A stretch of 63,384 nt of DNA, the filler included, from Actinomycetota bacterium (lineage in GTDB: Bacteria > Actinomycetota > CADDZG01 > JAHWKV01 > JAOPZY01): NCBI GenBank assembly GCA_025963875.1. It is 7 parts of 7 records of this genome, joined end to end, with 100 filler letters (N's around TTAATTAATTAA, not from the genome) between each part and the next. Parts side by side here need not be neighbours in the genome. Positions count along the whole stretch, not along the records: positions 13,378 to 22,441 come from JAOPZY010000257.1; 6 more parts are not named here. One strand, written 5' to 3'. Numbering within the stretch: the stretch's first letter is position 1; each line of letters begins with the position of its first letter. The position numbers and the translations under genes were made by a program. The notes beneath the pieces are model-generated. The model saw only the letters and a list, made by a program, of their open reading frames with translations, searched no databases and had not been told where the DNA came from. Positions 1-63,384 of this stretch are shown here, piece after piece.

Positions 1-317
1 GGGTTCGCTGTTCTCCTGCAAGGCGTGTCGGATTTTGCCCCCTCACAGGCCGTCGCGAATTCCACTGAGGGGGGCCTCCGAGGTTGTACGCGGCCCGTTT
101 TCCGCCCGAATTGCTCCGTTTCCGACCGGCCCTGGTCCGAAGTTGGGAGCCGAATCGCGCGTATGCGCGCGCTAGGCTCCCAACCTCCTCCTCCTCCGGC
201 CCCTGGGTGGCGCGGAGTTCCGGACAAGCGCTACCTCGGGTCGCCATTTTGCGACACCCTGATACGCGGGATTTCCTACCAACCTCAGTGGATCAGCCCC
301 CCGTTCCCGTATGGGAA

Positions 318-1988
318 TCACTCTTCGTCGTCGTCGCCAATCCCCGTGATTTTCCCATCATCCCCAATTATCATATTCCCGTTCTGGGTGCCAATCCATA
401 TCCCCTTGTTGATGATGGACCGCTCGCTTCGGTCGAGCTCGCTGGTATCTACACCCTTCGTTTTCAGAAATTCTCGGATGACTGTGAAGAGATGGCGGTC
501 GATGACCTTGTGGAGACGCTCGACATCCGTTTGCTGAAAATATTTCCCATACTCAGGCTCACTTCCGCTATCACGAACGCTGCCCAAGGCGCCAAAATCA
601 AATCTGCGATTTTCTCGAATCTCTTGTTCTATCCGCTGCTCCCGCCGGGCACGACCAATGGGCCGTGCCATCCACCTCGCCACGCGCAAGGGTGCCTTCA
701 GCCAGAGCACCGGCATTGCGATCAAGCTATCGACAAAACTGCGAAAGAACTCGTGAGGCGTGGGCCGCCGATTGAAACGATGGATTTCATAGTAGTCACC
801 TTGGAGCGGTGGAAGCAGGTAGTAGGTGACTTCGATGAAGAGGTAGTCCGAGATCCGCGAGAATCGCACGAACGCTGAGAGAATCACTTCGCTGTCCCAC
901 GCCGACACCTTGATATCCGCATACTGCCGAACCATTGCCTCCGGCTGGTCCTCGAGCTTCGACACCTCATCGATCACGTACCGAAGCTTCGGAAACCGTT
1001 CGTGTGGGCCCTTCGGATGGAAGAAGAGTTCTCTGTTCCTCCCGGGAAAGCGTCCATTCACATAGAAGCGCTGCGCTGCGCTGTAGCCCTTGATGTCGGC
1101 CTGCTGCATCGCTCTCAGCACATGGGCATAAACCTCTGACATCTCGATGGGAGCCACCGGATCAGATGGGCCGGGCTCATCGCGCTCACCTGGAGCTTTC
1201 GTCACGTCGACGGCGATGGACCAGGACCATCTGGGCATCGCAATTCCAGACCCCTTAAATGGATAGTAACCGCTGTAGACGACCACATTCCCGTCCTGGT
1301 GGTCGGTCAGGTGAGCGATGCGTCGCTCGTCCGACGCACGCTGGCTCGGGTGCTCCCTGCCGTATGCAGGAGCGTCAGCGTTGAAGTCCGTTGCGTTCAT
1401 ACGCCGGGCAACGACCCGATATCGTCGCTCATAGGTATCGGCCGCGACGACGACGAGAGCACCGATGGCCATGAGGAGTGACAACGTATGGGCAGCAAAG
1501 GCGGTGATCCCAAGGTATGCCACAACCGAGAATACGATTCTCCACCGTAATTTTGTTTTCCGAGATGTCAGGACAAAAGCGACGATGAGCGCACCCACAA
1601 AAACAGCGATCGTGAACTCCGGACGTAAATGGAGTGCCCAGAGGCCGACAAGGAGCAGCCCCGAGAGGAGTACGTCCCGGCGCCGGCTCAACGCGCGAGA
1701 CGCGATGCAGTGACGCACCACGCTGCCGATGTTGACGCCGTACGAGGGGGCGATGAAGCGGTACGTCTCATACAGGGTCTGACGGATCGCCTCGTCCCGG
1801 AACGTTTCGTCGAGGTATGCCGCTGCGGCCAGGAGTCTGGTGACATCGGGCGCGGCTTCGCTGCCGGCGGGGTCGGGTACGTCCCCCCCGGCGTCTTGAC
1901 CCTCGATGCGGTCAGCGACGTCCAGCGTGGCTCCTCTGTGAGCTACGGCTACTACGTTGAGAGGGGGCCCGCGACGCGGAAAATACAC
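318..1988 (-). CDS. Hypothetical membrane protein (556 aa); paralog of 37940-38646
   Basis: Long ORF with about 4 hydrophobic segments followed by a soluble domain. The C-terminal half aligns with the ORF at 37940-38646. Visibly lower GC than its neighbours. Confidence 0.75.
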   Translation of the reverse strand: MYFPRRGPPLNVVAVAHRGATLDVADRIEGQDAGGDVPDPAGSEAAPDVTRLLAAAAYLDETFRDEAIRQTLYETYRFIAPSYGVNIGSVVRHCIASRALSRRRDVLLSGLLLVGLWALHLRPEFTIAVFVGALIVAFVLTSRKTKLRWRIVFSVVAYLGITAFAAHTLSLLMAIGALVVVAADTYERRYRVVARRMNATDFNADAPAYGREHPSQRASDERRIAHLTDHQDGNVVVYSGYYPFKGSGIAMPRWSWSIAVDVTKAPGERDEPGPSDPVAPIEMSEVYAHVLRAMQQADIKGYSAAQRFYVNGRFPGRNRELFFHPKGPHERFPKLRYVIDEVSKLEDQPEAMVRQYADIKVSAWDSEVILSAFVRFSRISDYLFIEVTYYLLPPLQGDYYEIHRFNRRPTPHEFFRSFVDSLIAMPVLWLKAPLRVARWMARPIGRARREQRIEQEIRENRRFDFGALGSVRDSGSEPEYGKYFQQTDVERLHKVIDRHLFTVIREFLKTKGVDTSELDRSERSIINKGIWIGTQNGNMIIGDDGKITGIGDDDEE

Positions 1989-2003
1989 GGGACCCCGGAA
2001 AAT

Positions 2004-2669
2004 TTAACCACCCATCTCGCCCAGGATCGCGGCCGTGGCGGAGGTGCCGAGGCGGTCGGCCCCCGCCTCCAGCATGGCCAGGGCCGTCGCCAGCGTCGAG
2101 ATGCCGCCCGAGGCCTTCACCCCGACCATCGGGGGCACCGTTGCCCGGAGCAGGCGCACCTGCTCGACGGTGGCGCCGCCGCCGTAGACGCCGGTGGAGG
2201 TCTTCACGAAGTCGGCGCCCCCGTCTGCCGCCAGGGAGGCAGCCCGCTCGATCTCCGCCGGCGACAGCAGGCCGGCCTCGACGATGACCTTCAGGAGGCC
2301 GCCGGCGTCGTGGACCACCTCGGCGGCGGCGTTGACGTGCTCCACGACATCGCCGTAGCGCAGTGCCCGCACGAAGCCCACCGGCAGGACCATGTCGACC
2401 TCACGCGCACCGCGGTCCATGGCGTCCGACACCTCGGCGGCGAGCAGCTCCCTCGTCAGGCCGCCGGTTGGGAAGGCGGCCACGGTGCAGGGGGCCGTCG
2501 CCGACGAACCGAGGATCTCCACGCAGAGCTCCAGGTGCAACGGCAGCACCACGGCCGCGGCGCATCCGAGCGAGACCGCCTCCTCGCACGCCGCGGCCAC
2601 CTCGTCGGGTGTGGCCCCGGGGCGGAGGATGGTCGCGTCGATGCGGGCCGCCAGATCCAGGCCATCCAC
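2004..2669 (-). CDS. deoC: Deoxyribose-phosphate aldolase
   Basis: Motifs IDATIL, AFPTG, EVDMV, LKVIVE, ADFVKTSTG, VKASGGI, RLGTS. Confidence 0.93.
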   Translation of the reverse strand: MDGLDLAARIDATILRPGATPDEVAAACEEAVSLGCAAAVVLPLHLELCVEILGSSATAPCTVAAFPTGGLTRELLAAEVSDAMDRGAREVDMVLPVGFVRALRYGDVVEHVNAAAEVVHDAGGLLKVIVEAGLLSPAEIERAASLAADGGADFVKTSTGVYGGGATVEQVRLLRATVPPMVGVKASGGISTLATALAMLEAGADRLGTSATAAILGEMGG

Positions 2670-2679
2670 CGGCTCAGGG

Positions 2680-2889
2680 CTACGCCAGGCCGATGCGGAG
2701 GTTGCGGACGAGGGTCTCGCCGTCCTTTTCGACGATGTCGAAGGTCACCCGCTGGCCGGTTCGGAAGAATCGGAACATGCCCTGGTCCATGGCGACCGGG
2801 TCGATGGACCACGAGGTGGCCCCGTCGTCGGAGACGATGGTCCCCGTCCTGGCGTTGACGTCGTAATCCTTGACGGACCCCTGCGGCAT
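2680..2889 (-). CDS. Small cold-shock-like OB-fold protein
   Basis: MPQGSVKDYD...GTIVSDDG...GQRVTFDI matches the CSD pattern without canonical RNP1/RNP2. GGAGG SD precedes the ATG at 2889. Confidence 0.6.
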   Translation of the reverse strand: MPQGSVKDYDVNARTGTIVSDDGATSWSIDPVAMDQGMFRFFRTGQRVTFDIVEKDGETLVRNLRIGLA

Positions 2890-2912
2890 ACCGGCCTCCA
2901 GCAACACCGACG

Positions 2913-3860
2913 TCAGTACCCGAAGCGCTCCAGCAGGGCCTCCCGGCGGGGCCAGTTGGGCTCCACCTTCACCCGGAGGTCCAGGAACACGCGGCTCCCG
3001 AGCAGCTCCTCCACATCGGGCCGTGCCCGGACGCCGATCTCCTTCAGCATCCTACCGCCCTTGCCGATCACGATCCCCTTCTGGGAGTCCCGCTCGACGT
3101 AGATGGATGCGGTGACCAGGAGGACGTCCGGTGAGTCCCCCGGTTCGATCTCGTCCACGACGACGGCGACCGAGTGGGGGACCTCCTCGGACAGCAGCTC
3201 GAGCACCTTCTCCCTGACCATCTCGGCGACCGCCATCGACCGGGGCTGGTCGCTGATCGACTCCGGCGGGTAGTACTGCGGCCCCTCGGGCAGCCCGTCC
3301 ACCAGCGCCCGGACGAGGTCCGATATCCCGGTCCCCCGGGGCGACGACGTGGTGAGCACGTCCTTCCAGTCGCCCAGCGCCCTGGCCGCCTCGATCTGCG
3401 ACAGCAGCTTCGGCGGCATCACGAGGTCGGCCTTGGTCACGACGCAGATGACCGGGGTCCCGATGTCGGCCAGCGCCCGGGCGATGAAGGCGTCGCCGGC
3501 GCCGATCCTTGCGGCGGCGTCCAGGACGAACACGACCTCGTCGACGTCCCGGAGGTTCTGGTGGGCGATGTCGTTGAGGCGCCGGCCGAGGGCGTCCCTG
3601 GGCCGGTGGAGGCCCGGCGTGTCGACGAAGACGATCTGGGCCTCGGGCAGCGTGAGGATGCCGCGGACCGCATGGCGGGTGGTCTGGGGCTTGTCCGAGA
3701 CGATCGCCACCTTGGACGACACCAGGCGGTTGAGCAGGGTGGACTTGCCGACGTTCGGCCGCCCGACGATGCAGACGAACCCTGACCGGTACGGGCGCTC
3801 CTGGTCCACCGGGAGGTCCGCCGGGAGGTCCGCCGGGAGGTCCGCCGGGAGGCCGGTCAA
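2913..3860 (-). CDS. era: GTPase Era
   Basis: GRPNVGKST, PQTTR, DTPG, TKAD and KH domain (IVIGKGG). Start inferred at TTG 3860 overlapping the upstream TGA; the ORF-track extension to 4811 overlaps another gene. Confidence 0.95.
   Translation of the reverse strand: MTGLPADLPADLPADLPVDQERPYRSGFVCIVGRPNVGKSTLLNRLVSSKVAIVSDKPQTTRHAVRGILTLPEAQIVFVDTPGLHRPRDALGRRLNDIAHQNLRDVDEVVFVLDAAARIGAGDAFIARALADIGTPVICVVTKADLVMPPKLLSQIEAARALGDWKDVLTTSSPRGTGISDLVRALVDGLPEGPQYYPPESISDQPRSMAVAEMVREKVLELLSEEVPHSVAVVVDEIEPGDSPDVLLVTASIYVERDSQKGIVIGKGGRMLKEIGVRARPDVEELLGSRVFLDLRVKVEPNWPRREALLERFGY
3809..3852. repeat. 12-bp tandem repeat (CCGGGAGGTCCG x ~3.7) encoding LPAD repeats at the Era N-terminus
   Basis: Read directly from the sequence. 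Confidence 0.9.
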
Positions 3861-5149
3861 GAACCGGCGGCCGGCGCCGTGGGGTCCACCGGCCCGGGCT
3901 GCGCGTGGACGAGGACCTTGCCGATGCGCCGCCCGTTCATCCGCTCGACCTCCAGCTCCACCCCGTGCACCGTGACCCGGTCCCCCTCGGAGGGTACCCG
4001 CCCGAGCGTTCCCACCACCAGGCCCCCGACCGAGTCCCAGTCCGCGTTCGGCAGGTCGACGTCGAGCAGCTCCGAGAGCTCGTCCACCCCGAACCGGGCG
4101 ATGACGCGGAGCGACCCGTCGTCGAGGCGCTCGAGCGGCGGCTCGTCGTGGTCGTGCTCGTCGACGATCTCGCCGACGATCTCCTCCAGGAGGTCTTCCA
4201 TGGTGACCAGGCCGGCGACGCCGCCGTACTCGTCCACCACCACCGCCATCTGCGTCTTGCCCGCCTGGAGCTCCCGGAGCAGCTCGGCGGTCTTCTTGAA
4301 CTCGGGGACGAACATGACGTCGCGCATGACGTCGGACGCATGCCGGGTCTGCCGGCTGCCATCCGCACGGACGGCGGCCATCACGTCCCGGGCATGGGCG
4401 ATGCCGATGAGCTCGTCGATGTTGCCCCGGATCACCGGCACCCGCGTGAAGCCCTTCGTGAGCATGACGTCGAGGACGGCGTCGAGGTCGGCGTCGGCGT
4501 CGACGCAGACCATGTCGGGACGCGGCACCATCACCTCGCGCACCACCGTGTCGCCGAACTCGAAGATCGAGCTGATCATCTGGCGTTCCTGCGTCTCGAT
4601 GACATCCTCGGACTCGGCCACCTCGAGCATCGACATGATCTCCTCCTCCGAGGCGACCGGGCCCCGGGGGACGCCGTGGCCGGGCAGGATCAGCAGGAAG
4701 ACGCGGTTGATGGCGATGAGGAGCGACACCAGGGGCTGGAGGGCGGTCCCGAGCGCCCAGACGGGGCGGGCGGCGAGCAGCATGACCTGGTCGGGCCGCT
4801 CCAGGACCCACGTCCTCGGGGCGATCTCGGCGAACTGGAACAGGACGAAGGTCATCACCGCGACCGTCACGACCCCGGCCAGGGGCACCCTGCTGTGGAA
4901 TGCGACGTCGGCCACGAGCACGGTGGCGGTCACCCTGGCCAGCAGCATCGTCAGCAGCGTTGCGGCCAGATACGGCCGGGGATTGTTCGCCAGCGCCACC
5001 AGGATGGCCCCCCGCCGCGGGCTCAGCTCCTGGAGGTGGCGGGCGCGGGCGTGCGACAGGCGGCTGACCGCGTTCACCCAGACCGAGGCGAAGAAGGCGA
5101 ACCCTGTCGCCAGGGCAGCCGCGACCAGTTCCCAGCCGGCTCGGCTCAC
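3857..5149 (-). CDS. Hemolysin/CNNM family protein (DUF21-CBS-CBS-CorC_HlyC)
   Basis: N-terminal TMs, EIAPR, VREVMVPR, FTRVPV, VVDEYGG..GLVTMEDLLEEIVGEI. Usual position after ybeY. Confidence 0.93.
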   Translation of the reverse strand: MSRAGWELVAAALATGFAFFASVWVNAVSRLSHARARHLQELSPRRGAILVALANNPRPYLAATLLTMLLARVTATVLVADVAFHSRVPLAGVVTVAVMTFVLFQFAEIAPRTWVLERPDQVMLLAARPVWALGTALQPLVSLLIAINRVFLLILPGHGVPRGPVASEEEIMSMLEVAESEDVIETQERQMISSIFEFGDTVVREVMVPRPDMVCVDADADLDAVLDVMLTKGFTRVPVIRGNIDELIGIAHARDVMAAVRADGSRQTRHASDVMRDVMFVPEFKKTAELLRELQAGKTQMAVVVDEYGGVAGLVTMEDLLEEIVGEIVDEHDHDEPPLERLDDGSLRVIARFGVDELSELLDVDLPNADWDSVGGLVVGTLGRVPSEGDRVTVHGVELEVERMNGRRIGKVLVHAQPGPVDPTAPAAGS

Positions 5150-5613
5150 GACGCCCGTGCCCCCGACCGTCCGCAGACCGCCTCCTCGCGGCTGCGCATG
5201 GCTGCAGCAGCCTCCTCGGAGTCGTGGTCGTAGCCGAGCAGGTGCAGCACCCCGTGGGTGATCAACAGGTCGAGTTCGGATACGACGCCGTCGGGACCGG
5301 CGGGGGCCTGGGCGATGGCGACCTGGGGGCAGAGCACGATGTCGCCGATCAGCACGGGCGGCTCACCCTCGCCCGGTGGCGAGGTGACGAGGCCGTCGAC
5401 GGGGAACGACAGGACGTCGGTGGGACCGTCGACGTCCAGGTACTGGGCGTTCAACTCGGCAATGCGGGCTGCGTCGACCAGCGTGATGGAGATCTCTCCC
5501 GTGGCCCCCTCGCCGGCTGCCGCCCGGAGCGCCACGTCCCTGAGCCGCTCGGTGTCGACCGCGAGGTCCTGCTCGTCGTGCAGGCTCAGGGAGATTGGTA
5601 AGTGGTCGGTCAT
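5146..5613 (-). CDS. ybeY: rRNA maturation endoribonuclease YbeY
   Basis: PTDVLSFP, GDIVLCP, HGVLHLLGYDH. Confidence 0.96.
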   Translation of the reverse strand: MTDHLPISLSLHDEQDLAVDTERLRDVALRAAAGEGATGEISITLVDAARIAELNAQYLDVDGPTDVLSFPVDGLVTSPPGEGEPPVLIGDIVLCPQVAIAQAPAGPDGVVSELDLLITHGVLHLLGYDHDSEEAAAAMRSREEAVCGRSGARAS

Positions 5614-6698
5614 CCAGGGTCGCGTGGAGAGGCGTCACCCTCCAGGCGGCGGAGGGCCCCGTTGGAGGGCGCCTCGGGGCGGGCCCGCTCCCCGGGGATG
5701 GCGCGACCGTCGTGGTGGTCCGATTCGGCGAACCTGCGGTATGCCTCGACGATCTGCTGCACGATCTTGTGGCGGACGACGTCGTTGGCGTCGAGATACG
5801 AGAAGGCCACCCCGTCGATCCCTTCCAGGATCTCCTGCACGCTCACGAGGCCGGACTGGCCCTGCGGGCGGTCGATCTGGGTGATGTCGCCGGTGACCAC
5901 CGCCCGGGAGCCGAACCCGATACGGGTGAGGAACATCTTCATCTGCTCCGGCGAGGTGTTCTGGGCCTCGTCGAGGATGATGAACGAGTCGTTCAGGGTG
6001 CGGCCGCGCATGAAGGCCAGCGGTGCGACCTCGATCTCGCCGCGCTCCATCGCGCGGGCGTAGGCCTCGGGCGCGAGCATCTCGTAGAGCGCGTCGTAGA
6101 GCGGCTTCAGGTAGGGGTCGATCTTGGCGGCGATGTCACCGGGCAGGAAGCCCAGCTTCTCGCCGGCCTCGACGGCCGGGCGGGTGAGGATGATGCGCCG
6201 GACCTCCTTGCGGGCGAGGGCCTGCACGGCCGACGCCACGGCAAGATACGTCTTGCCGGTGCCGGCGGGGCCGATCGCGAAGACGATCGTGTTCGTCCGC
6301 ATGGCATCGACGTACCGCTTCTGGCCGCCGGTCTTCGGGCGGATCGACTTGGTCCGGGACACGGTCAGCGCGTCCGAGAAGACCTCCGAGGGCCGGAAGG
6401 CCCCGGTCTTCACCATGTCGATCGACCGGGCGACGGAGTCCGTCGTCAGAAGGTGGCCGTGCGCGACCAGCTCCATCAGCTCTTCGAAAAGGTAGGAGAC
6501 CAGCCCCACCTCGTGGGGCTCGCCGGAAACGGTGATCTCGTTGCCGCGCACGAGGATGGGGGTATCGAACCCCTGCTCAACCAGCTTGAGCAGCTCATCT
6601 CTCGTCCCGACGAGATTGACCATCTGCAGATCCCCTGGAACGAGGATCTTCACTTGTGTGGTTGCCTGCACTCCGATGCGTTGCCCCTGTTCTTCCAA
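5610..6698 (-). CDS. phoH: PhoH family ATPase
   Basis: [40 protein letters not shown]. Start may be GTG at 6671. Confidence 0.95.
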
Positions 6699-6786
6699 TC
6701 AAGGTCCCCTAACGAGGATACCAGCGTGGCACCCCCCACTTCCGGGAGAGCTTCTCGGGGGGGACATCCGTCGGTATCCTCTCCGG

Positions 6787-7998
6787 GTGCCTGTTGGGAG
6801 CCGGTGGCGCTACGGCTGGATGGTCGTGCTTCTGGCCGTGGGCGCCTGCTCGCCGGGCGGGCGGCCCGTGGCAAGCGACACCTACCTCCCGCCGAGCCTC
6901 TCCCCCGGCGTGACGGCCACGGCAGACGGGCCGGCGGCAGCCGCCAGCTCCAGCGCCTCCCCCCTGCCCCCCGTCACGCCCGTCACCCCGGTGCTGCAGG
7001 CGGCCTCGACCTCGGGGTTCACGGCCGAACAGGCCCAGGCGGTGCGAGGTGTCCCCGGCATCACGGCCGTCGCCCGGGTGACGATCGGGCTTATCACCGC
7101 CGACGTGGCCGGCGGCGCCCGCCAGCTCTCGGTCGCCGCCGTCGACCCGCTGGAGTTCCGCCCGCTCGCTCCCACCCCCACCGCGGAGGCCTCGTTCGTC
7201 TGGCAGGGCCTCACCCAGGGCAACGTCTTCCTCGCCCACGAGGAGCAGCCGGTCCTCGGCGTCAACCTCGGGGCGGCTCTCCCGCTCAAGGGGCCGAAGG
7301 GCAACCTCGCACCCAGGGTCGGGGGCCTGGCGGCCAACGGCGTCCCCAACATCGCGGGCGGCCTGATCTCCTCCGTGCAGGCGAGGACGCTCGGCCTGCC
7401 CGAACCGACGATGCTGCTCATCGGCATCACCAACGGCATCTCCCTCGACGCCGTGTCGGCCCAGGTCACCAAACTGCTCCCGCAGGTCCAGGTCCACCCG
7501 CTCGTGAACCTCGTGGAGCACGCGCTGATCTCCGGCCCGGCGGCAGCCAAGCTGCTGGGGTCGTTCACGTACAAGGCCAATCCCGACGGCTCGGTCACCG
7601 AGAACGCCGCCTGGGTGCGGGACAACATCGTCAGCCGAACCGTTCCCATCCTGGGCCAGGTGACCTGCAACAAGCTCATGATCCGCCAGCTCACGGGGGC
7701 CTTGACCGAGATCCAGCAGCAGGGGCTCGCCGGGTTGATCGACGTCAACGAGTACCGGCTGCACCCAGGGAACTGCTACCAGGCCCGTTTCGTCGACAGC
7801 GACCCGAGCCGGGGCCTCTCGTACCACGCCTGGGGCATCGCCATCGACATCAACCGGCTGGCCAACCCGGAGGGGGGAGCCAACCACCAGGACCCGAGGG
7901 TGATCGCCGCCTTCGAGCACTGGGGCTTCCGCTGGGGGGGCCTGTGGTCGCCGCCGGACCCGATGCACTTCGAACTGGCCGGCGTGATGCAGCAGTGA
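6787..7998 (+). CDS. Putative lipoprotein: M15 family D,D-carboxypeptidase with a MacB-periplasmic-like middle domain
   Basis: Lipobox-like LAVGAC and Pro/Ser linker. C-terminal SYHAWGIAIDIN, WGGLW and DPMHFE are M15 Zn motifs. Start uncertain (GTG 6787 or ATG 6820). Confidence 0.8.
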   Translation: MPVGSRWRYGWMVVLLAVGACSPGGRPVASDTYLPPSLSPGVTATADGPAAAASSSASPLPPVTPVTPVLQAASTSGFTAEQAQAVRGVPGITAVARVTIGLITADVAGGARQLSVAAVDPLEFRPLAPTPTAEASFVWQGLTQGNVFLAHEEQPVLGVNLGAALPLKGPKGNLAPRVGGLAANGVPNIAGGLISSVQARTLGLPEPTMLLIGITNGISLDAVSAQVTKLLPQVQVHPLVNLVEHALISGPAAAKLLGSFTYKANPDGSVTENAAWVRDNIVSRTVPILGQVTCNKLMIRQLTGALTEIQQQGLAGLIDVNEYRLHPGNCYQARFVDSDPSRGLSYHAWGIAIDINRLANPEGGANHQDPRVIAAFEHWGFRWGGLWSPPDPMHFELAGVMQQ

Positions 7999-8090
7999 GC
8001 CCCGGGGCTGTCCCGGCGGCTCCGAGAACCACCGCCCGGCGTGGCATCCGTCCGCATGGGGCTGATTGGCCGGGCGAGTCGCCGCCGGGA

Positions 8091-9602
8091 TCAGTCCCCG
8101 GTGCTCGATGCCGGGCGTACGGTTAGGTGCAACGGCTCCTGGCGGAGCTGGCTGACGGCCAGGGCCACCAGCGCCCCCAGGGCGAGGAGCTGGAAGACGG
8201 GGAACGCCGTGGAGAGCGGGAACCGCAGGACCGTCTTCAGGAGGCCGCCGGAGGTGAGCCACTCGTTGCCGAGCAGCAGCAGCACCGAGTATCCCGCCGC
8301 CAGGAAGGCCAGCCGGGAACGCCACTGCAGCGCCACCAGGGGCAGGACCGCTGCCAGGTACCAGGGCTGGATGTAGGAGGTCGCCAGCACGAAGGCCAGG
8401 ACCACCGCCCCGGCCCCCGCGGAGGGCCGGGACTCGGACGAGCCGCCGAAAAGCACCAGGGTCGCCACGCCGGCGAGCAGCAGCATGGCGGCGTACCGGA
8501 TCCCGCCGGTGAGCCACTGCTGGGGCACGGGTGAGATCAGCAGGCCCCCCAGCGGTCCCTGGCCGGCCGGCGAGACCGGCTTCGGCTGCCCGAACGCGCC
8601 CCAGAGCGAGAAGCGGTCCACCAGCCGCGACGCCTCCTGGAGGGGGGCGAGGGCGGGCAGCCCGCCGATGAGCAGGTAGCCCACCGCGACGACCGCCCCG
8701 ATGACCGCGCCCAGCTTCGCGGCGGCCGCCCTGCCCTCTCGCCGCCAGACCCACACGATGATTGCGGCGGCCGGCAGGAGCGCGATCAGCTTGACCAGCG
8801 CCGCAAGGCCCAGTGCGACGCCGGCCACCACCCGCCACCGGCGGGACAGGGCGACCACCGCTCCCAGGGCCGCGAGGCCCACGAGCGCGTCGTTGTGGGC
8901 CCCGTTGACGACGCTGACCACCATGACCGGCGACAGCCCGAGGAACACCAGCGCCGCAGGCTCGACACGGCGGCGGTAGAGGAGCACGAGCGCCGCCACG
9001 ACCGACGCGCCGGTAAGGAGCTGGAAGAAGAGGCGAGCCCGGAGGGCCGAGTCTCCGGCCAGGTGCATGCCCACGGCGGACACGGCGGTGAAGGCGGGCC
9101 CGTACACCGTTCTGGTGTCCTGCCACCAGACCGAGACCCGCCAGAACCAGGGGTCCCCCGAGAACGAGAGCGGCGACACCTTGTAGGGATCGGCGTGGAA
9201 ATGGTCCACCATGCGGCCGTACATGGCGTAGGACCAGACGTCGGCCGACTCGCGGGGCGGGATGACCACGGCCACCGCAATGAGCACGATGCTGGTCCAC
9301 AGGATGAGCCTGGGGTCGAGCAGAGGCCGGCGGGCCTCCATGACGAGCAGGAACGCGAAGGCTGCGGAGGCAACGATGAGCAGCGGGAACGCCCGGCCCT
9401 GCCTGGTGAGGAGGGCCCCCAGGGTGGCCACCCAGAGGACCCCGAGCACGATGTGCGCTCGGCGGGCGTCCCAGTTCCGAGCGAAGGGGAGGCGGTCGGC
9501 CAGCTCGGCCAGCCTCCTGCCCACCTCGGTCCGGGCGGCGGGCTGGATGCCCGGGGATCCCGCCGGGGGCTGGGACCGCTGCGTGCCGGTGCCGGTGCTC
9601 AA
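8091..9602 (-). CDS. GT-C membrane glycosyltransferase (GT87/MptB-like polyprenol-phosphate-sugar-dependent mannosyltransferase)
   Basis: Multi-TM with SADVWSY, YGP, GAHND, LVK, QPWY. Start inferred at TTG 9602 overlapping the upstream TGA. Confidence 0.82.
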   Translation of the reverse strand: MSTGTGTQRSQPPAGSPGIQPAARTEVGRRLAELADRLPFARNWDARRAHIVLGVLWVATLGALLTRQGRAFPLLIVASAAFAFLLVMEARRPLLDPRLILWTSIVLIAVAVVIPPRESADVWSYAMYGRMVDHFHADPYKVSPLSFSGDPWFWRVSVWWQDTRTVYGPAFTAVSAVGMHLAGDSALRARLFFQLLTGASVVAALVLLYRRRVEPAALVFLGLSPVMVVSVVNGAHNDALVGLAALGAVVALSRRWRVVAGVALGLAALVKLIALLPAAAIIVWVWRREGRAAAAKLGAVIGAVVAVGYLLIGGLPALAPLQEASRLVDRFSLWGAFGQPKPVSPAGQGPLGGLLISPVPQQWLTGGIRYAAMLLLAGVATLVLFGGSSESRPSAGAGAVVLAFVLATSYIQPWYLAAVLPLVALQWRSRLAFLAAGYSVLLLLGNEWLTSGGLLKTVLRFPLSTAFPVFQLLALGALVALAVSQLRQEPLHLTVRPASSTGD

Positions 9603-10450
9603 CTGGCGGTTCCTTTCGCCTCGTGGCCTCCGCCCCCGGCCAACCTCCCTCCGTTGGCGCTCGGTACTGTCCCGTTGGTCGTGCCCAGAGGATGCCCGTT
9701 CGGCGAAACCAGACCCACCGGACCGGGCTCGAAGCCCCGCCCCCTCAGCTCGCTCACGATCGGCTCCAACGCCCCCAGGGTGCGACGCCACGACCCCGAT
9801 GAGGAGTACGCCTCGGCGTCGTGCAGCAGGATGATGTCACCGTCACGAACGCCCGACATCACTCGGTGGCGGATGAGCTCGGGGGTGGCGGCCTGCTCCC
9901 AGTCCCTGCCCCATCGGGCCCACAGCACCCGCTCCCACCCAAATCTGGCAGCGGTCACCCACGACGCTGCGTTGAACACGCCGTAGGGAGGCCGGAAGTG
10001 CCGGATCTCCGCCCCCGTCTCGCCGGTGATCGTGTCCCGGGCATCCCGGAGGTCCCTGATCGTCGCCGGCGGCGTCAGCCGCAGGTGGTTTAGGTGGCGG
10101 TAGCCGTGGCAGGCGATCTCGTGGCCCGCCTCGACGATCCGCCGTGCTGCGTCCGGCGAGCGGCGGACCTGCTCGCCGACGACGAAGAAGGTGGCCTTGA
10201 CGTCGAGCTCCTCCAGGGCCTCGAGGAAGCTGTCGACCGCCCCGGTCTCCGGGCCGTCGTCGAAGGTGAGGCCCACCCGGCCGGGGGGCCGGCCATCGAC
10301 CCGACTATCGCCACCGACCCGGCCGTTCAGGCGCCGGGTCGTCCGGAAGAGGCTGCGGCCGCCGGGCACCGCGGCGAGCGCGGGCAGGGCATGACCCACG
10401 GCGAGGGCTGCGGCGGCGGCTGTGGCCGCCCGGACGCGGGAGACGTTCAC
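9599..10450 (-). CDS. Polysaccharide deacetylase (CE4/NodB)
   Basis: TFDDGP, HGYRH, FRPPYG and ILLHD motifs all intact. Confidence 0.93.
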   Translation of the reverse strand: MNVSRVRAATAAAAALAVGHALPALAAVPGGRSLFRTTRRLNGRVGGDSRVDGRPPGRVGLTFDDGPETGAVDSFLEALEELDVKATFFVVGEQVRRSPDAARRIVEAGHEIACHGYRHLNHLRLTPPATIRDLRDARDTITGETGAEIRHFRPPYGVFNAASWVTAARFGWERVLWARWGRDWEQAATPELIRHRVMSGVRDGDIILLHDAEAYSSSGSWRRTLGALEPIVSELRGRGFEPGPVGLVSPNGHPLGTTNGTVPSANGGRLAGGGGHEAKGTAS

Positions 10451-10456
10451 AGTTCT

Positions 10457-12340
10457 CTAGCCGGTGCGGGCGCGAGCGGCGTGCAGGTTCACGACCTTGA
10501 GGCCACCGGCGGCTGCTCCGTCGAGGAACTTCGAAAGCAGGACCGGGGCCCTGTCCGGGGAGGTGTGGCTGAGGTCGAGGACCACGACGTCGCCCGTCGC
10601 GAGGTGCTTGAGGGCTCCCTTGTCCGTCCGGATCCAGTGCGTCCCCACGACGCCCCGCTCGTGGGCCGACCTCGCCGCCAGGTAGGCGGCGGGGTTGAGC
10701 GGACCCCGGGATGGGAGGTAGTAGGCAGGCAGGTGACCCGTCGCTCCCTGGATCTCCTCGCTCCCCTCGGTCACGGCCCGCCGGACCCCGGACGGCGTGG
10801 AGAGCCGGGAGACGGCCTGCGCCGTCCCGCCGTTCTGGATGTCGCCCACCGACTGCATCGCCGTCAGGAGCTCCTTGTGCGCCTCGAGGACGTCGGCGGG
10901 AAGGAAGAAGCTGGCTGTGGCATTGTGCGACGCGAGCACGGCGGGGAGGGCCGCCACCACCGCGGGATCCGAGGCTCGGATGCAGAGGGCGACGGTCTGG
11001 GGCGAGGTCCTGGCGCTGGCGCCCTGCATCACCGGGAGGCCGAGGTGGCCGGCGGCGAAGGACACCGACGTGCCGCTCGTGACGAGGGCGAAGGCGGCGA
11101 GCACCGCGGCGGCCACACCCGAGAGCCGGAGGCGCCAGCTTCGGGTTTTGGCCCGCGCGGCGACGGCCTGGCGCTGCGCCCCCGAGCCTCCGATCCCACC
11201 GCCGGCGAGTACCGGCTCGGGCAGGCCGATCGCGGCCCGGCTCCGTGCGCCCTCGTAGAGCTCCACGAGGCACGCACCTGCCGACGGCAGGGTGGCGAAG
11301 CCCTCCGCCAGGCGCTCGGCCCTGGGCCGCAGGCCGGGGTCGTCGCGGCAGGCGGCCACGGCTTCGGGGAGCTCCGCGGCGTTGCGGACGTAGCGGGCGA
11401 CCCCCACCCTGTCCATGAGCTCCCCATTGGCCACCCCGTGACCGGGGATGGCGTCGGTGATGAGCAGCGGGCACCCTCGGCGCAGCGCCTCGAGCGAGGT
11501 GAGGCCCCCGGCGTTCTGGACGGCGAGATCGCAGGCGTCGATGAGGTCCGGCATGTTGTCGACGAAGCCGAGGATGATCGAGCGCGGCGGCGGGTTGTCC
11601 ATCAGCTTCTTCTGCAGCTCGGCATTGCGCCCGCAGACGACGAGCGTCCAGATCCCGTCCACCGAGGCGACGGAGCGAGCGGAGCGCTCGATGTTGCCGA
11701 CGCCCCAGCCCCCGCCGATGACCATGGACACGAAGGCATCCTCCGGCACCCCGAGGGCCTCGCGGGCCTCCACCCGGCGGGAGGGGCCGAGGAAGCGCTT
11801 GGAGACAAGGGGGGCGACGACGGTCGTGGGCGACGGCTCCATCATCGTGGCGACCATCTCGATGGTCGAGATGTGCATGACGTAGTTGTCGTCGAGGTCC
11901 GGATACATCCACATCGGGTGCGGGGCGAAGTCCGTCACGAGGTTGGCGCACGGCAGCTTGACCTTGCCGCGGCGCTTCAGCGAGGCGAGCATCGCCGAGG
12001 TGAGCGGGTAGGTGGAAAGGACGACGTCGGGCGACAAGTAGTCGATGAGGCGGTCGATCTTCCGGCAGCCGATGACCGAGCAGAGGCCCTTGTAGAAGTG
12101 GGTCACGCGCTTGCTCTTCACGATGGACCAGTAGAGCCACGAGTACGACCACTGGGCCTTGTTGAGCTGGATCTTGTAGCCGTCGACGACGAAGCGCTCC
12201 CAGAAGGCCCCCACCCGGGCCAGGCCGTTCTCCACCTGGATCTCCGCGTCGGGGTGCAGCTGGCGGATCTCCTCGCTGACCGCCCGTGCCGCGGCGTTGT
12301 GACCTTCCCCGACGGATGCCGTCAGGATCAGTACCTTCAC
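10457..12340 (-). CDS. MGDG-synthase/UgtP-like GT28 glycosyltransferase fused via a TM segment to a degenerate NodB-like domain
   Basis: GEGHNAAA, STYP, VTDF, GGGWG, VCGRN, GGLTSLEA, PG..NG. C-terminal region ATASFFL...YYLPSRG...GDVVVLD is NodB-like. Confidence 0.85.
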   Translation of the reverse strand: MKVLILTASVGEGHNAAARAVSEEIRQLHPDAEIQVENGLARVGAFWERFVVDGYKIQLNKAQWSYSWLYWSIVKSKRVTHFYKGLCSVIGCRKIDRLIDYLSPDVVLSTYPLTSAMLASLKRRGKVKLPCANLVTDFAPHPMWMYPDLDDNYVMHISTIEMVATMMEPSPTTVVAPLVSKRFLGPSRRVEAREALGVPEDAFVSMVIGGGWGVGNIERSARSVASVDGIWTLVVCGRNAELQKKLMDNPPPRSIILGFVDNMPDLIDACDLAVQNAGGLTSLEALRRGCPLLITDAIPGHGVANGELMDRVGVARYVRNAAELPEAVAACRDDPGLRPRAERLAEGFATLPSAGACLVELYEGARSRAAIGLPEPVLAGGGIGGSGAQRQAVAARAKTRSWRLRLSGVAAAVLAAFALVTSGTSVSFAAGHLGLPVMQGASARTSPQTVALCIRASDPAVVAALPAVLASHNATASFFLPADVLEAHKELLTAMQSVGDIQNGGTAQAVSRLSTPSGVRRAVTEGSEEIQGATGHLPAYYLPSRGPLNPAAYLAARSAHERGVVGTHWIRTDKGALKHLATGDVVVLDLSHTSPDRAPVLLSKFLDGAAAGGLKVVNLHAARARTG

Positions 12341-12388
12341 TTCACTCAGCCGTCCTCTCCGGACCTGTGCCTGGGCATGCTAGCCCGA

Positions 12389-12425
12389 CGTTCATACAGC
12401 CCTCCGCATGAGGGCTCTGTGAACG
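12389..12425. other. Imperfect inverted repeat between bldD-like gene and glycosyltransferase operon
   Basis: CGTTCA..AGCCCTC / GAGGGCT..TGAACG. No U-tract, so it could be a terminator/attenuator or an operator. Confidence 0.5.
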
Positions 12426-12467
12426 ATTCTGCCGCATCGCGGCACGGCCCTGCAGGATTCCGGCTGT

Positions 12468-12968
12468 TCAGTGGACGATTGCCGCTTTCACGCCGAGCCC
12501 TTCGAGGCGGCCCAGTAGGACTTCTGGCGACTGCTCGAGGACACTGGCGAGCGCCCGGAGGTCGTCGAAGCGGATGGTGAGCACCCTGCCGTTGAAGTCG
12601 CCCCGCTGCATCTGGACCATGTTGACGTAGCGCTGCAGGACGGTGGACTCGGGCCCCTCGGACTCGAGGAGGCGCACGAGGTCGATCCGCACCCTCCCGG
12701 GCCCGCCGCCCGGGCTGTGGCTGTCGCCGCCCGTCTCCTCATCGGCATCGCGCGGCAGCAGCTGGTCGACCGGGACGCCGTAGAAGCGGGCGAGCCGCTG
12801 CAGGCGGGGCACGGAGATGCTTCGTTCCCCCCGTTCGTAGGCGCCGAGCACCGACGCCTTGAACTCGTCCCGCGAGGTGATCTCCACGTCGTGGAGCGAA
12901 AGGGCTTTCTGGAAGCGCACATTGCGCAGCCGCTCCCCAACTGCCTGTGCATAGTTCACCGTCGTCAT
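12468..12968 (-). CDS. bldD: BldD-like XRE-family regulator with c-di-GMP-binding C-terminal domain
   Basis: HTH: GERLRNVR..LSLHDVE...SVLGAYERGERSISVPRL..LA.FYGVPV. CTD carries the intact RxD-x8-RxxD signature (RGD-FNGRVLTI-RFDD). Confidence 0.88.
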   Translation of the reverse strand: MTTVNYAQAVGERLRNVRFQKALSLHDVEITSRDEFKASVLGAYERGERSISVPRLQRLARFYGVPVDQLLPRDADEETGGDSHSPGGGPGRVRIDLVRLLESEGPESTVLQRYVNMVQMQRGDFNGRVLTIRFDDLRALASVLEQSPEVLLGRLEGLGVKAAIVH

Positions 12969-13090
12969 CGACCCAGGCTCGCTTCTGCTGGTCACGCTCC
13001 GAAGCCGATTGTACCCGTTTCCACCGCAGAGAGTGGGCACAAAAGCCTGGAATGACTCGTTTGGTCCCTGATTGGTAGGCCGTCAACAAA

Positions 13091-13277
13091 TCATCCCAGC
13101 CTCCCGAAGTGCTGCAGGACGAGGGCCGCAGCCACCACCGAGGCCGTCTCGGTCCGCAGGATCTGGGGGCCGAGCGATACCGGGACGGCGCCGGCAGCCG
13201 AGAAGGTGGCCACCTCGCCGTCCGAGAGGCCTCCTTCGGGGCCGACGACCACCCACACGGACTCGGCGCCGGCCCCC
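13091..13277 (-). CDS. rsmE: 16S rRNA m3U1498 methyltransferase RsmE, C-terminal fragment (contig end)
   Basis: Manual translation: VVVGPEGGLSDGE...SLGPQILRTETA...LG*. Not in the ORF track. Confidence 0.92.
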
Positions 13278-13377
13278 NNNNNNNNNNNNNNNNNNNNNNN
13301 NNNNNNNNNNNNNNNNNNNNNTTAATTAATTAANNNNNNNNNNNNNNNNNNNNNNNNNNNNNNNNNNNNNNNNNNNN

Positions 13378-13665
13378 GCGACCCTCGAGCCGTCGATCCC
13401 CAAACGCAAGGGCCACGTCTTCGTCGACGCCAACCAGAACGCCAAGGGAAAGACCCTCGTCGCGCCGTACTCGGTCCGGCCGTACCCGGGAGCGCCGGTT
13501 TCGATGCCGCTGCGCTGGGAGGAGCTCGACGGGGACTTCCTGCCCGAGCAGTTCACCATCGCCACAGCTTTCGACCGCATCGAGGTGGTGGGCGACCTGT
13601 TCGCCCCCACCCGGATGCACCGCCAGGACCTGCACCCCGCCCTGGAGCAGCTCCGGGGGCCATGA
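13378..13665 (+). CDS. LigD primase-polymerase domain, C-terminal fragment (contig start)
   Basis: Manual translation: RKGHVFVDANQNAKGKTLVAPYSVRPYPGAPVSMPLRWEEL. Confidence 0.88.
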   Translation, partial: ATLEPSIPKRKGHVFVDANQNAKGKTLVAPYSVRPYPGAPVSMPLRWEELDGDFLPEQFTIATAFDRIEVVGDLFAPTRMHRQDLHPALEQLRGP

Positions 13666-13685
13666 GCCCGTACAATCGCTGCGCC

Positions 13686-14723
13686 ATGAGCGAACTCACC
13701 TGGCCCACCGTGCTCAGCCGGTTGCTCTCCGGCCATGACCTCGCACAGCAGGAGGCCTCCTGGGCCATGGAACGCATCATGTCGGGCGAGGCCGCGCCCG
13801 CCCAGATCGGCGCCTTTGTGGCCGCCCTGCGGGCCAAGGGCGAGACCGTCGAAGAGATCGCAGGACTGGTTGCCACCATGCGGCGCCTCGCGCTCAAGGT
13901 CCCGGTGGACGGTCCCGTCGTCGACACCTGCGGCACGGGGGGCGACCGTGCCGGTACGGTCAACGCCTCGACGATGGCCGCGTTCGTCGTAGCGGGCGCC
14001 GGGGGCAAGGTGGCCAAGCACGGCAACCGCGCAGCCTCGAGCGCATCCGGATCTGCCGATATCCTCGAGGCGCTCGGCGTCCGCATCGACCTCGGTCCCG
14101 ACGCGGTTGCCACCTGCATCGGGGAGGTGGGCATGGGGTTCTGCTTCGCCCCGATCTTCCACCCCTCCTTCCGCCACACGGCAGTCGTACGGCGCGAGCT
14201 CGGCGTCCCCACGGTCTTCAACTTCCTCGGCCCCCTCACGAACCCCGCCGGGGCGCGCCATCAGGCCCTCGGCGTCTCGGACCGGTCGATGGCGCCGAAG
14301 ATGGCCGAGGTCCTGTCCCGGACCGGCAGCGTGCATGCGCTCGTGCTCCGGGGGTGCGACGGCCTCGATGAGATCACCCTGTCCGGGCCCACCGAGGTCT
14401 GGGAGCTCCGGGACGGGGCCGTCACCGAGTCGGTGATCGATCCGGCCGAGCTGGGGATTGCGAGAGCGCCGAGCGAGGCGCTCAGGGGCGGGGGCCCCGC
14501 CCAGAACGCGGAGCTGGCCCTCGAGGTGCTGGGTGGAGCTCCGGGGCCGTGCCGGGACTTCGTCCTGATCAACGCGGCGGCCGCCCTCGTGGCCGTAGAC
14601 CTGGTTCAGAGCCTCGCAGAGGGCCTTGCGGCGGCTGCGGAGTCGGTTGGCTCCGGGCGGGCGCTGGGGTGTCTCACCCGCTTGAGGGAGCTTTCCAACC
14701 AGCTCGCCGCTCCCCGTCCGTAG
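13686..14723 (+). CDS. trpD: Anthranilate phosphoribosyltransferase
   Basis: DTCGTGGD, KHGNRAASS.SGSAD, FNFLGPLTNP, GLDE. A TACAAT -10 lies just upstream. Confidence 0.96.
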   Translation: MSELTWPTVLSRLLSGHDLAQQEASWAMERIMSGEAAPAQIGAFVAALRAKGETVEEIAGLVATMRRLALKVPVDGPVVDTCGTGGDRAGTVNASTMAAFVVAGAGGKVAKHGNRAASSASGSADILEALGVRIDLGPDAVATCIGEVGMGFCFAPIFHPSFRHTAVVRRELGVPTVFNFLGPLTNPAGARHQALGVSDRSMAPKMAEVLSRTGSVHALVLRGCDGLDEITLSGPTEVWELRDGAVTESVIDPAELGIARAPSEALRGGGPAQNAELALEVLGGAPGPCRDFVLINAAAALVAVDLVQSLAEGLAAAAESVGSGRALGCLTRLRELSNQLAAPRP

Positions 14724-17700
14724 CCGCGTCCTGGTCCATGGCTGCGTCCCTGGCGTTGCGCCGCGCCCGCTTGTGGCCGTTGGATCCGTGGCTGCCGTTG
14801 CCACGGCCGTGGCCGTTGGCCCCGCCTCGGGTTCCCGTTCCTGCTCCGGTTCCCGATGGCGTCGCGGATTGGCCGACGGAGGGGAACGGCCGCTGTGACT
14901 CTGCCCGGCCCATCGCCATGGCGGCGGAAGGGAAGTGGCCCCTGCCGTCGTACACGAAGTAGCGCGGGCGCCATTCCGGCTCGAACATCTCGTCGACACG
15001 CCAGGGGCGGCCGGCCTGCTCCGGGCGGGAGAGGTGATCGAGGAGCCAGCGCTGGGCACGACCCCCGAGCCCGTCGGCGTCGCTCCGGGCGAGCTTGCGG
15101 CTCATCACCGAGAAGTTGAGCCCGAGGTAGTGGGTGCCCCCCGTGCCAAGGTGCAGGATCGTCTCGACGAGGATGGCCTCCACGAGGCGGGGAGGGATGT
15201 CGCGGGTGGTACGGCGCACCTGGTCGAGGGTGTAGCCGCCGATGGCGGGCGCCGGGACGAACTGGCAGAAGGCTGCGGGGTGGTTGTCCGGCCCCATGGC
15301 CACCGCGAGAAGCAGGTTGCGGTCCTCGGCGTCGAAGAGGCGGCCGAGGGTCATCGCGAGCCGCTGCTCGCATTCCGGCCGGCGGACCTCGGTGGCGAGG
15401 CCGCGCAGCGCGGACTCGAGATAGGCGTCGAGCCGTGCGGGGTCGAGGAACTCCACCCGGTAGCCCGCCTCCCTCACCTGCCGGACGGCTGCCCGCAGGT
15501 TGTCCGCCCGGGCCGGCTCCACGAAGCGGCGGCAGTCGACGATCGCCTCGTCCCCCACGTAGAGCTCCCGCATCCCGGAGCGCCGGTAGACCGGCAGCCA
15601 GTCATCCGAGGCACCGAGCACGGCGACGGGCCAGCCACGCCCGTCGGCGTAGCGGTGAAAGGCGTCCCAGGCGGCATCCCGCTCCCACGTGGGCCCGACG
15701 GGATCGGGTGACACCAGGCAGACCCGCCCGGTGACCGAGTGGGGCACGACCGTGTCGCCGTGGAAGAACAGCTCCTTGTCCTGGCGCAGGGCGAACGAGG
15801 AGAGGGAGTCGCCGGCGTGGACCGCGACAATCTCCCGGGCGCGCCCGATGCCGCTCCCGAGGGCACGCCGGGTCCCGTAGGCGGGCCGGAAGAACGTCCA
15901 GGCGGCGAGGGCGACGAGGCCGAGGCCGACGCCGACCATGGCCGAGGTCATGAAGTCGTTGACGTGGTCCGGCAACGCGATCGAGGTGATGCCGACCAGG
16001 CGCATCGTGACGGCGGCCAGGGCCTGCCCGAGCGGCAGGTGGGGATGCCGCACCCAGATGTGGACCACGGCAGTCCCGGCGAGGATGGCCGCCGCCGTGC
16101 CGGCCGCCGCAGTGATGAGGGCGTGGCGTACGCCGCCCCGTGCTGCGCCACCCCGGAAGGCGGACCGCTGAGCCGACAGGTAGCCGGCGACCCCCAGGGC
16201 GATGACCGCGGCCCCCACCTCGACCCCCTTGGCGAGATGGAAGAGGGCGGAGCCCACCAGCAGCCCCAATGCCGTCGCCCAGGCGCGGCGGCCGCCTCGC
16301 CGGACGCCGGCGGCCAGGAACAGCAGGCCCATGCCCGCCACCGCCACCAGTGCCCCTGCGAACTCGGGGATCGCCAGCGGCACGACGGAGCGGAGCCACT
16401 CGATGCGCTGGAACACCGGAGGCATGACCGCGGACACCAGGTTGAGGAGGCCCACGACGGCGATGGCGGTCGCGGCCCGGGCCCGCACCCGTCGTTGATG
16501 GCCCGCCTTGTCCGCAGGCGGCGGCCAGACGGCACCACCAGGCAGCGAGGCGACCACGCCGGGCCGGGCATCGGACGGCTGGCGTCGGACGTTGAGGCGC
16601 TCCAGGGTGGACCCGGCCGGCATCGGCTGGCGACCGCGCACGAGGCGGACGTGCAGGTCCGATCCCGCCTCGAGCTCGATCCAGGACGCCTGGCGAACCG
16701 GCCGGAAGATCGGGAGTGGTCCGATGCGTGCCCTGCACTCCTCCAGCACCTCCGCGCAGCAGCCGGTGTTGGCGTAGAAGCCGTCCCCGAGCGGGGTGAG
16801 CTCGGCAAGGTGCGAGTGGCCGGTGATCATGCCGGCGTAGCCGTCGCGGATGCGGGCAAGGGCGTCCACCCGCACGGAGTCGTTCCGCCCGCGGCGGGGG
16901 TCGAGGGCGGCGTTGGCCACCGCCTCCCACACGGCGTAGGCCGCCAGCGCCAGGGCTGCAACGACGAGCACCAGGTCGGCGACGACCAGGCCTCCGAGGA
17001 ACAGGAACCGGCCGGGCCAGTGCGCGATGCGCGCCCCGATGGCGGTCCTGGAGAACAGGCTGAGAGTGAGGGGGAGCTTCAGCAGGAGGGCCAGGAGGAA
17101 GGGGAGCACCAGCCACTTGAGGTGGCGGGCGAATCGCCGGTACGCCAGCCGGGATGCGATGAAGCGGGGGAAGGACAGCGGGTCCGGCAGGCTGTCGGCG
17201 TCGTTGAAGTACGCGTACTTGTGGATGGCCGGTGTGAGCTGCTGGACGACCCGGGTGCCGAGGGGGACGTCGAGTGGGTCCCGGGGATCGATGTAGGAGT
17301 TCGCAGAGTCGAGCCGGTGGCCGTGCTCCACCTGCACCCGCCGGACCCCCTGCCCGGTGTCGATCTTGAGTTCGAGGGCCAGGGCAAGCTCGCAGCAGAA
17401 GGCCTCCGTGACCGCGGCGGCGGCCCCCGAGTCCCAGGCGAGGCGGGAGTCGTGGTTCCCGAGCAGGTAGACCACCCGGCGGCCCTCGCAGGCGGCGAAG
17501 GCCCGGACCGCGCCTGTCAGGCGGCCCTCCTCCTCGAGCACGGTGCGCACGTCCCGGACGTCGCCGGCGACCAGTTCGAGGACGTCGCCCGCCAGGACAA
17601 GCACCCCCGGCCCCGAGGCGCGCTCGATGGCCGCGGTCAGATCTTCGACGGGGCGGTGGGAGCCGTGGCCCCCGAGATGGATGTCGCTCGCCGCCAGGAC

Positions 17701-17754
17701 CTGGCCGCCGGCCGGTACGTGGATGACGAGGAGGTCTGCGACGCCGGTGCTCAC
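14674..17754 (-). CDS. Fusion: calcineurin-like metallophosphoesterase + TM bundle + MprF/LysX-type aminoacyl-PG synthase domain (DUF2156)
   Basis: SDIH, GD, GNHD, HGH, GHSH, then about 6 TMs, then DSLSSFALRQDK, DPVG, GDEAIVD, NLRAAV, LGLNFS, FEPEWRPRY. Confidence 0.85.
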   Translation of the reverse strand: MSTGVADLLVIHVPAGGQVLAASDIHLGGHGSHRPVEDLTAAIERASGPGVLVLAGDVLELVAGDVRDVRTVLEEEGRLTGAVRAFAACEGRRVVYLLGNHDSRLAWDSGAAAAVTEAFCCELALALELKIDTGQGVRRVQVEHGHRLDSANSYIDPRDPLDVPLGTRVVQQLTPAIHKYAYFNDADSLPDPLSFPRFIASRLAYRRFARHLKWLVLPFLLALLLKLPLTLSLFSRTAIGARIAHWPGRFLFLGGLVVADLVLVVAALALAAYAVWEAVANAALDPRRGRNDSVRVDALARIRDGYAGMITGHSHLAELTPLGDGFYANTGCCAEVLEECRARIGPLPIFRPVRQASWIELEAGSDLHVRLVRGRQPMPAGSTLERLNVRRQPSDARPGVVASLPGGAVWPPPADKAGHQRRVRARAATAIAVVGLLNLVSAVMPPVFQRIEWLRSVVPLAIPEFAGALVAVAGMGLLFLAAGVRRGGRRAWATALGLLVGSALFHLAKGVEVGAAVIALGVAGYLSAQRSAFRGGAARGGVRHALITAAAGTAAAILAGTAVVHIWVRHPHLPLGQALAAVTMRLVGITSIALPDHVNDFMTSAMVGVGLGLVALAAWTFFRPAYGTRRALGSGIGRAREIVAVHAGDSLSSFALRQDKELFFHGDTVVPHSVTGRVCLVSPDPVGPTWERDAAWDAFHRYADGRGWPVAVLGASDDWLPVYRRSGMRELYVGDEAIVDCRRFVEPARADNLRAAVRQVREAGYRVEFLDPARLDAYLESALRGLATEVRRPECEQRLAMTLGRLFDAEDRNLLLAVAMGPDNHPAAFCQFVPAPAIGGYTLDQVRRTTRDIPPRLVEAILVETILHLGTGGTHYLGLNFSVMSRKLARSDADGLGGRAQRWLLDHLSRPEQAGRPWRVDEMFEPEWRPRYFVYDGRGHFPSAAMAMGRAESQRPFPSVGQSATPSGTGAGTGTRGGANGHGRGNGSHGSNGHKRARRNARDAAMDQDAATDGERRAGWKAPSSG

Positions 17755-17777
17755 CTGGGCGGATCTCCTGCCTCCCC

Positions 17778-17833
17778 AGGCGCCCCTCAGGGCGCCGGGT
17801 TCTTTTGTCGGAGGCGCCTCTCAAGGCGCCGGG
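17778..17833 (+). repeat. Two tandem copies of a dispersed REP-like palindrome GGCGCC-(C/T)CTCA(A/G)-GGCGCC-GG
   Basis: Copies at 17779-17796 and 17813-17830. Further copies at 18532, 22286 and 31331 (reverse). Confidence 0.75.
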
Positions 17834-17946
17834 TGTTCGTCTGTAGGCAAAAGCTTAACCCGCAGGACAAGCGGCCTGTGTCCGCACGGTTGGCGGTCTA
17901 TTTCCCTTGCTTCTTGGTGGCTCCCGTCGGGTGGTAGCGTCGGGGG

Positions 17947-18351
17947 GTGAAGCGACTGCGATGGATCCTTGTTGGCGCCGGCGCGATGGGCATCACCGCG
18001 CTCGTCGCGGTTCGCTTCCGTAACTTCCGTACGGAGGCGCCGCCCTCGCTGAACGGGCACCTGCCGCTGGAGCGGCGCGCCCATTCGGATCCCGAGGCCC
18101 TGCGGGCGCTGGTGGATGGCTCGGCGTTGCGGGTCGGCCTTGACCTCGATCGCCTGAAGGAGCTCAAGTCCGCCAACTTCAGGCCACTCATGGAGTACCT
18201 CGGCTACATCCAGGTGCAGCGGGGCGGCAGCGAGACGTTGCTGTTCGTCCGCTTGAAGGACCTCGACGAGCTGGCAGACCTGGCGGGCCAGAGCCGCGAG
18301 GAGTTCGTCAAGCAGTTCAAGAAGCTGGGTGTCCTGCTCTCGATGAACTGA
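17947..18351 (+). CDS. Membrane-anchored stand-alone BldD C-terminal-like domain protein
   Basis: N-terminal hydrophobic helix. Residues from RVGLDLDRL to KLGV align with the CTD of 12468-12968. An extended -10 (TGGTAGCGT) ends 6 nt before the GTG, which suggests a leaderless mRNA. Confidence 0.78.
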   Translation: MKRLRWILVGAGAMGITALVAVRFRNFRTEAPPSLNGHLPLERRAHSDPEALRALVDGSALRVGLDLDRLKELKSANFRPLMEYLGYIQVQRGGSETLLFVRLKDLDELADLAGQSREEFVKQFKKLGVLLSMN

Positions 18352-18393
18352 GGCACGCTGGACCGCCGGCCCGGTCTGCGCCGAGGCCCACCC

Positions 18394-18438
18394 AGATTCC
18401 GTCAAAAAGGGCCGCTGGCACACTTTTTGACGGAATCT
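18394..18438. repeat. Perfect 16-bp inverted repeat with 13-nt spacer
   Basis: AGATTCCGTCAAAAAG (18394-18409) / CTTTTTGACGGAATCT (18423-18438). Confidence 0.9.
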
Positions 18439-18531
18439 ACCGGCCAGCCAGACCAAACTTTTTTGGTGCCGTTCAAAAACAGGCCATTTTCTGTCGGTAC
18501 CCCTCCGTATCGTCGTTCTTGCAAGCCCCCA

Positions 18532-18551
18532 GGCGCCCCTCAAGGAGCCGG
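18532..18551 (+). repeat. REP-like palindrome copy
   Basis: GGCGCC CCTCAA GGAGCC GG (one mismatch). Confidence 0.7.
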
Positions 18552-18583
18552 TGATGCCGGAACGAGCGACGAAGGAGCGGAAG

Positions 18584-18901
18584 ATGGACACGCAGCGGAC
18601 CGAAGGACCTGGAGCCGAACCCGGCTTCGAAGGGGTGGAGGCCAACGGCATCCGGCTGGCCACCACGATCGACCCCCGGCTGGCAGAGGTCTGGACCACC
18701 CTGTTTGCCGCCGACCTCGACGCCGCCGACCTCTCGGAGCAGGTCGGCTGGTTTCTGCGGATGGCGTACCTCCGGGGCTACCACGACGGGCTCTGCGAGC
18801 CGGATGCAGGATCGCTGTACCGGGACCTGGGGATACGGGTGCCGCCGCGTCGCCGGACCGCCGCCACACGACCGGGCACCACCCACCGAAGGGAGGCATA
18901 G
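18584..18901 (+). CDS. Hypothetical protein
   Basis: AAGGAG SD before ATG 18584. Protein-like composition (FLRMAYLRGYHDGLCE). Abuts the next gene. Confidence 0.65.
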   Translation: MDTQRTEGPGAEPGFEGVEANGIRLATTIDPRLAEVWTTLFAADLDAADLSEQVGWFLRMAYLRGYHDGLCEPDAGSLYRDLGIRVPPRRRTAATRPGTTHRREA

Positions 18902-19087
18902 ATGATCATCGACTGCCGTGACTGCGAGCTGCACGAGACCGAGCACTGCGAAGACTGCTTCGTCATGGCGCTGCTTGCGCCCCGCAACCGCCCCGTCGTC
19001 ATCGATCCCGAGGAGGAGGAAGCCTTCACCAACCTGCAGGACGCCGGCCTGGCGCCGCCGCTCAAATTCCGGCGACGGGCCGGCTAG
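18902..19087 (+). CDS. Small Cys-rich metal-binding protein (CxxC-x7-CxxC)
   Basis: MIIDCRDCELHETEHCEDC, GGGAGG SD. Confidence 0.75.
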   Translation: MIIDCRDCELHETEHCEDCFVMALLAPRNRPVVIDPEEEEAFTNLQDAGLAPPLKFRRRAG

Positions 19088-19199
19088 GGCGTCGCAGCGA
19101 GGAGATTGACCGGCTTGTTCCGGTACAGATGTCCGGTGCTTGAAAACCGCATGTCAACCGGCGTTTGATTACCCATCGTCGGCACGACTGGGGTGGGGT

Positions 19200-20516
19200 T
19201 TGCAGAAGCTGTATCTGGTGGGGTTCACAACTGATCTGGGGGGTTTGGTGCTCTCCCGCCAAAAGGGCGTGAAGAGCGGCGGCTTCGTCGTCGATCTCGA
19301 CGATCAGTTGCGGGCAGCTCTCGAAGAGGCCTACCGGCGCCACAAGGAGGGCGGCTCCCGCGGCGAGCCTGTCCCGGCGCGCCCCCCCGAGGTCCCCCCG
19401 GAGTCCGAGAAGCCGCCGGACGATGCGGCCGGCGAGTCGAGGCCCCGCAGGAAGCCGGGCCGCGGCGTGCTCACGCCGAAGGAGATCCAGGCCGAGTTGC
19501 GGTCGGGCAAATCCGTCCAGGAGGTCGCCGAGATGGCCGGCACCGACACCTCCTGGATCGAGCGGTTCCTGGGCCCCATCCTCGCCGAGCGCAAGGGCAT
19601 CGTGGACGCCGTGATGACCGGCGTCATCTCGCATCCACGGCGAGGCAGGTCGAGCTGCAACGTGGGACAGGCCATCGTCGCCAATCTCAAGGAGCGCAAG
19701 GTAGCGATCTCCCCCGAAGACCTCGAGGAGGGCTGGAGTGTGGCCCGGAACAAGGGCCACTGGGAGGTGACCTTCCATTATTCGCTCCGAGGGCAGGACA
19801 AGCAGGCCCGGTTCGTCTACGAGCCCGAGAGCGGTGTGACGGCCATGGATGCGGACGCGTCCGTGATCGGTTGGCGGCCTCCGCCCTCCAAGCGCGCCAG
19901 CGCCGAAGGTGGTCCCGAGGGGGACCCCTCTTCGGCTCGTCAGGCCCCGGCGGAGGCAGCGGCTGCAGCTGCGGCCAAACCAAGGGCGAAGCCCAAGGCT
20001 GCCCCCCGCCGGGAGGTCGCGGTGGCCACAGCCGTTTGGGGTGCCACGAAGGTCACGCCGCCCACCGCCCCGGCGCGCCGGAGCAACTTCATCGGGCCCG
20101 GCAAAGCCGGCGCTGCGTCGGGACCGTCGAAGCCGGCGGCCATGTCGCCGGCAAAGGCCGCAGGCAGGGCGAAGCCTGTCCAGCCTGTGCAGCCGGCCAA
20201 ACGCCTGCCGGGCGCCGCCGACGACCGTCCCGTCTTCGCACGCAACTCGTCCAGCCCCCGCCCGAAGCGGCTCATCACCGTCGCCGACGACGATGCGGAC
20301 TGGCGCTCGGCGCTCGCCAAGACGCGGGCGAAGAGAAAGGGCGTCCCGGGCCCCCAGCCGCAACCAGGCGCCTCCGGGCCGCAACCCGGAGCCCGTTCGC
20401 CGAAGCCGGGGGTGGCCGCGCCGAAGCCACCGCCGCAGCCCCCAGCCCAGACCCAGGCGCAACCTGCCCGTCCCCAGCGCAAGCGACTCCCCGACGACTG
20501 GATGGTAGGGGAATAG
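19200..20516 (+). CDS. sepH: SepH-like (DUF3071) septation protein with long Pro/Ala/Lys-rich tail
   Basis: KLYLVG..DLGGLVL...LDDQLRAAL...LTPKEIQAELRSGKSVQEVAE.AG....IERFLGPILAER fits the DUF3071 HTH. Start inferred at TTG 19200. Confidence 0.78.
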   Translation: MQKLYLVGFTTDLGGLVLSRQKGVKSGGFVVDLDDQLRAALEEAYRRHKEGGSRGEPVPARPPEVPPESEKPPDDAAGESRPRRKPGRGVLTPKEIQAELRSGKSVQEVAEMAGTDTSWIERFLGPILAERKGIVDAVMTGVISHPRRGRSSCNVGQAIVANLKERKVAISPEDLEEGWSVARNKGHWEVTFHYSLRGQDKQARFVYEPESGVTAMDADASVIGWRPPPSKRASAEGGPEGDPSSARQAPAEAAAAAAAKPRAKPKAAPRREVAVATAVWGATKVTPPTAPARRSNFIGPGKAGAASGPSKPAAMSPAKAAGRAKPVQPVQPAKRLPGAADDRPVFARNSSSPRPKRLITVADDDADWRSALAKTRAKRKGVPGPQPQPGASGPQPGARSPKPGVAAPKPPPQPPAQTQAQPARPQRKRLPDDWMVGE

Positions 20517-20577
20517 CCCGCGATCTCCCCAATCTCCTCGCCCATTTGCGCCCGAAGCGGCTACGATTCGCTGCAGA

Positions 20578-20979
20578 ATGAAGGTGCTGGTGTACGTCGA
20601 CGGATCCGACGCAGCCATGCGGGCCGTTGATCGCGCCATCACGCTGGCCGTCTCCGGAGCCGACGTCCTGGCGCTGCACGTCTACCCCCCGAGCCTCGAC
20701 CGGGGACTGGTGAGCGCCTTCGAGATCGAACCGGAGGACCTCGACGCCGCGTTTGCCCGGAGGGTGCTGAGTGCCGTGGTGGAGCGCTTCGCGGCCCGAG
20801 GTCTCGTCGTGGCCACCCTTGTCCTGATCGGTCACCGCACCGAGATGATCTGCGACTACGCGTCGTCGCACGGCTTCGAGCTGATCCTCGTCGGGTCGTC
20901 CGGCGCCTCCCGTATCGGCGTGGGCCTGGCGGAGGCGGTCCGCCGCCGTGCCAGGATGACTGTCGAATCCGTCGCCTAG
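20578..20979 (+). CDS. Universal stress protein
   Basis: VLVYVDGS..AMRAVDRA, LHV, LILVGSSG. Confidence 0.85.
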   Translation: MKVLVYVDGSDAAMRAVDRAITLAVSGADVLALHVYPPSLDRGLVSAFEIEPEDLDAAFARRVLSAVVERFAARGLVVATLVLIGHRTEMICDYASSHGFELILVGSSGASRIGVGLAEAVRRRARMTVESVA

Positions 20980-21085
20980 CAGCTGCCCGTGGGCGGTCTC
21001 GCAATCAAGTGTCTGTCTGGCCGCGCTCTACGCGGTCAAACAGACACAAGATTTCCCGAGCCTCGCAAGAACCGACCAGGGCGCG

Positions 21086-21709
21086 CTACATCCTGCTCAG
21101 GAGCTCCGCCTTCTTGGCCTGGAACTCGGCGTCGGTGACGAAGCCCTTGTCGCGCAGCGACGCCAGCGCGGCGATCTGGTCCGGGATGCTCGTCTCCTTC
21201 TGCTCGACGCGCGGCCCGGGGACCCGCAGGCGGTTGTTCTCCATCTCGGTGTAGACGAGCTGTTGCGCCCGGTCCGGGTGTGGGATGCGGGGAAACGTGT
21301 CCTGCCCCCGCTCGCCGGCGGACTCGATCATGAGGTCGCCCGTGCCCACCATGCGCTCGAAGAGGGTCTGGTGGTAGGAGATGTCGTTGATCCGCTCCAG
21401 GGGGATCTCGGTGCCGTGCTTGCTGAGCACCCCGGTCCGCACGATGAGCCGGTCGCTCGTGAGGACGAAATGCGTCGTGCGCCATTCAGCGAACCTCACC
21501 AGGAACGTGACCAGCCACATGACCGTGAGGGCGCCGAGGCCCAGCAACGTGTACGTCTGGGCATTGCCGTTCAACAGGATGGTGGCCGCCACCGCTCCGG
21601 CGAGGATCACCACGGCAAAGGACCCCAGCGGAGCGAAGTACCACCAGTGCGGGTGCAGGTCGAAGGCGATCAGTTCGCCGGGATTGAGCAGTTTTTTCGG
21701 GTAGGACAC
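21086..21709 (-). CDS. Bacterial PH-domain (bPH_2) membrane protein with C-terminal SHOCT
   Basis: HPHW, 2 TMs, TSDRLIVRTGVLS, IPLERINDI..QTLFER, LASLRDKGFVTDAEFQAKKAELL. Confidence 0.88.
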   Translation of the reverse strand: MSYPKKLLNPGELIAFDLHPHWWYFAPLGSFAVVILAGAVAATILLNGNAQTYTLLGLGALTVMWLVTFLVRFAEWRTTHFVLTSDRLIVRTGVLSKHGTEIPLERINDISYHQTLFERMVGTGDLMIESAGERGQDTFPRIPHPDRAQQLVYTEMENNRLRVPGPRVEQKETSIPDQIAALASLRDKGFVTDAEFQAKKAELLSRM

Positions 21710-21715
21710 GGCCCG

Positions 21716-22147
21716 TCAGGCCCCGGCTTGGGAGAGGTCGGGTACCGGCTCGGGGAAGCGGGTGTGCAGCACGGAGTCGAAGTGCTCGGCCAGCCGCTGG
21801 TTCGTGTCCAGCATCACCATGAACGCCTGCTTGGGCAGGACGAGGAGCTCGCAGTCGCAAACGGCGTTGGCCCGGCGGCGGTGGACGGTGTTGAGCAGCA
21901 GGGAGATCTCCCCGAAGGAGTCTCCGGCCCGGAGGCGTGCGACCTCCTCCCCGGTCTCGGCCCAGATCACGACCTCGCCCGACAGGATGATGTAGAGGGC
22001 ATCGCCGGGCTGGCCGGGCTCGAAGATCAGGCTCCCGGCTCGCCAGAACAGGTTGAGGCTCTCGCCCACGATGGCCAGGAGGCTGCGCTCGTCCAGCGGG
22101 GAGAAGTCGGGGACTCCCCGCAGCATTTGCACGAGGCTGTGTGGCAT
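21716..22147 (-). CDS. Stand-alone cyclic-nucleotide-binding domain protein
   Basis: IFEPGQPGDALYIILSGEV...GDSFGEISLL....RRANA. No output domain. Confidence 0.88.
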   Translation of the reverse strand: MPHSLVQMLRGVPDFSPLDERSLLAIVGESLNLFWRAGSLIFEPGQPGDALYIILSGEVVIWAETGEEVARLRAGDSFGEISLLLNTVHRRRANAVCDCELLVLPKQAFMVMLDTNQRLAEHFDSVLHTRFPEPVPDLSQAGA

Positions 22148-22285
22148 TCCCGTCTCCCCTCCGACACCGACGAACGCCTGCAAACCTTAGACGGATCCGG
22201 ACAGATCCGGCCTCGGGCATCGGCCCTGGGTGCCTCGACTATCCTAAATGGCACGCAGGGAGGTTGTCCGAGACGACGCACCCGA

Positions 22286-22305
22286 GGCGCCCCTCAAGGC
22301 GCCGG
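22286..22305 (+). repeat. REP-like palindrome copy
   Basis: GGCGCC CCTCAA GGCGCC GG. Confidence 0.75.
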
Positions 22306-22326
22306 ATAATAAAGAAGGAGCACGCA

Positions 22327-22441
22327 GTGTCCTACTACCAGGTGCCGCTGCGGATCGCCCAGATTTCTGACGTCCACGCCGGAGAGGTCACCTTTCAGCA
22401 CGACGTCATGGCAAGGGCGATCGAGACCATCAACCGCATGC
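22327..22441 (+). CDS. Metallophosphoesterase (CpdA/Icc-like), N-terminal fragment
   Basis: AAGGAG SD and LRIAQISDVH. Truncated by the gap. Confidence 0.7.
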
Positions 22442-22541
22442 NNNNNNNNNNNNNNNNNNNNNNNNNNNNNNNNNNNNNNNNNNNNTTAATTAATTAANNN
22501 NNNNNNNNNNNNNNNNNNNNNNNNNNNNNNNNNNNNNNNNN

Positions 22542-25500
22542 GAGGGGCTTCGAGACGTAGTCGTCCATGCCGGCCGCCAGGCAGCGTTCGCGGTCGCCCG
22601 CCATTGCGGCAGCGGTGAGGGCGACGATGGGGGTGTGCCGGCCGGGACCCTCGAGGGCCCGGATGCGCCGCGTCGCCTCGTAGCCATCCATGTCGGGCAT
22701 CAGGCAGTCCATCACGATGGCGGCGTACGGGCTGTGCCGGACGGCTTCGACTGCCTCCGAACCCGAGGAGGCCATCTCGACCCGGTAGCCGAGGCTTTGC
22801 AGCAGCCCCTTGCCAACCTCTCGGTTGATCTCGGCATCGTCCACCAGCAGGATGCGGGCACCCTCGCCCAACGAGGGTGCCGCCCGGTCGGCGGCGTGGT
22901 CCCCAGCGGGCCGGGTGCCGCGCGGGGCGCCCTCGCCGTCACCCACCTCCACAGCCGGGAGCGCGACCTCGAACCAGAACGTGGTTCCTGCGCCGGGCTC
23001 GCTGGTGAATTTGAGGCTGCTGCCCATGAGCTCAACCAGCTGACGGCAGATGGCCAGACCGAGGCCGGTGCCACCGAAGCGGCGGGTGGTCGACGCGTCG
23101 GCCTGCGTGAAGGGCTCCAGGAGGCGGTCCTTGCTGGACGGGTCGATGCCGATGCCGGTGTCCCGGACCGCGAAGCGCAGGTCGCCGGATGCGGCCTGCC
23201 CGATGGTGAATTCCACACCGCCTCGCTCGGTGAACTTGACGGCGTTGCCCAGGAGGTTGATGAGGACCTGGCGAAGCCGCACCGAGTCGCCGCGGACCCA
23301 TCCTGGGACACCCCGTGCCACCTTCAGGGTGAGGCTGAGACCCTTGTCGTTGGCCGGCGACGAGAGCAGGCTCACGACGCTCTCCGCGGCGGCGAGCAGG
23401 TTGAAGTCCACCTCCTCGAGCTCCAGCTTCCCGGCCTCCATCTTGGAGAAGTCGAGGATGTCGTTGATGATCGTGAGGAGGCTCTGGCCGGACTCGCGCA
23501 GGGCCAGGACGCGGCGGCGCTGGCCGGGCTCCAGGTTGCCGTTCAGGAGGAGTTGCGACATCCCGAGCACGCCGTTCATGGGGGTCCGGATCTCGTGGCT
23601 CATGTTGGCAAGGAACTGCGACTTGAGGCGGGACGCCTCCAGGGCCTCGTCGCGGGCTGCAGCGAGCTGGTCCTCGCGCTCGAGGAGGGCGGCTCGGGCG
23701 CGCTTGCGCTCGCTGATGTCCTGGCAGATGGTCGCGATGCCGGCAATCCTGCCCTCGGTGTCCTCGATCAGCGAAAGGGTGACGGAGACGTCCACGGACG
23801 ATCCGTCCTTGCGGAGGCGGACGGTCTCGTATTGCTCGACGCCGAGTCCACGGGCGACTCGCCCCCGGAGGGCAGTTTCCTCGTCCCGGCGCTCGGGGGC
23901 GATCAGCACCTCGATCGAGGCGCCGATCATCTCGGCTGCCGTGTAGCCGAAGAGGACCTGCGCACCGGGGTTCCAACTGGTCACGATACCGTCCAGCGTC
24001 TTGCCCAGAATGGCCTCCCGGGACGCCTGCACGATCGAGGCGAGCCGTGCCTGCGCCTCCTGGGCCTGCCGGCGGCCGGTGATGTCGCTCAGCACCGAGA
24101 TCCACACCGGTCCGAACTTGGGGAGGTCGTGGGCGGTGACGTTGACGGCGCACCAGAATGGCGTGCCGTCCTTGCGGATGTTGTGGACCTCCCCTCGCCA
24201 CGCGCCATTCGTTTGGAGGGCTTCGATGATGGCCGAGGCTGTCTCCTCCGGCGAGGCGGCGCCGGGAGCGTTCATGTTGTGGACAGGGCGTCCGATCAGT
24301 CCACCGGGCTCGTAGCCGAACATGGCGTCGAGGCTGCTGTTGCCATAGGCGATGGTGCCGTCCTGTTCCCGCACCACGACGACGCCCTCGGACATGTTGG
24401 CCGTGATCGCGCTGAGGAACTGCACCTCGTCGGCGGCACGGCGGCGCTCGGACACGTCGGCGAAGGCGGTGATGCTGAACTCGATGGAGCCGTCGCCGGC
24501 CAGCACAGGCGTGCCCCAGACCTCCACCGGCACGGTGGCGTTCGGCGTGCGCAGCTCCATGTCGTCCGCGTGCGAGGTCTCGCCAGTCAGGGCGCGGACC
24601 AGCGGCATGTCCGCAGTCGGGTAGAGCTTGCTGGTGCCCGCAACGTAGGCCTGGTACACCTCGGCAAGATCGTCGGGGGCTGCCCCGGGCACGACACCGC
24701 GGCCGAGCAGGCGCTGGGCCTCACGGTTGGCGTAGTGCGGGTGCCCGTCCGGGGTGGCGACGAAGACGCCGATCGGCATCGCATCCAGGAACTGCTCCAG
24801 GCGCTGGCCGGCTTCGACCTGGCTGCCCGCCAGCTGGCGCTCGCTGGCTGCCAGCCTCCGGCTGCGCCGGCTCAGGAAGGTCCCCAGCGCCGCCGCGAGG
24901 GCGATACCGAGCATGCCGAAGGTAAAGGCAACCCAGCGCAACCGCGCCGCCAGGCGGTCCGCGCCGCCCATCACCTCCGAGCGCGCCTGCTGGACGAGGA
25001 TGCCCAGGTTCTGGCCGGGGATCGGCTCGTAGGACTCGATGGTGAGCCTCCGGTAGAAGGGGCTGTAGATGAGCGTGGTCACGGACTTCCCGGCCGCAAC
25101 GATCGCAAGGTTGGTGGGAGACAGGAGGGGTCCGCCGTTGTCCTCCGAGCCCGCCACGACCATCCCCGCCGGCGTGACAAGGAACTTCTCCCCGGTCTGG
25201 CCGAATGCAAGATCTTCGGGTTTGCCGAGGAGTTGCGTGACGTCCACGTCCACCACGAGCCTGCCAACCTCGGGGCCCCGCACGCCCCCGATGCTGACGG
25301 CGACCTGGCGCGAGCTCTGGGTGCCTGTGGTGATCGTGTCCCCGAGCGTGATCGGCTGGAGGTGGGTCCCGGTTACTGCGGTGGGGTTCACGCCCGGAAG
25401 CGAAGCCATTGCGAGCAGGTTCCCCGCTGCGTCGTACATCCGGACGTCCCCGAAGGGACCGGCCATGAGGATGTTCCTGGCGCTCTGGCTCGCCACTTCC

Positions 25501-25790
25501 CTGGCCACGTCGGGGTTGTGTGACTCCAACGTGGCGAGGAGGCCGGAGCCGCCTGCTGCCGAGGCGACGATCCGGATTGCATCATCCCAGGCCTGCTGCT
25601 CCTGAAGGCTCGTGGCCTTGCCGATCGCCGCCATGCCGCCGAGTGCCCGGTTCCTGACTTCGCTTTTCGCCACGCCGGATGCCCAGAGCAGGCTGACGAC
25701 AGGAAGGGCGGTGGCGGCGAGGACGACGGCGGCCGTACGAAGTCCAACCCGCATCCTTCGAGGATCGTTCACTGCAGTCCGTGGGTTCAC
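22542..25790 (-). CDS. Hybrid sensor histidine kinase (extracytoplasmic Cache-like, 3 PAS, HisKA, HATPase, REC); 3' truncated
   Basis: FLANMSHEIRTPMNG, NAVKFT, DTGIG, GGTGLGL, REC LLVDD...MDCLMP.MDG...KP. Confidence 0.95.
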
Positions 25791-25946
25791 AAGGATCTCG
25801 TCCTTCCTCAGGGATGCAGGGTGATGAGGATCCCGATGGCGGCACGCAGGCAGCATGTCTTCTCATCCTCGACCCAGGACCGCAGGGCCTCCATAGGCCA
25901 AATGAACCATTTTCTGCCACCGCCGATGTGGCCCGCGCCCGGCGAC

Positions 25947-26477
25947 TCAAGACCTACCGGCGCCGCCAAGCTCCAACCGGTACGCGAGCGCAGGCGGGCT
26001 GCCCGGCTGCTCGACGTCGTAGTCGGGCACCCGCTCGAACCCCAGGCTCTCGTAGAGCGCCCGGGCCGCGCCCATGAAGGGGGCCGTGTGCAGCGCGAGG
26101 GCCGGGACACCCATGTGGCGGGCGCGATCCACGCACGCCGCTGCCAGCAGCGTGCCGATCCGCCGCCCACGGGCAGCGGGGTCCACTGCGAGGAGCCGGA
26201 TCACCGGCCAGGCGAGGGGCCACCCGTGCATGCCAGAGCCGGAGCCGTCGGCGAGCAGCGTGACGGTCCCGGCCAGCCGCCCGCCGAGGTCCGCGACGAG
26301 GACGACGCCCTTGCCGAGGCGCCCCCGTACGTCCCGAATATCCTGCTCGAACCAGTCGATGAACTGGGGGGTGACCAGGGGCCGGTACTCCCGGAAGGCC
26401 CGGATCGTGAGGTCGCCGACCTCGTGGAGTTCGCCTGCCAGGGCCTCCCGGACCGTCGCTTCGGGGGCCGCCTTCAA
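25947..26477 (-). CDS. GNAT family N-acetyltransferase
   Basis: LAVDPAARGRRIG, A.ALYESLGF. Confidence 0.9.
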   Translation of the reverse strand: MKAAPEATVREALAGELHEVGDLTIRAFREYRPLVTPQFIDWFEQDIRDVRGRLGKGVVLVADLGGRLAGTVTLLADGSGSGMHGWPLAWPVIRLLAVDPAARGRRIGTLLAAACVDRARHMGVPALALHTAPFMGAARALYESLGFERVPDYDVEQPGSPPALAYRLELGGAGRS

Positions 26478-26593
26478 AGTGTTCCTATTCGAGAGGTTTT
26501 TGTCCAGGCAAATCGCTGAAAAACGCGGACGAAAACGTGCCGATTGGTGCAGAATGAGCCGGTTCTTCTGACCGGCACCGACGGGAGGCGTTC

Positions 26594-29500
26594 ATGAGAT
26601 TGAGTGGGCGGGCGATTCATCAGCGAGCTCTGGGCATCTCGACGATCCTGCTCTCGCTCGGGCTGCTGGTGCTGCCGCCGATGACCGCGCGTGCGGACAC
26701 CAACGGATCCGACACACCAACGCCGGCGATCCCGGGGCTTGCGCCGGGCAATCCTAATGTCCCCGTGGCGGTCTCGGTCATCCTGAGCCAGGCGCCGGCG
26801 CTCGCCGCCCCGCAGGCCGCCCGGGTCTCCAGCCAGAGCGCGGTCGCCGCCCAGCAGGGATCGTTCGAGGCCCAGGTGAAGGGCCTCGATCCCTCGGTGA
26901 AGGTCGTCTCCAGGCAGTCTCAGCTCCTCAACCGGGTCACGGTGAGCGTCCCGAGACGGCTGCTCGGCAAGCTGCAGGCCATCCCGGGCGTCAGCAAGGT
27001 CCTCGCCGAGCAGGTGTATCACGCGGCGATGGATGTCGCCCCGACCCAGATCGATGCCGTGGCGGCCGCCGAGGCCTCCACCGTCCTCTCCCACAGCTTC
27101 GCCAACGCCGGCCAGGGGGTCAAGATCGGCATCGTCGACACCGGCATCGACCCCAACACGCCGTTCCTGACCGACACGGCCACCCCGGCCCTCGGCATCC
27201 CGGGGTTCTCGACGCCGATGCCGGCGGGTTTTCCCAAGGGCGTGACGGCGTTCCAGGGCGCGCCGGTCACCACCCGCAAGGTCATCGCCGCCTACAACTT
27301 CTGTGACGACACCCTCGATTTCGTTCTCGGCCTTCCCCCGTGCACCAACCCCGGCGACCCTCGGGGCATAGGTGACGGCCACGGCACGCACGTCGCCGGC
27401 ATTGCCGCCGGCAACTACCACACGAGCGCCGGACCGGTCTGGGGCAATGTCCTCCTGAGCGGCGAAGCGCCCGCGGCCTGGCTGGGCGCCTACAAGGCGC
27501 TCGATCACGACGCCCACGGCCCCAACGGCCCCCAGGGCACCTCGTCGGAGATCGCCGCCGCGGTCGAGCAGGCGGTCCTGGACGGCATGGATGTCCTCAA
27601 TCTGTCGCTCGGCGGCAATGGGGAGGCATTCGACGTCGCCGGACTGGCGGTCGAGCAGGCAGCCACCCACGGCGTCGCGGTCGCGGTCGCTGCCGGCAAC
27701 AGCGGCCCGAACAGCTTCCAGGTCGGTTCGCCGGCCGCCGAACCCGACGTCCTCTCAGTGGCGGCCTCGGACTCGGACAAGTCGGCGATCCTCACCGGCT
27801 CGGTCACCGGCAGCGTGAGCGGCAACTGGGAGACCATCAACACCCGGGGCGGCTTCAACGCCGCCGGCGAGCCCACGCTGGCGCCGGCGCCCACGACCTA
27901 CGGCGGCTTCGGCAACTACCAGGGGCCCGGGTTCACCACCGCCTCGAACTGTCCGATCGATCCCACGCCCCCCGCGGCGACGGGCACGGTACTGGTCATC
28001 GAGCGCGGGTGCAGCGCCCTCCTCGACAAGGCGCACAATGCCCAGGTGGCCGGGGCGGCGGCGGTCGTCATCGTCAGCCAGGCCGGCACCCCCGCCTCCA
28101 GCTTCGCCGCCGCGTCGACCCAGACCATCCCCGTCTACATCACCAACCGCAGCACGTTCGTGCCCGCCGGGTTCTCCGTCACGGGCCAGCAGCTCATCGA
28201 CGCCTCGAAGACGACCCATCCGCTGGTCTCGGTCAGCCCCGCGATCGTCGCCCACCTCGGCGGCCACCTGGCCGGCTTCTCCAGCCCCGGCCCCCTCCGC
28301 GACGAGACCCTGAAGCCCGACGTGGCGGCCCCCGGGACCCTGATCCTGTCCAGCTCGTCGACGTTCCCCGGGGCGGGCGAGTTCGACCCCAGCCACTTCA
28401 CGTACCTGCAGGGCACGTCGATGGCCTGCCCCCAGGTGGCAGGGTCCGCGGCGCTGCTCAAATCCATCCACCCCGGCTGGACCGTCCAGGACATCAGGTC
28501 GGCCCTGCAGACCACCGGCCGGCCCGTCGCCGCCAATGACGCCGGCACCCAGCAGGCGGCCACGTGGCAGGTGGGCGGCGGGCAGATCGACGATCTCGCC
28601 GCCTCCAACGTCGGGGCAGCCGCCTCGCCGTCGGCGCTTTCGTTCGGCAAGCGCAACGTCGCCACCCAGGGGCGTTTCCACACCGCCATCGACGTCTCGC
28701 TCTCGTCGCTGAGCGGCGGGTACGAGCGATACCAGCTGAGTGTCGTGCCGGACCCCGGAACGAGCAACCCGGGGATCTCTGCGCCACGCTTCGTCGGGGC
28801 GCCCGACCGCGGTCCCGGCTCGTTCACCGTCTCTCTCGACACGCATGCGACGCAGACCGCTCCCCGGGTTCGCTACAGCGGCAAGATCGTTCTCAAGTCC
28901 GTCAAAGGCGGCCCCAGCCTGCAGATCCCGTACCTGTTCACGTCGATCAACTTCCCCATCGCCGACGGCTCGACCCTGCTGATCGACGACAGTGGACACG
29001 ACCGCATCGGGGCCAACTGGGACGATCCTGCAGCCAGCCCACCGTCGAACCCGTCGTCCAAGCTCTACGCCCAGATCGCAGCCACGGGACGCACCGTCGA
29101 GTACTGGGACCGCCTCTTCTACGGCGAGCCGTCGCTCAGCGACCTGAACGCTGCCAAGTCCGTGGTGTGGTCCTTCGAGACCGGCCCGGCCGACTTCGGC
29201 GACCTGACCAACATCGCCACGCTCTCTTCGACCGAGCTTGCGACCATGCGCACCTACCTCGACGGTGGGGGCCGTCTCGACGTGCTGGGCCAGATTTTCG
29301 CCGAGCAGGTCATCCTGCAATACGCCGCCCTGACGCCCACCGGCACCGTCGTGCCCGACAATTTCGCGACCGCCGACGCCTTCCTGCAGGACCGCTTCGG
29401 CATCGACGTGATCAACGGCGGCGTCGCCATCGACCCCCTCGGGGGCGGTCTGCCCATCCAGGGGGTGATCGGCGACCCGGTGGGCAGCGGGGTCACCGGC

Positions 29501-29897
29501 ACCCTGGTGCCGTCGTTCTTTGGCTTCCGGGACACGCTTGCCCTCGTCGGAACGGGCAGGCCGACATTCCTCGCCGACCCGACCCAGTCGTTCGGCAGCA
29601 ACGTCGTCGGGGACCGGACCGCCTACGAGCCGGCGCTGCGGGCGCCCGGGAACTTCGACCGGGGGCGCCCGGGAAGGACGACGTTCGAGAGCTTCTCGAC
29701 GGCCGACCTGCCGGGCGATGCCGGCGTGCTCGCCCGGGCCGGCATCCTCAACTGGCTGGAGGATGACGTGAGCGTCTCGGCATCGACCACGGGCAGCGAC
29801 CCGCTCACGGTGCAGGTCCACGCCGTCTCGGGGAAGGGCTCGGTGACGGGGTACCGCTTCGACTTCGGCGACGGGTCGCCCCTCCAGGGGAGCACGA
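26594..29897 (+). CDS. Secreted S8 (Vpr-like) serine protease with I9 propeptide, PA insert and C-terminal PKD-like domain; 3' truncated
   Basis: Signal peptide, triad IVDTGID / HGTHVAG / GTSMACP, AAGNSG, LKPDVAAPG, YRFDFGDG. Confidence 0.93.
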
Positions 29898-29997
29898 NNN
29901 NNNNNNNNNNNNNNNNNNNNNNNNNNNNNNNNNNNNNNNNNTTAATTAATTAANNNNNNNNNNNNNNNNNNNNNNNNNNNNNNNNNNNNNNNNNNNN

Positions 29998-30805
29998 CGA
30001 CCGCTTCCCTCCCGACGAAATCGGGCTTGGACCAGTCGATGGTCCACCCGAGGCCTGCCTCGATCGGGTTCGTGTCCACCGAGATCTCGTGGCCGTGGAG
30101 CGGGTAGCCCATCTCGAGCCGCAGCGTGTCCCGAGCCCCCAGACCGACGGGGAGGATGCCGTAGGGATCCCCGGCGTCGAGCAGGAGCTCCCAGACGCCC
30201 GGTGCATCCTCCGAAGGGACGAAGAGCTCGAACCCGTACTCGCCGGTGTAGCCGGTGCGGGCCACCTGCACGCGGGCGCCCTGGAGGTCGAAGTCGCCAA
30301 ACGCGTGGAGCGGTAGGTCCGTCGCACCCGGCAGGAGGGAGTCCGCCACCTTCCGGGAGGCCGGCCCCTGGAGGGCGAGGATCGCCCACCGCTGCCTGGC
30401 ATCGGTCACGCGGGCATCCGGTCCACCCGCCGAGCGGATGGCCTCCAGCACCGCGGAGGCGTTGGCGGCGTTGGGGACCACCAGCCAGGCGTCTGGCCGC
30501 CGGTAGACGAAGAGGTCGTCGACGATGCCGCCAGCCTCGGTGAGGACCAGGTTGTAGCGGGCCCGCCACTCCGGCATGCTCGCGACGCCGTTCGTCACCG
30601 CCCGCTCCAGCGCTTCGACGGCGCCCGGCCCCTCCACGAGCAGCTTGCCGAGGTGGGACACGTCGAAGAGGCCGACCCGCTCCCGGACCGCCGTGTGCTC
30701 GGCGACGACGCCCGAGAACTGCAGCGGCATGTCCCAGCCGGCGAAGTCGACGAGTCGGCCCCCGAGGGCGCGGTGGCTCTCGTGAAGCGGCGAACGCAGG
30801 CTCAC
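29998..30805 (-). CDS. gcvT: Glycine cleavage system aminomethyltransferase T (3' truncated)
   Basis: FAGWDMP, LFDVSHLG, RTGYTGEYGFE, GARDTLRLEMG. GTG 30805 overlaps the upstream TGA. Confidence 0.95.
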
Positions 30806-31302
30806 GACGCCCGAGGGTTGGCGGCTTCGGGCGTTTCGCCCGGACGGAGAGGAGTTTGCCCGTTGCCTTCCCCGTTCCCGGTGAGGTCGAGGCCACCGAG
30901 CGGCGGCTCGAGCTGCACCCCGGGAGGCACGGATCCGGGCGACTCGAGTCCGTACTTCACGAGCAGGCTGAGGTAGTCCCGCTGGTAGAAGATCTTGCAC
31001 CGCACCTCCGGGTACCGCTCGCGGAGGCGGCGGACCTTGCGGTTCTTCTTCGTGACCAGCTTCTGGTTGAGGGTCGTGATCTCGATGTACTGGTCGTACG
31101 CGGGGAGGTAGAAGTCGGGGGTGAACCGCTGGGTGACGTTGCCCTCGGTGTCCCAGTCGATGTCGAAGGAGCGGGGCTCGTAGTCCCATTCGATCTGGTA
31201 GAAGTCGAGAAGCCGGGCGAACTGCCGTTCGGAATAGTGGGCAAAGGCGACAGTCTCACTGCGGGGAGCCCCATCGCTGTCCTGCCCGCCGGGATGCTGG
31301 AT
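30802..31302 (-). CDS. PD-(D/E)xK-like nuclease-fold protein, apparent non-canonical ATC start
   Basis: Open frame FAHYSERQFARLLDFYQIEWDYEP...FTPDFYLP...YIEITT. No ATG/GTG/TTG until 31005. GGAGGAG lies 7 nt before ATC 31302. Confidence 0.72.
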   Translation of the reverse strand: MQHPGGQDSDGAPRSETVAFAHYSERQFARLLDFYQIEWDYEPRSFDIDWDTEGNVTQRFTPDFYLPAYDQYIEITTLNQKLVTKKNRKVRRLRERYPEVRCKIFYQRDYLSLLVKYGLESPGSVPPGVQLEPPLGGLDLTGNGEGNGQTPLRPGETPEAANPRAS

Positions 31303-31324
31303 CGCTCTACTCCTCCCCCTGCTC

Positions 31325-31849
31325 CTACCCGGCGCCTTGAGGGGCGCCGCCCGACGGCGCCACCTTCAACCGGGGTGTCTGCTCGCCGACGTCGCCTTCG
31401 GGTACGTGCGTTTCCGCTCTCTCCGGCGGCCGGAGCTCCGAGACGGAGCCCCGCAGACCGTCGATGACGGGGTCGATGGCGATGCCGAAGACGCCCTGGC
31501 CCCGCCGGAGCACGTCGACCACCTCGTTGTCGGAGTGGCAGGCGAAGATCGATGCCCCGTCGCTCACGAGGGTCACGCCACTCAGATCCGAGCCGAGTGT
31601 CCGCAGGTAGTCGATAGCCTCACGGACGCGCTGGAGGCTTACCCCCGCGTCGAGGAGCTTCTTGATGAGCTTGAGCTCGACCAGGTCCTCGAAGGAGTAG
31701 AGACGCTGGCTCCCCGAGCCCATTGCGGGCTGCACGCTCGGTGTCGCGAGCCCCGTGCGGGCCCAGTAGTCAAGCTGCCGGTAGCTGATGCCGACGATCT
31801 TGCAGACATTCGGCCCGCGGTACCCGCTCGTCGCGACAGCCTGTTGCAT
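31325..31849 (-). CDS. MerR-family regulator (Rv1830-like)
   Basis: GISYRQLDYWART...GSGSQRLYSF.D...LLDAGVSLQ...GQGVFGIA. Confidence 0.93.
   Translation of the reverse strand: MQQAVATSGYRGPNVCKIVGISYRQLDYWARTGLATPSVQPAMGSGSQRLYSFEDLVELKLIKKLLDAGVSLQRVREAIDYLRTLGSDLSGVTLVSDGASIFACHSDNEVVDVLRRGQGVFGIAIDPVIDGLRGSVSELRPPERAETHVPEGDVGEQTPRLKVAPSGGAPQGAG
31329..31348 (-). repeat. REP-like palindrome copy forming the last codons (GAPQGAG) of the MerR gene
   Basis: Reverse complement reads GGCGCC CCTCAA GGCGCC GG. Confidence 0.7.
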
Positions 31850-31886
31850 GGGGGAGCCTCCCGTTCCTGTAATTACGACTGACGCG

Positions 31887-31953
31887 AGGCTAAGTCCGTG
31901 CCAAACCGAGCGTCAAGGTTTAGAGCTTCAAAAAAAGCTTAGCTTGACCTTGA
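31887..31953 (-). promoter_or_regulatory. Putative sigma70-type promoter and dyad upstream of the Rv1830-like merR
   Basis: Minus strand TTGACG-18 nt-TAGCCT. AT-rich dyad TCAAGGT (31913-31919) ... ACCTTGA (31947-31953). Confidence 0.45.
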
Positions 31954-31984
31954 GAGTTGGGGGCACCCGACGTGGCATCCCGCA

Positions 31985-32473
31985 CTATTGGCTCTTGAAG
32001 TCCTCGGGCGTGACCTGATCGAGGAACTCACGGAACTTTTCGACTTCCGTTTCCTCGCTCTCGTCTTCCCGCATGCTGATGCTCGCCTCCTCGAGGACCT
32101 CCTCGGCGGCGAAGATCGGTGCCCCCGCGCGCACCGCAAGAGCGATGGCGTCGGACGGGCGGCTGGAGACTTCGTAGGCCTGGCCGTGCGCCCGCATGCG
32201 GATGACGGCGTAGAAGGTGCCCTCGCGCAGCTCGGTGATGTCGATGCCCTCGACGGTGACGCCGAGCTCGTCCACGATGTTCTTGAGGAGGTCGTGGGTC
32301 ATCGGCCGCTGCGTGACGACCCCCTGCAGGGCGAAGGCGATGGCGGTGGCCTCCACGGCACCGATCCAGATGGGGAGGAAGCGGCCACCCTCGCGCTCCT
32401 TCAACAGCACGATCGGCTGATTGGTGGGCAACTCGACCCGGACTCCGACGAGCGTAACCTCGACCATCTTCAC
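31985..32473 (-). CDS. Bifunctional nuclease family protein (DUF151)
   Basis: PIVLL, LPIWIG..EA.AI, RPMTHDL, RPSDAIALA, VEKFREFLD. Confidence 0.95.
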   Translation of the reverse strand: MKMVEVTLVGVRVELPTNQPIVLLKEREGGRFLPIWIGAVEATAIAFALQGVVTQRPMTHDLLKNIVDELGVTVEGIDITELREGTFYAVIRMRAHGQAYEVSSRPSDAIALAVRAGAPIFAAEEVLEEASISMREDESEETEVEKFREFLDQVTPEDFKSQ

Positions 32474-32521
32474 CGCCTGCGGTTGAGGCCGCCGGAGGGC
32501 CTTCCCCCGAACAACATCAAT

Positions 32522-33160
32522 CTAGTGTATTCCCGGAAAGCCTGCGTCGATGTCGTTAGACGCGGGATTCGACGTGATTGTAGATTTTTCCGCGTAGAGA
32601 TCGTCGATGAGGGCGTCCGGCGAGGCCGCCAGACGGGCCGGGTCGCTCACGGCCATGAGGTAGGGGAGGTTCCGGTACCGGCCGGCAATGTCCAGCCCGT
32701 AGCCGATCAGGAACTCCCCCGTCTCGAAGCCCACGTAGTCCACCTGCAGCTCGGCGATGCGCAGCACCCGCTTGTCCACCAACGTGCAGACGCGCAGAGA
32801 CGCAGGATCCCGCGTCTTCAGGTTCCGCAGCAGGTAGGACAGGGACAGGCCCGTGTCGACGATGTCCTCGACGACCACGACATGGCGGCCCTGGAGCGGC
32901 TGCTCGAGGTCCTTCACGATGCGGACCACCCCGTTGTAGGGATCGGCCGAGTACCGCGAGATCGACATGAAGTCGACGTCGGTGTCGATCGGCAGCCGGC
33001 GCACGAGATCGGCCAGGAAGATCACCGACCCCTTCAGCACCGAGATGAGCAGCGGTCGCTCCTCCCCCAGCCCGTCCAGGTCCGCGGCCACCGCCTGAGC
33101 GAGATCGGCGACGCGAGAGCGGATCTGCGCGGCCGTGTAGAGAACTTCGGCGAGGGCCAT
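32522..33160 (-). CDS. hpt: Hypoxanthine phosphoribosyltransferase
   Basis: VLKGSVIFLADL, PRPP motif VEDIVDTGLS, GYGLD, YRNLP. Confidence 0.92.
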   Translation of the reverse strand: MALAEVLYTAAQIRSRVADLAQAVAADLDGLGEERPLLISVLKGSVIFLADLVRRLPIDTDVDFMSISRYSADPYNGVVRIVKDLEQPLQGRHVVVVEDIVDTGLSLSYLLRNLKTRDPASLRVCTLVDKRVLRIAELQVDYVGFETGEFLIGYGLDIAGRYRNLPYLMAVSDPARLAASPDALIDDLYAEKSTITSNPASNDIDAGFPGIH

Positions 33161-33171
33161 AGCGCGCTCGG

Positions 33172-33915
33172 CTACCGCTGGAGGTGCTCCCGGAGACTGG
33201 CCCGGAGCAGGAGCTGCTTGAGCCGTTTGGACATCTTGGCGAGGTCGTTGAGCGACTGGACGGCGCGCCGCTTGGAGTCGTTCGAGGCTCCCCGGTGGGG
33301 CACGACCGCCTGCTGGAAGAGGCCGGCCTCCCGATCGGCGAAGTGGCGGTACATCCGCATGTGCCGGGGCTCGATGCCGTACTTGCCGAAATCACGGGCG
33401 ATCTTGGCGATCATCAGGTCGTCCTCGTCGTAGAAGGCGCTGCCCTCGAGCGGGTGGGCGTCGAGCAGACCGTACTGCTCCAGTTCCCGGACGTGCTCGG
33501 CGGGGAGGCCGCTGGCGGCGACCAGCTCGTCGAAGCTCAGGTGCAGGCCGCCCACCGGCGTGTCCAGGTCGTCCTCCGCCGAGATCGGGGGGAGGGGGGG
33601 TTCCACCGGCGCCACACCGTCGCGCGGGCGGGTGGCGGGGGGCCGGGAGACCGCCTCGGCCCCGTCCGCCTCGAACTGCTCCAGCTTGCGCCGGATGATC
33701 TTGAGGGGCATGAAGTTGTCCCGCTGCAGCCGCAGGATGTAGCGCAGCCGGGCCAGGTCCTGCTGGTAGAACTTCCGGTAGCCCGACGGCGTCCGCTCGG
33801 GCTCGATCAGCCCTTCCGCCTCCAGGAACCGGATCTTCGAGACCGTGACCTCTGGGAATTCTTCGCGGAGAGACTTGAGCACGTCCCCGATGCTCATGAA
33901 CGCCCGGGTGGTCAC
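33172..33915 (-). CDS. MerR-family regulator (FtsR/Rv1828-like)
   Basis: MSIGDVL..L.EEFP.VTVSKIRFLE.EGL..P.RTPSGYRKF...GIEPRH. Conserved position after the FHA gene. Confidence 0.92.
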   Translation of the reverse strand: MTTRAFMSIGDVLKSLREEFPEVTVSKIRFLEAEGLIEPERTPSGYRKFYQQDLARLRYILRLQRDNFMPLKIIRRKLEQFEADGAEAVSRPPATRPRDGVAPVEPPLPPISAEDDLDTPVGGLHLSFDELVAASGLPAEHVRELEQYGLLDAHPLEGSAFYDEDDLMIAKIARDFGKYGIEPRHMRMYRHFADREAGLFQQAVVPHRGASNDSKRRAVQSLNDLAKMSKRLKQLLLRASLREHLQR

Positions 33916-34388
33916 GCTCGAGGGGGACCCCCAGTGAAGAAGACGAGCTTGAACTTCCCGATCTGGATCTCGTCGCCGCTGGACAGGGGGGCCGACTCCA
34001 CCCGGTGACGGTTGACGAAGGTCCCGTTGAGGCTTCCCACGTCCTCCAGGTGGAAGGCGTTGTCCTTCCGTCGTATCTCCGCGTGGCGGCGGGAGACCGT
34101 CACGTCGTCCAGGAAGATATCGCTGGAGGGGTTGCGCCCGCAGGTGACCACGTCCTTGTCGAGAAAGAACTTCGTCCCGGCATTGGGGCCTCGGCGCACG
34201 ACGACAATGGCCTTCCCCTCCTCGAGCTCGTCGATGGGGACGGAGAACTCCTCCTCTCCGTCACCCTCCGTCTCGAGGCTGAACGTAACCGTCGTGTCTT
34301 CGCCCGGGTCGGCGCGAAGCGGCGCCCCGCAGGTGCCGCAGAAGTTCGAGCCCTCGGGGTTGCGGTTGCCGCAGTTGAGACAGACCAT
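33912..34388 (-). CDS. Zinc-ribbon + FHA protein (GarA/OdhI-like)
   Basis: CxxC...CxxCG, EDTTVTF (GarA ETTS-like), GR.PSSDIFLDDVTVSRRHA, GSLNGTFVN. Confidence 0.92.
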   Translation of the reverse strand: MVCLNCGNRNPEGSNFCGTCGAPLRADPGEDTTVTFSLETEGDGEEEFSVPIDELEEGKAIVVVRRGPNAGTKFFLDKDVVTCGRNPSSDIFLDDVTVSRRHAEIRRKDNAFHLEDVGSLNGTFVNRHRVESAPLSSGDEIQIGKFKLVFFTGGPPRA

Positions 34389-34432
34389 CGCTTGTCCTCG
34401 CTTCCTTGACCCCCACCCGGGCCAATGTCAAT

Positions 34433-35218
34433 CTAAACCATACGTAGAGGGTCTCGCAAAGCCGCCGCCGCATGGGGCCCCTCCGGCGCACCCCGATACT
34501 GCGGAGCATCTCCTCCCCACTCCCACTCGAGGCGCTCAGGGCGCCGCCGGCAGGGCTCCGCCCCCCACGCAACCGCAAAACCAGCGATCAGGGCAGAAGC
34601 TGTCTCACTCCAAGTCGTCCCTGGTCTCCAGTCCTCCACACAGGTTGACGTCCGGTCGGCGCTCTCATCCAGCAGACTGGCCATCTTTTCACGAATATCG
34701 ACAATGGGGAGGGAGCCGTGCTGCAGGAACCACCCCCGGCGCCGGACCTGGGCGCTTCCGCAGATCTTGTGGCCCCCCACCTCCAGGTCGGCTCCCGTGG
34801 CCACGGCGAAGCAGTCCAGCGGCCGCGCCGTTGCCGGATGCTCGGCGACCCTGGCCTCGATGCCCATCAGATGGAGCCCGGCCACCAGGCCCCCGGCCAC
34901 CCACCGGTAGGCCTCGAGGACGCTGCGGCCCGCCTCGGGAGCGACCACGGAGTAGGTGACGTCACGGTCGTGCAGGACGCAGCCCCCCCCGGTCGCCCGG
35001 TGCACGATCTCCACGCCCGTCGCCGCGCACCGCCGCCGGACGTCCTCGGGCAGGTCGACCTTGGCGCCCACCGACAGGGTCGGCGGATGCCAGCCGTAGA
35101 CGCGGAGCACGGGATCGGGGCGCTCCGCTGCGACGGAGGCCCCCAGGACGCCCACGTCGAGCGCCATGTTGGCGGCGGGCGTCAGCTCCCCCGCTTCGAG
35201 GAGCGTCCAGGCGGTCAC
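34433..35218 (-). CDS. Lipoate-protein ligase / octanoyltransferase (LplA/LipM family)
   Basis: NMALD, LRVYGW, RATGGGCVLH, KICGSAQ, LQHGSL. GTG 35218 overlaps the gcvH stop. Confidence 0.88.
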   Translation of the reverse strand: MTAWTLLEAGELTPAANMALDVGVLGASVAAERPDPVLRVYGWHPPTLSVGAKVDLPEDVRRRCAATGVEIVHRATGGGCVLHDRDVTYSVVAPEAGRSVLEAYRWVAGGLVAGLHLMGIEARVAEHPATARPLDCFAVATGADLEVGGHKICGSAQVRRRGWFLQHGSLPIVDIREKMASLLDESADRTSTCVEDWRPGTTWSETASALIAGFAVAWGAEPCRRRPERLEWEWGGDAPQYRGAPEGPHAAAALRDPLRMV

Positions 35219-35622
35219 CCGCCCTCGGCGCCTTCGAGCTCTGCGACCACCGCTGCGTACTGCTCGGCAGTCAGCAGCCCCTCGTACTCCGCGGCGTCCC
35301 CGGGCTCGATGACCACCAGCCAGCCCTCGCCGTAGGGGTCCTGGTTGACCAGCGCAGGGTTGTCCCGGCATTCGGCGTTGAGCCCCTTGACGGACCCCGA
35401 GAGGGGGGCATAGATGTCGGACACGGACTTCGTGGACTCCACCTCCCCCATGGACTCCCCCGCCGTGACGGCGCTCTCCAGTTCGGGCAGGTCGAGGAAC
35501 ACGACGTCACCGAGGCGCGACTGGGCGAAGTCGGTGATCCCCACCTTCACCTTGCCGTCGTCGCCGAGCGACGCCCATTCGTGCTCCCGGGTGTAGCGCA
35601 GGTCCGGGGGGATGAGTGACAT
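35215..35622 (-). CDS. gcvH: Glycine cleavage system H protein
   Basis: YTREHEW, GITDFAQ, EVESTKSVSD (lipoyl Lys), N.DPYGEGWL. Confidence 0.97.
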   Translation of the reverse strand: MSLIPPDLRYTREHEWASLGDDGKVKVGITDFAQSRLGDVVFLDLPELESAVTAGESMGEVESTKSVSDIYAPLSGSVKGLNAECRDNPALVNQDPYGEGWLVVIEPGDAAEYEGLLTAEQYAAVVAELEGAEGG

Positions 35623-35686
35623 GGAGCCTCCTTGGCTGAGTGATTGGGGCCCCAAAGGGGGCCTGAGGGCGGATTATCCCGCGCGG

Positions 35687-36322
35687 CTAGGCACGGTTGC
35701 TCCCGTCGCCGGGCGTCGCCCTCAGCAGGCGGCGGATCTCCCGGGCGTAGAGGAACCCGGCGGCCCAGTACAGCACGGCCCCGAAGCCGAGCAGGACGAG
35801 GCCGGTGATCCGCACCGCGGACGCTCCGGACTTCAGGCCCGCCACGCCGCTCACCTTCATGACCACGCTGATCGAGATCGCCCCCATCCCGGTGAAGAGC
35901 GCAGCCGTCGCCCGCTTGCCGGTGCGGTTCACGGGGAGCCGGGGCAGGCCCCGCTTCTCGAAAACGGCGAAGGCCACCATGATGATCACGTCCCGGGCGA
36001 CGATGACCGACGAGAGCCACCACGGCACCGTCCCCTTGATGCTGTACGCGACCAGGACGGCGATGATGACGACCCGGTCGGCGAGGGGGTCGAGCAGCTT
36101 GCCGAGGACGCTCACCTGCCCGGTTGCCCGGGCGACAAAGCCGTCCACGAAGTCGCTCGTGCCCACGACGGTGAGGATGATCATCGCCGGCAGGACGCTG
36201 CCGATCACGTAGAGCCAGAGGAAGACGGGGACGAGCAGGAGGCGAGCGAAGGAGATGACGTTGGGGGCGGTCAGGACCCGGTGCAGGACGACCTCGTCGG
36301 CGTCTCCGTTCACGCTGGCCAT
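35687..36322 (-). CDS. CDP-alcohol phosphatidyltransferase
   Basis: PNVIS..R and SDFVDGFVAR......LGKLLDPLAD motif. Confidence 0.93.
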   Translation of the reverse strand: MASVNGDADEVVLHRVLTAPNVISFARLLLVPVFLWLYVIGSVLPAMIILTVVGTSDFVDGFVARATGQVSVLGKLLDPLADRVVIIAVLVAYSIKGTVPWWLSSVIVARDVIIMVAFAVFEKRGLPRLPVNRTGKRATAALFTGMGAISISVVMKVSGVAGLKSGASAVRITGLVLLGFGAVLYWAAGFLYAREIRRLLRATPGDGSNRA

Positions 36323-36388
36323 CCCCAGGGCCGATCATAGCAGCGTGGTGACACCGTTCCGCGGGCAGGCTCGCAACCCCGTTCGGCC

Positions 36389-37255
36389 GTGAGGAGCGCG
36401 GCCCGATCCCCCCTCCCCAGTGCCGTGCGCACGCTGTCCGCCGGCGGGCGGGAGCGCTCCTACCGCCTCTGGCGTCCGGTTTCGGTCGAGACCGGGAAGC
36501 GGGCCCCCCTCGTCGTCGTGCTCCACGGCGGCTTCGGCTCCGCGGGGCAGGCAGAGCAGTCCTACGGGTGGGACGAGCTGGCCGACCGCCACGGCTTTCT
36601 CGTCGCCTACCCCGACGGGGTGGGCAGGTCGTGGAACGCGGGATGGTGCTGCGGGGCCGCCCGCACCCAGGAAGTCGACGACGTGGCCTTCGTGCGAGAG
36701 CTCGTTGGGGAGGTATCGGCAACGGACGGCGTCGACCCCCGGCGTGTCTTCGCCGCAGGGGTGTCGAACGGGGGGATGCTGGCCTACCGCGTCGCCTGCG
36801 AGTCGCCCGGCCTCCTCGCCGCGATCGGGGTCGTGGCCGCCACGATGGTCTGCGACTGCCTCCAGCCGGGGCCGGTCTCCCTCCTGCACATCCACGGGCT
36901 GGAGGACCGCAGCGTCCCCTTCTGGGGCGGGGTGGGGCTGGAGGTGGGGCTGGAGGCCCGCAACCGTCGGCCACCCCCGTCGGTGCCCTCCGTCGTCCAG
37001 TTCTGGAGGGCGGGAGGAGGCTGCGGCCCACCCACGGTCACCGAGATCGGGCAGGTGCGCCGCGAGTCCGCCGCCGGCCCGGGCGGGATCGAGGTCTGCC
37101 TCGTCACCCTCGCCGGCGTCGGCCACGTCTGGCCAGGGTCACGGCCGCCGTCGTCCGCGGTGGCGGCGATGCTCGGCCTCGACCCCCCGAGCGACGTCAT
37201 CGACGCCACCGAGGAGCTGTGGTCGTTCTTCGCCGACCATCCACGGCCGTGGTGA
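36389..37255 (+). CDS. PHB depolymerase/LpqC-family esterase
   Basis: LVVVLHGG, WNAGWCCG, GVSNGG, HG.ED, GHVWPG. Confidence 0.88.
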   Translation: MRSAARSPLPSAVRTLSAGGRERSYRLWRPVSVETGKRAPLVVVLHGGFGSAGQAEQSYGWDELADRHGFLVAYPDGVGRSWNAGWCCGAARTQEVDDVAFVRELVGEVSATDGVDPRRVFAAGVSNGGMLAYRVACESPGLLAAIGVVAATMVCDCLQPGPVSLLHIHGLEDRSVPFWGGVGLEVGLEARNRRPPPSVPSVVQFWRAGGGCGPPTVTEIGQVRRESAAGPGGIEVCLVTLAGVGHVWPGSRPPSSAVAAMLGLDPPSDVIDATEELWSFFADHPRPW

Positions 37256-37380
37256 CCGCCGCGTCCATTTGTCGACTTGTGGCTGTCAATAGCCCTTTTG
37301 GTCCTCAGGAATAACCCGAATGGGCTATATCGCTTGGGGGGCCGCTCTTCCGATACTGCTGTGGAAGGGGAACGGCCACC

Positions 37381-37920
37381 ATGGTGTACTCGCAAACACT
37401 GCAGCTCGCGCCTCCTCGAATCCGCGTCGAGCTCCGTCGCGTCCTCATCTGCCTCGCCGCCGCCGCCATCGCCCTGACCGGGGCCGCCCTGGCTCCCGGC
37501 AACGCCTTCGCGAACCAGACCTATCCCGCCGCCGTGGGCCACTCCATCATTGCGGACGGCGCCTTGCCCGTCGCCACCCCGGTCCCGCTTCCACTGGGGA
37601 CCCGCTACCTGGCTCGCAAGACCGTGGAGCGCATCGCGAAGGACGACATCGGCAAGCTGCACGGCCTGCGCATCGGCCCCTTCGCCCCCGGCGCCGCCTC
37701 CAGGGCCATGCCGTTGGGATGGGCCGAGCCCCTGATCGGCCACCAGTTGCCCGCCGGCGCCGACCGGGCGACGCCGGTCTGGGTGGTGACGGTCGACGCC
37801 CCGCCGAAGGCCAACGTTCTGGGTGACCCGACGACGGCCAAGGTCTTCACCGACGTGATCAACGCAGTCTCGGGCGCCGTCATCGACACCTGCTCAGGCT
37901 GCAGGACCGTGAGGGACTAA
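37381..37920 (+). CDS. Hypothetical secreted protein
   Basis: Signal-like segment ending AFA, and a C-terminal VINAVSGAVIDTCSGC (PepSY-like strand pattern). Confidence 0.65.
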   Translation: MVYSQTLQLAPPRIRVELRRVLICLAAAAIALTGAALAPGNAFANQTYPAAVGHSIIADGALPVATPVPLPLGTRYLARKTVERIAKDDIGKLHGLRIGPFAPGAASRAMPLGWAEPLIGHQLPAGADRATPVWVVTVDAPPKANVLGDPTTAKVFTDVINAVSGAVIDTCSGCRTVRD

Positions 37921-37939
37921 CCCGGCGGGGGGAGCCTCC

Positions 37940-38646
37940 CTACTTGGGACGGCGCCGTTCGGACTTCCCTGTGATCTGGGGACCTGACCAAGGGGCGACA
38001 TTGCCCAGACTGGAGTTGATCTGAGAGACCCAGAGCCCATCGTTCATGATGACCTGCACCCGCTGCTCCAGTTCGGTCGTGTCGACGCCCTTCCCTTTCA
38101 GGAACTCACAGATGCTCACCAGAAGGTGCCCGTCGATGATCTTCTGGAACCTCTCGATATCCATCTTCTGGAAATATTTCGCATACTCGTTGTCGGCCCC
38201 GATCTCCCGGATGCTGCTACCGGCGCGGGCCCCGTAGTCGAACCGCAGATTCTCTCGGATGGATTGCGCGACTCGCTGCTGTCGCCGCGCGCGGGTAACG
38301 GGACGCGCCAGCCACTTCGCCACCCGGAGGGGCGCCTTCAACCAGAGCAACGGCGTGGCGACTGCGCTGTCGACGATCACGCGAACGAACTCGTGCGGTG
38401 TGGGCCGGCGATTGTAGGTGTTGATGGTGTAGTAATGACCTTTGAGGGGAGGGAGAACGAAGTGGTTCGCCTCCACGAACAGGTAATCCCCGGTCCGGGA
38501 GAACCTCAGGAACGTTGACAGAATCAGCTCACTCTGCCAGGCCGCAACCTTGATGTCTGCGAATTGCCGGACCAGCTCAGGGGGCTTCGCGTCGAGTGCG
38601 GCGACATTTTCGATGTTGTACCGCAGCCTGGGGAACCGATCCTGTG
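37940..38646 (-). CDS. Paralog of 318-1988 (5' truncated by gap)
   Basis: Frame is open to the contig end. RFPRLRY...VRQFADIKVAAW...RRPTPHEF...LWLKAPLRVA matches 318-1988. Confidence 0.85.
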
Positions 38647-38747
38647 NNNNNNNNNNNNNNNNNNNNNNNNNNNNNNNNNNNNNNNNNNNNTTAATTAATT
38701 AANNNNNNNNNNNNNNNNNNNNNNNNNNNNNNNNNNNNNNNNNNNNG

Positions 38748-39245
38748 CTGCAGTATGTGGACTCCCCGGTCGTGGAGCTCCGCGACCTCATCCGCCTGGA
38801 CTGGGACGCCATGGACGGGTGGTTCGAGGAGGATGAAGAGGTCTACACCCACCCGCGGGACCCGTACACGCGCGTCGACATCCTGCCCACGTCGCGCCAC
38901 GTGCGGGTGGAGCTCGACGGCGTGGTCCTCACAGACTCGACGAACGCCCGGGTCCTGTTCGAGACGGGTCTTCCCCCGCGCTGGTACGTGCCGAAGGTCG
39001 ATGTCCGCATGGACCTGCTCGTGCCCACCGACACGGCCACCCACTGTCCCTACAAGGGCCAGGCTCAATACTGGGCGGTACGGGTGGGGGACCGCCTTGT
39101 ACAGGATCTCGCCTGGTCGTACCGCACGCCGCTGCCGGAGAGCCAGAAGATCGCGGGGCTGGTCGCCTTCTACAACGAGCGGGTCGACCTGTTCCTCGAC
39201 GGCAAGCTCCAGGAACGGCCCGTCACGAAGTTCAGCAGCCAATGA
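38748..39245 (+). CDS. DUF427 domain protein (5' truncated)
   Basis: HPRDPY.RVD, LFETGLPPRWY, T.CPYKG, LAWSY, I.GLVAFYNE. Confidence 0.92.
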   Translation: MQYVDSPVVELRDLIRLDWDAMDGWFEEDEEVYTHPRDPYTRVDILPTSRHVRVELDGVVLTDSTNARVLFETGLPPRWYVPKVDVRMDLLVPTDTATHCPYKGQAQYWAVRVGDRLVQDLAWSYRTPLPESQKIAGLVAFYNERVDLFLDGKLQERPVTKFSSQ

Positions 39246-39687
39246 AGGAGGGTCTGGAGGCCACGTGAGGACGGGCGAAGCTGGGCACGGGACCCGCCTC
39301 AGGCGCGTCCTTGGCCGTTCCGCTGGGGCATAGTGCGGTGCGCCACTGGCCCAGGGTGGCGAGCTCATCGACGGCAGGGCCCGAATTGCTCAGGGTGATG
39401 GAATGCCACGACCCCAGCTGGACCGGCATGTCCGCCAGGATCCTCCGAGTAGCAGTGTTGGGCGTCCACCTCAATGGGCGAGGCGGTCCGGGAGTGCCGC
39501 CTGGTCTTCGGAGCGACCGGCTCCAGACCAGCCCAGACCAGAACGGGCACCTCCACCCTCAAACTGACGACAATGAATGTTCCTCAGGAACAACCAGTGT
39601 CGTCAGTTTTCGCCGACCGGGTGAGCTTCCTGCCTTTGGCGCTCCGGCACGGCTCGCCGATGGAAACGGGGCCAGTTCGCCACGGTC

Positions 39688-39746
39688 GGTGTTCGAGCCC
39701 CGCCAGCGCCTGCGCCGGTTCGGTGAGCGTCTGACCCGCTGAGCTG
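39688..39746 (+). pseudogene. Internally deleted remnant of an SRPBCC gene copy
   Basis: 39688-39706 is identical to 43397-43415. 39708-39746 matches 43696-43734 at 38/39. Confidence 0.8.
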
Positions 39747-40320
39747 GCTCCTGGCGCGTGCGGGTGGCGCACGAGCGATAGCCACTCGAACCCTGTAGCC
39801 AAGCGACCCCATTGACCGTTTAACCCATCCGGACTTCGCGAGAATCAGGTCATTTCAGGGCCCTGAGCGTCAGCGGTGCTGCAGAACCTGCTGCCTTTGC
39901 CGTACGCACTCGTCGCCAAGTGGCCGCATGAGCTTGCGCGGCGCGTCGCTCCCATTTCGTGAACGGACTCTAACGTGACTTTCCTGCTGAATGAGTCCAG
40001 AATTCTGAACCATCAGGTCCCGAGCTGACGACCTGCCCACAGCGAAGGCGAAGGTGAAAACCGAAAGTGCCGGTTTGTTCTGACCACGGGCTCTCCAAAG
40101 CGCCAGGACCGGCAGAGTTCCGGCGGCCTCGTCAAGCGACGTACGCATCCCATATGTGCCTTAGATATTGGCGTCAGCGTCACATTTATTTAACAGGCTC
40201 GCCTTGGGTCTTCCCGTCACATGTCAGAGCTACGTGAGAAGAGGGAATATGGACCACAATTCGATCGATGCAAGTGCGTCGCACTGGGCTCGTCAGAGCG
40301 GACCATCCAATGGCACCTTG

Positions 40321-41799
40321 ATGCGCCCACCCCGTTCAGCGCCTCCACTCACGCGTCACCGCGTGCCCCGGAGGCGGGCGAAGAGCGCGGGGAGGCTTCT
40401 TCTGGCCGTGGCCACCCTTGGGATCGGGATTGGACCGGCGTTCTTCCGGGCAGGCCCGGCAAGAGCGGCCACTACAGGCATCGTTGTCCCCTGGGGGATG
40501 GGGGTCCCTGGCGCGGAGGACGTCCCCGCCGGTCTGAGCGGCGTGACGGCCATCGCCGCCGGCGAGTTCTACAGCCTTGCCCTGAAATCGGACGGTACGG
40601 TCGTGGCTTGGGGCTTTAGTAGCCCCAGCCAGTTGGACGTCCCCGCCGGTCTGAGCGGCGTCACGGCCATCGCCGCCGGGGAGGTCCACAGCCTGGCCCT
40701 GAAATCGGACGGCACGGTCGTCGCCTGGGGCTCCGACCTCTTCGGTGAGTCGGAAGTCCCCGCCGGTCTGAGCGGTGTGACGGCCATCGCCGCCAGGGGG
40801 TACCACAGTCTGGCCCTGAAATCGGACGGTACGGTCGTGGCCTGGGGCTCCGACTACAACGGTGAGTCGAACGTCCCCGCCGGCCTGAGCGGAGTAACAG
40901 CCATCGCCGCCGGCGAGTACCACAGCCTGGCTCTGAAATCGGACGGCACGGTGGTGGCCTGGGGCGAGAACAGCTTCGGCGGCCAGACGGAGGTCCCCGC
41001 CGGTCTGAGCGGGGTGACGGCCATCGCTGGTGGGTGGTTCCACAGCCTGGCCCTGAAATCCGACGGCACGGTCGTGGCCTGGGGCTATAACGGCGCCGGT
41101 GAGACCAACGTCCCGGCCGGCCTGAGCGGCGTGACGGCTGTCGCCGGTGGGGGGGCCGACAGCCTGGCTCTGAAATCGGACGGCACGGTGGTGGTCTGGG
41201 GCGACCACAAGCGCGGCGAGATGAATGTCCCCGCCGGCCTGAGCCGCGTGCGAGCCATCGCCGCCGGGGCGTATCACATCCTGGCGCTCGTGGAGTCGGA
41301 CACTGACCTCGGCCTCGCCGGCATGCCCGCCAACATCACCACCAACGCCACCAGCTCGAGCGGGGCCGTTGTGTCCTACACGCCTCCCACCGTGTTGGAC
41401 GAGGAGCCCGGAGCAACGGTGTTCTGCGACCACCCTTCGGGATCGACCTTCCCAATCGGTACGACGACGGCCACGTGCACCGCCACTGACAGCGATGACA
41501 CGCCGAGCTGGGTAAGCCAGAGCTTCAGCGTCACCGTGGTGGGCGCCGCTGGACAGACCACCGCCCTCATCTCGACCGTCCAGAGCTTCAACCTTCCAGC
41601 GGGCTTCGCCAACAGCCTTACGGTCAAGCTACGGGGCGTGCAGAGTGACCTCGCGACCGGCGCCTCTACGGACGCCTGCGACCAGCTCGGCGCATTCATC
41701 AACGAGGGTCACGCGCAATCCGGCAAGCAGCTGACGATCAGTCAGACAAGCAAGCTGGTGGCAGCTGCTACGCAAATACAAGGGGTGATGGGCTGCTGA
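40321..41799 (+). CDS. Secreted RCC1-repeat beta-propeller protein with HYR domain and helical C-terminus
   Basis: Signal peptide, 7 repeats of VPAGLSGVTAIAAG..HSLALKSDGTVVAWG, HYR motif SGSTFPIGTTT.TCTATD. Confidence 0.9.
   Translation: MRPPRSAPPLTRHRVPRRRAKSAGRLLLAVATLGIGIGPAFFRAGPARAATTGIVVPWGMGVPGAEDVPAGLSGVTAIAAGEFYSLALKSDGTVVAWGFSSPSQLDVPAGLSGVTAIAAGEVHSLALKSDGTVVAWGSDLFGESEVPAGLSGVTAIAARGYHSLALKSDGTVVAWGSDYNGESNVPAGLSGVTAIAAGEYHSLALKSDGTVVAWGENSFGGQTEVPAGLSGVTAIAGGWFHSLALKSDGTVVAWGYNGAGETNVPAGLSGVTAVAGGGADSLALKSDGTVVVWGDHKRGEMNVPAGLSRVRAIAAGAYHILALVESDTDLGLAGMPANITTNATSSSGAVVSYTPPTVLDEEPGATVFCDHPSGSTFPIGTTTATCTATDSDDTPSWVSQSFSVTVVGAAGQTTALISTVQSFNLPAGFANSLTVKLRGVQSDLATGASTDACDQLGAFINEGHAQSGKQLTISQTSKLVAAATQIQGVMGC
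40522..41290 (+). repeat. Seven ~117-bp coding repeats (RCC1)
   Basis: Units start at 40522, 40639, 40756, 40873, 40993, 41110 and 41227. Confidence 0.92.
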
Positions 41800-41893
41800 C
41801 AATCATGCAGGAGCCGAGGCGAGTTTCTCAGCACCAGCCTTTCTTGGATACCTGCGCGTCGCCGCCTCTCGCTGTCGGCTCCTGCCTCGCGGC

Positions 41894-42841
41894 TTAGCCG
41901 CGGCGAGCACGAGCGCGTCGCTTGCCCTCGTGCATCGCCTGCACCCGGGCCACCGGGATCGCGTGGCCTTCCTCGATCAGGTCGGAGCTCAACCGCTGGG
42001 ACTTGGGCATGCGGTCGGCCCAGGGATCACCGTCCGCGATCAGCGACACCGCAGTGTGCAGGGTGAAGTCCCCCGGCGTCACGCGATCGAGGTCATCCCA
42101 GGCCACCGGGAACGACACGGGCACCCTCGGGCGAACCCGCGGGCTGTACGCCGACACGACCGTCGCTCCGCCGGCCCGGGTCGAATCGATGAAGACTTTG
42201 CCTCCTCGGTCTTCCCGCATGAACGCGGTGGTCGCGAGTGCGGGGTCGAGGCGCTCGGCACGCGCCGCGATCGCGCGGGTCACCGCGGCAGCGTCGGGTG
42301 TCGCCAGCCCTTCGACCGGAACGAAGACGTGCACCCCCTTCGCTCCGCTGGTCTTGACCGCACCCACAAGGCCCACGTCCGTCAAGGCCTGGCGAACCAG
42401 CTGCGCGGCCTGGGCGGCCAGCGGGAACGCCTCTGCGGACGGCGGGTCGATGTCGAGCACGAGATGGGTGGGGCGGTCCCAGCGGTCGGCGCGCATCAAC
42501 GTCGGGTGGTATTCGACCGCACGCTGGTTGGCGAACCACAGCAACGTGCGACGATCGTTGCAGAGCGCGTAGGACACGTCACGCTGCGAGGCCTCGGCCC
42601 ACAGCGACACCGTCTGCACCCACGGTGGGGTGTACCTGGGAACGTTCTTCTGCATGAACGGCGCCTGACCGCGGACCACGCGGATCACCGACAGCGGGCG
42701 GCCTTCCAGCGCCGGGATGATCCGGTCGCGGACCGCGTCGAGGTAGTCCACCAGATCCCGCTTGGTTGCCTCGGCCCCGTCGAACAGCGGTTGGTCGAGG
42801 TTGGTCAGGGACACCCCGTTCCGCACCTCATCGCCGCTCAC
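41894..42841 (-). CDS. Stand-alone LigD-type primase-polymerase
   Basis: LTNLD, TKRDLVDY, FMQKN, LDIDP, KTSGAKGVH, AYSPR, PVS.PV.W. Confidence 0.92.
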   Translation of the reverse strand: MSGDEVRNGVSLTNLDQPLFDGAEATKRDLVDYLDAVRDRIIPALEGRPLSVIRVVRGQAPFMQKNVPRYTPPWVQTVSLWAEASQRDVSYALCNDRRTLLWFANQRAVEYHPTLMRADRWDRPTHLVLDIDPPSAEAFPLAAQAAQLVRQALTDVGLVGAVKTSGAKGVHVFVPVEGLATPDAAAVTRAIAARAERLDPALATTAFMREDRGGKVFIDSTRAGGATVVSAYSPRVRPRVPVSFPVAWDDLDRVTPGDFTLHTAVSLIADGDPWADRMPKSQRLSSDLIEEGHAIPVARVQAMHEGKRRARARRG

Positions 42842-42933
42842 CGGATAACCATCCCAAGCTCGGGGTGCGAGGTCAATTCCGCGGCAAGTCAGGGCTTGAC
42901 AATCGAGTGCCGGTAAGTGTCTACTAACGGTTA

Positions 42934-43254
42934 GTGAAGACTTACGTAAGCAACGGGATGAGCGCCCTGGGCGACGCCACTCGCCGGGCGATCTTCGAGC
43001 TATTGGCCGAAGGCCCGAGCCCGGTGGGTGAGCTCGCCCGAGAGCTGCCGGTCACGCGTCCCGCGGTCTCCCAACACCTCAAGGTGCTCAAGGAGGCGGG
43101 CCTGGTGATCGACCACCAGGAGGGGACGCGGCGGCTCTACCAGCTCAATCCCGAGGGCGTGGGCGCCCTGCGCGCCTACTTCGACCAGTTCTGGAATCGG
43201 GCTCTTCGTGCGTTCAAGCAAGCCGTGGAACAGGGACAGGAGGAGGAGCAATGA
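42934..43254 (+). CDS. ArsR/SmtB-family regulator
   Basis: ALGDATRRAI..LL, VGELA, AVSQHLKVL.EAGLV. TTGACA at 42896 and palindrome CTTACGTAAG at 42941-42950. Confidence 0.93.
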   Translation: MKTYVSNGMSALGDATRRAIFELLAEGPSPVGELARELPVTRPAVSQHLKVLKEAGLVIDHQEGTRRLYQLNPEGVGALRAYFDQFWNRALRAFKQAVEQGQEEEQ

Positions 43255-43730
43255 CAACGCAGACCGCGAAAACATCCGTCCAGGCCTCGATCGTCGTCGA
43301 GGCGCCCATCGAGCGAGCGTTCTCTGTCTTCACCCAAGACATCGGAAGCTGGTGGCCGCCCGAGCACCACATTCTCCAGGCAGAACTTGCGGAGATGGTG
43401 TTCGAGCCCCGCCAGGGTGGCCACGTCTACGACCGCGGCATCGACGGGAGCGAGAGTCACTGGGCGCGCGTGCTGGCGTACGAGCCGCCCACCCGCGTTG
43501 TGATCAGTTGGGACGTCAGTCCCCAGTGGCAGATCGAGGCAGATCCCGCCAAGACCAGCGAGGTCGAAGTGCGCTTCGTGTCCGAGAGCCCCACCCGGAC
43601 CCGCGTCGAGCTTGAGCACCGCAACCTGGAGCGTCACGCGGAGGGCTGGGAGCAGATGCGCGACGCCGTCGGGGCCCCTGATGGGTGGGGACTGGGCCTG
43701 CGCCGGTTCGCTGAGCGTCTGACCCGCTGA
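43251..43730 (+). CDS. SRPBCC/AHSA1-like ligand-binding protein
   Basis: AF.VFT..IGSWWP, YEPP.RVVISW, SEVEVRF, TRVELEHR. ATGA-coupled to arsR. Confidence 0.92.
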   Translation: MTTQTAKTSVQASIVVEAPIERAFSVFTQDIGSWWPPEHHILQAELAEMVFEPRQGGHVYDRGIDGSESHWARVLAYEPPTRVVISWDVSPQWQIEADPAKTSEVEVRFVSESPTRTRVELEHRNLERHAEGWEQMRDAVGAPDGWGLGLRRFAERLTR

Positions 43731-43806
43731 GCTGAAGCCCGGGCGGGCAGACGAGGCGCGTCGACCTACACTTTTCTCGGAGCCACAACCGGGGAGGTGA
43801 TGTGCG

Positions 43807-44148
43807 ATGAGTGTAGAGGACGTGATGGCGCAGGCAAGGGATTCCTTGACCGTCAAACGGGTCTTCGGCGATCCCTACGAGAAGGACGGAGTCGTGCTCG
43901 TGCCCGCGGCAGCGGTGCGAGGTGGCGCAGGAGGGGGCACCGACCCCGAGGGCAAGGGAGGGGGAAGCGGCTTCGGCCTCGCGGCTCGCCCGGTCGGTGC
44001 CTTTCTGATCCGGCAGGGGGAGGTCCGCTGGCAACCGGCCATCGACGTGAACCGTGCGATCCTGGGCGGGCAGGTCGTTGCCATCGTCGCCTTGCTGGTC
44101 ATCCGCACGATCGTCAAAGCAAGGAGCAAGACCAAGCGGGCGACATAA
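43807..44148 (+). CDS. YtfJ/GerW family protein
   Basis: VFGDPYEKDGVVLVP...GGGSGFG..ARPVGAFLI, C-terminal TM. Confidence 0.82.
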   Translation: MSVEDVMAQARDSLTVKRVFGDPYEKDGVVLVPAAAVRGGAGGGTDPEGKGGGSGFGLAARPVGAFLIRQGEVRWQPAIDVNRAILGGQVVAIVALLVIRTIVKARSKTKRAT

Positions 44149-44268
44149 CAGGCCGTCGCAAAATGGCGGGTCGAATCCCAGAGTGGATGCCATTCAACAC
44201 TCTGAGTGGGGCCACGTTCCGTGAGCAGTGCCGATAAATTCACCTCGGGCTCGCTTTGTGCGGCCATG

Positions 44269-45768
44269 TCAGATCTGGGCCAGACCGCGCAGCGACAGGT
44301 ACGCGCCCACGCTGACGATCACTAAGGCCGTTCCCACGGGTACGAGCCGCCCTGCCATCCCAGCCAGGCGGGACGACCGGAGCCCGACCAACCGCCGGTC
44401 GAGGGCGTCGCGGGCGTGCAGGACGAGCAGGCCGGCGCCCGTCAGCGTCGCGGCCATCCCCGCCCCGTAGGCGACCACGAGGACCGCCCCGAACCACGCC
44501 CGCCCGAGGGCGATGGCGCCGAGCAGGACGACGACCGCGGAGGGGCTCGGGAGGAAGCCGCCGACGAAGCCCATCGCCAGGAGGCTCCCCCACGTCACCG
44601 GCTGCCCGTCGCCGAGCGGCCCGTGGCGGTGGGGACGCCCACCGTGGGTGTGCATCTCTTCGGCATGAGAGTGAGGGTGCCCGGCGGCGTGGGCCCCAGC
44701 CCGCCGCCGGCGCAGCCGGATGGAGCGGGCCAGGACCCCGAGCCCGATGGCGGCCAGCATCACGCCGCTGGCCAGCGCGAGCCACGGGTAGAGCCGCTCG
44801 GGGGCGACGACCAGCGATGCCGAGATCGCAAGGCCCAGCGCCAGCACCCCGGCCGTGTGCGTGAGCGTCACGGTCAGGGCGATCACGGCAGCCTGGCGGA
44901 GCGAGCCCCGCTGGCCGACGAGATAGGCGGCCATGACGGTCTTGCCGTGACCCGGAGCCAGCGCATGGACAGCGCCCAGCAGCAGGGAGAGCGCCAGGGC
45001 CACCAGCGCGAACGTCGCGGAGAAGCGGTGGCGGCCTACGAACGAGGTGAACGCCTGCGTGGCCTGATCCACTCCTCTTGGCAGCGGGCTCGATGGCGCG
45101 ACAGCGGGCGCCGAGCCCCCCGCAAGCGGCGGCCCACCCGGTTGCGCGGTGAATGACGCCTGACGCTGGTCGAGGGGGGACGTGAGCAGGTTGGCGGGGT
45201 AGCTCGTGAGGCGCGCGCTCACGGAGATCGCCGGTGCGTCGCTGCCCACCAGCCGCATGCGGTCCCCGGCTGCGGTGATCTCCCGCCAGCCCACCCGGTC
45301 GGTGAAGTTGTCGCTGCGGTAGGTGACGCGGGCTGGCCCCTCCGCGGGGCCGGAGACGAGGGAGCAGGTCAGCCGCAACGTGGACAGGCCCGCCTGACCT
45401 GGCGGGAACGACAGGGACGTCGAGACGACGTGCAGGGCGAGGGGCTGGGCGCCGGCCTGAAGGGAGATGGGCCCGGCTATCTGGTCGCACTCGCGCGACC
45501 GGAACTGGCCGGCGGGGATCCCGTCGGCGGGGCCGTCCCCGATGCCGGCGTCCTGCCTGGTCTGGTAGGCGGGGATCTCCGCCATGTCCACCACGAAGTC
45601 CACCGAGATGCCGTCCGGCCTCACGACGAGGCCGCTGTACGTGTTCACCGTGAAGTTGCCGAGGGGATGCGCGTCCCCGACCCCCGCCGATCCGGCGACG
45701 AGGCCGGCCGCCACGGCCACAAGCACCGCCAGGCGGGCGAGCCGCCGGCGGCCTGCCGGCGCCTTCAT
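44269..45768 (-). CDS. NicO/RcnA-like Ni/Co transporter with N-terminal extracytoplasmic domain
   Basis: Signal + HPLGNFTVN, HALAPGHGK, His-rich loop, PSPSA. Confidence 0.88.
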   Translation of the reverse strand: MKAPAGRRRLARLAVLVAVAAGLVAGSAGVGDAHPLGNFTVNTYSGLVVRPDGISVDFVVDMAEIPAYQTRQDAGIGDGPADGIPAGQFRSRECDQIAGPISLQAGAQPLALHVVSTSLSFPPGQAGLSTLRLTCSLVSGPAEGPARVTYRSDNFTDRVGWREITAAGDRMRLVGSDAPAISVSARLTSYPANLLTSPLDQRQASFTAQPGGPPLAGGSAPAVAPSSPLPRGVDQATQAFTSFVGRHRFSATFALVALALSLLLGAVHALAPGHGKTVMAAYLVGQRGSLRQAAVIALTVTLTHTAGVLALGLAISASLVVAPERLYPWLALASGVMLAAIGLGVLARSIRLRRRRAGAHAAGHPHSHAEEMHTHGGRPHRHGPLGDGQPVTWGSLLAMGFVGGFLPSPSAVVVLLGAIALGRAWFGAVLVVAYGAGMAATLTGAGLLVLHARDALDRRLVGLRSSRLAGMAGRLVPVGTALVIVSVGAYLSLRGLAQI

Positions 45769-46148
45769 GGCTTTGCTCCGGCGGGCGCAGTCGGTGCGGG
45801 ATGAGCAACGGGCTTGGCGTAGCGCACGACGTGGGCCGGGTCCGCTCCGAGGCGCAGGTAGACGCCCAGCCACGCCCGGTCCACCTCGCCGGGCGGCCTG
45901 CCGTCGCAATAGGGCTTGTCCCCGTTCGCCACGTAGTAGTGGAGCATGGTGAGCACCCGCAGCGTGTTCGCCCGGGGGCCGCCCTCGTAGGCGGAATCGG
46001 GCTGGCTGCGCTGGTGGACCAGGCAGGCAACGGCGTCGTCGCCGAACTGGTTGTCGAAGCGCGCGGCGTCGTTCGGGGCAGCATGCGCGCAGCCGGAGAG
46101 CACCACAGTTGCCAGCAGCGCGGCGGCGGCCAGCCTCCGGGCGATCAC
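45765..46148 (-). CDS. Small putative lipoprotein
   Basis: Lipobox VLSGC. Start and stop each overlap a neighbouring gene by 4 nt. Confidence 0.72.
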   Translation of the reverse strand: MIARRLAAAALLATVVLSGCAHAAPNDAARFDNQFGDDAVACLVHQRSQPDSAYEGGPRANTLRVLTMLHYYVANGDKPYCDGRPPGEVDRAWLGVYLRLGADPAHVVRYAKPVAHPAPTAPAGAKP

Positions 46149-47488
46149 GCTGCACCGCCCAGCTCGGCCAGGGCCGTCCTGGCGACCGGAGCTTGCAGGA
46201 CCGAGAAATGGGGGTTGACCTGAAGGGCACCGGAGAGGTCCCGGCGTGCCTCGTCGCGCTGTCCCAGCGAGCGTTCGATCATGCCCCGATGGAAGAGGAA
46301 GAGCGCACTCCTCTCTCCCAACGCGGTCGCCTGCCGAGCGTAGCCCAATGCTTCGGTGTCCTGACCGTTGACGTGCAATGCCCAGGCCAGGGCGTCGGCG
46401 ACCAGCACGCTGTGGCGGCGTCCCCACTCGGCCCGCGCGTCGCGCAGCGCCCCGGCGGGATCGCCGTGGTCCGCGGAGAACTGCGCGGCCGTGAGGTCGT
46501 CGATGACGCCGTTGGCGTCGAACAGGCGCCGTTCGGTTGCAAGGAGGCGGTACTGCTCCTGCGCCGCGTCCTGGTGTCCCAGCGATGCTTCGAGGTCGCC
46601 CAGCTCGAGGACGTACTGGGGCTGGGGCACCCGGTTCACCACCGTGGTGTAGTCACGGATCGCTCCCGCGGTGTCGCCCCGGGCCGCCTCCACCTTCGCC
46701 CTGCCTTCGAGGGGTGGGGCGTAGCCGGGATCGGCTGCGATCCCGGCGTCGTACTGCCTGGCCGCCTCCGCCAGGTCGCCGGAGTTGAAGGCCAGCTCGC
46801 CCAGGTAGTAGCGGCAGAAGGCCGTATCGGCGGGGGTGAAGGCGCTGTCCAGGGCATCCTGGAGGGCCCCGACCGCACCGGTGGGGTCCCCGTGGATCTC
46901 GAGGTCGTAGGAGGCACGGGCGAACGAGTCGATGCCCGGCTTGAGGTCCAGCATCCGCTGCACGGCGGCCGACGCGGCCGGGTAGTCCCCGAGCTGCGTC
47001 TCGGCGTCGGCGAGGACGCCGTTGGCGGTCGCGCTGTAGGGGTCGGCGGCGAGCGCGCGCTGGGCGTCGGCGGCGGCGTCGCCGAACTCGTGACGGGCAT
47101 TCGCCAGCGCCCCCCTGCCGATGTCCGCAGCGAAGTTCCCATCCGGGTGCAGCTCGACCGACCGGCGCAGGGCTCCCTCGGCCTTCGGATAGTACGAAGG
47201 ATCAACTGTCACCCGACCCTGCTCGACGTAGGCGGAGCCCAAGCTTGCCCACGTCTGCCAGTCCTTGTCGTTGCCCTGGAGCCGGAGCTGGGCCGCGCCG
47301 ATGGCGGCGGACAGCGCGTCGCCGGACACGGCGAGTCCGGGCTGGGGGCCGGCGCCGGTGCCAGGATGGCGAGACATCCGAGCCGGCTGCGCGGAGACAC
47401 CAGCCCCGTGGCCGAAGCCGATTCCGGCCCCGATCAGAAGGGCGAGGGCGAGCCCGGCGGCGAGCAGCCCGAAGCGAAGACGTTTCAT
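46145..47488 (-). CDS. Secreted/membrane-anchored tetratricopeptide repeat protein
   Basis: N-terminal hydrophobic segment, multiple TPR-like helical repeats, ADALAWALH, NPHFS. Confidence 0.88.
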   Translation of the reverse strand: MKRLRFGLLAAGLALALLIGAGIGFGHGAGVSAQPARMSRHPGTGAGPQPGLAVSGDALSAAIGAAQLRLQGNDKDWQTWASLGSAYVEQGRVTVDPSYYPKAEGALRRSVELHPDGNFAADIGRGALANARHEFGDAAADAQRALAADPYSATANGVLADAETQLGDYPAASAAVQRMLDLKPGIDSFARASYDLEIHGDPTGAVGALQDALDSAFTPADTAFCRYYLGELAFNSGDLAEAARQYDAGIAADPGYAPPLEGRAKVEAARGDTAGAIRDYTTVVNRVPQPQYVLELGDLEASLGHQDAAQEQYRLLATERRLFDANGVIDDLTAAQFSADHGDPAGALRDARAEWGRRHSVLVADALAWALHVNGQDTEALGYARQATALGERSALFLFHRGMIERSLGQRDEARRDLSGALQVNPHFSVLQAPVARTALAELGGAA

Positions 47489-47520
47489 GTCACCTTCCTC
47501 CTCTCACGACTGGTGCGACC

Positions 47521-47555
47521 CGCACCGGGGGCTCTCCTGAAGGACCCCCGGTGCG
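47521..47555 (-). terminator. GC-rich hairpin between DUF4331-like and TPR genes
   Basis: CGCACCGGGGG / CCCCCGGTGCG 11-bp stem. No U-tract. Confidence 0.55.
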
Positions 47556-47570
47556 GACTCGCCTACTGCT

Positions 47571-47854
47571 TCACAGGCCGAGCAGGTTCAGAAGGCCACC
47601 CAGCAAGCCCTGGGAGCTGTGACCGGCCGTTGGAGAGCTCGGAGTTGGACTCGGGGTTGTCGGAGGCGCGGTCGGAGCGGGGGAAGGCGAAAGCAGATGC
47701 TCCACCCGCCCGAGAGCTGCACCCAGTCCACCGAGCATCGGACCGAGCGGCGGTGATTGATTGCCGGATCCCTGAGCGGCTTGGGCTCCCGCCTCGTTGA
47801 CCGACCCGGTGTTCGGGAGAGCCACGTACGGGAAGGAGGCCGCGATCGGGTTTG
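47571..47854 (-). CDS. C-terminal fragment, probably a DUF4331-family protein
   Basis: ASFPYVALPN resembles the DUF4331 C-terminus. Context upstream of TPR + NicO fits. Confidence 0.55.
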
Positions 47855-47954
47855 NNNNNNNNNNNNNNNNNNNNNNNNNNNNNNNNNNNNNNNNNNNNTT
47901 AATTAATTAANNNNNNNNNNNNNNNNNNNNNNNNNNNNNNNNNNNNNNNNNNNN

Positions 47955-48956
47955 GGGAGTGCGACAGCCACACCGGCCGAGCCGAGGTTCGACGCCGGCC
48001 CGCCCTCGCCGCCACCGGCACACCCGCCGGGCCAGCGTCGCTTCAACTTCCTGATCGTCGGCCTGACGATCCTTCTGGCGGCGGGGCTGGTCGGGGGCTT
48101 GCTCCTCTACAACCGGCATGGCCCTAAACCGGCAGCTGCGAACCAAACAAAGGCCGCGGTTCAACAGGCCTTTCTTGCGTATTATTCGGCGCTTGAAGAA
48201 GCTTACAAGCAGCTAGACGTGGGACCTCTGCTTGGCTTCGTGACTTCCGCTGGCCTCAAGCAGGAGCAGGGACACATGGCTGCCGCCGTTGCGTCTGGAG
48301 CTCGGTACCGGTTTACGGCCGATCATGACCTGCAGGTGGCAGTCTATTCCGGGGACTTAGCATCGGTCGATGACATCCTTATCCGACACACAACGGCGCT
48401 GGATCCAACGTCGCTCGCACCTATTGGGGCCGCGAGTACCGACACACTCCATGCAAGTTACGGATTCAAGAAGGAGAGCGGTCGCTGGCTTTTGGATTCT
48501 GTGTCTGCATTTGGTCAGTCAACTCCTGGCGCGGATTTGCCCGTGTCCTATGCCGCAGCCTCTCGGGCCACGCCGATATCAACTGCTCTCCGGTCTCAGA
48601 TCGAGGAAGCTTATCTCCGTTATTGGACGGTAAGTGCGAATGCCTTCAAGAGCATGGACTCGAGCCCACTGGCCAGCGTGGAGGCGGATCCAGAGCTTAG
48701 CAAGGAGCGGTCAGCGCTGGAAACGTGGCGGTTACAAAAGCGGAGTTACCGGATAGACGTGCAGCACAATTATCGGATCGCCAGGCGTGATGATGAAACT
48801 GTCTTCGTTTATGACACATTACATGATTCCAGCTACCTCTTGGATGTTTCGACGGGCAAGCCCGTTCCAGGGACCCCTTCGTCTCTTCTGCGGCAGAGCT
48901 TTGAGTTAAAAATGTCCAATGGGCAATGGAAAGTCGACCTGGTGTCACTGGTATGA
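47955..48956 (+). CDS. Membrane-anchored protein with two tandem NTF2-like domains (5' truncated)
   Basis: Frame open from the contig start: Pro-rich linker, TM, then two repeats (A.L.Y...A...D..PL ... F....G.W..D). Lower GC. Confidence 0.75.
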   Translation, partial: GSATATPAEPRFDAGPPSPPPAHPPGQRRFNFLIVGLTILLAAGLVGGLLLYNRHGPKPAAANQTKAAVQQAFLAYYSALEEAYKQLDVGPLLGFVTSAGLKQEQGHMAAAVASGARYRFTADHDLQVAVYSGDLASVDDILIRHTTALDPTSLAPIGAASTDTLHASYGFKKESGRWLLDSVSAFGQSTPGADLPVSYAAASRATPISTALRSQIEEAYLRYWTVSANAFKSMDSSPLASVEADPELSKERSALETWRLQKRSYRIDVQHNYRIARRDDETVFVYDTLHDSSYLLDVSTGKPVPGTPSSLLRQSFELKMSNGQWKVDLVSLV

Positions 48957-50044
48957 CTAGGCGCCTCCCTTGCTTTTGTATAGTCGTCTGCGCCTTTCTC
49001 CTGTTTGGAGGCGCACCGTGTCTGGCCCAGACTGCCGCGTCTGTTTGCGGGACGAATGCGACTCCGCAGGCCCAATCCGCCGGAAGTGACTCAGGATATG
49101 GAACCCAAGAGTCGTTGCGGGCCCAAATTGTCTCGTGCATAGGTGATCAAGACAAGGCAATCATGAGCGTCCAAGTGACAACGACGACGTCGCAGGGAGC
49201 TCAAGGCACCCATATCCACGACACTGCTTCCAAGACGGCAGTCAAAGTCCCGGCCCCCGGCCCCGTCTGTGGGTACGTTCCTCTCACTCCCGACGAGCTC
49301 CAATCGCCTTGGGCCTGGGCAGGTGCCGTGGCGGCCGCCACGTGGACCCCGAAACCCGGGAGGTTTCCAGTGGCGCCCGTTTCGTATTACGAGGCCGGGA
49401 TCCCGGATTCGATGAAGGACCTGGGTGTTCAGCCGTCTTGGTATGTCTGCGACGGCTACCGGAGGCTCGTCTACAGCTCGACGCCTCCGCCGTCAGGCGG
49501 GACGCCCGGGAAGGCCCCCGCCGCAGCCCAGCCCGATGCGGCCCAGCATGCCGCCGCAGCCCTGGAGGCGACGCTCAGCGTGCCGGGGCTCGGCATCAGC
49601 GTGAGCCCTGACCAGGCCGGCATCACCGGGCTCGTCTCCTACTTCTGGCTTACAGGCTTTGACGGCAAGCCCTTCTACAAGCAGGCGGATCCGAGCCCCC
49701 TTGGGACGGGCTGGCTCCGGGCCACGCCTCTCTACTACCAGTGGAGTTTCGGCGACGGGTCCGGCGTGACGGCGACCAGCATCGGCGAGGCCTACCCGAG
49801 GATCTCGCAGATCGCCCACACCTACGAAGTCCGGAGCGACAAGAGCCCGATGGCGACGCAGGGTCTCTACCGCGTCAGCGTCACTGCCTTCTTCCAGGTC
49901 GCCTTCCAGGTGTCGGCCCCCGGGCAGAGCCTGGTTCCCAACGGCCAGTGGGTCGACTTCGCCACCTACGGCCTCCCGCCGCTGCAGGCCGGCGTCACGC
50001 ATGACTACCGGGTCCGAGAGGTCCGACAAATCCTGACCGGTTAA
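48953..50044 (+). CDS. Secreted protein with C-terminal PKD-like domain
   Basis: ATGA overlap, signal peptide, YQWSFGDG, HTY, Y.VSVT, VREVRQIL. Confidence 0.75.
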   Translation: MTRRLPCFCIVVCAFLLFGGAPCLAQTAASVCGTNATPQAQSAGSDSGYGTQESLRAQIVSCIGDQDKAIMSVQVTTTTSQGAQGTHIHDTASKTAVKVPAPGPVCGYVPLTPDELQSPWAWAGAVAAATWTPKPGRFPVAPVSYYEAGIPDSMKDLGVQPSWYVCDGYRRLVYSSTPPPSGGTPGKAPAAAQPDAAQHAAAALEATLSVPGLGISVSPDQAGITGLVSYFWLTGFDGKPFYKQADPSPLGTGWLRATPLYYQWSFGDGSGVTATSIGEAYPRISQIAHTYEVRSDKSPMATQGLYRVSVTAFFQVAFQVSAPGQSLVPNGQWVDFATYGLPPLQAGVTHDYRVREVRQILTG

Positions 50045-50102
50045 CCCACATCGAACTCTTGTTCCAGTAGGCTTGTCCCTCCGGCACCCACAGGAGCGCA
50101 CA

Positions 50103-52772
50103 GTGACGGCAAGGACGCCAACAACGCCAGCGACGCCGAGCGGCGACGAAGCCAGCCCCGTTCCGATCCCGGCCCCCCTTGCAAACATGCTCGGCCAGAT
50201 GGCGGCGGCGCTCGCCGAAGAGGCCCGCCATGCCCAGAAGGGTGCCGACTGGGTCCGGATCCGCAACGGACGGCGACTGCGGGCCGGACTTGACCGCACG
50301 CTCTACTGCTTCGACGCCGACTCGGACCTCTGGTTCCCACCCGGCACGACCGCCGAGATCCAAGCGGCCGCCACCGATAACGAGCCGGTGGTGGTGGAGG
50401 TCCTCGAGGTCCGGGGCCAGAGCGTCTGGCTGGAGAGCCCCGAGGATCTGGGGGAGTCCATTGCCTCGGCGAAGCTGCGGTCCAACCCCTGGTACCTGCT
50501 CGACGAGCTCCGCACCCGCATCGACGAGCTTCGCGGGCTGGATCCGGAGCGGAGGCGGGCCCCCAAGGAGCTGCGCATCGTCGAATGCCTCCTCGGCCTC
50601 GCCGCGCCGCACAACCGCGAGCCGAACCCCAACACCCCCAACAACGCCCCGAGCCACGAGATCGCACAGGGCTACGAAGAGCTGCCCGCCAACGAGAGCC
50701 AGCTGCAGGCCGTCGCCGATTGCCTCTCCAGCGAGCTCCGTTTCGTCTGGGGCCCCCCGGGCACGGGCAAGACGGAGACGCTCGGCCTCCTGGCCGCCGA
50801 GGCCTTCCTCCGCGGCGAGACCGTCCTCGTCCTGGCCCACAGCAATGCCGCCGTGGATGCCGCGGCCGTCGCCTTTGTCCGCAACCTGCTCAGGGCCACC
50901 GACGGGCGCCAAGTCAAGGGCGAGGCCCTCCGGGCGGGGGAGCCGTTCCTCCAGGAGGCGCAGTCGCTCCCGGTCACTGAGCGGGCCGTGCTGCAGCGCT
51001 CCCGGCCCGAGCTCGTCGCACGGCTGGAGGCGCTGGAGGGCCGGGGCGGCGAATTGATGGACAGCCAGGACTCCCTCTTCGGCTCCCACACCATCGAGCA
51101 CCGGGCCCGCATCAGCCCCGGCCGAGAGCTGGCCAAGGTGACCGAGGAACTTCGCAAGGTACGCGACCAGGTCGGCCGGGCCCGCCGCGACCTCCTCGAG
51201 ACCGCCAGGCTCGTGCTCACGACCCTGTCCAAGGCCGCCATCACGTCGGAGATCCACGAGCGCCGCTTCGACCGGGTCCTCGTCGACGAGGCGAGCATGG
51301 CCCAGCCCCCACAGGTCGCCCTGGCGGCGTCCCTCGCCACGAAGAGCCTCGCCGTTTTCGGCGACTTCCGCCAACTCGCCCCGGTCGTGCAGTCCTGGTC
51401 CCAGCCGGTGAAGCAGTGGCTGGGCCGAGACGTCTTCGAGCTCAACGGCCTGACCCGCAACATCGACACGACCGACCTTCTCTCGGTCCTGACCATCCAG
51501 TACCGAATGCATCCCAAGATCATGGGCCTGGTGAACGGCCCCTCCTACGGCAACCGGCTGCAGGCCGGGCCCGGCATCGAACAGGCAACGGCGACCATTG
51601 CCGGCCACGAACCGGCCAGGGGCCAGCCCGTCGTGTGGATCGATACCAACGAGTTCGGCGCCCGAGGCCACAGCACCGCCACGCATTCCCGCCTCAACCC
51701 GCTGAGCGCCTGGCTCGCCCTCCAGGTGGCGCTCCAGATGCTGAACGACGGCATGGACAGCATCGGGGTCGTCGCCCCGTACCGGGACCAGGCCCGGCTC
51801 CTGCGCCTGCTCGTCCGGGCGGCGGGGGTCCAGCATGCCGTCCACACCGGCACGATCCACCGCTTCCAGGGCGGCGAGCGCGACGCGATCATCCTCGACC
51901 TCGTCGACGCAGCGCCGCTGCCACCCGGCGTGCTCTTCCGGAGCGATGACGGCCTCCGCCTGCTCAACGTGGCGATCACGAGGGCACGCGGCAAGCTCGT
52001 CTGCCTGTCGGACGGCACGTATCTGAAGCGTTCCTCCCCTTCGACGCCTGCCTGGGCGATCCTCGGCAACCTGTGCAGGAGTGCTTCACCGCTCGATCCC
52101 TCGGAGGTCATCGACGCCGGCCGCACCGACGCGGGGTGGGCGGTCCTCAAGGCCTCCACCGACACCGCCACGATGTTCGAGCACGACCTTTCGGACGCCG
52201 CCGAGGCTGTGGCGTTCGAGGCGGGCCTGCCCGGATGGGCCACCGCAACGCTCAAGGCCAACGACGCCTCGGTCCGGCGGCAGGACAAGGGGGCCCGGCT
52301 CGTCCTGCTGCCCTCTCAGGCGTGGCTGTTCCCGAAGACGCCCGCCTGGTCGCTCAGGCTCTCGGACCCTCAAGCGGTGAAGGTGCTGACGGACGCCCTC
52401 GCTACCCCCGCCCGCCAGGCGCAACCCCAAACATCAGCAAGCGAGGCGAGACCGGCGGCCACCAAAGCCAAAACCTCCACACCGGCCCTCGACGGCGACT
52501 CGCCGCTCGGCCGGTGCCGGCTCTGCAGCGTGCAACTCAGCCTGTCGATCCATGCCTCGGGCCTGGTGAAGGTGGCATGCCCCGCCTGCGGCACCTTCGA
52601 ACGTGACGCCGACCCGCACGACCTGACGATGTGCGCCCGGTTCCGGGGTCACAAGTGCGGTTGCGGCGCCGAATGGCGTGGGCGCAAAGGCCCCCGCGGT
52701 CTCTTTCTGGGTTGCTCGGCCTATCCCAACTGCCGGAACACCCGGCAAGCCTCAAGTCTCATGGGTGCCTGA
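50103..52772 (+). CDS. SF1 (UPF1/DNA2-like) helicase with C-terminal Zn ribbons (topoisomerase C4-type)
   Basis: GPPGTGKT, DEAS, GDFRQL, QYRMHP, TIHRFQGGE, LNVAITRAR, then CxxC..CxxC..CxC..FLGCSAYPNC. Confidence 0.9.
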   Translation: MTARTPTTPATPSGDEASPVPIPAPLANMLGQMAAALAEEARHAQKGADWVRIRNGRRLRAGLDRTLYCFDADSDLWFPPGTTAEIQAAATDNEPVVVEVLEVRGQSVWLESPEDLGESIASAKLRSNPWYLLDELRTRIDELRGLDPERRRAPKELRIVECLLGLAAPHNREPNPNTPNNAPSHEIAQGYEELPANESQLQAVADCLSSELRFVWGPPGTGKTETLGLLAAEAFLRGETVLVLAHSNAAVDAAAVAFVRNLLRATDGRQVKGEALRAGEPFLQEAQSLPVTERAVLQRSRPELVARLEALEGRGGELMDSQDSLFGSHTIEHRARISPGRELAKVTEELRKVRDQVGRARRDLLETARLVLTTLSKAAITSEIHERRFDRVLVDEASMAQPPQVALAASLATKSLAVFGDFRQLAPVVQSWSQPVKQWLGRDVFELNGLTRNIDTTDLLSVLTIQYRMHPKIMGLVNGPSYGNRLQAGPGIEQATATIAGHEPARGQPVVWIDTNEFGARGHSTATHSRLNPLSAWLALQVALQMLNDGMDSIGVVAPYRDQARLLRLLVRAAGVQHAVHTGTIHRFQGGERDAIILDLVDAAPLPPGVLFRSDDGLRLLNVAITRARGKLVCLSDGTYLKRSSPSTPAWAILGNLCRSASPLDPSEVIDAGRTDAGWAVLKASTDTATMFEHDLSDAAEAVAFEAGLPGWATATLKANDASVRRQDKGARLVLLPSQAWLFPKTPAWSLRLSDPQAVKVLTDALATPARQAQPQTSASEARPAATKAKTSTPALDGDSPLGRCRLCSVQLSLSIHASGLVKVACPACGTFERDADPHDLTMCARFRGHKCGCGAEWRGRKGPRGLFLGCSAYPNCRNTRQASSLMGA

Positions 52773-52843
52773 GAGGTCGAGACGTTCTTCTTTGTATGAT
52801 TAAGCATGATTATCATGTCTCGGCATACAAAGAAGCTCATCAA

Positions 52844-54679
52844 CTACTTTCCCCGGCTCGCCCGGAACGGGATGACGTTGTCCGGCAATACGTCCGGCAG
52901 GGGGGCCGCCGGCACATAGCCCGGCGGCCGCACGACCGGTGGCGCCCCATCCGAGTCGGACGGAGCCAGGTACTCCCCTTGAGGCGGCGGGGGAGGCAGC
53001 GGCTCCCCACCGATCACCTGGGCGGCATCGACGATCGAGTACCGGTACCCCTGCTCGGCCAGGAAGAGCTGGCGGTGCAGGGCGAATTCCTGGTCCTGGG
53101 TCTCCCGGCTCACCAGCGTGTAGAAGGACGCCTGGCCGCCGCCGGCCTTCGGGCGCAGGATCCGTCCGAGCCGCTGCGCCTCCTCCTGCCGGGACCCGAA
53201 CGTCCCCGAGATCTGGATGGCAACGTTGGCCTCCGGCAGGTCGATGGAGAAGTTGGCCACCTTCGACACCACGAGCAGACGGATCGACCCCTCCCGGAAG
53301 GCTGCGTACAGCTTCTCCCGCTCGGCCGTCGGCGTCTTGCCGGTGATGAGGGGCGCCGAAAGCGCCGCAGCGACGTCGTCGAGCTGGTCCAGGTACTGCC
53401 CGATGACGAGCACTCTGTCCGAGGCATGGCGTTCCACCAACGCCCGGAGGACGGACATCTTGGCGGGGTTGGTGGCCGCCACCCGGTAGCGGTCCTGCCC
53501 CTCGGCGGTGGCGTACTCGAACCGCAGGTACTCGGGGACCCCGACCCTGACCTCGGTGCACACGGCGGGGGCGATCCAGCCCTGGGCCTCGAGGTCCCGC
53601 CACGGGGCGTCGTAGCGCTTCGGCCCGATGAGCGAGAAGACGTCGTCCTCCCGCCGGTCCTCTCGGACGAGGGTTGCCGTGAGGCCGAGCCGCCGCTTCG
53701 ACTGGATGTCTGCCGTCATCCGGAACACCGGTGCGGGCAGGAGGTGCACCTCGTCGTAGACGATGAGGCCCCAGTTCTGCTCCTGGAACAGCGCCAGGTG
53801 GGGGAACTGGCCCTTCCGCCGGTGCGTCATCACCTGGTAGGTGGCGATGGTCACCGGCCGGATCGTCTTCGTCTCGCCCGAGTACTCACCGATCTGGTCC
53901 TCGGTGAGGTCGGTCTTGTCGAGCAGCTCCGACTTCCACTGGCGGGCGGCGACGATGCTCGTGACGAGGATCAGCGTCTGGGTGGCCGCCTTCTCCATGA
54001 CCCCCATCGCCACCACCGTCTTGCCTGCGCCGCAGGGCAGCACCACGACGCCGCTGCCCCCGGCTGCCTTCCCGGCCGCCCAGAACGAATCGACCGCCTC
54101 CACCTGAAAACGACGCAGGGCGAACGCCGCCCCCGACCCGGCACAGGCACCAAGGAGCGCGAACGGCAGCGGGGCACCGGGCGAGTACCCGGCCAGGTCC
54201 TCGACCGGCCAGCCGATCTTGATCAGCGCGTGCTTGAGCCGCCCTCGCTCGCCTGTCGGCACCGACACCCTCCCGGCGTCGAGACGCGGGCCGACGAGTG
54301 GGGACACCTTCTTGGACCGCAGCACTTCCTCCAGCACCGCTGGCTCGGATGACGACAGGACCAGTGCGTCGTCCTCCTTGGACAACCGCAGCCGCCCGTA
54401 CCGGGCCACCTGGTCGGCGATCTCGACGAGGATCGATGCCGGCACCGCATAGCGGGAGTACGTCCGCAGCACCTCCGTGATCTCCTCGGCCGACATGCCT
54501 GCCGCCCGTGCGTTCCACAGCGACAACGGCGTGATCCGGTAGGTGTGGATATGCTCGGGGCTCTTCTCGAGCTCGGCGAAGCGGGCCAGCCCCGCCCGGC
54601 AGGCCTCGGCCAGCGGGTGCCCGACCTCGAGCAGCGCCGTGTGGTCCGACTGGACGATGAGCGGGTTGTCCGAGCTCAG
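52844..54679 (-). CDS. XPB/Ssl2 DNA repair helicase (Rv0861c-like), probable CTG start
   Basis: NPLIVQSD, LPCGAGKT, DEVH, GLTAT, SKVANFSIDLP, QRLGR. GGAGG-7 nt-CTG overlaps the upstream TGA. Confidence 0.95.
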   Translation of the reverse strand: MSSDNPLIVQSDHTALLEVGHPLAEACRAGLARFAELEKSPEHIHTYRITPLSLWNARAAGMSAEEITEVLRTYSRYAVPASILVEIADQVARYGRLRLSKEDDALVLSSSEPAVLEEVLRSKKVSPLVGPRLDAGRVSVPTGERGRLKHALIKIGWPVEDLAGYSPGAPLPFALLGACAGSGAAFALRRFQVEAVDSFWAAGKAAGGSGVVVLPCGAGKTVVAMGVMEKAATQTLILVTSIVAARQWKSELLDKTDLTEDQIGEYSGETKTIRPVTIATYQVMTHRRKGQFPHLALFQEQNWGLIVYDEVHLLPAPVFRMTADIQSKRRLGLTATLVREDRREDDVFSLIGPKRYDAPWRDLEAQGWIAPAVCTEVRVGVPEYLRFEYATAEGQDRYRVAATNPAKMSVLRALVERHASDRVLVIGQYLDQLDDVAAALSAPLITGKTPTAEREKLYAAFREGSIRLLVVSKVANFSIDLPEANVAIQISGTFGSRQEEAQRLGRILRPKAGGGQASFYTLVSRETQDQEFALHRQLFLAEQGYRYSIVDAAQVIGGEPLPPPPPQGEYLAPSDSDGAPPVVRPPGYVPAAPLPDVLPDNVIPFRASRGK

Positions 54680-57219
54680 GGAGATCCCTCCTCGGCCGAC
54701 CCGTCCGTGACGGCGCCGGCCTCCGGCATCTCGACGTAGCGTTCTCCGGTGGCCCTCGCCCACTCGATTCGTGCGAAGAGGAAGTGCCGCTCGTCATTGC
54801 GGAGACGGCACCAGGCGTCGACCCCGAACCTGCCGACCTCGAGGGGCTCGATCTCCCTCGTGGTGGTCGTGCCCTCCTGTGAGTGGTACATGATCTCCAC
54901 GACCATCCAGTGGTCGACCGCGAGCTCGAGGAGTTGCTGGATCTCCTTCGGCCTCTCGGTGGTCCGCCCGTCCAGGAGCCGGAGATCGCGCAGCCCCGCC
55001 GCAGGAGCCGCTACGGCCTGGGCCCGGGCCCCCTCCGGCTCGGCCGGACGGCCACTGCGGGACAACGACCCCGGTCCCCGGCGCAGCGTGGCAGCCAGCG
55101 CAGCAGCCTCCGCGGGCGACAGACCGATCGCCGGCTCGGACGGCCGCAGGAGCCGTCGCACGCCCTGATCGCCACGGGCGGATGCGCCGTCCCCCCGAAG
55201 CGAACCCCCACCCTTCTCCGCGACCGGCAGGTAGCCCGCCGCCCGGAGCACCGCCAGCAGGCCCTCGACGTCGTCGGCCTCCAGGACGGCCACCGTCGGG
55301 GCGATGAGGCGTGGTCGCATGAAGGCAAGCCGCCGGTCCGCCACCGCTGCCCGCAGGAGCGCCGGATCCTCCGACCGGAGGAAGAGTGATGCCCGCCCGA
55401 CCACGAGGTTGCCGTGGCGCCGGGCGACGTCTTCGATCAAGTACGTGACGTTCTGCGGGATGCCGGTGGTCGAATGCCGCTCCAGGACCTGGACGATCTC
55501 GGACGCCTCCATGCCGCCGTCCAGCGCCCGTCGCACCGATGCCTCGGACAGTTTGTAGATGCGGGCGGGCGACGAGGCCCTCAGGTCCCCGAACCGGCGC
55601 AGGGCCGAAGCCAGCTCGTGAACGGGGGGACCGGGCACGATCACTTGCAGGTCGGCCCCCACCGTGCAGCTCGTCACCTCGGTGGCGAAGGCCCTCGCCC
55701 CCGGCCCGTCACCGTTGGCCCAGTCCGCCTCCCTGGCAGCGGAACGTCCGGGCTCCACAACGGCGATCGGGTTCGGGCGGGTCGCGGTGCCCAGCCACGC
55801 CAGCGCCTCAACCACCCGTTCCACGAACTCGAGCGCGGCGTCGGCATTGGGGATGCGCCTTGGGAAGCGCCAGGAGATCCGTGCCGCGAGGCTGGCGGCA
55901 TCGGTGCCCATCCCGGTGGGAAGCGCCGCCAGTTCGCTCGCCGCCGATGCCCGGAGGTGGGCAAGCCAGTCCATGCGGACCACCTTGTCGACGGGCACCA
56001 GGCCGTCGCTCTCCTCCGTCCACAGGGTTGCCCCGATCCAGCTGCCGAGGAGCGCCGACCAGCGCTGGGCGGGAGGCTCGGCAGCCCATTCCGCAGCGAC
56101 GGGGGAGAGGGCCACCCGGTTCTCGTCGTCGACGCCGATCAGTTCCGCCTCCACCGCCATGGCGTAGAGGAAGGAGGCGTAGCGCTCCCCGAACCCGAGA
56201 TTCTTGGCCGTCTTCTTGAGCTCCCGCACGCCGAGACCCCCCTTCTGCAGGCAGGGCGGCGGGCTCTGCGCCCACTCGTCCAGCACCGCCTCGAGGTCGC
56301 CGAGCACCCGGGAGGGATCGCCGGGCTGCTCCGCTCCGGGTGCCGGCACCAGGGGGAGCGGCGGGGCCTCCACCTGCCAGGCGTCGAAGAGACGCCCTCC
56401 CCGCAGCGCAAGCTGCACCTCGGCCGGGATGACCACCGCACCGGAATAGATCTGGGATTCGTCGTGGACCACCAGCCCGCGGCTCTCCAGCCAGTCAAGA
56501 GGCGTGAGAATCTTCCGGCGCTCTGACCAGGGAGGGTCCGACCAGCGGATGTGGCCGGTGGCCATCAGCTCCCGTCGCCCGACGATGCCGCCGTGGTCCT
56601 GAATGAGGGCGAACAGCGCCGTGGCCTTGGGGTCCGCCTCCTGCAGAAGGCGCTCGACCCGCGGAGATTCGCCGAGGGCCGCGGCCACCTCGGCGACGAT
56701 CGACTCCTTGTCGGGCCGAGGGCCCGTCGGCAGCCCGATATTGCGGCTGAGGGTCGCGAGGAAGTGGATCGATCGGTGGGTCAGGAGCCGGCGGGCCAGC
56801 GGACCGAACCCGAGGGGCATCGGCACCGCCGCCAGGGTGCAGGCGGGCAGCTCGAGTGCCCAGCCGCCCGACGCCGATGCGTCCTTTGTATCGATGAACG
56901 CGAGCCCCCACCGTGAGAGCTCCTCGGCGCCGGCCCGGAGCTGTTCCAGCTCCACCTCAGGGGCGTGGGCGGCAAGCTCCGCCGCCGTCACCCGGGGGCC
57001 GAGCCAGACGGCCAGCTGCAGGAGCTGGGCGAGGAACGAGTTGAGCGACGCCACCGCCTCGTGGATGGCGGATGGCTTCGCCAGGAGGTCGGCGAGGGTG
57101 CCCATGTCCTTCCGCCACTGCCCGCCCAGATACGTTTTGACCTCGACCCTGCGTTGGAGCAGGGCTTCGAAGTCTGCTGGACTGAGTCCCCGCAGGTGGG
57201 CGGAGAGAGACGGGGGCAT
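54676..57219 (-). CDS. XPB-associated protein (Helicase_C_3 domain, Rv0862c-like) with C-terminal WYL domain
   Basis: GGLGVRELK, SVRRALD.G, PQNVTYLI.DVARRHG, WYL motif Y.S..G..T.R.IEP...AWC.LR..ER.F...RI. Confidence 0.88.
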   Translation of the reverse strand: MPPSLSAHLRGLSPADFEALLQRRVEVKTYLGGQWRKDMGTLADLLAKPSAIHEAVASLNSFLAQLLQLAVWLGPRVTAAELAAHAPEVELEQLRAGAEELSRWGLAFIDTKDASASGGWALELPACTLAAVPMPLGFGPLARRLLTHRSIHFLATLSRNIGLPTGPRPDKESIVAEVAAALGESPRVERLLQEADPKATALFALIQDHGGIVGRRELMATGHIRWSDPPWSERRKILTPLDWLESRGLVVHDESQIYSGAVVIPAEVQLALRGGRLFDAWQVEAPPLPLVPAPGAEQPGDPSRVLGDLEAVLDEWAQSPPPCLQKGGLGVRELKKTAKNLGFGERYASFLYAMAVEAELIGVDDENRVALSPVAAEWAAEPPAQRWSALLGSWIGATLWTEESDGLVPVDKVVRMDWLAHLRASAASELAALPTGMGTDAASLAARISWRFPRRIPNADAALEFVERVVEALAWLGTATRPNPIAVVEPGRSAAREADWANGDGPGARAFATEVTSCTVGADLQVIVPGPPVHELASALRRFGDLRASSPARIYKLSEASVRRALDGGMEASEIVQVLERHSTTGIPQNVTYLIEDVARRHGNLVVGRASLFLRSEDPALLRAAVADRRLAFMRPRLIAPTVAVLEADDVEGLLAVLRAAGYLPVAEKGGGSLRGDGASARGDQGVRRLLRPSEPAIGLSPAEAAALAATLRRGPGSLSRSGRPAEPEGARAQAVAAPAAGLRDLRLLDGRTTERPKEIQQLLELAVDHWMVVEIMYHSQEGTTTTREIEPLEVGRFGVDAWCRLRNDERHFLFARIEWARATGERYVEMPEAGAVTDGSAEEGSP

Positions 57220-57534
57220 GGGACCAGGCTACCAACAGCTTCTCGTCTCCAACGGATTGTCGCCACGGAGTGGGAATAAATCCGCAAATCGAGCACCGAC
57301 AGCAGGCGGCGGGGAGGGGTCTCAGCAGGCCAAACGGGACAAGCCTTGCGACTGGCTGGACCCCTGGCGTAGTTATCCGAGCGTCGAGAATCACCCAAAT
57401 AGGCGTTCGAGATTGATCCGTTTGGAGCCTGGGCGAACTGTTCCTCCGGCCGACACTTCTACAGGAGCACCCCTGCACGTCACCGGTGTGCGGCTCCAGC
57501 GATTCCCCGGGCACGACCGGGGCGGAGGGCAACC

Positions 57535-59451
57535 ATGCGTGGTAGCGCAACGGCGGAGCAGGATTCCACCACCGATTTGCCTCCGGAGCCCCGTGCCTGG
57601 CTTCGTCTTGGCGCCCCCTTCAGGTCCAGCAGGATCAAGGCCCAGGCCGAGGCGCTGCGCCGGAGTGAGGAACGCTTCCGCACCCTGCTGCAGCACTCGT
57701 CCGACGCGGTGGTCGTGGTGGGCCGGGACCTGCGCATCCTCTACACGACCGGTCCCGTCGAGCGGATGCTGGGGCGCTGCCCCGGGGACCTGACGGGCTC
57801 GACGTTCGCAGATCTCGTGTATCCGCTGGAGTGGCCACGGGTGAAGGCGCTTCTGACCAAGACCGTCGACGGGCCAGGCGCGACCTCGACGCAGGACATC
57901 CGCCTGCGGCGTGGCGATCGCGGGTGGCTGCGTTCCCAGACCGCAGTGGCCAATCTCCTCGACGATCCAAATGTCGGCGGGCTCGTGCTCACGATCCGGG
58001 ACATCTCGCAACGCCGGGCCCTCGAGGACCAGCTCCGCCAGATCGCCTTCCACGACGCACTGACTGGCCTACCCAACCGGGCACGCTTCCTCGACGGGGT
58101 GGGCCAGGCACTTGCGCTCGGCCGGCGCAGCCGCCAGCTGTGCGCGGTGCTGATCATCGAGATCGACGACCTCAAGCGGGTCAACAGTCTGGGACACAGC
58201 GCGGGCGACCAGCTCCTGCAGGCGGTCGCAGAGCATATCCAGCAGACCCTTGGCTCCAGTGAGAGCTTGGTGCTTGCCCGGCTCAGGGAGGACGAGTTTG
58301 CCATCCTGGCGGAGAACCTGACCGGCCCCGACGACGCCGTTGCGCTCGCCGGCCGGCTCCTCGTTGCGTTCCAAACCCCCGTCGAGATCGAAGGTCGCTC
58401 GATCCTGCCGCATGCCAACATCGGGATCGCGACCACCGTGGCTGGTGTCGAGACCTCCGACGAGCTGCTCCGCAACGCCGACGTCGCCATGTACCAGGCC
58501 AGAAGCCGGGGCAGGGGCTGCTATGAGGTCTTCAACCCGGCCATGCACGCCGCGGCCGTCCTGCGGCTCGAGCTGGAGCAGGAACTACGCCGAGCAATCG
58601 GAGGGAAAGAGTTCGTTGTCCACTACCAGCCCGTCGTCCGTCTCGGCGACGGCAGTATCTCCGGGGTCGAGGCTCTCCTCCGCTGGCAACACCCCGAGCG
58701 AGGCCTGATCGTCCCGGACGACTTCATCCCGCTGGCCGAGGAGACCGGCCTCATCATCTCCATCGGCAACTGGATGCTCAAGGAGGCGTGCCGGCATGTC
58801 GCCGAACTGCAGCGCCATCGCGGCCACGACCGCCTCCGAGTCGCGGTCAACATCTCCCCCCGGCAGTTCACGGACCCCTCCTTCGAGGAGCACGTCGCCC
58901 TGGCCCTCGACGACTCCGGCATCGACCCGACGACCCTGGTGCTCGAGATCACCGAGACGGCCCTCATGGCCGATACCCAGGACACGATCGAACGCATGGT
59001 GCGCCTGCGCCGGCTGGGTCTTTCCTTCGCCATGGACGACTTCGGCAGGGGCTACTCCTCGCTCAGCTACCTGCGTCGCTACCCCATCCAGATGCTGAAG
59101 ATCGACCGCTTGTTCATCGATGCCCTGGCCGAGGGGGCGGAGAACACGGCGCTCGTCCTCGCCATCCTGAGCCTGGCCAGTACCCTCGGCATGCAGGTGG
59201 TCGCCGAGGGCGTCGAGGAGGGCTGGCAGGCAGAGCTGCTCCAGCGCCTCGGCTGCACCATGGCACAGGGCTTCTACTTCGCCCGGCCGATGGACCGCCG
59301 GGACCTGGCTCTCATCCTTGCCGGGTCTGTCGGGGACCGGACGCTGCCGATCGCCGGCACCTCTGCTGTCGGGGGCCCGTTCAACGCCAGCGACAAACTC
59401 ATGCTCTTGAGCCCTCTGGGGCTACCCGTCGCGGGCTGCCTGCCCCACTGA
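57535..59451 (+). CDS. PAS-GGDEF(degenerate)-EAL c-di-GMP phosphodiesterase
   Basis: HDALTGLPNR with REDEF in place of GGDEF. EAL, DDFG.GYSS, KIDR, EGVE and QG are intact. Confidence 0.92.
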   Translation: MRGSATAEQDSTTDLPPEPRAWLRLGAPFRSSRIKAQAEALRRSEERFRTLLQHSSDAVVVVGRDLRILYTTGPVERMLGRCPGDLTGSTFADLVYPLEWPRVKALLTKTVDGPGATSTQDIRLRRGDRGWLRSQTAVANLLDDPNVGGLVLTIRDISQRRALEDQLRQIAFHDALTGLPNRARFLDGVGQALALGRRSRQLCAVLIIEIDDLKRVNSLGHSAGDQLLQAVAEHIQQTLGSSESLVLARLREDEFAILAENLTGPDDAVALAGRLLVAFQTPVEIEGRSILPHANIGIATTVAGVETSDELLRNADVAMYQARSRGRGCYEVFNPAMHAAAVLRLELEQELRRAIGGKEFVVHYQPVVRLGDGSISGVEALLRWQHPERGLIVPDDFIPLAEETGLIISIGNWMLKEACRHVAELQRHRGHDRLRVAVNISPRQFTDPSFEEHVALALDDSGIDPTTLVLEITETALMADTQDTIERMVRLRRLGLSFAMDDFGRGYSSLSYLRRYPIQMLKIDRLFIDALAEGAENTALVLAILSLASTLGMQVVAEGVEEGWQAELLQRLGCTMAQGFYFARPMDRRDLALILAGSVGDRTLPIAGTSAVGGPFNASDKLMLLSPLGLPVAGCLPH

Positions 59452-59492
59452 GAGGTGGCAGCCGCCCCGTCAGCGTTCTGACTTCAAAGGAC

Positions 59493-59525
59493 AAAAAACA
59501 GCGAGGGCCCGAAGGCCCTCGCTGT
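59493..59525 (-). terminator. Rho-independent terminator for the 59541-59930 gene (possibly bidirectional)
   Basis: 12-bp stem ACAGCGAGGGCC/GGCCCTCGCTGT, TTCG loop on the minus strand, followed by a T-run. Confidence 0.85.
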
Positions 59526-59540
59526 CTTCATACATGTTGA

Positions 59541-59930
59541 CTACCCGCAATTTCCGTTCTTGGAGTCCTGTGCGACGATCGTGACGTTGATGAGGCAGGA
59601 GAGAATGTTGTTGTGGCTCAGCACGTCCTTGACCGCGGTTTCAATCTCCACGGCGTTGCCGCTTGCGATCGGGATCAGAACCCAGTTGTTGTTCAGCACG
59701 TCCTTCACCGTGAGGATGTTGACGTTGTTGTCGGTAACGCTGATGGTGACCAGATGGTTGAGGGTGTTGATCTCGGTGCAGTCGACAGTGATACCGCTGA
59801 AGGCGACGTTGCACGTGGGGCTGCCGCCGCCGGTCGCGTGCGCAGCCGGCATGCTGCCAGCGAGTCCGGAAACCGTGAGAGCTGCCGTCATGCAGGTACC
59901 AACCATGAGCCGCGCGAGCTTACCCGTCAT
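59541..59930 (-). CDS. Small secreted Asn/Val/Ile-rich protein with 4 Cys (amyloid-like candidate)
   Basis: AGAGGAG SD, ATG 59930, signal peptide ending AHA, internal repeat VKDVL..NN, own terminator. Confidence 0.8.
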   Translation of the reverse strand: MTGKLARLMVGTCMTAALTVSGLAGSMPAAHATGGGSPTCNVAFSGITVDCTEINTLNHLVTISVTDNNVNILTVKDVLNNNWVLIPIASGNAVEIETAVKDVLSHNNILSCLINVTIVAQDSKNGNCG

Positions 59931-60199
59931 TTTAGAGTCTCCTCTGTAAGGTGAAGGTGGGTATTTCGATTCGTGATTGAGCGAGGACGGAATGCTGCCT
60001 TCCTTGTTGCAGCCTCCGTAGTTCGGATCGGATTTTACGGAGGCGGCCGTGGCCGCACGGAAACCCAGCATGTCTTTGTCATTTGTCCCCCCCCAGGGGA
60101 TTGTCTCGTTTTCAACGGGATCGCCCCGTTGTCTTGCCCGTCCGTCCATACCCTTAGGAGGGGTGCGTCAAAACATGCCATTAAGAGTCTTTAATCCAA

Positions 60200-60261
60200 T
60201 ACATGGGTTGGTGTAGAGATGGGCGAGCCACTACATGGGTTGGTGTAGAGATGGGCGAGCC
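60200..60261. repeat. Exact 30-bp direct repeat x2 (32-bp period)
   Basis: TACATGGGTTGGTGTAGAGATGGGCGAGCC at 60200-60229 and 60232-60261. Confidence 0.9.
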
Positions 60262-60377
60262 GATGCAGGCATGCCTCNNNNNNNNNNNNNNNNNNNNNNN
60301 NNNNNNNNNNNNNNNNNNNNNTTAATTAATTAANNNNNNNNNNNNNNNNNNNNNNNNNNNNNNNNNNNNNNNNNNNN

Positions 60378-60653
60378 CGCCACAACCGACTGGCCCACGG
60401 CGATGGCCCACACGGTGGCCAGCAGGAGGCCGATCCCGGTCGAGAACAAGATGATGGGCAGCGCGCCGGCCCGAGCTGTGGCCGGCACGTAGCCCGTGAA
60501 CGTGAGGCCGAGCGCCACCGAACCGGCCACGAAGGCCGGGAGGCCGAGGATGGTTGGGTCAGGCGCCAGCGGGCCGGCCGCCGTCTTCTCGGCTGCCAGA
60601 GCCTCCCCGGCCTTGATTGGTATCTGGGTGGTTGCTGTTTCCGATACAGCCAT
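60378..60653 (-). CDS. GPR1/FUN34/YaaH (SatP-like) acetate transporter, 3' truncated
   Basis: DPTILGLPAF resembles the family N-P-x-P-L-G-L-x-x-F motif. Hydrophobic. Confidence 0.65.
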
Positions 60654-60664
60654 CAGATTCCCCC

Positions 60665-61699
60665 CTATGCGGTAGCCGGGATCAGGATGCCCCTGCCCCG
60701 GAGCCGGCCCCCGTCGAGGTCGGCAAGTGCGTCACCAAATGCGTCCAGCGGGTAGGTCGCGGTGTGAAGGTTGACCTGTCCCCGTGCGGCCAGGACCATG
60801 AGCTCCACCAGGTCGTTGTAGGTGCCGACCAGATTGCCGATGAAGTTGATCTCGGTCGAGATGATGTCGATGGCGGGGACGTTCAGGGTCCCCCCGTAGC
60901 CGATCACGAAGTAGCTGCCAGCACGGCGGAGCATCGCGATCCCGGACTCGATTGCGCCGCCCTCGCCGACGAAGTCGAGGATGACCTCGGCTCCCAGGCC
61001 CCCGGTCAGGTCCTTGACCGCCTCGGTTTCGCTGCCGTCGGCGACCACGGTGTGGTCGGCGCCCAGCGACTCGGCCAGCTTGAGCGCCTCCGGTGAGCGG
61101 TCGACGACGATGACCTCGGCCGCGGTCAGGGCCTTGAGGGCCTGGACACCGATGTGCCCGAGACCACCGGCGCCGATCACCACGGCCCGCGTGCCGGGAT
61201 ACAGCAGAGGGATCGCCTTCTTGGCCGCGTGGTAGGCGGTCAGACCCGCGTCGGCCAGGGCTGCGACGTCGGCCGGCGCCAGCCCGTCGTCCAGGCGGAC
61301 AACCGCCCGGGCGTTCGTCTTCAGCAGCTCGGCGAATCCACCATCGGTGGAGATGCCTGGGAATGCGGAGTCGCTGCAGTGCATGTCGTTGCCGGCCCGG
61401 CAGGCATGGCAGAGGCCGCAGGTCACGAGCGGGTGGACGATGACCGCATCGCCGACGGCGACGTGGTCGACGGCGGCACCCACGGCGTCGACCCAGCCGG
61501 CGTTTTCGTGGCCGAGCGTGTACGGGAGGGTGACCCCGGACTTCTCCTTCCACTGGCCCTCGACGATGTGGAGGTCGGTGCGGCAGAGCCCGGCCCCACC
61601 GATGCGGACGATGACGTCGAGGGGATGGGTCAACTCGGGTTCGGCGACATCCTCTACTTTGGGGTTTTCGCCATAACGGTGCAGGCGGACGGCCTTCAT
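60665..61699 (-). CDS. Zn-dependent NAD(P) alcohol dehydrogenase
   Basis: GLCRTDLH, LGHENAG, CGLCHAC...C, GAGGLG. Confidence 0.95.
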   Translation of the reverse strand: MKAVRLHRYGENPKVEDVAEPELTHPLDVIVRIGGAGLCRTDLHIVEGQWKEKSGVTLPYTLGHENAGWVDAVGAAVDHVAVGDAVIVHPLVTCGLCHACRAGNDMHCSDSAFPGISTDGGFAELLKTNARAVVRLDDGLAPADVAALADAGLTAYHAAKKAIPLLYPGTRAVVIGAGGLGHIGVQALKALTAAEVIVVDRSPEALKLAESLGADHTVVADGSETEAVKDLTGGLGAEVILDFVGEGGAIESGIAMLRRAGSYFVIGYGGTLNVPAIDIISTEINFIGNLVGTYNDLVELMVLAARGQVNLHTATYPLDAFGDALADLDGGRLRGRGILIPATA

Positions 61700-62395
61700 T
61701 CAGTCCCTCCCCACTCCTTGTCCGTTCGGATAGCGGGTGGCCAGCAGCCCCCGGCAGAACCCTGCGTTGCCCTCGATGCTCACCGCGATCGTTCGCAGCC
61801 TTCGCAGGTAGGGGGTCACCCGTTCCGGCGAAACGGGTGCTCCCGTCTGGTCCGCGAGGAACGGCGCCCCGGGCGAGACGTCCATCCCGAGCTCGGCCCG
61901 GCGTTGGAGGTAGGTGTCGGTGTCGGGCCCCGGTGGCAGGTCACCCAGGCGGCGCTGGGCCAGATCGCCGGGCGTGGCGCCACCGGCGAGCAGCGTCCGG
62001 CACAGCCGGTCCTGGCGGGCGCCGAGAGCCTTGCGCCGGAAGACGTGCCGGAGCTCGTCCAGGTCCCCGTCGGCGAGGCCGGCGAAGGTGGCGTCGAAGC
62101 CCTGGTCCTCGCCGACCCCCGCGTTGATCTCGTCGGCGGCGAAGTGGTCGACGAGGTGGACCTGCACCTCGCTGACGCCCGGGACGGTACGTACAGCAGC
62201 TTGGGCGTCGTTGACCATGAGCCAGGCGAAGTTGGGGGCGCAGAAATAGGTGGGCAGGCGCAGACCCACCTCCACCCGCCCATCCGCCACGGTGACGCCG
62301 GCGACGAAGCCCAGGTCGGTGACCGACTCGTCGAGCTCCGGATCCCGCACCCCGGCCAGGGCAGCCATGACCGCGCCGGTCAGCCCGGCTGTCAC
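61700..62395 (-). CDS. DUF59/FeS-assembly-type metal-sulfur cluster protein
   Basis: VRDPELDESVTDLGFV, LRLPTYFCAPNF, C-terminal N.GFCRGLL.TRY. Confidence 0.88.
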   Translation of the reverse strand: MTAGLTGAVMAALAGVRDPELDESVTDLGFVAGVTVADGRVEVGLRLPTYFCAPNFAWLMVNDAQAAVRTVPGVSEVQVHLVDHFAADEINAGVGEDQGFDATFAGLADGDLDELRHVFRRKALGARQDRLCRTLLAGGATPGDLAQRRLGDLPPGPDTDTYLQRRAELGMDVSPGAPFLADQTGAPVSPERVTPYLRRLRTIAVSIEGNAGFCRGLLATRYPNGQGVGRD

Positions 62396-63384
62396 GGTAC
62401 GGGGGCCACCTCCGGCCTCTCGGACACCTCCAGGCCGGGGTGGGCGTCGCTGCTGACCGAGACCGGAGCCGGCACGTCAAGGTTGTAGAGCCGGGCCGCG
62501 TTGAGGCCGAGGATCTTGCGCTTGGTGTCGGGCGTGAGTTGGCCGTACTCGCTCACCATGTCCTCCGGGATGGCGAAGTCCACGAACTGCTCCACCAGCC
62601 ACTTCGGGTGCCAGATGGCGTAGTCGCTCGCCCACAGGAGGCGGTCCTCCCCCAACCAGTAGAGAAGCTCGCCGAGCACCTGGGCGAAATACCGCGGCCG
62701 GGTGAAGATGAACGGCATGGCCACGGCCAGACCGCCGTAGACGTTGGGCTCCTGGACCCCGATCCAGCAGAAGTCCTCGAGGCGGGGTAGCCCGCAGTGC
62801 TCGACGATGAAGTTGAGCTCCGGGAAGTTGGTGGCGGCGTCGTCGATGTCGGCCACGTCGAACGCGTCCCGGTTGAGTGGCCAGATGGTCGGGCCCTTGT
62901 GGACGTGGATGTTGCGCACGCCGAGCTCGGCGCACTTCTCCAGGTAGCGGCGGGCCCAGGGGTCGGAAAGCTTGTAGCCCCGGGAGGCCCCCTTCCACTC
63001 GGCGGTGTACAGCTTCACTCCCTTGAGCCCCCACCGTTCCACCAGCCTCTCGAACGCTTCCAGGCCCGGCTCGCCCAGCCGGGGATCGAAGGCGCCGTTC
63101 ACCACGAACTTGCCCGGGTGCTTCTCGGCGATGGCCCCGTCGTCCTCGGTGGTGTTGAAACCCTTCTTGTAGAAGTCCGTGAGGTACGTCGGCTGGAAGA
63201 TCCCCACGTCCACGTAGCCGTCCTCGAACACGTCCGTCATCAGGTCCTGCTCGGTGTACTTCTCGAACTTGTCGAGGGGCCAGACCCATTCGGGCGGGCT
63301 CAGGTTCCGGTGGTAGTCGTAGAAGCACTCGATGAAGCCCTTGCCGTACTTGTTGGCCTGGTTCTCCGGGCTGCCGTCCCAGAA
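62392..63384 (-). CDS. Amidohydrolase_2 family protein (5' truncated)
   Basis: GVKLYTAEW, HVHKGP, VEHCGLPR, SDYAIW, KILGLNAARLY. Frame open to the window end. Confidence 0.92.
   Translation of the reverse strand, partial: FWDGSPENQANKYGKGFIECFYDYHRNLSPPEWVWPLDKFEKYTEQDLMTDVFEDGYVDVGIFQPTYLTDFYKKGFNTTEDDGAIAEKHPGKFVVNGAFDPRLGEPGLEAFERLVERWGLKGVKLYTAEWKGASRGYKLSDPWARRYLEKCAELGVRNIHVHKGPTIWPLNRDAFDVADIDDAATNFPELNFIVEHCGLPRLEDFCWIGVQEPNVYGGLAVAMPFIFTRPRYFAQVLGELLYWLGEDRLLWASDYAIWHPKWLVEQFVDFAIPEDMVSEYGQLTPDTKRKILGLNAARLYNLDVPAPVSVSSDAHPGLEVSERPEVAPVP

Follow-up and report, generated by a model that had tools for sequence, protein, structure and literature searches.

An HTH-less BldD-type C-terminal domain behind a predicted membrane anchor, upstream of sepH, as a candidate c-di-GMP receptor in deep-branching Actinomycetota

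Tetrameric c-di-GMP is known to be bound by a single protein domain, the C-terminal domain of BldD. To date that domain has been described in one transcription factor alone, where it serves as the module for c-di-GMP-driven dimerisation. In the account given in PMC4151990, BldD recognises the guanines through R114, D116, R125 and D128 and contacts the phosphates through K84 and R130, with I110, N118 and S123 contributing to the site as well. The same source describes the ligand residues as solvent-exposed and reports that binding in DRaCALA was lost when either motif carried a charge-swap mutation. According to PMC5499655, the BldD variant D116A takes up c-di-GMP at motif 2 with a Kd of 1.6 uM and 1:1 stoichiometry, behaves as a monomer in SEC and as a null allele in vivo, and the variant D128A shows no c-di-GMP binding. 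A functional analogy, and no more than that, is offered by RsiG, the c-di-GMP-armed anti-sigma factor of Streptomyces (PMC7005675), which also lacks a DNA-binding domain and binds its partner under the control of c-di-GMP. Unlike the protein described here, RsiG has an unrelated fold and is soluble.

Here we report a protein that carries a BldD-type C-terminal domain without the DNA-binding part. Its gene lies on a contig that occupies ~13378-22441 of the window, by which we mean the whole stretch of DNA analysed (63,384 nucleotides). Unlike BldD, the protein has no Xre-type HTH, in place of which stand an N-terminal membrane helix, as predicted, and a linker (Table 1). The protein sequence quoted in an earlier, sequence-only reading of the window is the exact translation of this open reading frame. 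The assigned start is supported by a same-genus relative, in which an ATG preceded by the same upstream sequence occupies this position. With a domain dN/dS of 0.12-0.56 in comparison with 8 relatives, the open reading frame is judged to be a real gene under purifying selection. Contigs from RNA libraries overlap positions 18212-18534 (3 differences) and 18165-18292 (11 differences, hence a relative); they are at most a weak hint that the gene is transcribed, as DNA carry-over is possible. A scan for sigma-70 promoters between 17600 and 19200 returned 0 sites and Rfam gave 0 matches at E <= 0.1 between 13400 and 22400. The pattern TNACNCWGNGTNA, which we take to be the BldD box, matched the window twice when 1 mismatch was allowed, against 5.4 matches expected, and neither match lies close to the anchored gene.

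Table 1. Positions of the features discussed, counted along the whole window.
Feature	Coordinates	Strand	Description	Basis
Canonical BldD-like regulator	12468..13040	-	HTH_31 + BldD-like_C; other contig, same genome	Pfam, alignment A5
Anchored BldD-C-domain gene	17947..18351	+	134 aa, GTG start, stop included	ORF list
Uncharged hydrophobic stretch WILVGAGAMGITALVAV	17962..18012	+	residues 6-22	Kyte-Doolittle scan, flank charges
Linker	18031..18117	+	residues 29-57; variable low-confidence part, then ERRxxSDPEAL, short helix 49-57	
BldD-like C-terminal domain	18127..18348	+	residues 61-134	Pfam, PDB profile search, Foldseek, VIA
Motif region R92-G-G-x7-R102-L-K-D105	18220..18261	+	= BldD R114-G-D116-x8-R125-Q-D-D128	HMM alignment
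Dispersed-repeat palindrome CGTCAAAAAG-N13-CTTTTTGACG	18400..18432	.	perfect; just past stop codon	
Conserved non-coding motif TTTTCTGTCGGTACCCCTCCGTATCGTCG	18487..18515	+	upstream of orf116	kept in 8 compared order intergenic regions
orf116, conserved hypothetical gene	18551..18901	+	relatives at same position	tblastn
orf61	18902..19087	+	61 aa; four invariant cysteines, C-x2-C-x7-C-x2-C	
sepH homologue (DUF3071)	19140..20516	+	PF11268, E 6e-24	NCBIfam SepH, 99.7 bits vs cut-off 40

The relationship to BldD had been proposed from a hand alignment with the BldD-like protein encoded elsewhere in the window, counted as 25/69 identities, and BLASTP of the two proteins gives a figure close to it (26/73 identities, one gap, E 5e-8). 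Pfam assigns residues 63-130 to BldD-like_C (PF21179), covering positions 2-70 of the 70 in the profile (E 1.5e-8; 34.8 bits for a cut-off of 27), and a profile of the family run against PDB sequences retrieves five distinct BldD C-domain sequences only (E 1.6e-11 to 4.5e-11). The BldD equivalog of NCBIfam, NF050110, scores 28.9 bits against a cut-off of 250 and is matched over model positions 79-154 only. Pfam finds no HTH family in the anchored protein, as the sequence-only reading had held, and residues 1-60 consist of the hydrophobic helix and linker.

An AF2 model made from alignment A4, which holds 77 family members, has a mean pLDDT of 79.7, rising to ~90 within the domain. It places a first helix at residues 2-28, followed by a linker of low confidence (29-48), a short helix (49-57) and the domain. 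The pLDDT of the linker is 54-70, and in alignment A1 its residues E42, R43, R44, D48 and P49 each show conservation of 90% or more. In the model the domain comprises a strand (62-66), two helices (67-72 and 76-92), a second strand (98-102), two further helices (103-113 and 117-127), in line with the topology published in PMC4151990, and a last strand, an order of beta-alpha-alpha, beta-alpha-alpha and a closing strand with the invariant end ...LGVLLSMN. Foldseek against the PDB returned 11 matches at E <= 0.001, all of them BldD C-domains, with the nearest unrelated structure at E 0.7. These matches have a target-normalised TM score of 0.70-0.87 (mostly 0.82-0.87) and an rmsd of 1.1-2.1 A (mostly 1.1-1.6) over ~70 residues, at 34-36% identity. 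VIA, which is independent of Foldseek, ranked 4oaz first among 48,161 chains with a Z of 10.8, the runner-up reaching 5.1. Homology with the BldD C-terminal domain is therefore borne out by Pfam, the PDB profile search and the predicted fold alike. The anchored domain shares its fold, its Pfam domain and ~35% identity with BldD of Streptomyces venezuelae and Streptomyces coelicolor (4OAZ, 4OAY, 5KHD, 2MC4), and differs from it at the C-terminus, which is a conserved strand ending in ...SMN where BldD has a short helix.

To compare ligand sites, BldD residues were placed on the 77 members of A4 through an HMM alignment to the BldD chains. The equivalents of R114 and R125, here R92 and R102, are arginine in 77/77 members, that of D128 (D105) is aspartate in 76/77 and that of I110 (I88) is isoleucine in 68/77. 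Elsewhere the site departs from BldD. The position of K84, R62 in this protein, is arginine or lysine in 47/77; the position of D116, here G94, is glycine in 24, glutamate in 23 and aspartate in 19 of 77, and within the protein's own order it is G, E or D by genus; the position of R130, here D107, is D or E in 71/77; and the position of S123, here F100, is phenylalanine in 76/77. The changes at R130 and S123 mean that the binding surface differs from that of BldD. Motif 2, RxxD, is kept as R102-L-K-D105, whereas motif 1, RxD with an 8-residue spacer, is replaced by R92-G-G94 with a spacer of 7, and the phosphate-contact pair K84/R130 by R62 and D107. The sequence-only reading had described RLKD as kept and RxD as having become RGG. 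This is a correct reading of the motif in this protein and its sub-lineage but does not extend to the whole family, in which 42/77 members have D or E at the third position, and the x8 spacer quoted with it is usually 7 residues in anchored proteins. On the alignment, the equivalents of R92, R102 and D105 stand out as invariant surface residues in a site whose remainder is changed in a family-specific way.

The anchored protein resembles BldD in keeping the equivalents of R114, R125 and D128, and its genome, like that of BldD, has c-di-GMP enzymes (17 GGDEF and 8 EAL matches); it is unlike BldD in the spacer of 7, G for D116, D for R130, F for S123 and its placement in a separate clade. A closer likeness is to the half-loaded intermediate of BldD(D116A) (5TZF, 5TZG), the best Foldseek match, in which the motif 1 Asp is also absent and motif 2 kept. 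That mutant is, however, an engineered, non-functional repressor, while the anchored protein is natural and conserved, and D107, F100 and the x7 spacer are changes that the mutant lacks. Co-folding of the C-domain of the window's BldD (112-190) and anchored residues 58-134 with four c-di-GMP gave 0.23 and 0.31 for a mark of 0.32, in a single job without controls, and speaks neither for nor against a mixed complex.

The close homologues of the protein number 62 (79-182 aa), all with PF21179 and most without a name. The domain itself is already covered by Pfam, and one source names a homologue by its BldD-like_C domain. When 1.84 billion representatives were searched with a profile, 76 proteins reached E <= 0.001; they are 70-215 aa long besides one spurious 1584-aa match, and no other fused architecture was found among these 76. 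Some 55 of them follow a common plan of a short basic tail, a hydrophobic helix, an Arg-rich stretch, a variable linker and a domain ending in ...LGVxxSxN, and HTH-type BldD appears in the search only from E ~5e-6 downwards. Maximum-likelihood analysis places 76 anchored-type domains on one side of a branch and 13 HTH-type domains on the other (support 100/98, length 1.03), the inner detail of the tree being rough because it rests on 75 columns only and the bootstrap had not settled. We conclude from these sequence comparisons that the anchored proteins are a distinct, old family and a paralogue of the BldD C-domain.

The genome of origin (3.84 Mb in 273 contigs, 94.6% complete) holds exactly two BldD-like_C domains, in the canonical BldD and in the anchored protein. 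Within its order the anchored protein is present in 23/26 other genomes, the three without it being 97%, 78% and 64% complete. Genomes flagged as unpublished (G007, G009, G019, G038 and others) are included in the counts; leaving out G007, G009 and G019 gives 20/23 for the order, and the conclusions do not depend on unpublished genomes. In a sister family of the same class 1/14 genomes was matched, weakly (E 5e-7) and inside a BldD-type locus (G038 C24). Among 401 genomes drawn evenly from the phylum, strong matches (E <= 4e-26) occur in only 10, of which six belong to the same order, three to one other family and one to a further family. About 100 more of the sampled genomes give matches at the level of the C-domain only, at E 9e-15 or weaker. 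Long open frames of Nitriliruptoria with mid-range scores had raised the possibility of a third architecture; two of three were examined, both from these ~100 genomes, and proved to be ordinary BldD with HTH and C-domain. Twelve public MAG records represent a distant subgroup; 9 bear the label Nitriliruptorales, Nitriliruptoraceae or Nitriliruptoria, and one of these is identical over 3312 bases to a locus of the second family. Near-identical DNA is found in soil metagenome runs from 15 studies. Family counts throughout are not independent observations, as members are related by descent.

The canonical BldD-like protein of the window matches HTH_31 and HTH_3 in Pfam, retains the motif RGD-x8-RFDD (alignment A5) and scores 153.8 bits with the NCBIfam BldD model, below the equivalog cut-off of 250; the true start of its gene is probably internal to the open frame. 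The two genes lie on separate contigs (C154, C156; N run 13278-13377) of one binned genome, and the sequence-only reading had allowed that these might come from different organisms. This worry can be set aside. Both genes occur together in 18/26 genomes of the order, one of them an assembly of 7 contigs that is 97% complete, and the pairing is therefore not an artefact of binning. A BldD-type gene (NF050110, E <= 1e-10) is present in 36/41 relatives and 21/26 genomes of the order, the five genomes lacking it being 84-92% complete. Co-occurrence with bldD is seen in 18/23 own-order carriers of the anchored gene, and a BldD-type gene is likewise present in 10/10 carriers of the phylum sample.

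In its own order the anchored gene belongs to the run trpD, anchored gene, orf116, orf61, sepH. Only in the window's family is this run interrupted, by a Metallophos/LPG-synthase fusion gene that lies on the opposite strand. The same-strand run from the anchored gene down to sepH, which had been noted from the window, is present. The synteny with sepH is also kept in related genomes. sepH follows on the same strand in 10/13 other own-order loci examined; of the three exceptions, two are contigs that end early and one is a same-genus genome with a different next gene, whose contig ends after 1 kb. In Nitriliruptoria 9/12 loci have sepH on the same strand, 1.2-2.3 kb downstream (one match weak, E 1e-3), the remaining three having short flanks, and a coiled-coil/NYN-like gene lies between it and the anchored gene. 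The anchored gene lies 0.8 kb (own order) to ~2 kb (Nitriliruptoria) upstream of sepH. SepH has no homology to the anchored protein, and it is widespread in actinobacteria without one, as the phylum sample and the account in PMC7968930 indicate. In a sister-family genome without the anchored protein, the NYN-like gene, an orf61 homologue and sepH stand in a row, and the anchored gene is therefore taken to have joined an older sepH neighbourhood in certain lineages only. With the SepH model, sepH was detected in 1/5 sister-family genomes, a count that the sensitivity of this first look possibly limits.

The intervening genes resist classification by family. orf116, the true start of which is probably the ATG near 18584, has no family in Pfam or NCBIfam, and its Atlas matches score under 0.9; orf61 likewise has no family in either database, and none of its 23 homologues has a Pfam family. 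The palindrome behind the anchored gene occurs with exact arms 23 times in the genome, whereas the reversed control occurs 0 times, and contigs of other loci match the window in the palindrome stretch alone; it looks like a terminator. The conserved motif upstream of orf116 may be the promoter or operator of an orf116-orf61-sepH unit. Together, the palindromic repeat and the conserved motif suggest that the anchored gene and sepH possibly form separate transcription units.

Whether the domain can meet c-di-GMP depends on the side of the membrane on which it lies. The N-terminal hydrophobic helix proposed from this one protein is kept in 65/77 family members; the 12 without it include several fragments and at least four that are apparently full-length. 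The uncharged stretch is 17 residues long here (median 18, range 17-23 in the 65 members), follows a tail with a median of 5 residues, and in this protein lies between MKRLR and RFRNFR as a predicted single membrane span. Under the positive-inside rule, the more basic flank of a membrane helix faces the cytoplasm. Compared with the part before the helix, the 15 residues after it contain more K+R in 54/65 members, the same number in 8 and fewer in 3, and the first 6 residues past the helix contain at least 2 K or R in 65/65 (mean 3.1). When acidic residues are included, the net charge is higher on the C-side in 36/65, equal in 14 and lower in 15. By this rule the anchored domain is likely to be cytoplasmic. 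The opposite arrangement, in which the helix would act as a signal peptide or an N-in signal anchor and the domain would lie outside the cytoplasm, out of reach of c-di-GMP and BldD, draws on the three positive charges of the N-tail MKRLR, which resembles a signal n-region, and on the net-charge counts, which favour a cytoplasmic C-side weakly. We consider it improbable given the basic residues behind the helix throughout the family, the absence of a small-x-small cleavage site past the helix, where RFRNFR comes directly, and two members in particular: P0064 has zero residues ahead of the helix and RRRR behind it, and in P0073 the hydrophobic stretch is preceded by no charged residue and followed by RRRQRR. 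The known relatives of the domain, BldD, are moreover all cytoplasmic.

The reading we prefer, at a probability of about 0.5, is that of a membrane-tethered c-di-GMP receptor which would use motif 2 together with R92, the nucleotide bridging two domains, and whose bridging would probably be weak and half-loaded in the G94 lineage. In this model a single-pass protein, with a short N-tail and one hydrophobic helix, would hold its cytoplasmic domain on a flexible Arg-rich linker. The guanine bases of c-di-GMP would be read through the equivalents of R125 and D128 (motif 2) and of R114, and c-di-GMP would bridge two anchored domains at the membrane surface in the manner of BldD. Because glycine occupies the position of BldD D116, the protein should act like the D116A form. 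The G94 form would accordingly take up one c-di-GMP per subunit at ~1.6 uM and dimerise weakly, as published for D116A, and loading may be more complete in the RGD and RGE members. Against this model count the missing Asp of motif 1 (G94) and the spacer of 7 instead of 8, as well as the one same-genus genome with a different gene directly downstream. The conserved placement of the gene a short way ahead of sepH points to an input into cell division or development. That the protein is a c-di-GMP-dependent tether, in which the rising messenger would glue the anchored domain to BldD monomers, and so sequester the master repressor at the membrane, or to a second copy at the division site, and so couple c-di-GMP directly to SepH/FtsZ-driven septation, is a rather improbable extension.

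Other roles for the domain can be weighed on the same evidence. It may be that the domain binds no ligand and serves as an adaptor, a winged-helix-like module that tethers SepH, FtsZ or the small neighbouring proteins, with the conserved R/R/D residues contacting protein. The sepH linkage is conserved in two distant lineages, SepH acts on FtsZ at the division site (PMC7968930), and the family has invariant features that BldD lacks, namely F100, D107, the ...SxN end and ERRxxxDPxAL. This is nonetheless unlikely, given that the residues kept in 76-77/77 members are exactly the base-reading residues of BldD and that the orf61-sepH pair exists without the anchored protein in the sister family. A role as an anti-BldD, in which c-di-GMP would bridge the anchored domain to a BldD C-domain and so hold BldD monomers at the membrane, or in which the two would compete for the nucleotide, with repression by BldD weakened either way, is distinctly less probable than that. 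In its favour, BldD C-domains are described in PMC4151990 as touching almost only through the nucleotide, and a mixed pair would therefore need compatible motifs only; R92, R102 and D105 are invariant, the cognate BldD retains RGD-x8-RFDD, and a BldD-type gene accompanies the anchored gene in 18/23 own-order and 10/10 phylum-sample carriers. Yet the x7 spacer, G94 and the change of R130 to D make the half-sites unequal, the half-loaded state of the D116A type dimerises weakly even with itself (PMC5499655), and the anchored gene is linked to sepH rather than to bldD. Some 100/401 sampled genomes, furthermore, have a BldD-type gene and no anchored protein, and BldD hence does not need it. Finally, the altered site could accommodate another guanine nucleotide, be it cGAMP, (p)ppGpp or a differently posed monomer or dimer of c-di-GMP. 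Consistent with this, systematic differences affect the residues that contact the phosphates and those that flank them but spare the Arg/Asp pairs that read guanine, the altered site comprising the x7 loop, F100, D107 and an extra Arg-rich ERR motif. Positive evidence for a different ligand is, however, absent and GGDEF and EAL domains are plentiful in the genome, and we consider this prospect improbable as well.

The claim that the architecture is undescribed is supported: an anchored or HTH-less protein with a BldD C-domain was not found in the full-text literature, subscription journals and supplements lying outside that search. What is new is a conserved second architecture of the BldD C-domain, in which a membrane anchor replaces the DNA-binding domain, the base-reading residues are kept and the gene adjoins sepH. 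Should the tether reading be true, it would represent a second, DNA-independent use of the domain that binds tetrameric c-di-GMP; should the protein not bind c-di-GMP, it would show the re-use of a nucleotide-binding fold. The natural variation between D, E and G at motif 1 would make half-loaded and fully loaded binding comparable in native proteins. The anchored family is thus a candidate new class of c-di-GMP effector in deep-branching Actinomycetota.

The palindrome 3' of the anchored gene, which encodes a protein with an N-terminal hydrophobic helix and a BldD-like C-terminal domain, is a dispersed repeat (see table). Across the 3.84-Mb genome, CGTCAAAAAG-N13-CTTTTTGACG occurs in 23 copies with exact arms, against 0 for the reversed control, and the copy beside the anchored gene is the sole stretch matched by metagenome contigs from other loci. 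The repeat could be REP-like in nature, or it could act as a terminator or operator. The GC-rich hairpins surrounding the gene look like a further small repeat family, because RNA-library contigs join or match GGCGCCCCTCAGGGCGCC-type hairpins in other contexts.

Features around the anchored gene (window coordinates)
Feature	Position	Strand	Remark
1026-aa fusion gene	14674-17754	-	inserted between trpD and anchored gene
GC-rich hairpins, GGCGCCCCTCAGGGCGCC and variants (three, similar)	17779-17796, 17813-17830, 18532-18549		both sides of anchored gene
Palindrome CGTCAAAAAG-N13-CTTTTTGACG	18400-18432		22 further places in genome
Non-coding motif TTTTCTGTCGGTACCCCTCCGTATCGTCG	18487-18515		upstream of orf116
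orf61, 61-aa protein	18902-19087	+	directly before sepH
PAS-rich hybrid histidine kinase	22494-25856	-	start on next contig

The fusion gene, whose insertion is seen only in the window's family, combines a calcineurin-like phosphoesterase with a multi-span membrane region and the C-terminal domain of a lysyl-phosphatidylglycerol synthase. The stretch 20578-22183, on the 3' side of sepH, encodes a universal stress protein, a membrane protein of bPH_2+SHOCT architecture and a cyclic-nucleotide-binding protein that stands alone. Elsewhere, a Nitriliruptoria MAG carries BldD-C-domain genes as a tandem pair (locus L034, 1498-2541, equivalent to L026), of which one encodes an anchored protein of 175 aa with RRGD...RDAD and the other a 155-aa paralogue with RGL...REVD and no clear membrane helix.

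The motif TTTTCTGTCGGTACCCCTCCGTATCGTCG is kept in all eight of the compared loci of the window's order. It has no Rfam match and does not fit sigma-70 spacing; a role as promoter or regulatory site of orf116-orf61-sepH is possible.

In P0050, a 125-aa protein from a 647-base metagenome contig, residues 1 to ~32 of orf61 are linked to the part comprising the conserved ERR linker motif and BldD C-domain; P0050 is either a natural deletion/fusion variant or else an assembly chimera. The orf61 protein itself has an invariant MIIDC at its start and a basic tail; its four cysteines, spaced C-x2-C-x7-C-x2-C, are likewise invariant, and no Pfam family was found for it. It directly precedes sepH both in the window's order and in the sister family of the same class. 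A possible role for orf61 at the sepH locus is that of a small metal-binding partner.
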